Source: Mobula hypostoma
Lineage: Eukaryota
Assembly: GCF_963921235.1 (NCBI RefSeq)
Contig: NC_086097.1
Span: 110,796,001-110,860,000, forward strand
DNA length: 64,000 nt
Reading direction: 5' to 3'
A program made the translations under genes and the position numbers. Of this stretch, positions 1-64,000 are shown piece after piece. The notes under the pieces are model-generated. The model was not told the DNA's origin. It was given only the letters and a program-made list of their open reading frames with translations, and ran no database searches. Position 1 is the stretch's first letter; every line of letters starts with the position of its first letter.

Positions 1-339
1 TGCTAATCATTAATTGAATATGTCACAAGAACATTAGCAGACAGAAGACCATTCAGCCCATTGTAACTGTGCCACCAGTCACCAAGATCATCCCTCAATT
101 CCCTTAACATCTAAACATTTATTGAAACTTTCTCAAATATATACAGATTCGGTGATTTTCATACAAATTACATGGTACAAGAGCACTTTGCAAACTCTCA
201 CCTTTCTTTCCCTTTGGTCTGTCATGTAACAGCATGGTTGAAAAATAATTGTTTTTAAGATGTCATGGTGGTACAGGGTCTGAGATCTTAACCACCCCAA
301 TTCTCAGGTCATGTTTCAGTTGTTGGAATCGTTTGTTAG

Positions 340-3090
340 GCAGCACTTAGAGAACTCTGTGCACTTCTGGTCACCACACTACGTGATTAAGCTAGAGAGG
401 GTGCAGAAGAAATTCTCAAGAACATTATTGGAACTAGACAGAAATGATTTACAGGAACGTTGCCTGAACTGGAGGCTCTGAGTTACAAGGAGAACCCAAA
501 CAGGCTGGTACGGTTTTTCTTGGAGTAATAAAAGCTGAGAGGTGACCTTGAAGAGGTTATAACATTTTGAGGGGCACAGACGGTGAAGATGATCACAATT
601 CTTTTTTTCTCCCCAGGGCAAGGAAATCTAAAAGCAATGGTTTAAAGGAGAGAAGGAAACAATTTAAAATGACCTGAGAGACAAGCTTTTCACAATGGTA
701 GTTATGTACATGGAAAGAGCTGCCAGAGGAAGTGGCAGAGGTGGTACATTTACAAAGTATAATAGACATTTAGAGAGGTTCATGGAAAGATTCAGAATGA
801 TAAAGGACCAAATGCAGGCAATTGGGATGAACTCAAGAAGAAACCTTGGCTGTTGTGGAAGAATGGGCTGAGGGGCCTTTAGTTCATGCTGTACAACTCT
901 ATCACTCTGATGTACATTGTCAGAGAGGACTACAGCATAGACATAGACCCTTCAGCCCTGATGGTCAATGCCATCCAAACTAGTATTTGACCATGTGCAG
1001 CCAATAACTTTTGAAACCTTTCCTATCCACGGAGCTGTTCAACTGTCCTTTAAAAGTTTTTTTCAAAGTTGTTGTTGTACCTACCTCAACCATTTCCTCT
1101 GGCAACTCAGTCAGAATCAAAATGAAAATCAGGTTTAATATTGCCAGTGTATATTGCGAAATGTGTTGTTATGCAGCAATAGCACATTGCAACAAATAAA
1201 AACTGCGAATTACAGTAAATATATCATAGTTAAATTAAGTATTAGTCAAAAAGTACTAGTAGAGTGTTAGTGTTTATGAGTTCAATGTCTATTCAGAAAT
1301 CTGATGGCAGTGGGAAAAAAGTTGCTCCTTCTCGAGAGAAAAATTACCTTTCAAGTTCCTATTAATCTTTCCCCTCTCAACTTAACCCTCCCTCGAGTTC
1401 TAGATTCACTGACCTGGGGAGGAAGGACCGGGTGCATTCACCCAATCTGTGCCATCACAGTTCTCTGCTTTAAAAACTTTATCTGCTGCAACTGTGCTCA
1501 TTCTACCAGCTTGTTTACTTCCTCGTGTAATCTGTCACCATCTTCATTGTAATTTAAAATTCTGACAAGTTTGGTGTACGTTTAGAAATTGCAGCTTGCA
1601 CTCATAATTCTAATACGTTAACAAAACTAATAGCCTGACACTGGTCCCTGCAGAACACTATGATACATTTTACTGCAGCCAGGCAAACAACTATTCACCG
1701 TGGCAAACAAGAGAAAATCTGCAGCTGCTGGAAATCCAAAGCAAAACACACAAAGTGCTGGAGGAACTTAGCGGGCCAGGCAGCATCTATGGAAAAGAGC
1801 AAACAGTCAACATTTCAGACCGAAACCCCTCATGTGTCTATTCACCATGTTTACTGCTTTATTTCCTTGTCAAAGTCCCATTTTATGTCATGTGCCTCCT
1901 CCTTGCTGATAAGCCTTTTACATGGCTCCTTTATCAAAAGCCTTCTGGAAATCCCTGCATATCCACTATATTATCCATATCAATTCCCCAGTGTTTTCCT
2001 TAATCCTGCTCTGATCCGATGTTTCTATAAATTTCCCATAACCAAGATTAAACTGTTTGCACAGGGGTTGCCGGGCTTGTTGAACAACACTTGCCACTCT
2101 CCAGTCATCTAGATCCATTTTTGATTCTAAAGATTTGGAAGTTTATGGGAGTGCCCACATGAACCCGCTCCCTCATTTTCGTCAGTACCCCAGGATGTTG
2201 GTGACATGCTTCAATAGCTGTTGTATAGTTGGATTTCCAGCAGCTTTTGATAAGGTACCGCATAAAAGACTTATCCATTAGGTAAGGATGCACAAGGTAA
2301 GTTGAGGATAATGTATTAGCATGGTTAGAGGATTGGCTAATCAATTAAAGGCAGTGAGTTGGGATAAATGGGTGTCTCTCTGGTCGGCAATCAGTGGTAA
2401 GCAGAGTGCCACAGGGGTCGGTGCTGGCCCACAACTGTTCACAACATACATTTGTAAGAGAGAACAGAGTGTACATGGTAGTGTAATGGTTAGCATATCG
2501 CTTTACAGTCAGGCAATCTGAGTTCAATTCCCGCCGCTGCCTGTAAGAAGTTTGTACATTCTCCACATAACCACGTGCGTTTCCTCCGGGTGCTCCGGTT
2601 TCCTCCCACAGTTCAAAGGTGTACTGGTTGGTAAGTTAATTGGTCATTGTAAATTGTCCTGTCAGTAGGCTCGGATTAAATCGGGGGATTGCAGGGCAGT
2701 GCAGTTCAAAGCCCCAAAGGGGTCTATCCCACACCGTATCTTGTTAAGTAAATAAAACTAAAGCATAATTAAGTTAGCTGATAACACTAAATTAAGTGGA
2801 AAAGCAAATTGTACAGCAATTGCAGAGAAGTAGCAGAGATATAGCTAGGTTAAGTGATATAGATAGTACAACATTGACAAATGTGAGATCATCCACAACA
2901 GAAGATTAGATTATTGTTTAAATGGTGGCTACCTCATTAAATATATTTAAGGCACAGTTAGATAGATCTTTGCGTAACTGGGGTATTAAGGATTATAGGG
3001 GAAAAGGGAGGTAGGTGGAGCTGCTTTCACTGAATGGTGCAGCAGACTCGACGTGTCAGCTGGCCTACTCCCGCTTCTATTTCTGACATT
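340..3090. mobile_element. Cluster of old CR1 fragments in both orientations, with Rex-type, PLE and SINE insertions
   Basis: Degenerate CR1 3' motifs at 340-905 (+), 925-1460 (-), 1830-2040 (-) and 2215-3090 (+). Confidence 0.6.
2470..2755 (+). mobile_element. tRNA-derived V-SINE; other copies at 7497-7760 (-), 16430-16690 (-), 24675-24950 (-) and 60055-60310 (+)
   Basis: A box GGTAGTGTAATGG, B box GAGTTCAATTCC, and V-domain TTTCCTCCGGGTGCTCCGGTTTCCTCCCAC. Confidence 0.85.
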
Positions 3091-4204
3091 CTGTCAACTT
3101 TCCTGATACGTCCATGGGGTCAACTGTTAAGGTATCTAGTGTGTCAACTATTTCATTTACCAGTTAGGCCAGTTTTTATGTTGGCAAGTGGTCTCATGCA
3201 GGACCGTAAAAAAGGAAACAGTGGTGGAATCACTCTGCTCGTATCAAAGTGGCAGAGAGCAAGGAATAACCCGAGGTTTGGATGATTTAAGTGGCAGGCC
3301 AGATTGAAATTGGTGGGTTTGGAGTTGATAAACGGGCTGGTTTGGCTCGCTGCCCTGCGGGCTTTGCTCCTAGGTGCTGGACTGAGGCTATGGCCTGCAA
3401 CTAGTGGGCTTCCAGATGGGCTGCAGTGATGCCTGGCATTGTCAACTTCAGTCCTGAACACTGTCTGCTTGCTTTTATTGTATGCACGATTTGTTTTTCT
3501 CTCCCTTTGCATGGTCTTCTTTTGTTTTCAATGGGTTCTATTGGGGTTCTTTGTTTTGTGGCTGCCTGTAAGGAGATAAAATCTCAAGGTTGTATAACGT
3601 ATACATACTTTGATAATAAATGTACTTTGAACTTTTAACTTTGAACTTTGAACATCAGTAGAACTTCCTTTTCAGTCATCTGTGAGGAATTCAGAACACT
3701 TTGAAAATACTTTAAGATATATTGCCAGCTTCTGCTTTCACTTAATTGTTGGCGAATATTACCTCTGCCTTTTCCACTGCAGTTCTGGGCAAATATTTAT
3801 AAGAACCCACGATCTTCATTGCCATTTGCAATATGAGAGATTCTAGAATGAGGGTTTAGCTTTGGCAGTGAGTGGGCTGTTGAGATGTAGGCAGCCCACT
3901 GATTGGCAAGTAAGAAATTATTCTGCTGCTCAGGACACCTTTTGACCAGAAACCAACAGTAAATAGTTTCTTAACTACTGGGAACATTCTGCTTCTGAAA
4001 TTAGGTACAACACTTTTGCTGCTGGAGTAGAATTCTACAATTGATTCAGAAACAAAGTTGAATTCCACCGCAGTATCTGGGGAATTTAGATTCAAGTAAT
4101 TAATTAATTTGGACTTTTTAAAATGAAAAGATAGTTTCAGATACTGGTAACCACTGGACTGTCATACAACGCACCATGTTCCACTATGTCAAACAGCAAA
4201 GAAA

Positions 4205-5212
4205 ATCTTAAACACATGAGATTCTGCAGATGCTGTATATCAAGACCAACAAACACAAAATGCTGGAGGAACTCAATCAGGTCAGGCAACATCTATAGAA
4301 ATGAACCAACAGTCGAAGTTTCAGGCCAAGACTCTTCCTCAGGACAAGAAAGGAAGGTGAAAGAAGCCAGAATAAGGTGTGGGGGAGGGGGGGTCAACAG
4401 GAGTACAAGCTGAAAAAGGAGGAATCTGATAGGAAAGGAAAGTTGACCATGAGAGAAAGGGAAGGAAGATGAGCAACAGGGGCAGTGATGGGGGGGAGAG
4501 AGGAGGAGAGAGGGGGAAGGGGGGAAAGGGGGAAGGGGGAAGGGGAGGGGGAGGGGAAGGAGGAAGGGGAAGGAGGAAAGAGGAAGGGAGGGGGAAAGAA
4601 GAGGGGGAAAGAAGAGGGGGAAAGAAGAGGGGAGGGGGAAGAAGAGGGGAGGGGGAAGAAGAGGGGAGGGGAAAGGTAAAGAAGAGGGAAGGGGAAGGGG
4701 AAAAGAAGAGGGAAGAGGGAAGGGGAGGGGGGAAGGGGGAAGGGGGAAGGAGGATGGGGAAAGAGGAAGGAGGAAGGAGGAAGGGAGGGAGAAGGAAGGG
4801 GGAAAGAAGAGGGGAGGGGAGGGGAAAAGAGGGGAGGGGGAAGGGGGAAAGAAGAGGGGAGGGGAAAAGAGGGGAGGGGAGGGGAAAAGAGGGGAGGGGG
4901 AAGGGGAAAAGAAGGAAGGAGAAGGGAAAAGAAGAGGGAAGGGGGAAGGAGGAAGGGGAAGGGGGAAGGGGGAAGGGAGGGGGAAAGAAGAGGGGGAAAG
5001 AAGAGGGGGAAAGAAGAAGGGAGGGGGAAGGGGAAAAGAAGAAGGGGGGGAAGGGGAAAAGAAGAGGGGAGGAGGAAGGGGAAAAGAAGAGAGAAGGGGA
5101 AGGGGAAAGATGAGGGAAGAGGGAAGGGGAAAAGAAGAGGGAAGAGGGAAGGGGAAAAGAGGGAAGAGGGAAGGGGGAAGGGGAAAATTATTGGAAATTA
5201 GAGATGTTCTGG
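4205..5212 (-). mobile_element. PLE 3' fragment with a greatly expanded purine tract
   Basis: Terminal module at 4210-4345. PLE sequence resumes after the GA tract (GGTGGAGGCTACCAAGACAGAAAATGAGGTG). Confidence 0.7.
4485..5187. repeat. About 700 bp of near-pure G/A low-complexity sequence
   Basis: Almost only G and A, with irregular GGGGAA/GAAGA units. Confidence 0.95.
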
Positions 5213-6013
5213 TGGAGGCTACCAAGACAGAAAATGAGGTGCTTCTCCTCCAGAAAATATGTCATCCTTTACCTAGACTGAGCTACATACACTTCCAAAA
5301 TTGTTGACTCCCAATTCAGTTGAGGGGAACTTATGGATGGACAATAAATACCAGAATTTTGTGTTTTGCAGATCAGGCCCATAACTACAGTAAGCAGTTG
5401 GCAGAAATTCTACAAATGAAAACAAGATAGTATATAATCGCATTATATTAGCTCTAAAATTTCCTGCTCAATCTTTTTATTTCCTGTGAGGTCAAAACTC
5501 TAATGGAAACAGTTTATGGCAGAGAGTGAAGTTGGCTAGTCCGTAGTATAATGGAAATAGGGAAGGGGAATCGACGGTATGAATGCAGATTGAGCACAAT
5601 GGCAGACCAGTGAGTAACTAGTGACAGACAAGCTTTCAGGGCAGCATTAGAAGTCTGGCTCAGTGGAAGAACACAGCAGGACAGATGGCCTTAATCAGAG
5701 CAACAAGAAATCCAATTGCTCCTCACACCAAAACTGAAAATGAGAGATTAAAAAATGAAATTAAAAGCCAAGCATCATCTTTGCAGTCCAGAGGCCTAGA
5801 GTATAGAAAGGCCTTCGGCCACCATGGACTTGCTGACTCTTGTTTACCTACACTGATCCTATTTGTCCGCATCAGATGAGTGTCAGTCCCATTCAAAACT
5901 CTCTTAAACTAAGATATCCCATTTGATTCACTTTGTTTCAGCTATCAACCACTTTGTGTATTAAAAATAACTTCCCCATCACATCATCATTCCTTCCATT
6001 CTGCTAAAACCTA

Positions 6014-6235
6014 TGTTGGAAATATTTGAGATATCTTGTATATATATACAGGTTGATTAAGCATTCTTGTTCATTTAAATAATTCAGTGCAGGTAATATG
6101 CATAAATACGTGAATTGTATACGTCATCATGCTAACACATGATACGTGCACACCTCACTTAAAGTAAACTCAAAGTTACACCACATTTCGGACTCCCAAT
6201 TTTTCCTTTGAATGTGTTGGTTTGAAAACACAACA
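6014..6235. mobile_element. Possible short solo LTR
   Basis: TGTTG...CAACA termini with a TATATATA box and AGTAAA; no TSD seen. Confidence 0.35.
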
Positions 6236-7894
6236 TCTTCCTGTTTCTGACAGGTGGGAGGCTTTCACAGCAGAGCAGCATGCAGTGTACTGCACGGGGC
6301 CTCCCAAATCTAAACACATACACTACCTCAGACTTACAGGGTAGAGACTAGAATCGTGAAAGGTGGAGCAGCCATCTTGAGACACATCAATAGTTTTTAA
6401 TAGTGATTACCATATCAAAGACAGAGGCAGGGGTCTGAGAAAACAGAAATGGACTGATGATTTGAGGGTCAAGGATTAGAGCGCAAGGACTTGGAAGTGG
6501 AAAATAAGTGAATTCATAGACGAAGATTGTGCAGTTGCTAGTAATCTTGAGACAGATAGAGACACACACACACACTCACACTCTCTGCCGGAGGGGAAAA
6601 TGCAGTTGACATTTAGGACTGCGACCCTTCCTCACAGCTCCTGAGTCCTGATGAAGGGTCTCGGCCTGAAGCGTCAACTGTCTTGTCCCCATCCATAGAC
6701 GCTGCCTGACCAGCTGAGTTCCTCCAGCATTTTGTGCGATTTCACAGACAGCCCCTTTCACTTCCAGACACAAGCAACTGGTTGGGGGAAATGAGTTATG
6801 GATGCAAAACACTGTCCTATATGCTACAGCTACTAACTTAAAAAGCCTTGAATTCAGCCTCACTTGACACTTGAATAGTTAATACGGATTCAAGCTTAAA
6901 TCAGTACTGGGTGAGTCCTAATCTACTGTCAGGTTAAACCAAGTCATCCCTGTTCTGTCCTGTCCTCTTGCGTGGACGCAGTATTGCTTGAAGTAAAGCA
7001 AGTCATTGAACAAAGTATATCTTCACAGGATCCAAGGGAGAATTACAGATTAGATCTAAAATAGGTGCTGGATGAAAATAAAGGGTATTGTGAGTGCAGT
7101 TCCACAGGTTTCAGTGAGAGGGCCTTAGTTTTTGTAATTGAATTTTATCATAGAAAAATGCAGCATGGAAAGAGACCATGTGGCTCACACGGTCTGCACT
7201 GACCATTACCCACCCCTGGGTGGATCTCTGGCACTTCAAGTCTACGTACAGCACAACCAGCTGTACCAGCACTCACAAGCCCATAAGAAGGATTACAGTC
7301 TGAAACGTCCACCATAGATGCTATGACTTGCTGAGATCGTCTAACCTTTTGTGTGTGTTGATCAACATCTGCAGAATCTTGTGTCTGTATCACCACAGCT
7401 ATAACATCTGGACAAGCCATGGCCTAGAATCTTCTGTTTGTATCACCGCAGCTATGCCATCTGGACAAGGCATGGCCTAGAAGGATATGGGATATCTTAT
7501 TTATTTAGAGATAAGGTACAACAGGCCTTTCTGGACCAATGAGCCACACTGGCCAGCAACCCACCTATTTAACCCTAGGGCAATTTACAATGACCAAACA
7601 CCCTACTAGCCCCCACGTCTTTGAACTGTGGGAGGAAACTGGAGCAGGCGGAGCAAACCCACGCACTCACGGGAAGGACGTACAAACTTCTTACAGAGGA
7701 TACCAGAATTGAACGCCGAACTCCAATGCCCCACGCTATCACAGCATTGCACTATTGTGACAGGCTAAATATACGGTGCTGGTAAATGAGATGCGTTTAG
7801 ATGAGTAATAATGAGACATGGTGCGCCAAAGCAAGGTTTCAGTGCATGACCTTATGACTTGGCTGGTCTGTCAGAAAAATAGTAAATGGAATTT

Positions 7895-8385
7895 AAAGCA
7901 ACACACAATTTGCTGAACGAACTCAGCAGGCCAGGCAGTATCTATGGAGAGGAATAAACAGTTGATGTTTCAGGCCAAGAACTTTCTTCGGGACTGGAAA
8001 GGAAGGGGGAAAATACCAGAATAAAAACATGCGGGGAGGGGAAGGAGGACAAGCTAGAAGGTGGATGGTGATAGGTGAAGCCAGATGGGTGGGGGGGGGG
8101 GTGGATGAGGCAAAAAGCTGGGAGGTGATGGGTGGTAAAGGTAAAAAAGGCTGGGGAAGAAGGAATCTGATAGGAAAGGAGAGTGGACCATGGGAGAAAG
8201 GGAAGGAGGGACACCAGGGGGAGGTGATAGGCAGGTGAGGAGAAGAGGTAAGAGGCCAGAGTAGCGAATAGAAGAGGGAAGGAGAAATCAATACCATCAG
8301 GTTGGAGGCTAGCTGGATGTAAAATGAACCAACACACCTAAAATGCTGGAGGAACTCAGCAGGTCAGGCAGCATCTATGGTAATG
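7895..8385 (-). mobile_element. PLE 3' fragment with a second partial terminal module
   Basis: ASLQPDGIDF...SSPEESSWPETSTVYS; AACTCAGCAGG..AGGCAGCATCTATGG occurs twice. Confidence 0.7.
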
Positions 8386-8504
8386 AATCTGTGAGGTAAT
8401 GCTGTTGAGGTGTTGCAAAAAGGTAAGGAGCTAAGTAAGTGATTAGGAGAATATTGAGTGCTGAGAAGGAACAGAAGGGCCATTAGAATTTGTTTACTAA
8501 TTTT

Positions 8505-9473
8505 AAAGGCAGTAACATAAGCACTGGGGCTCCACAGGGGACTGTCTTGCCTCCCTTTCTCTTCACCATTTACACCTCGGACTTCAACTACTGCACAGAG
8601 TCTTGTTATCTTCAGAAGTTTTCGAATGACTCTGCCATAGTTGGATGCATCAGCAAGGGAGATGAGGCTGAGTACAGGGCTACGGTAGGAAACTTTGTCA
8701 CATGGTGTGAGCAGAATTATCTGCAGCTTAATGTGAAAAAGACTAAGGAGCTGGTGGTAGACCTGAGGAGGGCTAAGGCACCGGTGACCCCTGTTTCCAT
8801 CCAGGGGGGTCAGTGTGGACATGGTGGAGGATTACAAATACCTGGGGATTCAAATTGACAATAAACTGGACTGGTCAAAGAACACTGAGGCTGTCTACAA
8901 GAAGGGTCAGAGCCGTCCCTATTTCCTGAGGAGACTGAGGTCCTTTAACATCTGTCGGACGATGCTGAGGATGTTCTATGAGTCTGTGGTGGCCAGTGCT
9001 ATCATGTTTGCTGTTGTGCTGGGGCAGCAGGCTGAGGGTAGCAGACACCAACAGAATCAACAAACTCATTCATAAGGCCAGTGATGTTGTGGGGATGGAA
9101 CTGGACTCTCTGACGGTGGTGTCTGAAAAGAAGATGCTGTCCAAGTTGCATGCCATCTTGGACAATGTCTCCCATCCACTACATAATGGACTGGTTGGGC
9201 ACAGGAGTATATTCAGCCAGAGACTCATTCCACCGAGATGCAACACAGAGCATCATAGGAAGTCATTCCTGCCTGTGGCCATCAAACTTTACAACTCCTC
9301 CCTTGGAGGGTCAGACACCCTGAGCCAATAGGCTGGTCCTGGACTTATTTCCTGGCATAATTTACATATTACTATTTAATTATTTATGGTTTTATTACTA
9401 TTTAATTATTTATGGTGCAACTGTAACGAAAACAAATTTCCCTCGGGATCAATAAAGTATGACTATGACTATG
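8505..9473 (+). mobile_element. Rex1/Babar LINE 3' fragment, young
   Basis: TGAPQGTVLPPFLFTIYT, LQKFSNDS, LNVKKTKELVVD, YKYLG and KSFLPVAIKLYN; AATAAA plus a (CTATGA)n tail. Confidence 0.9.
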
Positions 9474-9904
9474 AATCATTAAAATAATGAGAAATGCACA
9501 TGATACATTCCATTCTTAAAATATGTTAGATTATTGGGTATAGATTTGGTCATCTTAGCACAGGAAAGATGTGATTATATTGAGAACATGCTGAAGAAAG
9601 TTTTCAAGGATACCTGCCCGAAACAACTTCAGCGGTGAGAAAAGAGTGAATCAACAGTGGAGACACAAGAGAATACAGAGATTGGAATCTGAAGTATTGG
9701 AGACTCAGCACGACAAGGGGGAGTGGGGGTGAACACTTGACATTTCATGCCAAACTTCTACATCAGGGCAAAGGATGGAGAGGAAGATTATGAAAAGAAA
9801 GTGAAAGTGGTACAGCTAGGTGGGCGATGGATGCAGAGACCCGTATCAAACTAAAACAATACTTGTGTGCGTGCTCAAGTGGAGAGGACACTCAGAAGTC
9901 TACG

Positions 9905-10630
9905 GTGGAAAGGGACTTGTGAGTCTTGTGCAGGATTCCCTAAAGATCAACTTGCAGGTTGAGTCGGTGGTGAGGAAGGCAAATGCAATGTTAGCATTCA
10001 TTTTAAGAGGACTAGAACGTAAAAGCAAGGATGTAATGTTGAGGCTTTATAAGGCACTGACGAAGCCTCACTTGGAGTACTGTGAGTAGTTTGGGCCCCT
10101 TATCCGTGGATGTGCTGACATTAGAGAGGGTTCAAAGCAGATACACCAAAATGATTCCAGAATTGAAAGGCTTGTCATGAGGAGCGTTTGATGTCTCTGG
10201 GCCTGTACTCGCTGAAATTCAGAAGAACAAGGGAGGATCTCATTGAAACTTATCGAATGTTAAAATGCCTTGATAGAGTAGACGTGGAGAGGATGCCTCC
10301 TATGGAGGGAGAGTCTAAGACCAGAGGACACAGCCTCAGAACAGAGCAATGTCCATTTAGAAGGGATATGAGGAGGAATTTCCTTAGCCAGAGAGTGGTG
10401 AATCTGTGGAATTCATTGCCACAGGTGGCTATCGGGGCCAAGTTATTGGGTATATTTAAAGCAGAGGTTGATAGGTTCTCGATTAGTCAGGTCATGAAGG
10501 GGTATGGGGAGAAGGGAGAAGACTAAAGCTAAGAAGGAAATGGATCAGCCATGATGAGATGGCAGGAGCTGACTCGATGGGCCAAATGGCCTAATTCTGC
10601 TCCTATATCAGATGGTGTTATGGACTTAAC
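9905..10630 (+). mobile_element. CR1 LINE 3' fragment
   Basis: KANAMLAFI, KPHLEYC and FLSQRVVNLWNSLP. Confidence 0.9.
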
Positions 10631-11034
10631 CAGCTAGGGCCTTCAACTGGTCAAGAAAGTGGGATTAGGCTGGGTATCACTTTCTTGACTGGGAATGTCA
10701 CAATGGGTTAGATGGCTGCCATCTCAATATAGAAGACAAAACACTACAGCACAGGAACTGGCCCTTGTGCCGAGTATGATACTGATTTGATCTGCAAATC
10801 GACCTGCACCTGCTCCACGTCCCATCATTTACTATCTATTCAAGCACTGTAGTGTGCTATGTTCCACATTCAGATGTCAAATGCCTCTTTGAAATTGCTA
10901 TCAGATCTGCCTCCACCTACCTCCCCTGACAAAGCATTCCACGCGCTGTGTAAAAACAAAGACCTACCCCAAAACATCTCCATTAAACTTTTCCCCCTCA
11001 CCTTAAATGCATACCTTCTAGTATCAGACATTTT

Positions 11035-11960
11035 CATACACACAAGAGATTCTGCAGATGCTGAAAATCCTAAGCAACACAAAATGCTGGAGGAACTCAG
11101 CAAGTCAGGCAGCATCCATGGAGGGGAATAGAGAGAAATGGAGAACAAATCTAATAGGAGAGGACAGTGGACCATGGAAGAGAGACCAGAGGGAGGTGAT
11201 GAGCAAGTGAAAAGAGAAGGGAGGGAGAGGGGAACCAGAATGGGGAATGGAAAAAACGAGGGATGCAGGAGAAATTACCTCCAGTTAGAGAAATCAATGT
11301 TCATGCCATCAGGTTGGTAGGATACCCAGAAGCTGTCACCCCTCCACCGTTGCAGTAGAGGTGGCCATGGAGAGACATGTCAGAATGGGAATGGGAAGCT
11401 GAACTGAAATAGGTAGCCATTGGGTGATCTGCCTTTACGGCAAGCAGGACGGAGGTGTTCAACCAAGCAGTCACCCAATCTGCATTGGGTCTCATCGATG
11501 TAGAGGAAGTCACACCAGGAGCATCGTATACAACAGATGACCCCAGCAGACTCACAAGAGAAGTGCCACCTCACCTGTAGGGACTGTTTGGGGCCCTGGT
11601 GCTGAGAGAAAAGGTGTAGCGGCAGGTGTAGCACCTGTCACAATTGCAGGGTTAAATGCCAGGAGGGAGATCAGTAAGGAGGGTCGAGCAGACAAGGGAG
11701 TCACAGAGTATGATCTCTTTCGAAAGTTGAGAGTAGGGGGAAGAAGTTATGAGATTAGTGGAAGGATCCCATTGCAGACGACAGAAATTGCGGAGAATGG
11801 TGTGCTGAATACAGAAGCTCACGGGATAATAAGGACAAAAAAGATCTCTATCCCCTTTATGGCAGTGGGAGTATGGGTTGAGGGCAGGTGTGTGGGAAAT
11901 GGAGGATATGCAGCTGAGGGCAGTATCAATAGTGGTGGACAGAAAACCCACTCTTTGACA
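11035..11960 (-). mobile_element. Penelope-like element fragment inserted in a minus-strand CR1 fragment (10735-11035 / 11960-12140)
   Basis: GIY-YIG-like CSWCDFLYIDETQCRLGDCLVEHLR and MATYFSSASHSHS, plus the terminal module at 11035-11130. Confidence 0.8.
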
Positions 11961-12364
11961 TTTCCATTCCGGGACCACCTCTGTCTCTCATAATTTATAT
12001 ACATAAATCAGGTCACCCTTCAGCCTGTTACCGCAGAGAAAGCAACCCAAATTTGTCCAAGCTCTCCTTGCAATAGTCTCTAATTCAGGAAACATCTTGG
12101 TGAACCTCTTTCTATAATCTCTCCAAAGTCTGCATTATTATTTTCTCTAATCCTATAAACCTATCCAACAACTCAAAAAAGACTAGTTATTCTAAAATTG
12201 TACATATGAATAGTTGACACACAAAAATAATTAAGTTCAGGATTCTTTCAAAATATTTTGTCCCAAATAAAGCATTAGTATCAGGATTTTAAAACTATTG
12301 TGGGTTCAAGTATCCTCCCAACTCATGCAGCCACACAGGTTCAGCAACTGAATCCTTAGAACAG

Positions 12365-13910
12365 AATGCAGAGTTTAATGAGTCTTATTCCAGCTGGAGG
12401 TCCAGGAATACTGGTATTCAGCAGAGATTTATATTGGAACCCTAGCTATTTCTGAAATATGAAGGTGGATTACAAAGTTTGCAGATGGCACAAAGACTGA
12501 TGGTGTTGTGGATATTGCAGCGGTTTGCCGAAGGATACATTAGGATATAGATCAGTTGCCAATACGGGCAGAGAGATGGCAGATGGAGTTTAAACCGGCC
12601 AAATGTAAAGTGTTGCACATTGGGATATCAAATGTAAAGAGACAGTACACTGTTAATAGCAAGACCCATAACTGTGTTGATGTGTAGAGGGATCTTGAGG
12701 TCCAAGTTCACAGCTCCCCGAAAGTGGTAAAGAAGGCACCATATGGCATCTTTGCCTTTATTAGTTAATGCACTGAGGTCAAGAGTCAGGAAGTTATGCT
12801 GCAGATTTACAAAACTCTGGTTCGGCTGCATCTAGAGGATAGCATTCAGCTTCAATCACCCCATCGTAGGAAGGATGTGGAGTCTACAGCAAGGGTGCAG
12901 AAGAGATTTACCAAGATGTTGCCTGTATTAAAGAGCATGTGCTACAAGAAGAGGTTAGCCAAAGGAGTGGCCAAGGCTGAGGGGAGATTTGACAAGATTA
13001 TAAAATTATCGACGATATAGTCACAGTCACAGAAAAATACAGCACAAAAACAGGTCTTTCAGCCCATCTATTTCATGCTGAACCATTTAAACTGACTTCT
13101 CCCATTGACCTGCATCAGGACCATAGCCCTCCATATGCTTACCATCCGTTTACCCATCCAAACTTCTCTTAAACATTGAAATCGAGCTCTCATGCAGCTC
13201 ATTCCACACTCTCACCACCCTCTAAGTGAAGTTCCCCCTCATCTTCCTCTTAAACTTTTCACCTTTCACACAAACACATGACATCTAGTTGTAGTTCCAC
13301 CCAACCTCAGTGGAAAAAGCCATTTACTGTATCTATACCCCTCATAATTTTGTATACCTCTATCAAATCTCCCCTCCACCTTCTACGTTCCAAGGAATAA
13401 AGTCCTCACCTATTCAATATTTCCTTATAACTCAAGTCCTTCAGACCCGAGAACATACTTGTAAATCTTCTCCATACTCTTTCAACCTTATTTATATCTT
13501 TACTGTAGGTAGGTGAACAAAACTGCACACGATACTCCAAATTAGGAGTATTATACAAAGTCATAGACAGAGTAAACAGCCAGTACCTTTGTCCTCAGGG
13601 TTGAAATGTATATTGCTAGAAGGAATGCATTCAAGGTGAGGGGAGGAAGTTCAAAAGTGATGTAGGGGGCACTATTCTTTTTTTTAAATACACAGCAGAG
13701 AGTGGTGGCAATGTGCTGCTAACTAGATGGTGCAGGCAAATACAAGAAAGGTATTTAAGAGGCTCGTAGATGGGTTCAAGGACATGCCCAGAATGGAGGG
13801 ACATGGACAATGTTCAGGTAGAAAGGATTAAGGGTCATTATCTTAATTAGTTTGGCACAACATTGTGGCAGAAGGTGCTGTTCCTGAGCTGTATTGTTCG
13901 ATGTTCTACG
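12365..13910 (+). mobile_element. CR1 fragment interrupted by an antisense CR1 3' end (13020-13550)
   Basis: KFADGTK and YKTLVRLHLE on the + strand; a reverse CR1 tail AGTCACAGTCACAG at ~13020. Confidence 0.8.
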
Positions 13911-14889
13911 ACAAATACACAAGTCTCCACATCTTGGCACGGCAAGCAACTGAGAGGGAGCCATAATCCAGCGGAAATGAAAAGGAAATAGAATACTTTA
14001 CAAGGAAAAGTTTGGAGGAATTCCTGGGCGAATGAAATTTATTGATGGCACAGGTATAAAGGGCCAAATGGCCTTCCGTCGAGCGAAATTCAGTAATCAC
14101 TTGTGTCTGGAACTTTGTGACTCCCTTCTATCTTCCCAGGAATCAAAAGGAGACATTTCAGATTCATTACATCAACTTTCTACACCCTTTTATTGCTCAG
14201 TGGTTTCTCTGGCTTCCTGTTTATGAACATCTGGGCCGACAGTGTCATGGTATCAATGGAACTCACAAAAAAGGGAACACCTCCCAGCCCTATAACCTCA
14301 GTTCTCCCACAAAGTAGTTGTCAGCTTCTTGTTTTCAGGAAAAGATCTTCAGCAAGGAGAAAAGGGGAAAAGTTGGGGCACCAAAATACCTCTCCTCCTT
14401 TCCGAGGCTCTGCATGGGGAAGGCAGGAATGCACCATGTTAATGTGACTGTCCCCAGCTTACCACTTCAGGCAAACTAAATTCTTCAAGAGTAAATCAGG
14501 ACTTTTATGGACTTCAGCAAAAATCCTTAAAACACCTTAGGGCTGTTTTAACATGTCACAGAATTTATTTCAAAGTAATATTCCACATTTACTTTGTCCG
14601 TACAATTTAATCATTTTTCTACTTCTTATGGAAGCAGTTCCCAGTCATATGCTTTCTCAGGCCAAATAAACAAGTACCCTCACAATACAGGTTATCAATA
14701 ATGCTTATCCACCTCTTGACTCTCTTTCCAAACTGCCTTCGGCACTGGAAGCAATTCCAGCTCACACTCAGAAAGCTGCAGCTAATGCTCTTGGTGTTTG
14801 ATCATCTGCCTTTCATTTCATTGGGGTCTGCTATTTGCAACCCGATCAGTCATCAGACATCAGATCATTCAACATAGCTCCATATCTGC

Positions 14890-15605
14890 TGCTCTCCCTT
14901 CTGCAATGCTTACGAAGTGCTCCTTCAAACACCATTTGGAAAATTGGATCGCTCCTTCATCTTGTTACTGTCAGAGTACAGGCAGAAACTGAAATGAGAG
15001 GCGGCCAGAGTTAAAACCGTCCACTGCTGGTCCGACCAATCGGCCTCCGTGCTACAGGACTACTTTGACTACGTCAACTGGAATGCCTTCCGTGATGAGG
15101 ATGTCTCCAAGTTCACAGAAGGGGTCACAAGTTTCATCCTGAAGTGCATCGAAGATGTTGTCCCCCAGAAATCGGTCAGGGTCTACCCAAACCAGAAACC
15201 TTAGATCAACAGTTTCGTGCGAGCAGTACTTACCGCGCGACACAGAGCTTACGCTGCTGGTAATGAGCAGGAACTCAAGAAATACAGCTACGATCAGTGC
15301 AAAGTCATCAAGGCAACGGAACAATACAGGAACAAGATTCAAACTCAACTCTCCACCAACAACACACACAGCTTATGGCAAGGTCTGCACACCATCGCAG
15401 ACTTCAAAACTAAATGCAGTGGAGTTTCCAACATCACTGCCTCTCTCCCAGACGAGCTAAATCTCTTTTATGCTCGATTTGATGTTGCCAACACTGAGCT
15501 CCTGAGGAGAGCTATAGTTGATGCGACCCACAGCTTGGTCATCTCTGAGGCTGAAGTACGCAGGCGTTTCCAACGAGTGGACAGTCACAAGGCTGCAGGA
15601 CCGCT
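14890..15605 (+). mobile_element. Rex1/Babar LINE internal fragment
   Basis: YRQKLK, WSDQS, YPNQKP, SLWQGL and LPDELNLFYARF. Confidence 0.8.
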
Positions 15606-16430
15606 CCTAAGGAGGAGCTTAGGAGACAATAGTGCCTGAGGGCGACTCCTCTGCTTGCATCTTCGAAAACAGCTCTATTTCTATCTTTAATATCTCTATT
15701 TTTCCCTTTCAGGGTTCTTCTGAACACCCTGACCTGGAGATGCACACTGACTTCGGTTCTTTGTGGGAATGGGACCCACTCGTGGGGTCTCACAACTGGC
15801 TGTGATTCAATATGCCAAGCACGCGGCCTAGAAGATTAGCTCACCTTCAAAGTTTCGAGATTTCGTGGCTCTGGTGGCCGGTGCCTTTGCAGGAAATCGG
15901 TGTGTCGTGGGAGTACACGGAAGATCAAAAGCAGCAAGCTGACTGCCAGCTGTGTGCCCAGAGACCCAAGTTCTTTTTCCGAGTTCTAGGCCCAAAGCGA
16001 CACAACTGACTTTTAACATTGTAAATCAGTGAGTTGTTTTACTCTGTTTCCTCTCTTGCTGTGAAATGGAGACATCTCTTTTTCCCTTATTAGGTAGAGA
16101 GAGCCATTGAACTATGTCGAATTACCGGGTGAGCGAGTAGTCTTTGGGGTACTGCAAGTCTGTGTCTTTATTGATGCTTTGCTGCACACTTGAGTGCTCG
16201 GTGGGGGGCGCCGATGCTTTTATTTGCTGGTGGGGGAGGGAGGATGGTCACTTTGCCGCTGCTTACGTGTGGGAGGGGTAGTTGGTGGGGGTGCTTTGGG
16301 GTTCTAACATTTAACTCTCATTCATTCTTTGGGCCCTCCTCTGTTTTCATGGACAGTTGCGAAGAAAAAGCATTTCAGGATGTATATTATATACATTTCT
16401 CTGACATTAAATGTACCTTTGAAACCTTTG
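15605..16430 (+). mobile_element. Probable non-autonomous retroposon with a Rex-type 3' tail; related tails at 3315-3655 and 22090-22580
   Basis: Non-coding; ends GACATTAAATGTACCTTTGAAACCTTTGA, like the (ACTTTGA)n tails elsewhere in the window. Confidence 0.5.
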
Positions 16431-16689
16431 AGATACAGTATGGAACAAGACATTCCAGCCCTGAGAGCCATGCCACCCAGTAATCCCTTGATTTAAACCT
16501 AGCTCAATTGTGGGACAATTAAACTACCAACTGGACTGTGGGAGGAAACTGGAGCAGCAGGAGGAGACCCACACAGTCACAGGGAGAACATGCAAACTCC
16601 ACGCAGGCAGTAGTGGGAATTGAACCTGGGTCGCCTGTATGTACTGTGTGTAAAATGTTGTGCTAATCACCACTCTACCGTATCGCCAC

Positions 16690-17490
16690 AGTGAGTTTGT
16701 GAAATGGATTCAGAATTGATTCAATGGTAGGAAGCAGAGGGTGATGATTGACTGGAGGCCTGTGACTAGTGGGATGCCTCAGGGGATGGTGTTAGGACCT
16801 CTGTTATTCACTATTTATGTAAATAATATGGTTGTGAGTGCACATAGCAAGATTATGAAGTTTGTTGATGACACTAAATTAGATTGTCTTGTTTATAGTG
16901 AAGCCAGTTACAATGTATTGCAAAAAGACCTTCATCAGCTAAGGAATTGGGTTGAGGACTGCCAAATAGATTTCAACTTAGATATGCATGAAGTGATGCG
17001 TTTGAACATTGAAACCAGGGTATAAGCTATACAGTGAGTGGCAGGGCAGTGACGAGCATTGGGGAAAGAGTACAAGAGCACAGCTCACTGAATGCAGCCA
17101 TGCAAGTCAACACTGTGGTGAAGAAGGTGTTTTGCATGCTGGTGTTCTGTCAGGGCATCAAGTTTAGGAGTAGGAGCACTATGTTTCCGTTGTACAAGTT
17201 GCTTGCGAGACGACACCTGGGAGTGTTGGGCAGAATTATAGTCACCTTATTATAGGAAAGACGTTGTCAAAGTGGAGCGGAGGAGGGGGCGGAGAACAGA
17301 TTTACAAGAATACTGCCTGGACTGCAGGGAAAAATTGACCGCACCGGACCTTTATCCCTTGAAGCACAAGAGAATGAGAGATGACCTCACTGAAGTTTAT
17401 AAAATCAAGAGGGGTATGGATAAAATGGATGGTCATAGCTTCTCCCCCAGGGTTGGGGAGTGCAAAACCAGAGAGCTCAGATACAGGTGT
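16690..17490 (+). mobile_element. CR1 LINE RT fragment
   Basis: SGMPQGMVLGPLLFTIYVN...KFVDDTKL. Confidence 0.85.
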
Positions 17491-18003
17491 TAACAGTCCT
17501 TCAGTTAGGGCATCAAGTTCAGCATGCCTATCACAGCATGTGAAGCCCAGCTCCGGCAGACTAGGTAGATGAGATCTACAATGAGATCCAGCTGCCTGGA
17601 AGGCTTTTTGGAGAACAAAGGGCACGACAAGGCACTGAAGAAGTCAGGGTCATCCACTGCAAACAAGGGAGACCCCAGTTGTGATGACGACTCACACCAC
17701 TGGAGCCTGGACTTCCATGGTCGAGAGAGTAGAACTGCCTCAGTGCACCAGCTCTTACACTATAAAAACCTTCCCACACAGCTTTCCTGTCATTGTTGGA
17801 TATGACAGAGAACCAACACACCCAAGAACCTGCCCAAACTCCTGTTAAACCTTTTCCTGATGGTCACCGAATTATCTGCAGCCTGAACCTCCGGACTGAT
17901 CACCTCACTACAGCACTTAATATAGAATACTCTCAGCATCCTGAATGCATCCAGCTCCAGTCCTTTGATCTTTGGTTACTATTACAGTTTTTTTAAATCT
18001 GTA

Positions 18004-19622
18004 CAGTGACTAGGAAAAGTACTCAGGCCTTACAACTAGTTTCACATTTTACCCTCTTGTTTTCTGAATTTTAAACAAATTGAAGCAGGATTTTTTGAGC
18101 TAAACTACAAAACATTGTGTATCGTGTCAAATCAAAAGAAAAATTCCAAAACCTGTCAACAATTTACTAAAAATTGAAAACCAAAATTGTGAGGCTGAAA
18201 AGGTATAAATCCCCTTTGTAATTACTACAGTAACTTTCCTCGGGCACAATTCTGCATATTACCTTACCAACTCACTCAATTTGTTGGTGTAGAAAATTGG
18301 AGGATCAACTGATTTCAAAGAATTCATAAGAATAAATAACCGCTCTCTCTGTAAGGTGAACCAGTATGGTAGATTTTGAACAGACCAAATCAAAATGAAC
18401 ACAAAAGGGCATTGACAAGTCAGGGAAATGATAACAGAGAAGCACAAATCTGGAGAAGGGTACAAAACCATCTCAAAGGCATTGAACAACTTCGGAGCTT
18501 AGTGCAGTCTATTGTGGAAAGACATGAAACCACAGCCACACTGACTAAGTCAGGCCACCCTTCAAAACTTTGTTCCTGGAGAAGAATGGCACTTGTAAAA
18601 GAGACACTGCTGTGAAGCCAACAATCACTCTGAGTGAGTTGCAGAAGTCAGTGGCTGCAAATGGAAATGAAGTTCATGGCTCCACAGCTTCTAAAGCCTT
18701 GCATAAAAATGGCATTTATGGAAGAGTGACAAGGAAGAAGCCTTGGCTTTAAAAAAAGCATGCCATTGCTCGTAAAAAAAACTTTGCAAAGCAACACTTA
18801 GAAGATACTATACAGATGTGGAAGAAGGTCTTGTGCTCAGATGAGACTAAAGTGGAACTTTTTGGCCTCAAAACAAAACAGCATGTGTGGCATAAATCTA
18901 ATACTGTACATCAGCCAGGTAACACCGTCCCCACTATAAAGGATAGTGGAGGCAGTATCATGTTATGGGGATACTTTTCAGCAGCAGGGACTGGAAACCA
19001 TGACAGGACTGAAAGGAAGATGAATGTTTCTAATTACAGAGAAACTCTGAATAAAAACCTCTATTCTCGGCCAGGAAGTTTAAACTGGGGAGGAAGTTTG
19101 TCTTTCAGCAAGACAATGACTCAAAACACACATCTAGAAGAACCATGGAGCGACTTCAAATGAAGAAAACAGATGTCCTTGAGTAGCCCAGACAGAGCCC
19201 TGGCCCTAATCCAAATGAACTTCTCTTTGGCAAGACCTCCAGATTGCTGTCCACTGCCGCTCCCCAATTAACCTGGCACAGCTTGAGCAATTTTGCAATG
19301 AGGAATGGGAAACACTTGCTCCATCACGTTGTGCAAAGCTAACAGAGACTTATCCAAAAAGACTACTGGCTGTAATAGCTGCGAGAGGTGATTCAACTAA
19401 GTACTGAGCAAAGGGGGATGAATACTTTTCAACAGCTGGCATTTCAGTTTTTGAATTTTTAGTTATTCATGCTTTATAACTTTCCCTGTTTTGGGGCCCC
19501 ACTTTGAAAAAAGGAGTATGTGATTCATAAATAAAAATTGTCAGTTAAATTGATCAAAATCCCTGGTTGAAATAAACAAGGGGTTGGGGGGGTTTGAATA
19601 CTTCTACTGAATACCTTCACTG
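18004..19622 (+). mobile_element. Tc1/mariner DNA transposon, near full length, with a disrupted transposase (~18394-19407)
   Basis: TA|CAGTG...CACTG|TA ends; WKKVLCSDETKVELFG, GGSIMLWG, FQQDND and SP..NP.E remnants with stops and frameshifts. Confidence 0.9.
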
Positions 19623-19678
19623 TATGGAAAGGAAAGGTTTTAGAGGAGTTATAGACCAAACATAGATAAATGGAACTT

Positions 19679-21024
19679 CAGACATCCCACCTCTCCCGGA
19701 AGTTCCGGGAGTCTCCCGCATATCGATAGTGGCTCCCTGACGCCCGGAAATTATCTACAATATCCCGGAAATAGATTTTTTTGAGAGGGAGAGGGAGAGG
19801 GAGAGCAAGCATCCTGATTGGTCTTTCTTCGTGCTAAGCGTGGTCCCCAACCACCGGGCCACGAGCAAACGATATGAGTCAGCTGCACCTTTCCTCATTC
19901 CCTGTCATGCACTGTTGAATTTTAACGCAAGCGAGGTCATCAGTGACCCGAGACGTGCAAAGGAATGGGTCCGTGACCCATTTGTGAATGTCCCAGGTGA
20001 ATCATCCGTGTCAGCGCGGGAAAAAGATCAACTCCTCGAGCTTGCAAATGACAGCGGGCTGAAAAGTATGTTTGACATAACATCTCTGCCGGCATTCTGG
20101 ATCAAAGTCAAGGCTGAATATCCTGAGATAGCCACGGAAGCACTGAAAACATTGCTTCCATTTCCAACATATCTCTGTGAAGTGGAGATTTCTGCAATGA
20201 ATGCAATGAAAACTAAATTGCGGAATAGACTGGACATAAGGAACCCCCTTCGAGTATCGCTGTCTCCCATTACCCCTCGATAGGACCATGTTGTTGCAGG
20301 GAAACAAGCCCAGGGCTCCCACTGATTCAGCGATATTGGTGTGTTGCAATGATTTTATATGTTCATACGAGGAAAATATGCGCTGTGTGTTTAATATCCA
20401 AACGTTACTTAAAATGTTATGATGCGATTGACTTATCACCTATATTCCGGTTGTGATTAACACCCCCGCCCCCGGTCAGCCAGTTCGCAAGAATATTGTC
20501 AATATTAAACCGGTCTGCGGTGCAAAAATGATTGCGGAACTCTGCTAAGTAGACCTATCAGTTTTCTCTGTGGGCGGGCTTTACATTCGACCTCAAAAAT
20601 AATGACAGTGTTGCTCGCTGCACTGTTTGCAACAGTGACTTTTCTATTGCCCATGGTGAGTTAAAATGTGAAAGACATGTTGAGGTGAGTTTAACAGGTG
20701 TCATTCGTTCATTAGCATAGCTAACGTTATTTAAACTAGCTGGCTAGCTGCTAAGAAGCTACTCTATTGATGTCCTACTTGATGAGGCCAAACTCCCTGT
20801 AGACTTGCTTAAAGTTGTGATAGAATAAACATGATAATATAATATAAGTACATATTTTAATGTCACATTTTCTGCATATACCCAACTTGGTTTACAGATT
20901 AGACAAAATCACTAAACAAAGTATTACATACACCCTTGGAGGTCAACGGGGGGGGGGGATATGGGGTTGCCGGGGGCGGGGGTGCTACCTCCCTGAAATG
21001 AGTTTTTGCAGGGTGGGATGTCTG
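19679..21024 (+). mobile_element. Non-autonomous hAT-like element with a 6-bp TSD
   Basis: TIRs CAGACATCCCACC / GGTGGGATGTCTG; GAACTT at 19673-19678 and 21025-21030; BED-finger-like ARCTVCNSDFSIAHG near 20610. Confidence 0.8.
19838..20544 (+). mobile_element. hAT-Charlie/Buster deletion derivative nested in the previous element
   Basis: ORF 19831-20283 carries the hAT C-terminal dimerization motif FWIKVKAEYPEIA..ALKTLLPFPTYLCE. Charlie-like ends GGTCCCCAACC / GCGGTGCAAAAA; TGCTAAG occurs on both sides. Confidence 0.8.
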
Positions 21025-21574
21025 GAACTTGCTCAGTAGAGAAAGTATTCGACATGGATTAAATGTATTCCATTGATGTAACTGTGACTCAAATACCCAA
21101 TTATTTAAAAAAAACAGAAGTCTTCCTCACCATTCTTTAACATCCAGGTAATTGATAGGTTAAGGAAGATGTGAGAAATGGCCTTCCCCATTGCTGCGAT
21201 CTATGCCCACTTGCTCCCAATCTGGCAAATTATCCTGCCGTTGATATTACCATCTATACGCAAACACTCCATGCAAGTATCTCTCCTCTACTACCTTAAT
21301 GGATGACTCAAACGCACAACACAGAAGATTTTTTTTAAAAAGACCACTTAGTGAAAGTCAATAAAAAGAAACATATTCTCAAACCCAGTGTCCTGCCTCA
21401 GACTCCCATAAAGGATCACTGAGAAGTGCAAGCTCAATCTTACTTCTTGCTTTTCCAAAGCCGTTCATTTTGTGCAATTATTGCAATGCTTTACTACAAT
21501 TAATCTGACTGTCAACAATAAAGCAGCTGAGCATTATGGTAGTAACTTAAATAAACTATGAGTCGTAGATCATA

Positions 21575-21715
21575 AACACAAGAGATTCTGCAGATGCTGG
21601 AAATCCAGAGCAACACACACAAAATGCTGGAGGAGCTCAGGAGGTCAGGCAGCATCTATGGAAAAGAATAGACAGATAGTCAACATTTTGGGCTGAAACC
21701 CTTCTTCAGGACTGG
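21575..21715 (-). mobile_element. Solo PLE terminal module; similar copies at ~1705, 6560, 7265, 9660, 37690, 41045 and 60930
   Basis: ACACAAGAGATTCTGCAGATGCTGGAAATCC...GGCAGCATCTATGGA...CCCTTCTTCAGGACT. Confidence 0.75.
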
Positions 21716-24589
21716 GGTACTGCAGGTAACTAGTGAGGAGTAGATACTTGCAATTTACAAAACCTCCAGTCATTGCTTTGTTTTGGAATATTGAACAAAT
21801 CATACCACATTTTGGTTGTGACATGCCATCTGCCATATGGTTTCTATTTGTCCCTCACACACCAATTTTAAGCTGTCAGCAATTCATCTAGAATGATGTT
21901 TGTGTGTGCAGCAACCATTCACTCACGTTATTGATACGCTTCAGGAAGATAGATAAACCAAAGAGAGTCTGAACAGAGATACCGCTGGATGCAATCAGGA
22001 AGTTTCCAATGACAAAATATACCAACTTTTATCACCAGTATAATGGTCTAAACTACAAGCTAAGCTGCTCCCGAAGGAAGGTGCCTCATTTGACCAGTCT
22101 CTTTCTCCCTCTCGCTTAATGCTGCGACAGTCCTGGTCTTGGGCAAGGTTTAATCGACAGAGTTTGTGGATTGGACTCTGCAGTTCATGTTATGTGTTAT
22201 GTGTGTAACTGGTTACTCCTGTTTTTATTGCTACTTTGTGTGATTTTGATCTTGTTGCCATTTTGTGTGATTCTGGACTAACTCTGCGGCCTGCTGTCGA
22301 TGAACAACACAGCACTAGATTGGAATGAACTGAATTAAACTGAACATTCCTCGACTGTTTCAATGAATTACTCTGTGCTTTGATGTTTAATATTCTGTGT
22401 TTTTCACTTATTTTTGCCGTTTGTTTGATTTGTTCTTTTTGTTTGCATTGAGTGTTTGATGTTTTGCTTTGAACAGGTTCCACAGCTTTTCTTTGTTTTT
22501 GTGGCTGTCTGCAGGAAGACGAATCTCAGGGATGGATACTGCATACGTATTTGATAATAAATGTACCTTGAACCTTGAAGTCACGCTACACGGCGAACAA
22601 GCTTGGCCAAATCCACAGCCCAGAGCAGATAATGGATTAGGAACAGTCAAATCTGTTTTACACAAATCCCAAACTGAAAATAATATCAAGAATTCCAGGA
22701 ATCCTGTAGCTTCCACTCATCACTACTGCCCTCCTTCATATCCTCTTCCCTCTCTGAACCAACCATTTCAATTCAACATTCTTCGCTTGAATATTTCATT
22801 TCATTATCTTGCGCCACCTGCACCTTCTCTCCCACGCACCCCTCAAATCTGCAGAATTAGTAGGGAATTAAATATTTCTAAGGCTCAAATTGCTTTACTC
22901 GCTGCATTATCTAGAAGATTAGTCTTGATTTTCTGGATATTCTAAGATGTTTCTAATGCCCCTTCCTCAAATAATGTTGATATTAGTACCATAATCAATT
23001 TGCAAATTCTGTACTCTCCCTTTTCGTTCTACACCACTGTCCCACTCCGCTGCCCCAGGCTTTCTGATAACATTTTCCGGATGCCTGATTATTTTGACCC
23101 ATCAGCTCGATGCGGTTAGCTTCAGGGGCCCCTGGACACAGCTCCACTCCTGCCTATCCAGGACCATATTTTCAGCATACGTTTTCCTGCAGCAGCTGCT
23201 CGATAGCCATCTGTTTCCAGATTAACAAAAACAGCAAGCTAATCAGTTACATGATCATCCACAATCTGATCAAAATACAAATTCAGGAATCCAAGATAAC
23301 TCCCTTGAAATTTCCACAAACAGTCAGGGTGCTGTTAAAATAATAGTGCAAAGTCTTATGATCACATGCTGCACACAAGCTGCTCAAAGAAATGTTTCAT
23401 ATTAGGAAAGGGAAACTTCCACCTCATTTTAATCACAAAACATCATGAAGGCACAATTGGCAAACAGCACTTTCAAGTTACACTTTACCTTGAAAATATT
23501 AAGCTGATCAGACCAATCCCACTTGGATTTGAAGGGGTTTCACTCACAAACCTGACAGTGCATTCATTACTTTGCCTGATCTACACCTCCACCCACTGAC
23601 CCACCCCTCCACACCGCCCCCAGCACCAATACTTTATCAGTTCCTGTCAGCCACCTTATGTACAGACACTCCTGTACCTAGCATCACTTCATGAACTTAC
23701 AATCAATGTACCTCAGCTATCTTAAGTATTTATACTTACTGTGTTTTTTTGTACTATTGCATTCTTTATCTTATTGTGTTTTCTTTTATACTGCATCACA
23801 TCTGGAGTAACAGTTAGTTCATCTTCCTTTACACTTGTGTACCAGGATTGACATTAAACATTATTCGCCATATGCCAGGAAAGCATGAGATCCTTTCTTG
23901 ACATTAAACAATCTTGAATTCTTCACATAGTAGAGATGGCTGTATATACTTCCAGGCAGCACTAGATAAAATCTCTCTCACTCCACTGTTTGAATAAACT
24001 GAAAATCATGGAGCTGAAGGTAAACTATTGACCTGACCCTGGTTGGGGAAAATAGTTGAGCAACTGAAGGCAGAGAACACAGAGAGGTCAGACGTGTACA
24101 TGGCAGGATGTGACTAGCAGGATTCCACAGGCATATGTTGATGGTATTAATTATCCTTTGCAATTCCTTGTGACCTAGTAGATGGATATTATAACCAGAA
24201 TTCCAAGTGTTCCAAAAATATAACAATATGTGGGATTGTAAACAATGTAGATAGAAGTATTAAACTACAAAGGACATGAATAGATTTAATGATTAAGCAA
24301 CTGTATTTTAATCAAGGCAAACACAAGGATGTATACCTTAAAAACATGGAATACATACTCTCCACTATGAAATACTAGAAACAGTGGAGCTGCAGAGACA
24401 TGTACATAAATCAGTAAAATGTTACAGACAGCTGTAGAAATGGCAAACCTTTGGCCCAGATATAGACGCCAGCTGTTCAAAAGGGTAAAGGTTCGGCCAG
24501 CTGATACAAAGCCTAAATTAGTCCACAACGCCATGAGGGCAAATCAAGAAAATCCGCTTTCAGTAGCTGGAGACTATCACCATAAGGCT

Positions 24590-26710
24590 TAGGTCAGTAA
24601 TTAGGCTATTTGGCCAATTGAGTCTGCTCCACCATTCATCATTATCCTTCTCAACCCCATTCTCCTGCCTTATTTTAGTTAGTCAGAGATACAGTGTGGA
24701 ATAGGCCCTTAGAACCACACTTCACAGCAACCCAACAACCCCGATTTAATGCTAATCTACTTACGGGGCAATTTACAATGACCAATTAACTCACCCTGTA
24801 CGTCTTTGGACTGAGGGAGGAAACTCACGTTTCACGGGGAAGACATACAGAGACTCCTAACAGAGGACACCAGGATTGAACTCCAAACTCTGCCACCCCG
24901 AGCTGTAATAGCGTTGTGCTAACCGCTAACCGCTACACTACCATGGCACCCTCTCCCCATAGCCTTTGATGCCCTTACAGATCAAGAACCCAGCAACCTC
25001 TGCTTTAAATATGCCCACTGACATAGGTTCCACCACTGTCTCTGGCATCAATTCCTCAGATTCACCACCCTCTGGCTAAAGTAATTCCTCATCTCCGTTC
25101 TAAAGGGACAATCCTTGCTTTCTGAGGCTCTGGCCTCTGGTGTTAGATTCACCCGCTACGGGAAGATATCCTCTCCGTATCCACTCTATCTAGGCATTTC
25201 AATATGCAATAGGTTTCAATGAGACACTCCCTCATTTTTCTAAACTCTAGCAAGTAAAGGCCCAACGCCATCAAATGCTCCATATATGTTAACCCTTTCA
25301 TTTCCAGGATCATTCTCCTGAACCTCTTCTGCACCCTCTCCAACACCAGCACATCCTTTTGTAAATAAGGGATCCAAAACAGCTCTCAAGGCTCCAAGTC
25401 GATTCTTGCTTTTACATTCTAGTCCTCTTGAAGTGAATGATAACATTGCATTTGCCTTCCTTACTAGCAATCCAAACTGCAAATTAACCTTCAGGGAATC
25501 CTGCATTAGGAGTCCCGAGTCCCTTTGCACCTCTCATTTCTGATTCGCCCCCCCATTTAGAAAATAGAAAAGATTTCCGCTTTACACCTTTGTTCCTTCT
25601 ACCAAAGGGAGGACCATACATTTCCCTTTTCTAAGTAAGACCTTCTGAAAACTCACTACTTCCTCAAGATGACCTGTCCCTCCACCATTTTTGTATCGTC
25701 CACAAACTTGTCCATAAAGCCATCAATTCCATCATCCAAATCATGACAAATAACATGAACAGTGGTCCTAACGACCCCTACGGCACGCAACTGGTCACTG
25801 GCAGCCAAGTAGAAAAGGCCCCTTTCTGCCCATTCTTTGCCTCCTGCCAATCAGCCAATCTTCTACCCATGCTAAAATCTTTCCTGTAATGGGCTCTTAC
25901 CCTGTTTAGCAGTCTCATGTGCAGCACTTTGTCAAACACCTGAACATCCACTGATTCGTTTGTCTATCCTGTCTGTTATTCCTAAAAGAATTTCAACAGA
26001 TTTGTCAGGCAAGATAATCCCTTAAGGAAACCTTGTTGACTTTGGCCGATGTTATCATGTGCCTCCCAGTACCTTGAAATGCCACCCTGAATAATACACT
26101 GCAATATATTCCCAACCACTAAGATCAGGCTGACTCGCCATATAATTGCCAGTGCTTTGCTTTCTTCTCTTCTTAAAAAATGGAGTAACATTTGCAATTT
26201 TCTAGTCTTATGGAACCATATCAGAATCTAGTGATTCTTGATAAATCATTACTAATGCCTCCACAACCTCTTCAGATACCTCTTTCAGAACCCTGTTCCA
26301 GGTGACTTGTCTACCTTCAGACCTTCCAGCTTTCCAAGCATCTTCTCCCTAGTAATAGCAAGTACACCCACTTCTGACCACTGACCCTGTCAAAGTCCTG
26401 GCATAACTGCTGGTGTATGGCATACAGTGAAGACTGAAAAAATACTCGCTGAGTTCATTCTACATCACTTTGTCTCCCATTACTACCTCTCCAGCAGTCC
26501 GATATCCACTCTCACCTCTTATTCTTTATATATCTGAAAAATAGTTTGGCATCCTCTTTTATATTGTTGGCTAGCTTATCTTCATATTTAATCTTTTCTC
26601 TTCTTACTACTTTTTTAGTCGCCTTCTGATGGTTTAAAAAGCTTTCCAGTCCTCTACCTTTCCTCCAATTTTTGCAAAGTTATATATGCCCTCCCTTTTG
26701 CTTTTATCAC
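24590..26710 (-). mobile_element. CR1 LINE degenerate fragment, with a SINE nested at 24675-24950
   Basis: SQQGFLKGLSCLTNL, KFVDDTK, KANAMLSF and LERVQKRF. Confidence 0.85.
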
Positions 26711-26863
26711 TTTGGTACACTTTAGAAAAATTAACTGGCAGCCCCTCATGAATGAAGTTGGGAAACACTTCAGTGCTCAAAAGTCATGAAGTTTAACAGG
26801 CTTTTCCAAAGCAGCAATTGATGCACTGGACCAACTTTCATTTGTAACAATGTAATTATCTAC

Positions 26864-26867
<4 letters not shown>

Positions 26868-26903
<36 letters not shown>
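26868..26903. repeat. (AC)18 microsatellite
   Basis: Read directly from the sequence. Confidence 0.95.
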
Positions 26904-26907
<4 letters not shown>

Positions 26908-28322
26908 TTTCACATAGCAATACACCCTATCCTCATTATATGTGTCTTCAGACAACGTGGATTCACAGTTAAGTGAGGAACCTATTTCTACCAACTTCTC
27001 CTTATATGTGTCCAAAACTCACAGTTATGCGAGGAGCACTGCTTACCCACCAATACAAGTCACGTGCGCACGCCTCACTGTCTCACTCCCACCAGTCTCG
27101 CATTGGTTTTGGCAACGTATGTATGTGCGATCTTGCGCTCTTAAACTTTTATTGTTTTTACCTATGGTGCAGTGATTTTGTGCTTGAAATATTTAACTAT
27201 GCCTCCTAAGCATCCGATGTCAAGTCCTGGGCCATCAGCCAAGCAGCAGAGAACCACTTTAACACTTGAAAAAATGTTGGAAATTATAAACAGGGCAGCG
27301 TCAGGTGAAGGTAACACAGCTCTGGGACGCTACCCTGTGCAGTTGTGGGCTATGATAGCTGAGTTAGGCATCACACCAAAGCAGGTGTTTAATGCAGACG
27401 AAACCAGACTTTTTTGGAAGCGTATGCTGAAATGCATTTACGTAAGTAAGGATGAAAAAACTGCGTCAGGTTTCAAGGCAGCAAAGGATAGATTGACTTT
27501 GTTTATGTGTTCCAATGCCGAAGGAGACTGTAAGATGAAGCATCCCTTAGTTTACCCTTCACTAAACCCCCGTGCTCTTAAGGGTTGAAGTAAGAAGCCT
27601 CTCAATGGAGCGTGGAAATCAATTTGGGCGGAGTGCGTGCACACCCTCGAGGGATTTCCTGCCTTCACTGCAGCTGTCCAGGATTGCATGGACCTGGGCC
27701 ATAAAATTGGTGAGGAAGGATTCTCAGATCTCGAGACTGCTGACGTGGTAGAACTCCTGGATTCTCATGATGACCTTCTGCGTTTAACTCAGACTGAAGG
27801 TGATAACGATGAAGAAGAAAGTGTCGAGTTGCAGGTGGAGGATTTTACAGTGAAGCTACTGGCAGAATTTTTTAAGGCTGTGGAACACTTGGCACAAATG
27901 GTAATGGACACGGACCCAAGTTTAGAAGGGAGTCAGCGTTTCAGTCGTTCCCTGCAGTCAAGCCTTCTTCCCTACAAGCAAATTTATGCTGAAAAACAAA
28001 ATGCCGCCAAGCAAACAACCCTCGCCACTTTCTTCAAACCAGTGTCATCTCCTGCTGCCGGCAGTTCTGAGAGTTCTGTGAGTCTTCCTTCACCCCTTGC
28101 TGTCCTTGATGATCTTGACAACACACAACCATCCACCTCATCCATGTAAAGCTGTCTGACACCACTGCACAACCACTCATCTCCCGGAGCCAACACACCT
28201 GCCACTGTTAGTGAGTACTGTACACCCTAGTATGTTAACTTTCTTTGATTTATTACATTAAATATTACTTTGAATTGATCAAATATAATACGAATATTGC
28301 CTTGTGGTACTGCTTTTGTGTC

Positions 28323-29074
28323 TGTAACGTTCCGTTATACTGGCTCGTATATGTCTAGGGGAAATCCAGCCCAGCATCCGCCTCAACACTCCCCACAGGG
28401 TTGGTCGCCGCCCGAATCAATCCCAAACATCAATCATCAGCCAGCACACCCAGTAAATTTTAACAAATACACTTTATAGATATTACTAATTCTATGACAT
28501 TAATATACATTTGATACAGAGAGGAAAGTAATGAAAAAAAAAGGCGCCAACACTTATCAAAGTCCAAGTTCTTCGCGCGCTACCGTTGGAGCTCAATCGA
28601 ATCCGGACGACCACCTGAATCCTGTCGACTCACGGCTCGGGACCACCCGAAGTGATCGACCGGAGCCTCTCCACACGTCCGCCGTCCTCCTCGTCTCTCC
28701 TCCGACTCCCCGTCAAAACCCGTCCACCGTCCTCCTCGTCTCTCCTCCGACTCCCCGCCAAAAACCCCCACACGTCCACCATCCTCCTCGTCTCTCCTCC
28801 GACTCCCCGTCAAAATCCCGTCCACCGTCCTCCTCGTCTCTCCTCCAACTCCCCGCCAAAACTCAGTCCACAGTCATATCATACAGCATGGTATCCGAAA
28901 ACAAAATGATACATAACCACCCATTGGCTAATAGAAGGTTGCTATCTCAATTTAAAGTAAAACAAACTGCTAGCGCAAACTCTCTTCAGCGTTAAAGCAC
29001 CAACAAAGCCGCATTCCCCAGATTAACATAACAAAGTCGCCATTTTAAATGTAACAAAAGAAAGACCCCGTACA
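28323..29074. mobile_element. Solo LTR (752 bp) nested in Tigger
   Basis: TGTAAC...GTACA termini; 4-bp TSD TGTC (28319-28322 and 29075-29078); CpG-rich; internal tandem repeat. Confidence 0.7.
28672..28862. repeat. Minisatellite, 4 units of ~45-50 bp
   Basis: CGTCCACCGTCCTCCTCGTCTCTCCTCCGACTCCCCG(T/C)CAAAA x4. Confidence 0.9.
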
Positions 29075-29574
29075 TGTCGTATTGGTATGAAGATGTGAAT
29101 AAATTACAGATAAAACATTTAGGAAGCCTCCAGAATGCATCCCTATTTTCTCCATTTAAATAACTATTCATATTATGTGTCGACTTCCAGGAAAGTATCC
29201 CCCGCATATAACGAGGATAGGGTGTACTTCCAAACTGCTTCAAAGGAGCTAAAGTAAACTAAACAAGTGATACCAAGATGTTTTATCAAGTGAGCATACT
29301 CATAGCAAGTTTTAAAGATACATTAGAAGGTGAGAAAATGCAAGAGGTTAGGAAGAGAATTTCAAAGCTCAAGATCCAACACCTAAAGGCACAACTATCA
29401 GTGATGGGATGATCAAAATTGAAGGACAAGAGCAGAATGGAGTTTAGCAGAGTGTAAACTACAAATAGTAATTGCATTTGGTCTCAAGCTCACAGAAGGG
29501 AGGAGGAGGATGGCCAATCTGGACTGCATTGAAATATAACCAAAAGCAAATTAAGAGAACTCAAGAACAAATAA

Positions 29575-29938
29575 AAATAGGCAGGCTCAACATTGTCAGT
29601 GTAGAGATGATAGCACCTCCAAAGAGGTGATTTCTGTGCCACTATTCATTTCCCCAGCCGCTCCAGTCTTAACTATTTACTTACAGAGATCGATAGTGTA
29701 TGATAGAATTTTTACATATTAAAGACACTCTAGGGACATGTAGTCAGTACAAGAAGATGATTTTATTGAATCATGAAGCTGACACAGAAGGCCAAATCAT
29801 ACACTTTCAAACTCTGTAAGTAAATAGATAAGATTGAGTTGAACACCAGAGCAGTTCGGGAAAATTAATAGTGGCTAAAAAATCACCGTATTGGAGGTGC
29901 TATCATCTCTACACTGACATTGTAAAGGCTGCTTATTT
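29575..29938. repeat. Imperfect ~59-bp inverted repeat (MITE-like)
   Basis: Perfect 29-bp core TGTCAGTGTAGAGATGATAGCACCTCCAA at 29594-29622 versus 29891-29919. Confidence 0.75.
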
Positions 29939-30211
29939 CTTACCTTTTTTTCAATGTAACTTAGATAATGGATATGGCATCAACTGACAAGGCTGGAGGG
30001 TAGTTTAAAAAAGACTGGAGGGGAGATATTGTTGCTCCCAACAAGGACAGTGGGGAAAAGTCAGGAAACTACAGGCCAATGAGCTTTAGCAGTGGGAGCT
30101 ACTGGGAAAACTGGAAAAGCAGGAACAAATGAGGGTGAGCATGGGAAATCCTGCTTCACAAATATGATCTGAGTTTTTTTTTGCGGTTACCAAGAAAAGC
30201 AATGTTAAAGA

Positions 30212-33110
30212 AACAAGAGAAAATCTGCAGATGCTGGAAAACCAAGCAACACAAACAAAATGCTGGAGGAACTCAGCAGCATCTACGGAAAAGTGAACAG
30301 TCGACATTTCGGGCCAAGACCCTTCATCTCTGGAGGAAAAAAAATGAGGAATCAGAGTTAGAAGGTGGGGGGGGGGAGTAAACAGCTTTGAAGTTGATCA
30401 GTGAAAGAGAGACAGGGCTGGAGAAGGGGGAGTCTGAAAGGAGTGGACCAAAGGCCATGGAAGAAAGAAAAGGGGGAGGTGCACCAGAGGGAGGTGATGG
30501 GCTGGTAAGGAGTTAAGGTGAGAAAGGGAAAATGGGAATAGGGATTGCTGAAGTTGGGGGAGGGGGCATGACCAGAAGTTCGAGGAATCAATGTTCATGC
30601 CGTCAGGTTGGAGGCTACTCAGACGGAATATAAGGTGTTGCTCCTCTGACCTGAGTATGGCCTCATCGCAACAGTACAAGACTGACGTCTTGGAATGGGA
30701 GGTGGAATTAAAATGGGTGGCCACTGGGAGACCCTGCTTTTTCTGGCAGACAGAGTACTTGGCAAAGCAGTCTCCCAATCTACGTCACATCTCTCCAATA
30801 TACAAGAGGCCGAACCAGGAGGACCAAATACAGTAGATGACCTTAACAGACTCACAAGTGAAGTGTCGCCTCACCTGGAAGGACTGCTTGTGGCCCCGAG
30901 TGGTAGTGAGGGAGGAGGTGTAGGGGCAGGTGTAGCATTTGTTCCACTTGCAAGGATAAGTGTCAGGATGGAGATCAGTGAGGAGGGTCGAATGGACAAG
31001 GGAGTCGCTTAGGGAGCGATACTTGCAGAAAGCAGGAAGTGGGGGAGGGGGGAGATAAATATCTGCTTGGTGGTGAGATCCTGGTGGAGATGGAGGCAGT
31101 TATAAAGAACTATGTGCTGGATGCGGAAGCTGGTGGAGTAGTAGGTGAGGACAAGAGGAACCCTATCCCTGGTGGGGTGGCAGGAGGATGCGGTAAGGGC
31201 AGATGTGCACAAAATGGAAGAGATGCGGTTGAGGGCAGTGATGATGGTAGAGGACGGGAAGCCCCTTTCTTTGAAGGAGAAGGAAATCTCCTTAGTTCTG
31301 AAATGAAAAGCCTCATCCTGAGAGCAGATGCAGCGGAGAAAGGAATAGAGAAGGGTGTGGCATTTTTACAAGTAGGTTTATAATAGACATCAGTAGATAA
31401 GTTGTCTCCAGAGACAGAGACAGAGTGATCGAGAACGGGGAGGGAGGTGTTTGAAATGGACCAGGTAAATTTGAGGGTAGGGTGGAAAATGGAGGCAAAG
31501 TTGGTGAAGTCAACGAGCTCGGCATGGGTGCAGGAAGCAGCGCCAATGCAGTTGTCGATGTAGCGTAGGAGAAGTTGGGAACTGACGGCGGTGTAGGCTT
31601 GGAATATAGACTGTTCCACGTAACTGACAAAAAAGCAGGCAGAGCTGGGACCCATGCGAGTGCCCATGGCTGCACCTTTGATTTGATGGAACTGGAAGGA
31701 GCCAAAGGAGAAATTATTGAGAGGACAGGTCCTGTCAGACGGAGGAGAGTTGTGGTGGAGAGGAACTGACTGAATGTTATGTCCATAAAGAAACGGAAAG
31801 CTTTAAGGCCTTCCTGGTGGGGGATGTGTATAGGATCTGGACATCCATAGTGAAAGTAAGATGATGGGGGCCAGTTTATTTGAAATAATTGAAAAGATCC
31901 AGAACGCGTGATGTGCCATGGATGTAGGTAGGAAGGGACTCGACCGGGGGATAAAACAGAGTCAATGTAAGTTCAGTGGGGCAGGAACACACAGAAGCAC
32001 TGGGTCTACCTGGACAGGCAGGTTTGTGGATCTTGGGTAGGAGGTAGAAATAGGAGGTGCGGGGTGAGGGAACTATGAGGCTGCTGGCAGTGGATGGGTG
32101 ATCACCAAAGTTAAAAAGGTTGGTGATGGTGCAGATGACAATGGCCTGGTGCTCCTTAGTGGGGTCTTGTTTCAGGGGCAAGTAAGAGAAGGGGGTCTGA
32201 GAGTTGTCATCTGGCCTCAGTAAGGCAGAGTTCAGTCTGCCAGACTACTACACCACCCCATTTATCTGTTAATGGTAAGGTCAGGATTAGTGAGGAGAGT
32301 GGAGAGCAGCGAGTTCAGAAGGAGTGAGGTTAGAATTAGAGAGAGGAGTGGTGAAGTCGAGTCGGTTGATGTCCCGTCAGCAGTTGGCAATGAAAAGATC
32401 TGGAGCAGGCAGAAGTCTAGAGCGGGGTGTCCAGGAAGAGGAGGAGGGTTGAAGACGGGAGAAGGGGTCATTGGTGCGGGCTGGAGAGTCCTTGCCAAAG
32501 AAGTAGGCAGGGAGGCAGAGGTCATGGCAAGCACAGAACTCACTGAGGTGTGGGCGCGGGGGGCCCAAAGGAGAGGTCCTTACTGAGGACAGAACATTCT
32601 GCCTCAGAGAGGGGAAAGTCGTAGGGAATGGTGAAGACCTGGCATGGATGAGAGCTGGGATCTGGGTGGGGGGGGAGGCGGTTGGTAGTGTCTGAGGAGA
32701 GAGGAGGCTTGGGGTGTTCAGGGAAAGTGGGGTGCTGGGAAGACAGAGTCTCCGAAGACCCAACAGCTGGTGGTGGGACCTGAGAGACACAGGATTGCAG
32801 AGTGGTGGTGGGGGAAGTGGAGACAGGGGTTCCTGTGACAGGGTGCAAAGTAGAAGTTGATATCTGTAAGGCCCACACAATGAGCTAGAAAATTACAATG
32901 TATGGGATCTGAGATTTTTTTGACAAAGTGGATCCAAAACACACTCCTTCTATCTCAGTAAAGTTTTTGGGCGGAGCTGAGGCCTCAGATGACCCTTCAT
33001 CAGAAGCTGCCACCACTGCTGCCATGAGCTGCCCATTAGCTTCAGCAGTGCTGCGGAGGAGAACGAGCGGAGCGAATGAGTGTGAGAGCATGCTCGCTAA
33101 ACGTCACTGA
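30212..33110 (-). mobile_element. Penelope-like retroelement (RT plus GIY-YIG), long degenerate copy
   Basis: Broken ORFs include FYLLPKIHKPACPGRP (31876-32181), MGTRMGPS...LLRYIDN (RT YIDD region, 31110-31667) and the C-terminal PVATHFNSTSHS...EEQHLIFRLSSLQPDGMNID (30398-30778). The terminal module is at 30212-30330. Confidence 0.9.
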
Positions 33111-33789
33111 GAGGCAGGGCTGAGCAGAGGAGCCGACACGCGTGTCACCCCATCACGGGGGGACAGACACAGCTGCCGCCAGCGCCTGCCAAGCACAGCG
33201 AGAAATCAGCATATCGGAGGGAGATTGAGAACATGCCTGAATGCTGCATTAACAACTTCTCACTCAGCATCAGCAAAACCAAAAAACTGATTATTGATGA
33301 CAGATGGATGACACCAATGACCATGAGCCAGTCATCATCGGGGATCAGAGGAGGAGAGGGTAAGTAGCTTTAAATTCCTCGGCATTATCATTCAGAGCAT
33401 CTGTCCTGGGTCCAGAAGTTAACTGCCATTAAGAAGAAGACATGGCAGTGGCTCCACTCTCTTTGAGGTTTGCACGGATTTGGCATGTCACCTGAAAGGG
33501 TACACTGGAGCGTACAATGAACAGAACAGCTCAAGGTTCTGAATATCTGCTGCATCCAGTCCTGAATAATAATGAACTGTTAACTAGTCAAAGGAAGGCT
33601 CTGACAACTCCCCAATACTCAGCAAGGATAGAGCTCAGCATGTACTGAAACATGATTGGTCAGAAGTACCAGGTGGATGATCATTCTTGCTTCCTTCTGA
33701 GGTCCAAGTCTTCGATTAATTTGATCAAATACAAGGCTTGGAGCAGTGAATACATCAAATATTACAAGACCAGACTACATCCTATAGCT

Positions 33790-34179
33790 AACAACAGGAA
33801 TTCTGCAGATGCTGGAAATTCAAGCAACACACATCAAAGTTGCTGGTGATCGCAGCAGGCCAGGCAGCATCTCTAGGAAGATGTACAGTCGACGTTTCGG
33901 GCCGAGACCCTTCGTCAGGACTAACTGAAGGAAGAGTTAGTAAGAGATTTGAAAGGGAGAGGGGGAGGGGGAGATCCAAAATGATAGGAGAAGACAGGAG
34001 GGGGAGGGATGGAGCCAAGAGCTGGACAGGTGATAGGCAAAAGGGATATGAGAGGATCATGGGACAGGAGGCCTAGGGAGAAAGAAAAGGGGGGGGGAAC
34101 CCAGAGGATGGGCAAGGGGTATAGTCAGAGGGAGAAAAAGGAGAGAGAGAGAGAGAAAGAATCTGTGTATAAAAATAAA
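33790..34179 (-). mobile_element. Young non-coding PLE terminal insertion with a 14-bp TSD
   Basis: TACATCCTATAGCT at 33776-33789 and 34180-34193; contains the intact hammerhead. Confidence 0.85.
33887..33922 (-). ncRNA. Minimal type I hammerhead ribozyme in a PLE terminal module (intact core)
   Basis: Minus strand reads AGTC-CTGACGA-A-GGG TCTCGG CCC-GAAA-C-GTC-GACT: stem I AGUC/GACU, CUGANGA and GAAA boxes, stem II GGG/CCC, palindromic ACGU stem III and a GUC cleavage triplet. Confidence 0.75.
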
Positions 34180-34206
34180 TACATCCTATAGCTGTAGTCT
34201 TGAGTA

Positions 34207-34997
34207 CTGACATAGTTATAGTCATACTTTATTAATCCCAGGGGAAATTGGTTTTCGTTACAGTTGCTCCATAAATAATATATAGTAATAGAACCATAAA
34301 TAGTTAAATAGTAATATGTAAATTATGCCAGTAAATTATGAAATAAGTCCAGGACCAGCCTATTGGCTCAGGATGTCTGACCCTCCAAGGGAGGAGTTGT
34401 AAAGTTTGATGGCCACAGGCAGGAATGACTTCCTATGACGCTCTGTGCTGCATCTCGGTGGAATGAGTCTCTGGCTGAATGTACTCCTGTGCCCACCCAG
34501 TACATTATGTAGCGGATGGGAGACATTGACCAAGATGGCTTGCAACTTAAACAGCATCCTCTTTTCAGACACCACCGTCAGAGAGTCCAGTTCCATCCCC
34601 CCAACATCGCTGGCCTTACGAATGAGTTTGTTGATTCTGTTGGTGTCTGCCACCCTCAGCCTGCTGCCCCAGCACACAACAGCAAACATGATAGCACTGG
34701 CCACCATAGACTCATAGAACATCCTCAGCATTGTCTGGCAGATGTTAAAGGACCTCAGTATCCTCAGGAAATAGAGAAGGCTCTGACCCTTCTTGTAGAT
34801 GGCCTCAGTGTTCTTAGACCAGTCCAGTTTATTGTCAATTTGTATCCCCAGGTATTTGTAATCCTCCACCATGTCCACACTGATCCCTGGATGGAAACAA
34901 GGGTCACCTGTACCTTAGCTCTCCTCAGGTCTACCACCAGCTCCTTAGTCTTTTTCACATTAAGCTGCAGATAATTCTGCTCACACCATGTGACATT
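34207..34997 (-). mobile_element. Rex1/Babar LINE 3' fragment, same subfamily as 8505-9473
   Basis: ORF 34360-34878 is nearly identical to the ORFs at 8815-9331, with the same tail. Confidence 0.9.
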
Positions 34998-36159
34998 CCA
35001 GAAACAACTACAACTCTTTAGTACAGTGACAACAACAGCTATTCCATTATGTCGAAAATTGACAGGTATGTCCTGTTCCTAAAGAGCAGGCTCATTATTG
35101 CCCTGTCAGGCTGTTCTCAAACAAAATGAAACAAGGCCTTGTGGTTAGGGTATCTGGATGCATCTAGAGCATGTCTCAAATGCTCAGGGCCTTCAGTGAT
35201 GGATGCCACTTCCTTGAGCACTGCCTCCTGACGACGGCCTTGACCGTGGGGAGGATTGCACCGTAATAGAGCTGGCTGCCCTCTTGATGCAGGTGGGAAC
35301 CTCAGACCTCGGTAGTCAGAGTTTGAATATGTCCATGAACACACCAGGCAGTCTGTTGGCACAGGTCTTCAGTACCCAGTCAGGTACACCATCAAGACTT
35401 GATGCTTTACAAGGATTCACTCCAATTTCTCAAGACCAATCAGGACCTGTGCAAGTGCTGGCTTACAAGTGACATACTGAAAAATATATTTTAAGAAGTC
35501 ACATGTTTCCACTGAGACTGGGAAGGCTACTCAGAAATTAGAGAAAGCAGAGAGAAGTTAAAAAAATTAGAGAAGTGAGAAAAATTGTATATAACAAAAG
35601 CAAAATATACCTTCGTAGGTCCATGCTATATAATTTCTTTTGCACTCCATACACTGTGAACAATCAACTAAACTGTGCTAGAGCCCAGAAATGCATCACA
35701 AAAAGACAAAGCTTGTTCCCATCTGAATTAAAGAACACACATGCATGGCAGATGCAGTTTGACATTGATAAATGCAAGGCTATCCACGTTAATTCTAAAA
35801 ACAGAAATCAAATTGTTATCAGAATGGTGATAGATTGCTATGGACAATGCTCTAAGAGCCGCATCCTTTTACACCAACTGTTTGTAAACCAAACAGTTAG
35901 GTTTAATGCATCTGAATGCTACTTTCAGCATTAAACAGTTTTGTCCACTTTTAGCAAAAATAAAGACAGGATATCTTGCTGCCACTGTACTCAGAATTAG
36001 CGAGACCTCATCTGCATGAAGTTTGGTCTCTGTATTGGAGGACAAGGATATTCTAGTCATGGAGAGAGTGCAATGGTGACTTACTAGACCGAGAAATGAT
36101 GATGTATTGGGTCTATCTACCCAAGTTCACTCAAGTTTATAAGAATGAGAAAGGGGTTT

Positions 36160-37100
36160 CATGGATCACCTAGATATTGTGAAGATACACAAGGTTGCAC
36201 AAAGTTTGGGGGTGTTGTGGATAGTGTGGAGGTTACAGCAGGACATTGATAGGATGCAAAATTGGGCTGAGAAGTGGCAGATGGAGTTCAACCCAGATAA
36301 GTGTGAGGTGGTTCATTTTGTAAGGTCAAATATGATGGCAGAATATAGTATTAATGGTACGACTCTTGGCAATGTGGAAGATCAGAAGGATCTTGGGGTC
36401 CAACTCCATAGGACACTCAAAGCTGCTATGCAGGTTGACTCTGTGGTTAAGAAGGTATATGGTACATTGGCCTTCATCAACCGTGGGACTAAGTTTAAGA
36501 GCTGAGTGGTAATGGTGCAGCTATATAGGACCCTGGTCAGACCCCACCTGGAGTACCGTGCTCAGTTCTGGTCGCCTCACTACAGAAAAGATGTGGACAT
36601 CATAGAAAGGATGCAGAGGAGATTTAAAAGGATGTTGCCTAGATTGGGGAACATGCCTTATGAGAATAGGTTGAGTGAACTCGGCCTTTTCTCCTTGGAG
36701 CGACAGAGGATGAGAAGTGAACTGATAGAGGTGTAAGATGATGAGAGGCATTGCTCGTGTGGATAGTCAGAGGCTTTTTCCCAGAGCTGAAATTGGCTAA
36801 CATGAGAGGGCAGAGTATTAAGGTGCTTGGAAGTAGGTACAGAAGAGATGCCGGGGCAAGTTGTTGTTGTTTTTTTTAAAAAAACGCAGAGAGTGGTGAG
36901 TGCGTGGAATGGGCTGCTGGCAACAGTGGTGGAAGTGGATATGATAGGGTCTTTTAAGAGACCCCTGGATAGGTACATGGAGCTTAGAAAAATAGAGGGC
37001 TATGGGTAACCCTAGGTAATTTCTAAGGTAAGGACATGTTCGGCACAGCTTTGTGGGCCGAAGGGCCTGTATTGTGCTGTAGATTCTCTCTGTTTCCATG
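36160..37100 (+). mobile_element. CR1 LINE 3' fragment
   Basis: WAEKWQMEFNPDKCEV, RPHLEYRAQFW, RVVSAWNGL and the 3' UTR. Confidence 0.9.
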
Positions 37101-37984
37101 ACATTCCAATAAATGGAGAACTTGGAATCTAAAGCCTAAGCTTGTGGGATGTCATTTGGAGCAGGAGAAATTTATTCACCCATAGGGTGCCTAACCTATA
37201 AATTCTTTACCACAGAAGACAGCAAAGGTCAAGTCATTGAATATTCCCTAAAGGTAAACAGATCAAGAGACATGGTTTCTTGGGGACAATAAAATGAACA
37301 ATTTTATGCAATTTTCTCTCTGTCAGACATTCCCCCAAATCATACCTGTGGGATATACAGTCAACAACTTGACCAACATTGCTTCTATGACCAATTTAAA
37401 AGGCTGGGTGTCTCATACTCCTGTTTTGCTGAGATTAACATAAAAGGGATGAGGAAGAATTGATGTAGTGTGCTCTGCAGAACATTGCTGGTCGAATGTT
37501 TTCAGCCCAAGGCTACTCTTTCTTTTGTATCAGGCAATGATCAATACTCTATCAGCATCTTAATAGCAGCATCTTAACCCTAACCCTGTTCTTTAATTGT
37601 TTGCCCATTTGGACTTCTTTTACTAAGTCCAAATTCACCACATCCACTGGTTCTCAGTCATCTATTTTATAAGCTCCATCCTCAAACTATTTCAGGCCAG
37701 GCAGCATCTATAAGAAGAAGTACAGTCGACGTTTCAGGCCAAGACCCTTCTCCGCCAACACCTTGTGTGTGTTGCTTGAATGTCCAGCATCTGCAGATTT
37801 CCTCGTATCTGCAGGTTTCCTCATGTTTGTATCTCAAAATATTTCAATAGTTTTGTCAAGTATAATTTACTTTTGAAATTTCACTCATTTGACAAGCCCT
37901 GTCACTGCTCTCCAAATGATCTGCTATAACATATTTTGTAATGCAATCTCACCACTTTCAATGTCAGTCTAATCTTTCTCACTT

Positions 37985-39845
37985 ACCCTTTGTTTCTGCC
38001 TGCTCCTGCCGCACTGAACTCATGTCACCATACCTCAGCTCCATCTTGTCCCCATTAGCTCAGTCCTTTCCTACCTACATCCATGATACTTCACGTGCTC
38101 TCCATCACATCAATCACTTTAAGCCCTGATCGACTCATTTTCACTATATGTGTTTAGGGATGCCCAATCCCTATACACATCCACTCCCCCCCCCCCCCCA
38201 TCCATCATGAAAACCTTAAAGTTCTGCTTCTTTCTGGACAACAGTCCTGTTCCCCTCCATCACCACCTTCCTCTGTCTGGTGGAAATGGTCTCACCCTCA
38301 CCAATTTCCCTTTTGTCTCCTCCCACTTTCTCCAAACCCAATAATGGCACCCACACGACCCCAGCGATGCCTGCTTTTTTGTCAGCTACGATGAACAGTC
38401 CGTGTTCCAAACCTATACTGGTAACGCTCCCTTTGCCACATTGATGACTGCATTGGTGCTGCTTCCTGCACATTGCCTCCAACTTCCACCTGCTCACAAA
38501 CTTACTCGATCCATCCCTGATACCTCTTCCCTCTTTCTCCATCTCTCTGACTCCAACTCTGAGGGCAGACTGTTTGCTGATATCTTTTATAAACCTACTG
38601 ACTCTCAGCGAACTTGACTTTTCCACCTTGTCATTTGTAAAAATGCCATTTCTTTCTCCCAGTTCCACTCTTTCAGTTGCATCTGTTCTCAGGATGAGGC
38701 TCTCTATTCTAGAACATGGAGATGTCCTCCTCTTTCAAAGTAGAGTTTCCCTTCCACCACCATCAATGCTGCCCTCACCCGCATATCATCCATCCTCCCG
38801 CCACCAGAACAGGGATAGGGTTCCTCCTTACCTTACCAGCCACCCCAGGAGGCTTCATATCCAGCATACCATTCTCCGTAACTTCTGCCATCTACAAAGG
38901 GATCCTTACCAGTAAGCACATCCTTCCCTCCCCATCCACCCACCAAAACTCCACTTTCCATTGGAATTGCTCTCTACACAACTCCCTGGTCCATTCGTCC
39001 CTCCCCACTGATCTCCCTCCTGGCACTTACCCCTACAAGCTGGACATGTGCTACACCTGCCCCATGCTGCCTCCCTCGCTACCACTCAGAACCTCAAAAA
39101 GTTCTTCCAGGTGAGGCACCACTTCACCTGCGAGTCTGTTGGGTCACCTACTGTAGCCAATGCTCCTGCCTCTACAATGGTGAGATCCAACGTAGATTGA
39201 GGAACTACTTCATCAAGCGCCTCCACTCTGTTTGCCCCAAAAGGTGGGATTTCCTGGTGGCCACTCATTTCAATTTGACTTCCCATTCCCATTCGAACAA
39301 GTCAGTCCACGGCCTCCTCTACTGCCACAATGATGCCACTCTCAGGTTGGAGAAGCAACACCTCGCATTCTATCTGGGTAGCTTACAACCTGACAGCATG
39401 AATATTGATTTCTCTAAATTCTGATAATTTCTGCCCCTCCCTAGTCTCTCTTCTTCCATTTTCCCATTCTGGTTCCTCTCAGTCCTTCTCTTCTCCTGCC
39501 CGTCACCTCCCTCTAGTGCCCCTCCTCCTTCCCTGGTCCACCATCCTCTCCTATCAGATTCCTTCTTCTTCAGCCTTTCATCCCTTCTACCTATCATCTC
39601 TCAGCTTTGTACTTCATTTTCACCCTTCTACCTTCCCCCTCACCTGGTTTTACCTATCAATTGTCAGCTTGTATAACTTCCCCTCACCCCAATTTCTTAT
39701 TCTCCATCTTCTCCCTTACTTTCCAGTCTTGTTGAAGGGTCTTGGCGTGAAATGTCAGTTATTTATTCCCCTCCATAGAGTTCCTCCAGCATTTGTGTGT
39801 GTTCCCAAGATTTCCAGCATCTGCAGAATCTCCATATTTATGAAC
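37985..39845 (+). mobile_element. Penelope-like retroelement, degenerate 3' half
   Basis: DIFYKPTDS and VATHFNLTSHSHS...RLEKQHLAFYLGSLQPDSMNIDFSKF motifs, then a pyrimidine-rich tract and the terminal module. Confidence 0.85.
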
Positions 39846-40364
39846 TTCCTCTCTAGGACTTCTTTCTAAAAAAACCATTCAAAGTAAATTAATATCGAAG
39901 TATGTATGTAGTATACAACCCTGAGATTCATCTTCCTGCAGACAGCCACAAAACAAAGAAACACCATGAAACCCATTCAATGAAAAACATCAAACACCCA
40001 CCCACCATGCAAAAATAAAATCACGCAAATGGCAACAAGAACACCTCTGCGTGCAAAAAACAAATCAAGCAAACAGCAACAGGAAAGAGTAAGTGAAAAC
40101 ACATTTCTTGTAATGTAACTGAGTCACAGTCCAAAGAATTTTGAAAAATGACTAGTAATACATTACTTCTAGGTCCACTTCCTTAAATACGCTGGAGCCT
40201 TTGAATGCAGAAGTCAGTATACTACTGTTTAGCAAGAGGGTGAAAGATTACTGTTGGCAGATAGAATATGAAGCCAAGGTTACAACCAGATCTGCCGTGA
40301 CCTTTTTAAATAGATGAGATGGCTCAATGTGTTGAGTATGCACTCCTGTTCATCGCTCACACAC

Positions 40365-40725
40365 AAGCATCACATAATAAGACTTGAGGGTGACACTCAG
40401 GCACTGCACTGAAGGACTGCTGCTATGTCAGGAGGAACAGTCTTTCAGTGATGTTGCTCAGCAATGGCATCACTGCTCTTTCTGCTGAGAATAAATAAAT
40501 TTAATGGATTAAGAATAATATTCTGCAGCTTCTTTGCGAGTATTTAGTCCCAGAATGAACATCACTATTAAATCATTCATCTCATTGGTTTTTGTGAAGG
40601 CAAGATGTAGAAACTAGATGCTCTGGGTTCCAATGCAACAATAAGATCTGCATTTCAACAGGCATAATTGGCTGCAAGGTATATTTCAGCAGCTAATGCT
40701 TAAATGGCATGATGTAAATATCCTC
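40365..40725 (+). mobile_element. Highly diverged DeuSINE (SacSINE1/AmnSINE1-like)
   Basis: GTGACACTCAGGCACTGCACTGAAGGACTGCTGCTATGTCAGGAGG...TCTTTCAG...AACATCACTA...AATTGGCTG resembles the Deu-domain consensus as I recall it. Confidence 0.55.
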
Positions 40726-41819
40726 TATTCACTGAACCACAGCCAATCTTACAGACTAAACTGTGCCAGTCTGTGCCCCATAGAACCAATTGTAAAAAGG
40801 CTATAATTAAAATCTCAACTAAAATTAAATTTCAGAATCGTTAGGATCATTTATGACTGATGATATGACCTGTGTAGTACAACACTAAAAATAACAGAGC
40901 TTCTTCTAGCTCTCAACTATTAATTAACTTCGTAGGAAAATCAAAATGAGCTTTCATGCAATCTATTGGAATTAAATAGAAATGATGTTGACGTTAAAAA
41001 GCTCTGCTTTAAAAGGAAAGGAGATAGAACAGGAGAAGCAAGTAATTACTCAGAGGAACTCAGCAGGTTGGGCAGTATCTATGGAAATGAATAGAGAGTT
41101 GGTGTTTTGAGCTGAGACTCTTCTTCAGGACGGGTCTTGGCCTGAAATGTCGACTGTTTATTTATTTCCATAGATGCTGCCTGACCTGCTGAGTTCCTCC
41201 AGCATTTTGCTTGTCTGGTTTAGAATGCGAGAAGTGTTCCTACAGCCAGTTGAGCACGCAAAGTTGAGGTTAAGTGAATAAAGAGATAAGGGAGGTTGGG
41301 AGTTAAAGAACTAAGTTTTGAATTGTCTTAGCTTGATGTGTGCTATGTGCATTAAAGTGAACAACCAAGAAATATTAACAGAACAGCACAGTAATAGGCC
41401 CTACGGCCCATAATGTTGAGCCAAACAAATTAATCTAATAATTAAGAGCCTAATTAAACTAATCCCTCCTGCCTTCAAATATTCATATATACCCTCCATT
41501 CTCCACACATTCATCTGCCGAAGAGCATCTTAAGGCATCAATCATATTTACTTCGATTATCACATTCCAGGTATCCCTACTCTGTGAAATAAAAACTTGT
41601 CCCATACATCTCTCTTGAACTGATCATCTCTCAATTTAAATGCATGCCATCTAGTATTTGACATTTCAACCCTGGGGAAAAAAGATACTAGGTGTCCAGT
41701 TTATCTATGCCTTCGTAATCTTGAAAACTTCTGTCTGGTTAATCCTCAGTGTCCAGCACTCCAGGGAAAACAAAACCCCAGTTTGCCCAACCTCTTCTCA
41801 CTGCCATCCAAATCTAGTT

Positions 41820-42555
41820 ACATAGAAACATAGAAAATAGGTGCAGGAGTAGGCCATTCGGCCCTTCAAGCCTGCACAATGATCATGGCTGATCATCCAA
41901 CTCAGAACCCTGTACCAGCCTTCCCTCTATACCCCCGATCCCTTTAGCCACAAGGGCCATATCTAACTCCCTCTTAAATTTAGTCAATGAACTGGCCTCA
42001 ACTGTTTCCTGTGGCAGAGAATTCCACAGATTCACCACTCTCTGTGTGAAGAAGTTTTTCCTAATCTCGGTCCTAAAAGGCTTCCCCTTTATCCTCAAAC
42101 TGTGACCCCTCGTTCTGGACTTCCCCAACATCGGGAACAATCTTCCTGCATCTAGCCTGTCTAATCCCTTTAGGATTTTATACGTTTCAATCAGATCCCC
42201 CCGCAATCTTCTAAATTCCGACGAGTATAAGCCTAGTTCATCCAGTCTTTCATCAGATGAAAGTCATGCCATCCTAGGAATCAATCTGGTGAACCTTCTT
42301 TGTACTCCCTCTATGGCAAGGATGTCTTTCCTCAGATTAGGGGACCAAAACTGCACACAATACTCCAGGTGTGGTCTCACCAAGGCCTTGTACAACTGCA
42401 GTAGTACCTCCCTGCTCCTGTACTCGAATCCTCTTGCTATAAATGCCAGCATACCATTCGCCTTTTTCACTGCCTGCTGTACCTGCATGCCCACTTTCAA
42501 TGACTGGTGTATAATGACACCCAGTTCTCCTTGCACCTCCCCTTTTCCTAACCGA
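41820..42555 (-). mobile_element. CR1 LINE 3' fragment, highly similar to 43806-44545
   Basis: RPHLEYCVQFWSP and FFTQRVVNLWNSLP, with the same tail. Confidence 0.95.
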
Positions 42556-43389
42556 TAATCCCCTTCTGCACCCTCTCCACATGTCATCCAAACCAGATAG
42601 CATACCCGTTTACCCCCTTCTGCATTCTCTCCACATGCTGTCAATAACAGGGCAACCACAACTGAATGCAATTCTCCAGAATTTTTTAACCTGCAACAGA
42701 ACTTTCTGATTTTTAATCTCAATGTCTTGACTAAAAAAGGAAAAGATGCCATATGCCTTCTTTACCACCCTATCAAACTTGGCACTTTAGGAAGCAGTGA
42801 ACTTGGATCTCAAGGTTCCTCTGTTAAGAGTCCTTCCCAAAGTGCAACGCCTCATACTTTCAAGGATGAAATTCCATTTGCTGGTCTCTGCACATATCTG
42901 CAACTGATCTATATTCCACCGTATCCTTTGGCAATCTCCTATGCTATCGACAATGCTGCTGCCACCAATCTTTACAACCCCTGTGAACTTAGTAAGCCAT
43001 CCATTCACATTTTCATCCGAGTCAGTGATATATCACAAACAGCAGAGGTCCCTATAAGGATCCCTTCAGAACTAATCATTGACCTCCAAGCCAGACAACC
43101 TCCAATCAATGATTACTCTCCATGCCTTTTATTCTGTACAATCAGAACAAGCTGCAAGCTGTAATAACACACAAAGTTACTATATGCACAGGATTTCTAA
43201 TGCAGGATTTATCCAGATGCTAGATAACCCGGTCAAAAGTAACCCTTCTCAAATTGAAAATGATCAGATAATAAGCTTAGAAGTAGAAAAACTAAGGCCC
43301 AAAATGTTGAGATGTCTGTGTTCAGATGACCAGGTTGGCCAATTGCCAACCTTCAAGCTGCAGTTTTGATATTTAGTGCATGTATTGGT

Positions 43390-43775
43390 TAGCCCTTTCC
43401 TTCTGCTAGCCTGCAGGTTACTTTTCGCACCTGCTTAAACCCCCCGCCCCACCCCAATCAGTGTCACATGAAGCCATGGGAACAGGTGGTGGATAGTCAT
43501 ATGAGCAGCTGGTGCAGATCATATGTCCTGGTTATACAACCACTGACACCAGGTAAGCAATCTAATGAGTATTTATAATGGCTGGGGTCACCAGTCTTGT
43601 AAAGACAATGCCCAGAGGAAGGCAATGACAAACCACTTCTATAGGAAAATCTGCCGAGAACAATCCTGGTCATGAGAGCATGATCGCCTACGTCATATGA
43701 CATGGCACATAATGATGATGTCATACCACATAATGATGATGTAATACGACACGGCACGTAATCATGATGACAACG
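43390..43775 (+). mobile_element. SINE-like element with an RTE-related segment and a reiterated 3' end; a possibly analogous element at 17490-17810
   Basis: GAAGGCAATGACAAACCACTTC motif; the tail CATA..ACA.GGCAC.TAATGATGATG is repeated about three times. Confidence 0.5.
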
Positions 43776-43805
43776 ACTGTTTGGCATTGATTGTTCAATC
43801 CACAT

Positions 43806-46535
43806 CATAGAAACATAGAAACATAGAAAATAGGTGCAGGAGTAGGCCATTCGGCCCTTCGAGCCTGCACCGCCATTTATTATGATCATGGCTGATCATC
43901 CAACTCAGAACCCCGCCCCAGCCCTCCCTCCATACCCCCTGACCCCCGTAGCCACAAGGGCCATATCTAACTCCCTCTTAAATATAGCCAATGAACTGGC
44001 CTCAACTGTTTCCTGTGGCAGAGAATTCCACAGATTCACCACTCTCTGTGTGAAGAAGTTTTTCCTAATCTCGGTCCTAAAAGGCTTCCCCTCTATCCTC
44101 AAACTGTAGCTCCTCGTTCTGGACTTCCCCAACATCTTCCTGCATCTAGCCTGTCCAATCCCTTTAGGATCTTATACGTTTCAATCAGATCCCCCCTCAA
44201 TCTTCTAAATTCCGACGAGTATAAGCCTAGTTCATCCAGTCTTTCATCAGATGAAAGTCATGCCATCCTAGGAATCAATCTGGTGAACCTTCTTTGTACT
44301 CCCTCTATGGCAAGGATGTCTTTCCTCAGATTAGGGGACCAAAACTGCACACAATACTCCAGGTGTGGTCTCACCAAGGCCTTGTACAACTGCAGTAGTA
44401 CCTCCCTGCTCCTGTACTCGAATCCTCTCGCTATAAATGCCAGCATACCATTCACCTTTTTCACCGCCTGCTGTACCTGCATGCCCACTTTCAATGACTG
44501 GTGTATAATGACATCCAGGTCTCGTTGCACCTCCCCTTTTCCTAATCGGCCACCATTCAGATAATAATCTGTTTTCCTATTTTTGCCACCAAAGTGGATA
44601 ACTTCACATTTATCCACATTAAATTGCATCTGCCATGAATTTGCCCACTCACCCAACCTATCCAAGTCACCCTGCATCCTCCTCACAGCTAACACTGCCA
44701 CCCAGCTTCGTGTCATCCGCAAACTTGGAGATGCTGCATTTAATTCCCTCATCCAAGTCATTAATATATATTGTAAACAACTGGGGTCCCAGCACTGAGC
44801 CTTGCGGTACCCCACTAGTCACCGCCTGCCATTCTGAAAATGTCCCGTTTATTCCCACTCTTTGCTTCCTGTCTGCTAACCAATTCTCCACCCACACCAA
44901 TACCTTACCCCCAATACTGTGCGCTTTAAGTTTGCACACTAATCTCCTGTGTGGGACCTTGTCAAAACCCTTTTGAAAATCGAAATATACCACATCCACT
45001 GGTTCTCCCCTATCCACTCTACTAGTTACATCCTCAAAAAATTCTATGAGATTCGTCAGACATGATTTTCCTTTCATAAATCCATGCTGACTTTGTCCAA
45101 TCATTTCACCGCTTTCCAAATGTGCTGTTATCACATCCTTGATAACTGACTCCAGCAGTTTCCCCACCACCGACGTTAGGCTAACCAGTCTATAATTCCC
45201 CGGTTTCTCTCTCCCTCCTTTTTTAAAAAGTGGGGTTACATTAGCCACCCTCCAATCCTCAGGAACTAGTCCAGAATCTAACGAGTTTTGAAAAATTATC
45301 ACTAATGCATCCAACTATTTCTTGGGCTACTTCCTTAAGCACTCTAGGATGCAGACCATCTGGCCCTGGGGATTTATCTGCCTTCAATCCCTTCAATTTA
45401 CCTAACACCACTTCCCTACTAACATGTATTTCACTCAGTTCCTCCATCTCACTGGACCCCCTGTCCCCTACTATTTCTGGAAGATTATTTATGTCCTCCT
45501 TAGTGAAGACAGAACCAAAGTAATTATTCAATTGGTCTGCCATGTCCTTGCTCCCCATAATCAATTCACCTGTTTCTGTCTGCAGGGGACCTACTTTACC
45601 AGTCTTTTCCTTTTTACATATCTATAAAAGCTTTTACAGTCCGTTTTTATGTTCCCTGCCAGTTTTCTCTCATAATCTTTTTTCCCCTTCCTAATTAAGC
45701 CCTTTGTCCTCCTCTGCTGAACTCTGAATTTCTCCCAGTCCTCAGGTGAGCCACTTTCTCTGGCTAATTTGTATGCTTCTTCTTTGGAATTGATACTATC
45801 CCTAATTTCTCTTGTCAGCCACGGGTGCACTACCTTCCTTGATTTATTCTTTTGCCAAACTGGGATGAACAATTGTTGTAGTTCATCCATGCAACCTTTA
45901 AATGTTTGCCATTGCATATCCACCGTCAATCCTTTAAGTGTCATTTGCCAGTCTATCTTAGCTAATTCACGTCTCATACCTTCAAAGTTACCCCTCTTTA
46001 AGTTCAGAACCATTGTTTCTGAATTAACTATGTCACTCTCCATCTTAATGAAGAATTCCACCATATTATGGTCACTCTTACCCAAGGGGCCTCTCACGAC
46101 AAGATTGCTAATTAACCCTTCCTCATTGCTCAAAACCCAGTCCAGAATAACCTGCTCTCTAGTTGGTTCCTCGACATGTTGGTTCAAAAAAACCATCCCG
46201 CATACATTCCAAGAAATCCTCTTCCTCAGCACCTTTACCAATTTGGTTCACCCAATCTACATGTAGATTGAAGTCACCCATTATAACTGCTGTTCCTTTA
46301 TTGCACACATTTCTAATTTCCTGTTTAATACCATCTCCGACCTCACTACTACTGTTAGGTGGCCTGTACACAACTCCCACCAGCGTCTTCTGCCCCTTAG
46401 TGTTACGCAGCTCTACCCATATCGATTCCACATCTTCCCGGCTTATGTCCTTCCTTTCTATTGCGTTAATCTCTTCTTTAACCAGCAACGTCACCCCACC
46501 TCCCCTTCCTTCATGTCTATCCCTCCTGAATATCA
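43806..46535 (-). mobile_element. CR1 LINE, 5'-truncated, relatively young (APE endonuclease through RT and 3' tail)
   Basis: Frameshifted ORF2 pieces: [68 protein letters not shown]. 3' tail (TTTCTATG)n at 43806-43830. Confidence 0.95.
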
Positions 46536-46732
46536 AGACAAATTAATCAACAATTAATTTAGACAAGGCATTTCAGGTCATCCATATAAATGTTTATATC
46601 AAAACATAGAAACAAAGAAAAGATCTTGGGGGATGAGCTGGAAATAAATTTTATTGCAAATTAGCCACCAGAGAGATTATAAAAGAGAAGGCAACTAAAT
46701 TTTCTCAAATGCTAAAAAAGTCATTGTCTTAC

Positions 46733-46839
46733 CAGAATACTACCATTGCCTCCTTCCTGTCTGGACAGACTCACTCCCATCCACTCATTGTTCCTGTTCT
46801 CTCTGCAGGTTTTACCACAAGATTTTCCTTGTTGATTCC
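46733..46839 (-). CDS. ITGA9: Integrin alpha-9, coding exon 3 (107 bp)
   Basis: Acceptor TTCACAG|GG, donor CTG|GTAAGA. Translates (G)NQQGKSCGKTCRENRNNEWMGVSLSRQEGGNGSIL, carrying the alpha4/alpha9 CGKTC...W(M/L)GV motif, in frame with exon 2. Confidence 0.95.
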
Positions 46840-47504
46840 CTGTGAATTCCAAAACAATTTATATACATACATGAATGCCAACAACAGTCAAACAACAGAG
46901 AGAAAATTAATGATATCAGGACAAAATAAATGACAATCAATACATCTTACCTCCATCTAAAAACATTTATAAGCAACAGAAGCAGCAAGTCATCCCACTA
47001 TCATTCAAAAAGATTATGCCTAAGCACCATTTCTAAATTCATCCCATATTCTTTTAATACTAAAAGTCCTATATATCACATAGTATTGTTGCATACAAAG
47101 TCAATACAGTTTTCTGAATGTTGTCACCATTGCTGTAAAGATACACAAGTCTGCAAGTCTTGCAAACTTGTCTTCTGTGACAGTATAGAAACGAAACATT
47201 AATCTCGTAGATATGGTTGCATGCAACTATGAAAAAAGATTAAAATGATAAATCTTTCATTTTTATAGAGCAATAATGCTTATCATAAATTTGTCCTTAA
47301 GTATTTCAGGGACAGGAGTAAAAGGATAGTTGGTTGGCTTCACCTCATGGGTACAGTTATATATGTAACGCTCAATGACAGAGCAGACAGGAAAGGAGAA
47401 AGACCTTTGTGATCAATTCAGGTTCATGTTGTTGACCATCCCCATACCACCACAACCTCCAGGTGCAGCACTGAGTTAGCTGAAGAGCTCACTGACCGAA
47501 ACCA

Positions 47505-48202
47505 CTGAACACATCCACATCAAACGCTGTTCAAGGAAAGCAGCATCCATCACCAGAGATTCCCACCACCCAGGTCATGCTCTCTTCTTGCTACTGCAAT
47601 CAGTTTGAAGATACAAAAGCCTCAGGACTCACACCACCAGGTTCAGGAACAGTTACTACCCCTCAACTATCAAGCTCTTGAACAAAACTACATTCACTTG
47701 CCCCGTTATTGAAATGTTCCCACAACCAATGTCCTCTCTTTAAGCAACATACATCAAAGTTGCTGGTGAACGCAGCAGGCCAGGCAGCATCTATAGGAAG
47801 AGGCGCAGTCGACGTTTCAGGCCGAGACCCTTGTTGAAGGGTCTTGGCCTGAAACGTCGACTGCGCCTCTTCCTATAGATGCTGCCTGGCCTGCTGCGTT
47901 CACCAGCAACTTTGATGTGTGTTGCTTGAATTTCCAGCATCTGCAGAATTCCTGTTGTTTGCGTTTAAAAATCCTCTCTTTAAGGACTCTTTATTTCATA
48001 TTCTCATGTTCTTGCTAGTTATGTATGTTTGCCTTTGCACAGTTTGTCGTCTTCTGCACTCTGATTGAACTTTCACCGATCCTGTTATAATTACTATTCT
48101 ATAGATTTGCCGAGTATGCCCACAGGAAAATTAATTTCAGGGTTGTATGTATGAGGAAGACATATACATACTTTGAAAATAACATTTACTTCAAACTTTG
48201 AA
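47505..48202 (+). mobile_element. Rex1/Babar-type LINE 3' end, host of the fold-back PLE; paralogs at 52510-52950 and 55085-58365
   Basis: CACCACCAGGTTCAGGAACAGTTACTACCCC (TTRFRNSYYP) and an ACTTTGA tail. Confidence 0.8.
47742..47971. mobile_element. Fold-back (inverted) PLE terminal insertion with a 13-bp TSD
   Basis: 91-bp arms at 47742-47832 and 47837-47927 with 2 mismatches. TCCTCTCTTTAAG at 47732-47744 and 47972-47984. Confidence 0.85.
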
Positions 48203-48649
48203 ACAACATGGGGTCATTCAACATGGGCCTCCTTATTGAAATAATGGGGCCTTAAAATGAAAGTGCATGCCAGAACACAAGAATGTCACTACCCTAATCT
48301 GAGGTACGCATAAAATCCTGTATACCAGACTAAAGAGAATACATTGATGCACAGCGCCCTCAAATGTGTAACGTTCCACTGAAATATAACATTTTGTACT
48401 GTGGCCCTGACACGAGTGGGACATAAAACTTAAATTCCCTTCCTTAAGCAAACATGGAAGGTCAATTAAATACCAGGGCCTTAGGTTAACACTAAGAGGC
48501 ATTGCAACAAAACTATAATGACGTTAAAATTTGGCATTATCTGCAAGCTACTGGTTAACAAATTTCAAACAGATAATTGAGAGATGCACTTTCATTTTAA
48601 GGCCCCATTATTTCAATAAGGAGGCCCATGTTGAATGACCCCATGTTGT
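48203..48649. repeat. Perfect 66-bp inverted repeat with a 315-bp spacer
   Basis: 48203-48268 is the exact reverse complement of 48584-48649. Confidence 0.9.
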
Positions 48650-49200
48650 ATCACTCTCTAACTATCCACTAAACCACCGCTGTCCTTCTAGTGAAAATTG
48701 TCTAATAAACCGGAATTTCCAGCATTCTGGTGCAACACCTGTGAGATAGTGAATACCTTTCCAAAGCAGGACTGTATGATTTAGCAGGTTACCTTACAGG
48801 AAGTGCTACACCCCTGCAGTTGCTGCCTTTATTCCATTAGAATGTATTACAGGAGGCATTACCAAAGGAACCCAGTCAGTTTTCTATGTTGTGGATAGTG
48901 TATGCTGCAATCACAGAAAATCAGTGATGGTCAGTCTGAATGTACTGGTTAATTATGAGGAAGAGCAAAAATCAGAATGCTTGACTCTAGACATGTAAAA
49001 CTTCTTCAGTGTTGCACTAATCCAGAAAAATGTACTTCTTTTACAAGACTAAACTTAATGACGAAGTTGGTGAGGTCAGGAGGTGATACCCTCACTCTAC
49101 TATACTTTTCTAAATATGTTTTTACAATCTAGAAACTAATACCTGGTCTGGTCTATGGTGATCCCGAACACTGGATGGAGGGAGGCTGTTAAGTAACACT

Positions 49201-49349
49201 TACAAAGTTCTGGAGGCCCTGATAAAGAGTCTCGGCACAAAACATCAACTGTTCGTTCTCTCTCCATAGATGTTACCTGACCTGCAGAGTTCCTCCAGCA
49301 CTTCATGTGTGTTCCTCAAGATTTCCTGCATCTGAAGGACCTCTTGTGC
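49201..49349 (+). mobile_element. Short PLE terminal insertion with an 11-bp TSD
   Basis: TAAGTAACACT at 49190-49200 and 49350-49360; degenerate CTGATAAAGAGTCTCGGCACAAAA core. Confidence 0.7.
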
Positions 49350-50657
49350 TAAGTAACACTGTTGTTGAATATGGGGAAGTAGTTGGCCTTTGTCTTACTG
49401 CAGACGGTCTTTGGCTGGGACTTAAATGGCATGTTAGCTTCACATCAGCCAAAGTCAGAATACTGCCCAGACCTCAGGACATGTAAACGTGAACCATCTC
49501 TCTGGTCAATAAGGTGGAAATGTGTCTACCTCTTCTCCCCTTCCTATTTCTTTGTTGCAAAATGACATGCAATGCCCAGGTTCAGCTGGATACAACAGAG
49601 AGCAATGAAGTGAGAGATCCTCTCTGCAATATATAGGATACATTTAAGAATCCTAATGGTTGTTCCCACTATATTGTATATTGCTCCATTAGGCTTATTA
49701 AATCCCTGACAAATGCATGAAATCATAGATTTAGAGACAAAACTTGACTCCCAAGAGTCAAAAGTTGCTTCTGTATTACATCAGAATGACACAATGGACA
49801 CCAAAAGGATAAACAGAATTCAAATTCTGTCCCTCCCTGTATTAATTTCAGTTCCATCATATCTCCCGGTTCTCAGGGTCCCATCTACTAAAAAGAAAGC
49901 ATGTTGTATGCCACTTTAATCATCAGCTACTTTAAAGATCTGAGGAATCTGCAGGGAAAATGTGGTAACAACACTGCAAAATTATGCAAATAATTGCTGA
50001 TATCATCCCATCGATCACATATAAATGTCTGTAAACCAGTAGACCCTAGCTCTTTGACATACAGTTTTCATTTCCACCTCTAATTCTTGTATTACACTAT
50101 GGAAACTAATGATTCCACATTACATTTCTATTATACACTGCAAAAAAATATTCTTTGAACAGTCACAAGCATTCCTCTTATATGTGAGTAGTCATGAGGC
50201 TTGTTTGGTTAACGGCGGTTATGTGATTTCACAGTCACTTAACTATGACAATCATTGCTGTAAACCCTTAAACCCTCAGGCAGGTCTGTGCCTCCTGCCG
50301 CAGACCAGTTTAGGATACAACCTCCCCTTGCCCTTGACTTTTCTGACCAGGTGCCAATAAGATTTGCTAAAACCTACGCAAAACACATCGGATTACAGTT
50401 CCCTCATCGATCCTCCATGTTGCCACCTCAACAAATTCAACTGTTAGTCAAAATCTACTTTTACACTCACTATTCCTGTCTTTACCTCAGAATTCCTTCC
50501 CTCAGGCTTCTAATAAAATTGATCGCAATAATTTGCTCTTCACTAAAGTGAAACTAATTAGTCTTATAATGATGCTTCCATTCCCTGTTCATCCTTCCCC
50601 ACTTCTGAAGAATTAACACATACAGTATTTTGCAGTCCTCCACCTACTACTGCTCCT

Positions 50658-50852
50658 CAATGTTCCCTGTAAGCAGCACGGGTGCACAGCCACACGGTAA
50701 CTGAAATGCTCCCGTGCACATAGCCTTCGCTGCCACACAGCTGGAATTTTCTTTTATATAATATGTTGTGCAGTTTTCAGGCCATGTAAAAATTTCCGGC
50801 TCAGAGCAATGGTTGGTCCGCACAGCCGTGAAAAAAATTGGAGGGAACATTG
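50658..50852. mobile_element. hAT-type MITE (195 bp)
   Basis: TIR CAATGTTCCCT / AGGGAACATTG; perfect 8-bp TSD CTGCTCCT (50650-50657 and 50853-50860). Confidence 0.9.
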
Positions 50853-51874
50853 CTGCTCCTGCAGCCTTTTAGGGTTGCTACATATTGGCTAAAAGTTCTA
50901 CTGATAGTTTAGGAATTCAATGTCCTAGAGTTTTGTATTCATCAATAAATTATCCACAAATTCAGTCTTCCCTATTCCTCCGACACAGCCAAAGTCTGAG
51001 TTCCCCATTTTCATTCAAAATTCAAGAAAAAATCATTATCAAAGTACATACGTACACCATATACAACCTTGAGATTCATTTTCAACTTACAATGTTACTT
51101 TTTTTTTAAAGATACATTCCTGGGTGTTCAAGGTTCTCAATCTGCTCAGAAGCACGCTGAAAGGCCCCTTCTAGAACAATGGTTAAACCGTGTGAATGCA
51201 AATACTTATATATCACAGTCTGAAACGTGAAAGCTGGTCAAGTCTGACTTCTGCCTGAACAGTTAGAATTTGACACAAATAAGTTTTATTCAAAAGGCAA
51301 AACCTAATTTTTTCAACCATTTATTTTCATTCACTTGCCCTTTGTAAAAAATTTCTCTGTTGAAATACTTATAATAATCTGTTTCTGACATTGTTGCACA
51401 ATTTTGATAAGTAATTTAAAATATACAGATATTAAGATTTGGTGAACCAATGGCGAAATAAAACATAGAACAGTACTGCACTGGACAGCCCATTTGCCCC
51501 CACAATGTTATGCTGATCTTGATGCCAATTTGTACTGAATCTTGCCTTCCTGCCTACCTTATCATCCCTACCTTTCCCTTCCCTTCGTATCTACATGTCT
51601 ATTTAAAAGTCTCTTTAACTACCCACTTCCACCACCACCTCGGTAACCTACCATTCTCTGCATAAAAACTCACCCCTCGCACTAGCCTTAAACTCCCCTC
51701 CTAAGCTTAAAAGCATGTCTTCTGGTGTTTGACATTACTATTGTGGGCAACATGTTCTGAGATCTACCCTATCTATGCCTTTTGTGAGGGAGTGTTCCTA
51801 TTCCTGAGAATGTCGTAAGTTCACGCTACCATATCATTGTACTTCAATACCATGCTTCTGTTTCTAACATTTTA

Positions 51875-52355
51875 CTGGATACTATAGAGAGATTTACAAG
51901 GATGTTGTCTGGATTGAGAATAGGTTAAATGCCTTATGAGAATAGGTTGAGTGAACTTGGCCTTTTCTCCTTGGAGGATGAGAGGTGACCTGATAGAGGT
52001 GTATAAGGTGATAAGAGGCATTGATTGTGTGGATAACCAGAGGCTTTTTCCCAGGGCTGAAATGGCCAACACAAGGGGGCATAGATTTAAGGTGCTTGGA
52101 AGTAGGTACTAGGGGGATGTCGGAGGTAAGTTTTTCCACACAGAGTGGTGGGTGTGTGGAATGCGCTGCCAGCGATGGTGGTAGAGGTGGATACAATAGG
52201 GTCTTTTAAGAGACTCTTAGACAGGTACATGGAGCTTTGAAAAATAGACGGTTATGCAGTAGGGAAATTCTAGGCAGTTTCTAGAGGAGGTTACATGGTC
52301 GGCACAACATAGTGGGCTGAAGGCCTGTAATGTGCTGTAGATTTCTATGTTCTAC
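51875..52355 (+). mobile_element. CR1 LINE 3' fragment, same subfamily as 36160-37100
   Basis: Shared ATGCCTTATGAGAATAGGTTGAGTGAACT and 3' UTR. Confidence 0.85.
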
Positions 52356-53792
52356 GATAATGCACTGTGAAAATACAAATTTCTATTAGTATTTTTGACT
52401 GATGCAGGCTGCTGTCCGTGATCCTAACATTGTCTCAAATTTTTGTTGAATGGCAATATTTCATCAATGCTTTGTCCTGATTAGTCTCATTCTGAAAACA
52501 TCTACACGGAACATTGTCGCAGGAAAGCAGCATCCGCCACCCAGGAGATGCTGTCTCCTCATCACTGCCATCAGAAAGAAGCTACAGCAGCTTCAGGACT
52601 CACACCACCAGGTCCAGGAACAGTTATTATCCCTCAACCATCAGGCTCTTGGAACAAAAGTTGTCCCATCATTGAAATGTTCCCACAAGCAATGGACTCA
52701 CTTTCAAGGACTTTTCATCCCTTATCTTTTGTTCATATATTTATTGCTTATTTCTTTATATTTCTTTTGTTTCTTCTTTTTGCATTTGCACAGTTTGTTG
52801 TCTTCCTTACTCTGGTTGAACAACTAGTTGGTCAGTCATTCATTGATTCTGTTACAGTTACTATTCCAGACATTGAGTATGCCTGCAGGAAAATGAATCT
52901 CAGGTTTGTATATGATGTACTTTGATAATAAAATTTACTTTGCAATTTGAAAAAGTGCTTGTGCATACAAGAAATTATCAGCTCAGAAATATTTCATAAA
53001 GAAGTCCAAAGCAACACTGGATTAACACCCTCAAGTCATTAAACTACTGGTTAGAATCAGACAGTAGGGAATCAGACCATTCTGCCCAACAAGCAAATGT
53101 CAACCAGTGGGTACCCCTCCATACTGCCCATCACTTGCTTCACAGATACTTGTGCCTAAGTGATGCAATGCACATCTAGATACTTCCTAAATGCCATCAG
53201 CAAACCTACTTCAACCATTGAGCGTCAAGTACTTATCACTCTGCAGGTGAAGATTCCCATGTCTACTCTCCATCTCTTCCTCCTTACCTTAACCAATGTC
53301 CTTTATCTTTATCTCCTCCTCCCACCCCCCCCCCCATATGGAGAAAAAAATACTTGCAGTATACCCTATCTATACCCTAAAATTCTATATGCATCGACCT
53401 CATCCCTTCTTAACCTCCTGCACTCAAGGAGAAACTGATCCCAGTTTCTCCTCAGAACTCAACTGCTCCATCCCAGGCAACATCCTGGTCAATCTCCTCT
53501 GCACCCTCTCCAGCGCTGTCAGGTCCTTTCTATACCACAACCGTGCACAGTACTTCAGCTGATGTTTGACCAAGGTTGGAGCATATCGCCTCACTATTTC
53601 TGCGTTCAGTGCCCCGACTAATGAAGGCAGGCCAGTATCCCACGTGCCTTCCGAAACACGTTATCTGCCTGGATCTGTGAGGAAAACATACAGCATTACA
53701 AGAATGGTCCAGGACAAATCGTCACATGGAGCAAAATTGCTTCACACTACGTGCCCATGCACCCTCCGAGGGTTAAGAACGACAAAACCCAC

Positions 53793-53920
53793 CTCGACCC
53801 AGATCCAGCTCTGTACATCTCTTGGCGGGGTTACTGTGGATTCGACATTTGTATACGGCGCCCGGGGACAGCACAGATGAACTATAAGTTGAGTTAGCCT
53901 GGGGGGCCCCAACCAGCACC
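53793..53920 (-). CDS. ITGA9: Integrin alpha-9, coding exon 2 (128 bp; FG-GAP repeat 1)
   Basis: Acceptor TTTTTGCAG|G, donor GAG|GTGGGT. Translates (W)VLVGAPQANSTYSSSVLSPGAVYKCRIHSNPAKRCTELDLGR(G); human ITGA9 reads VLVGAPKADSKYSPSVKSPGAVFKCRVHTNPDRRCTELDMARG (recalled). Phase 2 in, phase 1 out. Confidence 0.96.
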
Positions 53921-54321
53921 CTGCAAAAATTACATCATGTTAAACAGAGGAAATCCGTCTCATGTATCTGCAAATCCAAATATGGCGAGAAAAGACAGAA
54001 CAGATTTAACAGGCAACAGTTAACTTATCTATCAGGAGGAATGCGGTAAAATACAAGAAATTAAATTGTTCACTGTTTCCGGCTCAAATCAAAGAAATTA
54101 TTAAATTAAGCGATTATCCCAGAGCTGACACCCATTCCGCACTGGCATTCGATTTACTTTCAATCTGGAATTATCAAGCAAAAATCTCATAACAAAGAAA
54201 TTAACTTTCCCAGGCTGGAAGTGCCACGGGGTGAGAGGAATGGAGCTGTTACATGGGAGGTTTCAGAGCCAGAAAGTGTGGGGTCGCTTTCTAACCTGCC
54301 GATTCCCCCTGTCCTACTTAC

Positions 54322-54497
54322 CACCGGGTGTTGTCGTGGAAATGCTCCAGCACCGAATACCCGAAGAAAGTCCCGCTAGTTCCCTGAAAAACGACTGGGT
54401 GTTCCAGATCAATGTTGTACGTATGCACCAAACCAAACCAAATAAAAGGCACGCAGAGTTTTAACAACTTCATATCTTCCCCAAGCAGCCCATCCAT
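54322..54497 (-). CDS. ITGA9: Integrin alpha-9, coding exon 1 (signal peptide and start of beta-propeller)
   Basis: Minus-strand translation is MDGLLGEDMKLLKLCVPFIWFGLVHT-YNIDLEHPVVFQGTSGTFFGYSVLEHFHDNTR(W), matching the ITGA9 mature N-terminus (human YNLD...FFGYAVLEHFHDNTRW, recalled). The first in-frame ATG (54497) is in GGAATGG context with an in-frame TGA upstream; a second ATG is at 54473. Donor TG|GTAAGT at 54321, phase 2. Confidence 0.95.
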
Positions 54498-55352
54498 TCC
54501 CCCACTTCACCGGAAGCAAGGAAAATAAAAACTCCCTGAAGCGAAGGGAAATCGACTCTCGCCAACCAGATACAATTAAATCCTGAAGGTGCCGCAACTA
54601 TTATGGCCAGTTGGCAACGCTGCTGTTGTCCGGCTCTGATGGACTCGCGCTAAATGCCGTCTGCACCACGGTCCTTAACCTCTGATCATCTGACTGGGAG
54701 TGGACTGGAGATACCAGAATCCAAACAGAGAGCAAAGGCACCACACACAGGCGAGTGGGGGAAGTGTCTTCTTAAAGTACTGTAGATAGATTACGCGCCA
54801 ATGAAGATGAAGCATTGTAAAAGGGTTCACAATCCCTTCATTCAGTTCCAAAAAAATAACATGCCTTTTAAAAATATTCCTAGTCAGTCTTCTTAAAAGC
54901 TGGATCTCTCTTACTGAAAATCATAACAAAATAACCAGCATTTGGAGTGAATGACGAGCGCAAAGAAATTAGCGTTAGGAAAGTATTGGAGAAATTAATG
55001 CTTAAAATGTGGTCATTTCCCAGGACCAAATAAACTGCTTTCACGGTTTTGAGGGAGGTGCTCGTTTTTTTTCAAATTGCCTTTCCACATTTCCACAAGT
55101 CGGAAGGCACACATCCAGGATGTGCTCTCTTCTCGCTGCTGCCATTAGGAAAAGGATACAGGAGCCTTAGGACTCCCACCACCAGGTTCAGAAACAGTTA
55201 CTACCCCGCAACCATCATACTCTTGAACCAAAAGGGGATAACTGCACTCATCTTCACTTGAACCATCATTGAAATGCACCCACAACGAATTATGTCACTT
55301 TCAACGACTTTTCATTTCATGTTCTTGATATTTATTGCTAATGTATTTATTA

Positions 55353-58152
55353 TTTTTTTTCTCAGCTCAGGCTGGTAAAACCTGAGGTATGGGCATCACG
55401 AAGCACAGTCATTTCTCAATGGTTAGGAACTTTCAGACTATTCCAGTGATGTTTAGTATTGTGGCTTTCTGATGATTTACATAGATATTACCGTGTAGCC
55501 CTTATTGTTTAAAGCTATTGTGTAGTGCCTTTGGGATGATACCAGTTGTAGATATTACTACCGGAGACAATGTATACCCTGTTCATGTTCCAAAGTCTTT
55601 CAATTTCCTCTTTTAATTCAGCATATATCTGGTGTTTTTCACTTACAGATTTCTGTAGGTTATGTGTGTTTAGAATGGTTATATCTATTAAGTAAGTTGT
55701 TCGAGCTTGTTTATCCTGTACTATTACATCCAGACAGTTATTATGGATTATCATATATGTAATAACTGATCAGCCATAACATAATTTGTGGTATTCTGAC
55801 TCTAAAACTGGATTAGGCGTGTATGTATAGTAAAGTGTGATTTCATTTATGAGTTTGTATTTTAAAGCAAGATTTTGATGAATGATGTTTGCCACTTGAC
55901 TGTGTAAGTAATCAGATTGTGTTAAACTGCTACAGGATCATGTAATGTATTGGCTTGTTTCTGTTTTTTCTCAGTATTTCTGCATTTATCATCTTGAATT
56001 TGTTGGTCTTTTATTATGTAGTTTTGATCAGTTTTTGTGTTAACTATGTTGTCCTGTATTGTCACAAGGAACCCTTGTGTTACTGGAAAAAGGTCTCCAA
56101 CTCTAAGCCAGTCATCCAAAGCTTCCTTGTCAACACATAGTCTGCTCAGATTCTGGGGATGTCTTCCATGGAGGGTCATGCTCTTCCATTGGTTAACTTT
56201 TTCTTCAATAGTGATAATGTCTTAACTTTTCTGGGTTGTGCTCTCATTTAAGTTTAGTGGTATGTACTTCTTATCAGAATTGCATATGCTTACATGGAAT
56301 GCTGATTCCTGTTTTTGTTGATGAAAGTATTTCCTTAGAAGATTTATCTGAGTGTTGTGTAGATTTTTAATGTCTGTTATTGATCTTCCCCCCTTCTGTC
56401 CTAAGTAGTGTGAAACTAAGTGCGTTCAAATGTACATAATGTTTTCTGAAATTTGTCATTTCAGTTCTTATTTTCTTTGTAAATTTTCCAGATACAGTAG
56501 GTTTCACACCAAGATATCATGCCAATAGAATACATTAATTTAGGAATCGTGCAAGTATTTCTTGCCTTTGTTATAGTTTTACTGTTGAGCTCTGTTTCGT
56601 AGATTTTCTTAAGTCTTGAAGTAAATTCTGTCAAAAGTTTTTACCTTATTGCACTATGATCTGTTTACTTTGCTTGTTGATATCCCAGATGCTTATGTTT
56701 CATATTCATCCATCAGTTGTATTGTATCCTGCTGCTCCATTTTCTATTCTACTAGCTCTATTGCACCTTTCTCTATGTTTAATGTACTGCACTTATCTAG
56801 TCCAAAGTTCATGTTCATATCTTTCGAAAATAGTTCTACTATGTGAATTAATTGCTTTAGCTTAACTGATGAAGGAGCATGTAAATTTCAAATGATCCAT
56901 AAAAAGGTGTGCTAAGGTATAGATCATTTCGTTGTTTGTGATTTGATACCCAATTTTCATCTGATTCAGTAAATTAGAGTGCAGGTTTAAAGCTAGACAG
57001 AAAAATAGTGGACTTAGCGAGTCCCCTTAGAACTGTGTACACATATCTATTGATGCCTCTGGACACATCTTCAGTGATGTTCCTGGAATCATCGGGTGTT
57101 TCAGGTCTTTCAACGTCATACAACCTCCTTTAAAGCTAGACAGAACCATAGTGGACTTAGGGAGTCGCCTTGGAAAATGCCTCTGTTTATTTTGATAATG
57201 GTGGTTGTTCTCTTTTGGTTGTTAATAGATAGGGGGATTATAGTACGCCAATGCTTCAGCGGGTGTTGCAGGAATTTCACAAGTATTGAGTGTAGCTTCT
57301 ATATATTAATAACTTCTATTAACATTCTATTCTATTCTATTAATATTCTATGGGACAGAATCAAATACCTTTTGCTATTCAATATAGCAACATGAAAAGC
57401 CTGACTTTTCCACCTGGCTAAATTTAGAATTATGGAATCTATTATCAATTGTTCTTTACATCTTTTCATACCCTTATGGCATCCTTTCTGTTCCTTTGTG
57501 GTTATTTATCTAAGTGAGTGCTGACTGGTTGTGAGTCCATGATGTTACAATTTATATAAGGTTTGTAAACAAGTAATAGGATGATATTTTGATGGATCTT
57601 TAATGATTTCCTTTTTAGATGAAAGATATGTTTTACCTATTCTTGAAAATTCAGACACACTTTCAGGATTTTTAAGAAAATTGATGAAATGCATTAATAG
57701 GTACAAATAAAGGCAAGTGAATTTTCTATACCAATAATTTTGAACACCATCACTTCCAGTACTTTTCCAATTGTGGGTATTTTTTAAAATCTGTTTCAGT
57801 GTATCCATTGTAACTTCAGGATCATGTGTGTGTGTCTTTTTACCTCCCTAACCCAGTTTGCTTCTTGATTGTGCATCTCCCTGTTTGACCAGATATTAGA
57901 CCAAAGGTTCATTATCTTTCTGTTTGTTGGTAATTCTGTGCTGGGGTTGGTGACATTTTAGTGCATCCAATTTAATTTCAATGTCCTATATAAACTTTTT
58001 TCATTGTTTCTGAACTGGTAATTCTGTTTTCTTCGTCCAGTGCATTTCATGCATCTATTTGGTCTGGCTTTGTATCCACTTAGCTTTTGTTTTAGTGTAT
58101 GTATCTATAAACTCTACTGTGCTTTTGTTAGGCTGATCTTATCTTGTATGGA
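55353..58152 (-). mobile_element. R4/Dong-clade non-LTR retrotransposon (RT plus restriction-like endonuclease), degenerate and 5'-truncated
   Basis: WKSTGSDGVQNYWYRK, YHPITCLQTLYK, RGIFQGDSLSPLWFCLAL, HLFMDHLK, and the RLE-like HNN.LDVI...YLIDIT...EK..YAEL. Poly-A (T8 at 55353-55360) at the 3' end and (TAA)n at the 5' flank. Confidence 0.8.
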
Positions 58153-58984
58153 CCTTATTATTATTATTATTATTATTTCTTTTTGTACTTCCACAGTTTA
58201 TTATGTTTTGCACACTGGTTCAACGCCCAAGTTGCTGCGGTCTTTATTCTGCCATGGTTATTATTCTATAGACTTATTGAGCATACCCACAGGAAAATGA
58301 ATCTCAGGGTTTTACATGGTGACAGATATGTACTTTGATAATAAATTTACTTTGAACTTTTGAACCTGAACAGCTCCACTACTTCAAGAGGGAAGGGGAG
58401 AGTAGTGATCAACGTTAATCGACATGTACAGACATTAGGAATTTGTTGTGGTGTGTTGCTCAGGACACAGCATGCAACAAAAAACAACAACATTCAACTA
58501 TCATAGATAATGTTAAAAATTCATAAAGAAATATATAAAAATAAAGGTTAAAGGACAGATATGGAATATAATATGCATAGATACAATGTAAGCAGCATTA
58601 TCAATATGGTTTAAATTGTCTACAGTACACTGCATGATGGGGCAATAGATCAAGGGAGGTGGTGGGGGGTTAACTAGAATGGTTGATCAGATTAACTGCC
58701 TGGGAAGAAGAAACTTTTAAGATGGTGTGAGATATTTGTTTTAATAGTCTTATAATGCTTTTCAGAAGGAAACTTTTGGAAAAGGCAGTTTTCAGGGTGG
58801 GTAATGTCTACAATGACTTTTTTTCCTGTCCACTTCTTTGCCCTGGACACATACAAGCTACAGTGAACTAACTGGTCAGCCAAACAGCAACAGAAGGGAA
58901 AATGTGGAAATATACTGTATCAGTAAGAAAGTGGAAATGCGACAATTCATAGGATCAGCAAAGCACAGGCTCTTTGGCCGATCA

Positions 58985-59890
58985 CATCCATTGCCATCCT
59001 TAAGAATGATGACAAGATGGAGTATAGAGAGGAAGTGGAGTGGCTGGTGGATTGGTGTGAAAACAACAACACAAGCCTGAACATGGAAAAGACAATAGGA
59101 ATCATTGTGGATGTCAGGAAGGTGCAGATGAACCATCCCCCTCTGTGAATACATGGCTTCTCTGTAGAGAGAGTTAAGTGCACCAAGTTCTTGGGAGTTC
59201 ACATCATGGATGACCTCATCTGGTCCCATAATATCACCTCCCAGAACAAGAAGGTACAGCAGCACCTGCACTTCCTAAGCAGATTGAGGCAAGCAAGGCT
59301 CCCACCACCCATCTTAACTGTGTTTTACAGGAGCACCATTGACAGCATCCTGACAAGTTGCATCTCTATCTGGTATGGGAGCAGTCGAGCATCAGACCAG
59401 AAGTCCATACAAAGGACTGTGAGGACAGCTGAGAGGATCATAGCGGTCTTCCTACCATCCATCAGGAACATTTATCAGGAGCACTGCTTACACAGGGCCC
59501 TTAGTATTATTAAGGATCCCACCCATCCATCCAGCATCATCTTTGACTTTCTACCATCAGGCAAGAGACTCCGATGCATAAAAGCAGGAACAGTCAGAAT
59601 GGGAAACAGCTTCTTCCCCCAGGCCATTAGGCTTCTGCACTCCGGGGCACATCCTATTCAAAGTGTCATTGGTTAATCTGCTCCATACCTCATGATATTT
59701 AATATTAATGCACTTCAGGTTGTTATTTATTTGTGATTCATCTCTAGAATTTATCCTAAACTTCATAAGTTATCATGTGTTGTGTTTACTACTGTACTTT
59801 ACCCCTGGTTCAGAGAACCGTTATACATTACATACATGTATACAGTTAAATGACAGTAAGATTGACTTGCCACAACTTGACTTGACCTAT
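58985..59890 (+). mobile_element. Rex1/Babar LINE 3' fragment; a reverse fragment lies at 58400-58850
   Basis: ORF 59191-59676 includes QHLHFLSRLRQ, FYRSTIDSILT and NSFFPQAIRLL; ACTTGACTTGAC tail. Confidence 0.85.
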
Positions 59891-60519
59891 GCTCACCTAG
59901 GATAATCCGATCTGCCTGTGTCTTTCTGCAGCCTGCCTACTGAAATGCATCTTAAACACACCAGTTGTATCAGTCTCCATTATCTCCTCTGGCAGTGCTT
60001 TTGAGATGTTAAGCACTCTGTGTGTGCAAAGATATCTTCCCCATCAGATTTTCAACTTTGGTAGTGTAACATCCTTATATCCTTCCACATTTCTGCTCAG
60101 TAAGGCATGTCTGTAATGAGTTTATATGTTCTCTCCTTGATAGCATGAGTTTCCTCTGGGTGCTCCAGTTTCCTTCCACAGTCCAAAGACATAATGGTGT
60201 TAGGTTAATTGGTCATGGTAAAGTGTCTCGCAATTAGGCTAGGATTAAATCAGAGGACTGCTGGACAACCTGGCTCAAAGGACCATCTCCATACTGTTTC
60301 TTAATAAATAAATTCCCCTTAAATCCCTTCATATCATGGGAAAAGGATTTTGACTATCTGCCCTATCTACATAAAGTCATCTTAAATACTACTGCCAGGT
60401 TGACGGTATCAGACATCCTGTGCGATCATCCAGTGAGGTGAGGTGATATGGGCCACTTCTTCAGAACAAAGACTATCATCCTCGACCTCGAGGGATCGCC
60501 ACGACGATGAGTTGATCTT

Positions 60520-62430
60520 AGAATGTAAGAAGGGGACATCACCTTGATAGAATTGCATTGTATGCCCCCAGCCGTTAGCAAGAACTAGTGGAGCTGGTAT
60601 GCATGAAGCTAGGTGTAACGGTAGGTTATTTCAACTTCCCTAATGTTAATTGGGGCTGACATGGTGATAATGTTTGGATGGGGCAGAATTTAAGTGTGTC
60701 CGGGAAATTTTTCTCAAGTTATATGTAAATGGATGTACAAGACAGAAGGAAAACACTGGACTTCCTATTGAGAAATGAAGCAGGACAAGTCTGAAATGTC
60801 AGGAGTGGCGGGGTGGGGGGAAGCACTTCGGGACCAGTGACCATAATTTGACTAGTTTTTAAATACTTAAGGAAAAGGATACAACTGGTCCTTAAGTCCG
60901 AAGATCGAAGCTGTGTAATTTATTGTGAGGTACACACACAAAAAACACTAAAGGAACTCAGCAGATCATGCAGCATCAATGGAGAGGAATAAAGAGGCGA
61001 GGCGTTGGGCCAAGACATTGGCTAATATTGTGCTTTTAATTAAGAAGAACTGCAAGGAACAGCCAGGAAACTGTAGGAAGTGAGTCTAATGACAGTGATG
61101 GAAAAGTTACTGGAGAGGATTCTGAGGGACAGAATCTATCTGCATTTGGAAAGGCAAGGACCGATTAGGGGATAGTCAGTATCACTTTGTTTATGAGACA
61201 TCATGTCTCTGGAATCTGACTGAGTTTTTTAAAGAAATGATGAAGAGACTTGACAAGGGCAGGGTTGATGACCAAGAGAAGTTGTCTACATGGGCTTTAG
61301 CAGGGACTTTGACAAGGTCTCACTTGTATTGCTGGTCCAGAAGGTGAGATCACCAGGGATTCCAAAAGAAGCAGACAATTGAATACAACTGAACAAGAGA
61401 AAATATGCAAATACTGGAAATTCAAGCAACACACACAAAATGCTGGAGGAACTCAGCAGGCCAGGCAGCATCTATGGAAAAAAGTTCAGTCGACATTTCG
61501 GGCTGGAACCCTTTGGCAGGACTGGAGGAAAAAAGCCAAGGAGTAGATTTGAAAGGTTGGGGTAAGGGAGAGAGAAACGCCAGGAGATAGGTGAAATTTG
61601 GAGGGGGAGGAATGAAGCAAAGAGCTAGGAAGTTGAATGGTGAAAGAGGCAAAAGGCCATGGAAGAAAGAAGAAAGGAGGGGGGTGGGAGGAGCAACAGA
61701 GGGAGGCGATGGGTGGGCAAGGTGATAACATGAAAGAGGGACAAGGGGATGGGAAATGGTGAGGCGGGGTGAAGGCATTACTGGAAGTTTGAGAAATCGA
61801 TGTTCATACCATCAGGTTGGAGGCTACCCAAATGGAATATAAGGTGTTGTTCCTCCAGCCTTAGTGTGGCGTTATCCCAACAATGGAGGAAGTCATGGAT
61901 GGACGTATCAGAATGGGAATGAATTAAAATAGGTGGCCACTGGGAGATCCCGCTTGTTCTGGCGGACAGAGCATAGATGCGTGGCGAAGCTATTTCCCAA
62001 TCTCCCAATCTACCTCACTAATATACAAGAGGCCACACCGGAAGCAGCAAACTGGGTATATGACCTCAACAGTGTTGCCTCACCTGGAAGGACTGTTTGG
62101 GGCCCTGAATGGTAGTGAGGGAGGAGGTGTAGGGGCAGGTGAAGCACTTATTCCACTTGCAAGGATAAGTGCCAGGAGGGAGATCAGTGGGGAAGGAATA
62201 CAATATTTGCTTGGTGTGGGAGTTAGAAGGTGGTAGTTGATGGTTGCTTTTCAGATTGGAGCCCTTTGTCCACTGCTATGCTGCAGGGATCAGTGCTGAG
62301 TCCCATGATTTTGTCATCAATATTAACAATTTGGATGAGAACATAGTTACCAGATGATATTTGGTAAGTTTGCAGATAATATCAATCATTGGTGATTCAG
62401 AAGTCAGCAAAGTAAGTTCTCTAGGATTAT
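60520..62430 (+). mobile_element. Old CR1 fragments interrupted by PLE pieces
   Basis: GACCAGTGACCATAAT (SDHN), GATAGTCAGTATCACTTTG (SQH) and GTAAGTTTGCAGATAAT (FAD) remnants. Confidence 0.6.
61390..62200 (-). mobile_element. Penelope-like element 3' fragment
   Basis: RLEEQHLIFHLGSLQPDGMNIDFSNF plus the terminal module at 61390-61525. Confidence 0.85.
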
Positions 62431-63364
62431 AACATGGGAGTTCCCAACCTGGGGTCCATGGACTCCTTGATTAATGGTATTGTTACATGGCATAAATAAA
62501 GGCTGTGATGGCCATTATTTAAGTTTCCTGTAATTTGATTGTTAGTGGGCTGACTCACTTGGTCTGCCTTCTTCTTTTCTCTGTGACCAGCAATCGTGAA
62601 CGCTCGCCTGCATTTTACCAGACACACGCTGGGCTCCAAGCTCATTCTACATTTGCATTCCAGGAGACAGGAATGACCAGAATCCTGGCTACTGGGTGCA
62701 TTTATGAGACACACTGTAACTATGTTTCAACTTTGTAAAAATCCTTCTGAAGAAATAAAACTCACTCAGTGTGTTGAAAATACCCTATGTTATGAAAAGT
62801 TCACTCCCCGAGTGTTCCAATCTCCCTCCAAAATCAAGTTTCAAATCCCTAATTTGTGTATTCCCAAATCACCAATTTCTTCGAAAATGTGGGTGTCTAT
62901 TTAATATTTCAATAATATTTGAGAAATCAGTAGGTCCAGCATCGTGGGGACATGATAGGCTGAAACAACTATAACTTGATTGGGGATCCATCCACAACTT
63001 GCATACCACATCCCCTGCAATGAAGCCATCTGGGACTCAATTGTGAAAAGTACCATATAACCACATAACAATTACAGCACGGAAACAAGCCATCTCGACC
63101 CTTCTAGTCCGTGCCGAACTCTTACTCTCACCTAGTCCCACCGACCTGCACTCAGCCCATAACCCTCCTTGCCTTTCCTGTCCATATATCTATCCAATTT
63201 AGCTTTAAATGACAACATCGAACCTGCCTCAACCACTTCTGCTGGAAGCTCGTTCCACACAGCTACCACTCTCTGAGTAAAGATGTTCCCCGTCATGTTA
63301 CCCCTAAACTTTTGCCCTTTAACTCTCAACTCATGTCCTCTTGTTTGAATTGTTAATTGTTGAA

Positions 63365-63645
63365 TTGTGGGAGGGGGAGGGGGAGATCCAAAATGATAGG
63401 AGAAATCAGGAGGGGGAGGGATAGAGCCAAGAGCTGGACAGTTCATTGGCAAAAGGGATATGAGAGGATCCCACTTTCAAATCTCTTACTAGCTCTTCTT
63501 TCAGTTAGTCCTGATGAAGGGTCTCGGCCCGAAACGTCAACTGTACCTCTTTCTAGAGATGCTGCCTGGCCTGCTGCATTCACCAGCAACTTTGATGTGT
63601 GTTGCTTGAATTTCCAGCATCTGCAGATTTCCTCATGTTTGTGTT
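63365..63645. mobile_element. PLE terminal insertion with a 5' inversion, inside a CR1
   Basis: 63368-63470 matches 33956-34059 in the same orientation, while 63471-63645 is the opposite orientation. Confidence 0.8.
63507..63543 (+). ncRNA. Minimal hammerhead ribozyme motif in a PLE terminal module
   Basis: AGTC-CTGATGA-AGGGTCTCGGCCC-GAAA-CGTC-AACTG; the core is intact, with one stem I mismatch. Confidence 0.65.
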
Positions 63646-64000
63646 CCTATACTCAATGCTCTGATTTATAAAGGCCACCATACCAAAAGCTTTCTTCACC
63701 ACCCTATCCACATGAGATTCCACCTTCAGGGAACTATGCACCATTATTCCTAGATTCCTCTGTTCTACAGCATTCTTCAATGCCCTACCATTTACCATGT
63801 ATGTCCTATTTTGATTAGTCCTACCAAAATGTAGCACCTCACATTTATCAGCATTAAACTCCATCTGCCATCTTTCAGCCCACTCTTCTAACTGACTTAA
63901 ATCTCTCCGCAAGCTTTGAAAACCTACTTCATTATCCACAACGCCACCTATCTTAGTATCATCTGCATACTTACTAATCCAATTTACCACCCCATCATCC

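What the first reader, a model, noticed from the sequence alone, without database searches (positions are those of the whole stretch)
33776..34193. Intact minimal hammerhead ribozyme in sense orientation inside the ITGA9 pre-mRNA
Seen: a 390-bp non-coding insertion with a 14-bp TSD carries AGUC-CUGACGA-AGGGUCUCGGCCC-GAAA-CGUC-GACU on the minus strand, the strand ITGA9 is transcribed from. Known: PLEs carry minimal type I hammerheads with a palindromic stem III and are thought to cleave as dimers. Inference: intron 3 contains several other sense-strand copies (~1705, 4210, 7895, 21575, 30212; cores mostly mutated), so the nascent RNA might be cleaved at 33891/33890 through in-cis or in-trans dimerization.
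Basis: partly seen in the sequence, partly recalled or inferred. Interest (0 to 1): 0.7.

Follow-up and report, generated by a model that had tools for sequence, protein, structure and literature searches.

The report
Penelope retroelement tail with hammerhead motif
The self-cutting-RNA motif is real and undamaged, but it is the standard tail of a very abundant jumping gene that landed in an intron of a ray's integrin gene, and nothing found here suggests that it cuts the gene's RNA.

Summary
A 390-bp insert (33790-34179) with an exact 14-bp target-site duplication carries a complete minimal type I hammerhead (33922-33887, cut site 33891|33890), sense to ITGA9 and inside intron 3. It is the 5'-truncated 3' end (pseudo-LTR) of a Neptune-type Penelope-like element (PLE): decayed RT/GIY-YIG copies in this window end in the same tail, and the family is hugely amplified. 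Cleavage of the ITGA9 pre-mRNA is not supported. None of the 10 other sense copies in the visible gene keeps an enzyme half that could cut this site. The motif is predicted to misfold, with the active dimer about 9 kcal/mol above two monomers. Sense copies are not depleted. Published metazoan PLE hammerheads are silent as monomers, weak as dimers, or need the PLE protein. A cryptic splice acceptor is therefore as plausible a route to an effect on ITGA9 as cleavage; neither is shown. The scan has noted this family many times in this genome. Ordinary; low interest.

The parts
33776..33789 (.). Left copy of the 14-bp target-site duplication
34180..34193 (.). Right copy of the 14-bp target-site duplication
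33790..34179 (-). 390-bp 5'-truncated 3' end (pseudo-LTR) of a Penelope-like element
   Evidence: aligns to the 3' ends of ORF-bearing relics, starting just after their stop codon; high-copy along its length
33943..34179 (-). Pyrimidine-rich untranslated part of the pseudo-LTR
33921..33942 (-). Candidate 3' splice site: TACTAAC (33942-33936, branch A 33937), short pyrimidine tract, CAG ending 33925 and TAG ending 33921; the second AG is the first two bases of helix I. Use not shown
   Evidence: layout parallel to D. virilis Penelope (PMC4209133)
33887..33922 (-). Minimal type I hammerhead: helix I 5' 33922-33919, CUGACGA 33918-33912, extra A 33911, helix II 33910-33899, GAA 33898-33896, palindrome ACGU 33895-33892, C17 33891, helix I 3' 33890-33887
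33790..33886 (-). 97 nt downstream of the hammerhead; the last ~29 nt (33790-33817) behave like the optional PLE 'tail'
   Evidence: the inverted arm of the copy at 47738 stops at the equivalent of 33818, its partner runs to 33791; tail described
54321..54497 (-). ITGA9 coding exon 1
   Evidence: tblastn 100% to P0001 residues 1-59
53794..53920 (-). ITGA9 exon 2
46733..46840 (-). ITGA9 exon 3; intron 3 runs from 46732 past the start of the window
30212..32300 (-). Decayed ORF-bearing PLE relic (RT, C-X4-C-X2-C linker, VIY..YIG endonuclease motif) ending in the same hammerhead tail; upper bound is the stretch I examined, not a mapped end
63474..63639 (+). Only other copy with a strict core; upstream of ITGA9, opposite strand, helix I mismatch next to the cut site

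Best explanation
A passenger. A Neptune-type Penelope-like element was reverse-transcribed from its 3' tail, truncated after 390 nt and inserted with a 14-bp duplication into ITGA9 intron 3. It carries the hammerhead that such elements have in their pseudo-LTR. The motif is intact because the copy is young, not because it was selected. It needs a second hammerhead (helix III forms only between two ACGU palindromes) and probably the PLE protein. Alone in the pre-mRNA it folds into inactive hairpins and leaves with the intron. Shown: anatomy, PLE origin, position, lack of a cis partner in the window. Inferred: inactivity in vivo and neutrality.
For: The same tail ends four RT/GIY-YIG relics in the window. 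The RT piece is nearest to eukaryotic RT clusters, score 0.96. The linker fits the Neptune/Nematis CX2-5CxxC motif. There are 21 profile hits and 19 hammerhead-like 36-mers in 64 kb. Summed contig depth over the motif is about 9.3 million against 12-21 on unique flanks in run X1; the tool warns this is no copy number. The copy is 93-94% identical to the two best in-window relatives. Enzyme half intact in 0 of 10 other sense copies. The 36-mer folds with GACG paired to CGUC at probability 0.98-1.0; with 30 nt or more of flank helix I has probability 0.00-0.01. Active dimer -14.7 kcal/mol, against -11.9 for each misfolded monomer and -32.1 for the best dimer. In the gene I count 9 sense-only, 3 antisense-only and 4 inverted-pair insertions; 9:3 gives p=0.15, in the direction opposite to depletion. 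Papers: no monomer and low dimer activity (PMC4209133); protein needed and no RNA ends at the site in Anolis (PMC11167929).
Against: Every core position is intact, including G10.1-C11.1, where 47% of family depth in X1 has the other letter. Nearest-neighbour energies ignore Mg2+ and core tertiary contacts, and I ran no active-ribozyme control. The misfold also appears in the U7 copy at 63507, so it is a family trait. Intron 3 beyond the window is unseen. The focal enzyme half could pair with the substrate half of 5 of 10 other sense copies. A 2026 preprint reports related retrozymes under-represented in Xenopus introns. The orientation count is small and grouped by hand.
Confidence: 0.8

Rival explanations
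1. One reading: the ITGA9 nascent RNA is cut at 33891|33890 through a hammerhead dimer, in cis or with another family transcript in trans, often enough to affect ITGA9.
For: Intact core in sense orientation. Family sequence is abundant in two runs guessed to be RNA. Dimers cleave weakly in vitro. Fast intronic ribozymes lower splicing (Fong 2009 as cited in PMC10274809).
Against: 0 of 10 cis enzyme partners in the window. Active dimer disfavoured by about 9 kcal/mol. Slow ribozymes have no effect on splicing. No depletion of sense copies.
Confidence: 0.05
2. Protein-gated ribozyme: the copy keeps 97 nt downstream of the hammerhead, so PLE protein from an autonomous element could bind in trans, refold the motif and allow occasional cleavage or re-mobilisation from the host pre-mRNA.
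For: The Anolis PLE hammerhead cleaves only with PLE protein, and RT starts in the downstream region (PMC11167929). PLE protein can act in trans on pLTR-flanked host sequence (PMC3846280).
Against: That work is on the Poseidon clade, where the required RNA ran to +172 of the ORF, longer than what this copy keeps. No RNA ends were found in Anolis. None of the 21 profile hits in this window starts at the cut site. No intact autonomous element was seen here.
Confidence: 0.08
3. Any effect on ITGA9 comes from splicing, not cleavage: the pseudo-LTR brings a branch point, pyrimidine tract and AG at the 5' end of helix I, which could act as a cryptic acceptor for exon 3.
For: TACTAAC-TCTTCCTT-CAG-TTAG directly precedes the core, and it is the only minus-strand TACTAAC in the window. 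Four older copies (7995, 21713, 39725, 61523) keep CCAG|TCC at the same register after 70-90% pyrimidine. The D. virilis Penelope intron ends at the 5' end of helix I, and introns in other pLTRs are suspected.
Against: TACTAAC is not rare by chance (3 seen, 5.4 expected). 37% of family depth has another letter at the branch A. No strong donor (best 6 of 9 consensus letters) and no AATAAA/ATTAAA follow within the stretch scanned. No splice joint or loose end at 33925/33921 appears among the rows shown, though most rows were hidden. No splice-strength score could be run.
Confidence: 0.07

Closest known systems
Minimal hammerheads (min-HHR) of metazoan Penelope-like elements (Cervera & De la Pena 2014, PMC4209133)
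   Same: Type I topology, 4-bp helix I, extra nucleotide between 9 and 10.1, G10.1-C11.1, palindromic 15.2-16.2 without loop 3, pLTR location, mostly solitary truncated copies; reported from fish Xena, Poseidon and Neptune elements.
   Different: Helix II is 4 bp, not the 7-8 bp of the Schistosoma families. Copy density here looks far above the 4,000-9,000 given for coelacanth and Xenopus (extrapolated from one window, not counted).
Poseidon element of Anolis carolinensis (PAc; PMC11167929)
   Same: Vertebrate PLE with a pLTR hammerhead followed by an optional tail.
   Different: Different clade (Neptune-type linker here); no ATG at the start of stem II; protein dependence untested here.
Drosophila virilis Penelope pLTR intron and hammerhead
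   Same: [quoted passage not shown]
   Different: Splicing is shown for Penelope; here it is only a sequence pattern, and no donor was identified.
Non-LTR retrozymes (bioRxiv 10.64898/2026.07.22.740005)
   Same: Non-coding, PLE-derived, hammerhead-bearing, a few hundred bp.
   Different: Retrozymes are tandem arrays; this is a single TSD-flanked truncated insertion.
Functional intronic ribozymes such as CPEB3 (PMC10274809)
   Same: Self-cleaving motif in sense orientation in a vertebrate intron.
   Different: CPEB3 is single-copy, conserved and active as a monomer; this is one young copy of a mass repeat that cannot fold as an active monomer.

Membership tests
PLE minimal hammerhead | CUGANGA and GAAA boxes with NUH cut site | tested here: met
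PLE minimal hammerhead | Helix I 4-5 bp, helix II closed by G10.1-C11.1, extra nucleotide after A9 | tested here: met
   features
PLE minimal hammerhead | Palindromic 15.2-16.2 with no stable helix III | tested here: met
   ACGU at 33895-33892
PLE minimal hammerhead | Covariation supporting helices I and II | tested here: inconclusive
   19 decayed in-window copies: 66-197 of 500 shuffles reach the observed values
PLE minimal hammerhead | Self-cleavage as a dimer or with protein | not testable with these tools
   folding predicts inactive states; no bench data
Rfam hammerhead families | Covariance-model score at gathering threshold or E up to 10 | tested here: not met
Penelope-like element (EN+) | Tail continuous with an RT plus C-terminal GIY-YIG ORF | tested here: met
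   met for relics that share the tail; the focal copy has no ORF; Pfam and PDB did not recognise the decayed pieces
Penelope-like element (EN+) | 5' truncation, inverted 5' arms, optional 30-40 bp tail, TSD | tested here: met
   4 inverted pairs in the gene, ~29-nt optional end, TSDs of 14 and 13 bp (features)
Neptune clade | CX2-5CxxC linker between RT and endonuclease | tested here: met
   C-X4-C-X2-C in the 30212 relic; shared with Nematis
Neptune clade | Placement in an RT phylogeny | not tested
   no reference PLE proteins were fetched
Non-LTR retrozyme | Head-to-tail tandem units with hammerheads | tested here: not met
   single insert between TSDs; nearest sense copies 3.6 and 3.8 kb away with broken cores
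Co-opted intronic regulatory ribozyme | Orthologous conservation beyond neutral expectation and monomer activity | tested here: inconclusive
   only a hint of sharing with a relative about 2% diverged; no active monomer fold

The most novel reading that the evidence does not exclude
In this ray the PLE pseudo-LTR is a switchable unit: a 3' splice site overlapping helix I and an upstream anti-core hairpin keep the hammerhead off, while splicing and PLE protein binding turn it on. Many thousands of intact sense copies in introns, this one included, would then act as conditional cleavage or cryptic-acceptor sites in host pre-mRNAs whenever the element is expressed.
Probability: 0.07. Interest if true: 0.6.

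Novelty: new member of a known kind. Interest (0 to 1): 0.15.

Why it matters
As one locus it matters little: it is a known motif in a known kind of retroelement. The family is useful because its abundance makes an open question testable by counting: whether PLE hammerheads cleave in vivo. If they do, intact sense cores should be depleted in introns relative to antisense ones. If the acceptor at helix I is used, the intron-hammerhead layout of Drosophila Penelope would extend to a vertebrate Neptune-type element.

Tried and rejected
No whole genome is held for this window, so no genome-wide copy count or intron strand test was made. Rfam gave no hammerhead match. A scan of metagenome contigs for the motif found 0. 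Pfam found nothing useful in 7 pieces and the PDB search with the RT relic found 0. The PDB search with exon 2 gave integrin alpha-4 as nearest solved chain; the gene name rests. Covariation on 19 in-window copies did not exceed shuffles. No RNA holder was listed in the run search. All four runs laid were contigs, which cannot show RNA ends; no place where many molecules begin or end was listed, and the two runs guessed to be RNA left most of the unique intron flank uncovered. These blanks are no evidence either way. In those two runs depth relative to DNA is higher downstream of the cut site (0.072, 0.028, 0.012 for X12/X1; 0.158, 0.091, 0.071 for X11/X5; my arithmetic), but the neighbouring LINE spans a similar range, so I set it aside. 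Retrozyme array rejected (no tandem). Lunse et al. on PLE hammerhead dimers is not held; I saw only its citation and a review's summary. Searches for a paper on ray or shark PLE hammerheads, on intronic orientation, or on PLE splice acceptors listed nothing on point by title or abstract start; subscription journals are not covered, and I read no supplements.

Full report
Observation. The 14-mer TACATCCTATAGCT lies exactly at 33776-33789 and 34180-34193, bounding a 390-bp insert. A repeat of this length at this spacing arose in 1 of 500 random placements. On the minus strand 33922-33887 reads AGUC CUGACGA A GGGU CUCG GCCC GAA ACGU C|GACU. This gives helix I of 4 bp, both conserved boxes, an extra A after A9, helix II of 4 bp closed by G10.1-C11.1, a palindromic ACGU in place of helix III, and a GUC cut site at 33891|33890. 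The strict core pattern matches twice in the window against 0.01 expected. Rfam does not recognise it.

Host gene. Exon 2 is closest to cartilaginous-fish proteins named integrin alpha-9. The top hit P0001, named Mobula birostris by its source, matches three minus-strand exons at 100% over residues 1-137, and no later exon scores in the window. The insert is therefore in intron 3, which is longer than 46.7 kb, and the hammerhead is sense to the pre-mRNA.

What it is. The same hammerhead and downstream tail end four decayed ORF-bearing relics in this window. The 30212 relic gives an RT-like piece (nearest clusters are RT, mostly eukaryotic, score 0.96), a C-X4-C-X2-C linker and a VIY..YIG motif. 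The linker fits the Neptune/Nematis type (passages of bioRxiv 2021.04.23.441226); I built no tree. The insert aligns loosely from just after the relics' stop codon to their 3' end. The family shows 5' truncation, inverted 5' arms, an optional end of about 29 nt and TSDs of 13-14 bp, all described for PLEs. It is very abundant: 21 profile hits in 64 kb, and summed contig depth of about 9.3 million over the motif against 12-21 on unique flanks in run X1. The tool warns that this depth is no copy number, and no genome is held for a real count. The copy is young, 93-94% identical to its two best relatives in the window. A contig of a related organism runs 21 letters into the element from the left flank, a hint only that the insertion is shared.

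Could it cut ITGA9? The motif needs a partner to build helix III. I scored all 19 hammerhead-like 36-mers. Of the 10 other sense copies inside the visible gene, 0 keep an enzyme half able to cut 33891; 5 keep a substrate half that the focal copy could pair with over 4+4 bp. The only other strict core (63511-63538) is upstream of the gene, on the other strand, with a helix I mismatch. Alone, the 36-mer pairs core GACG with CGUC at probability 0.98-1.0, and it folds no better than shuffles (z -0.96). With 30 nt or more of flank, helix I has probability 0.00-0.01. The active dimer scores -14.7 kcal/mol, against -11.9 per misfolded monomer and -32.1 for the best dimer. These energies ignore Mg2+ and tertiary contacts, I ran no active control, and the U7 copy misfolds the same way, so this is supporting evidence and not proof. 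By my hand grouping the gene holds 9 sense-only, 3 antisense-only and 4 inverted-pair insertions; there is no depletion of sense copies (p=0.15 for 9:3). Covariation was not detectable.

Papers. PMC4209133 (parts 1-2 of 4 read) defines these minimal hammerheads, reports them from fish PLEs and by the thousand in vertebrate genomes, and finds no monomer activity and low dimer activity for a Schistosoma motif. PMC11167929 (parts 1-2 of 4) finds that the Anolis motif cleaves only with PLE protein, is not needed for insertion in vitro, and leaves no detectable RNA ends. PMC10274809 (passages) cites that slow intronic ribozymes do not affect splicing. Against my reading, bioRxiv 2026.07.22.740005 (abstract, Results part 1 of 2, Discussion) reports related retrozymes under-represented in Xenopus introns, although 42-44% of copies lie there. 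PMC6765202 and PMC3846280 were seen as passages. Lunse et al. was not available. No supplements were read; they may list shark or ray motifs.

Directly upstream of the core the sense strand reads TACTAAC (33942-33936), a short pyrimidine run, CAG and TAG; the second AG is the start of helix I. Four older copies keep a pyrimidine tract plus CCAG|TCC at that register. In D. virilis Penelope the pLTR intron ends at the 5' end of helix I, and introns in other pLTRs are suspected. The consensus motifs are recalled, not from a call. The evidence is weak: TACTAAC is not rare by chance (3 seen, 5.4 expected), 37% of family depth differs at the branch A, and no donor or spliced read was found. Searches listed nothing on this in vertebrate PLEs.

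Verdict. Best reading (0.8): an inert, young PLE tail whose hammerhead is a passenger in the intron. Rivals: protein-gated occasional cleavage (0.08), cryptic splice acceptor (0.07), dimer cleavage that affects ITGA9 (0.05). No RNA-end data could be obtained, so inactivity is inferred. Earlier notes of this scan describe the same family many times in this genome, and a like case in another genome; they agree but are unchecked and are not counted as support. New member of a known kind; interest 0.15.

Noticed in passing
33921-33942 (-); same register at 7995, 21713, 39725, 61523: Branch point, pyrimidine tract and AG overlap the 5' end of helix I, as described for the D. virilis Penelope intron.
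   Followed up: partly
6639/6642, 41132/41123, 47839/47824, 37753, 1835: In 3 of the 4 inverted pairs inside the gene both arms begin in or next to the 5' half of the hammerhead, 20-35 nt upstream of the cut site; two more copies begin there too. None of 21 hits begins at the cut site. May be a truncation hot spot.
   Followed up: partly
33912-33937 (-): In most folds with native flanks an upstream stretch pairs with the CUGACGAAG core; starting the RNA at 33924 restores helix I (probability above 0.9) but not the open core.
   Followed up: partly
33363-33810, run X5: A contig of a related organism (about 2% different in the flanks) runs 21 letters into the element, a hint that the insertion is shared; below the tool's 31-letter rule for bridging.
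   Followed up: partly
33899 and 33937: The young family is split at C11.1 (47% other letter) and at the candidate branch A (37%) in run X1.
   Followed up: no
34214-34990: A second high-copy LINE-like fragment with a possible 6-bp duplication starts 20 bp from the insert.
   Followed up: no
47732-47984: Head-to-head inverted copy with a 13-bp TSD whose inverted arm lacks the last ~28 nt.
   Followed up: partly
11042-11958, 38062-39830, 61392-62196: Three more decayed ORF-bearing PLE relics with the same tail.
   Followed up: partly
1-46732: ITGA9 intron 3 is longer than 46.7 kb and dense in repeats.
   Followed up: no
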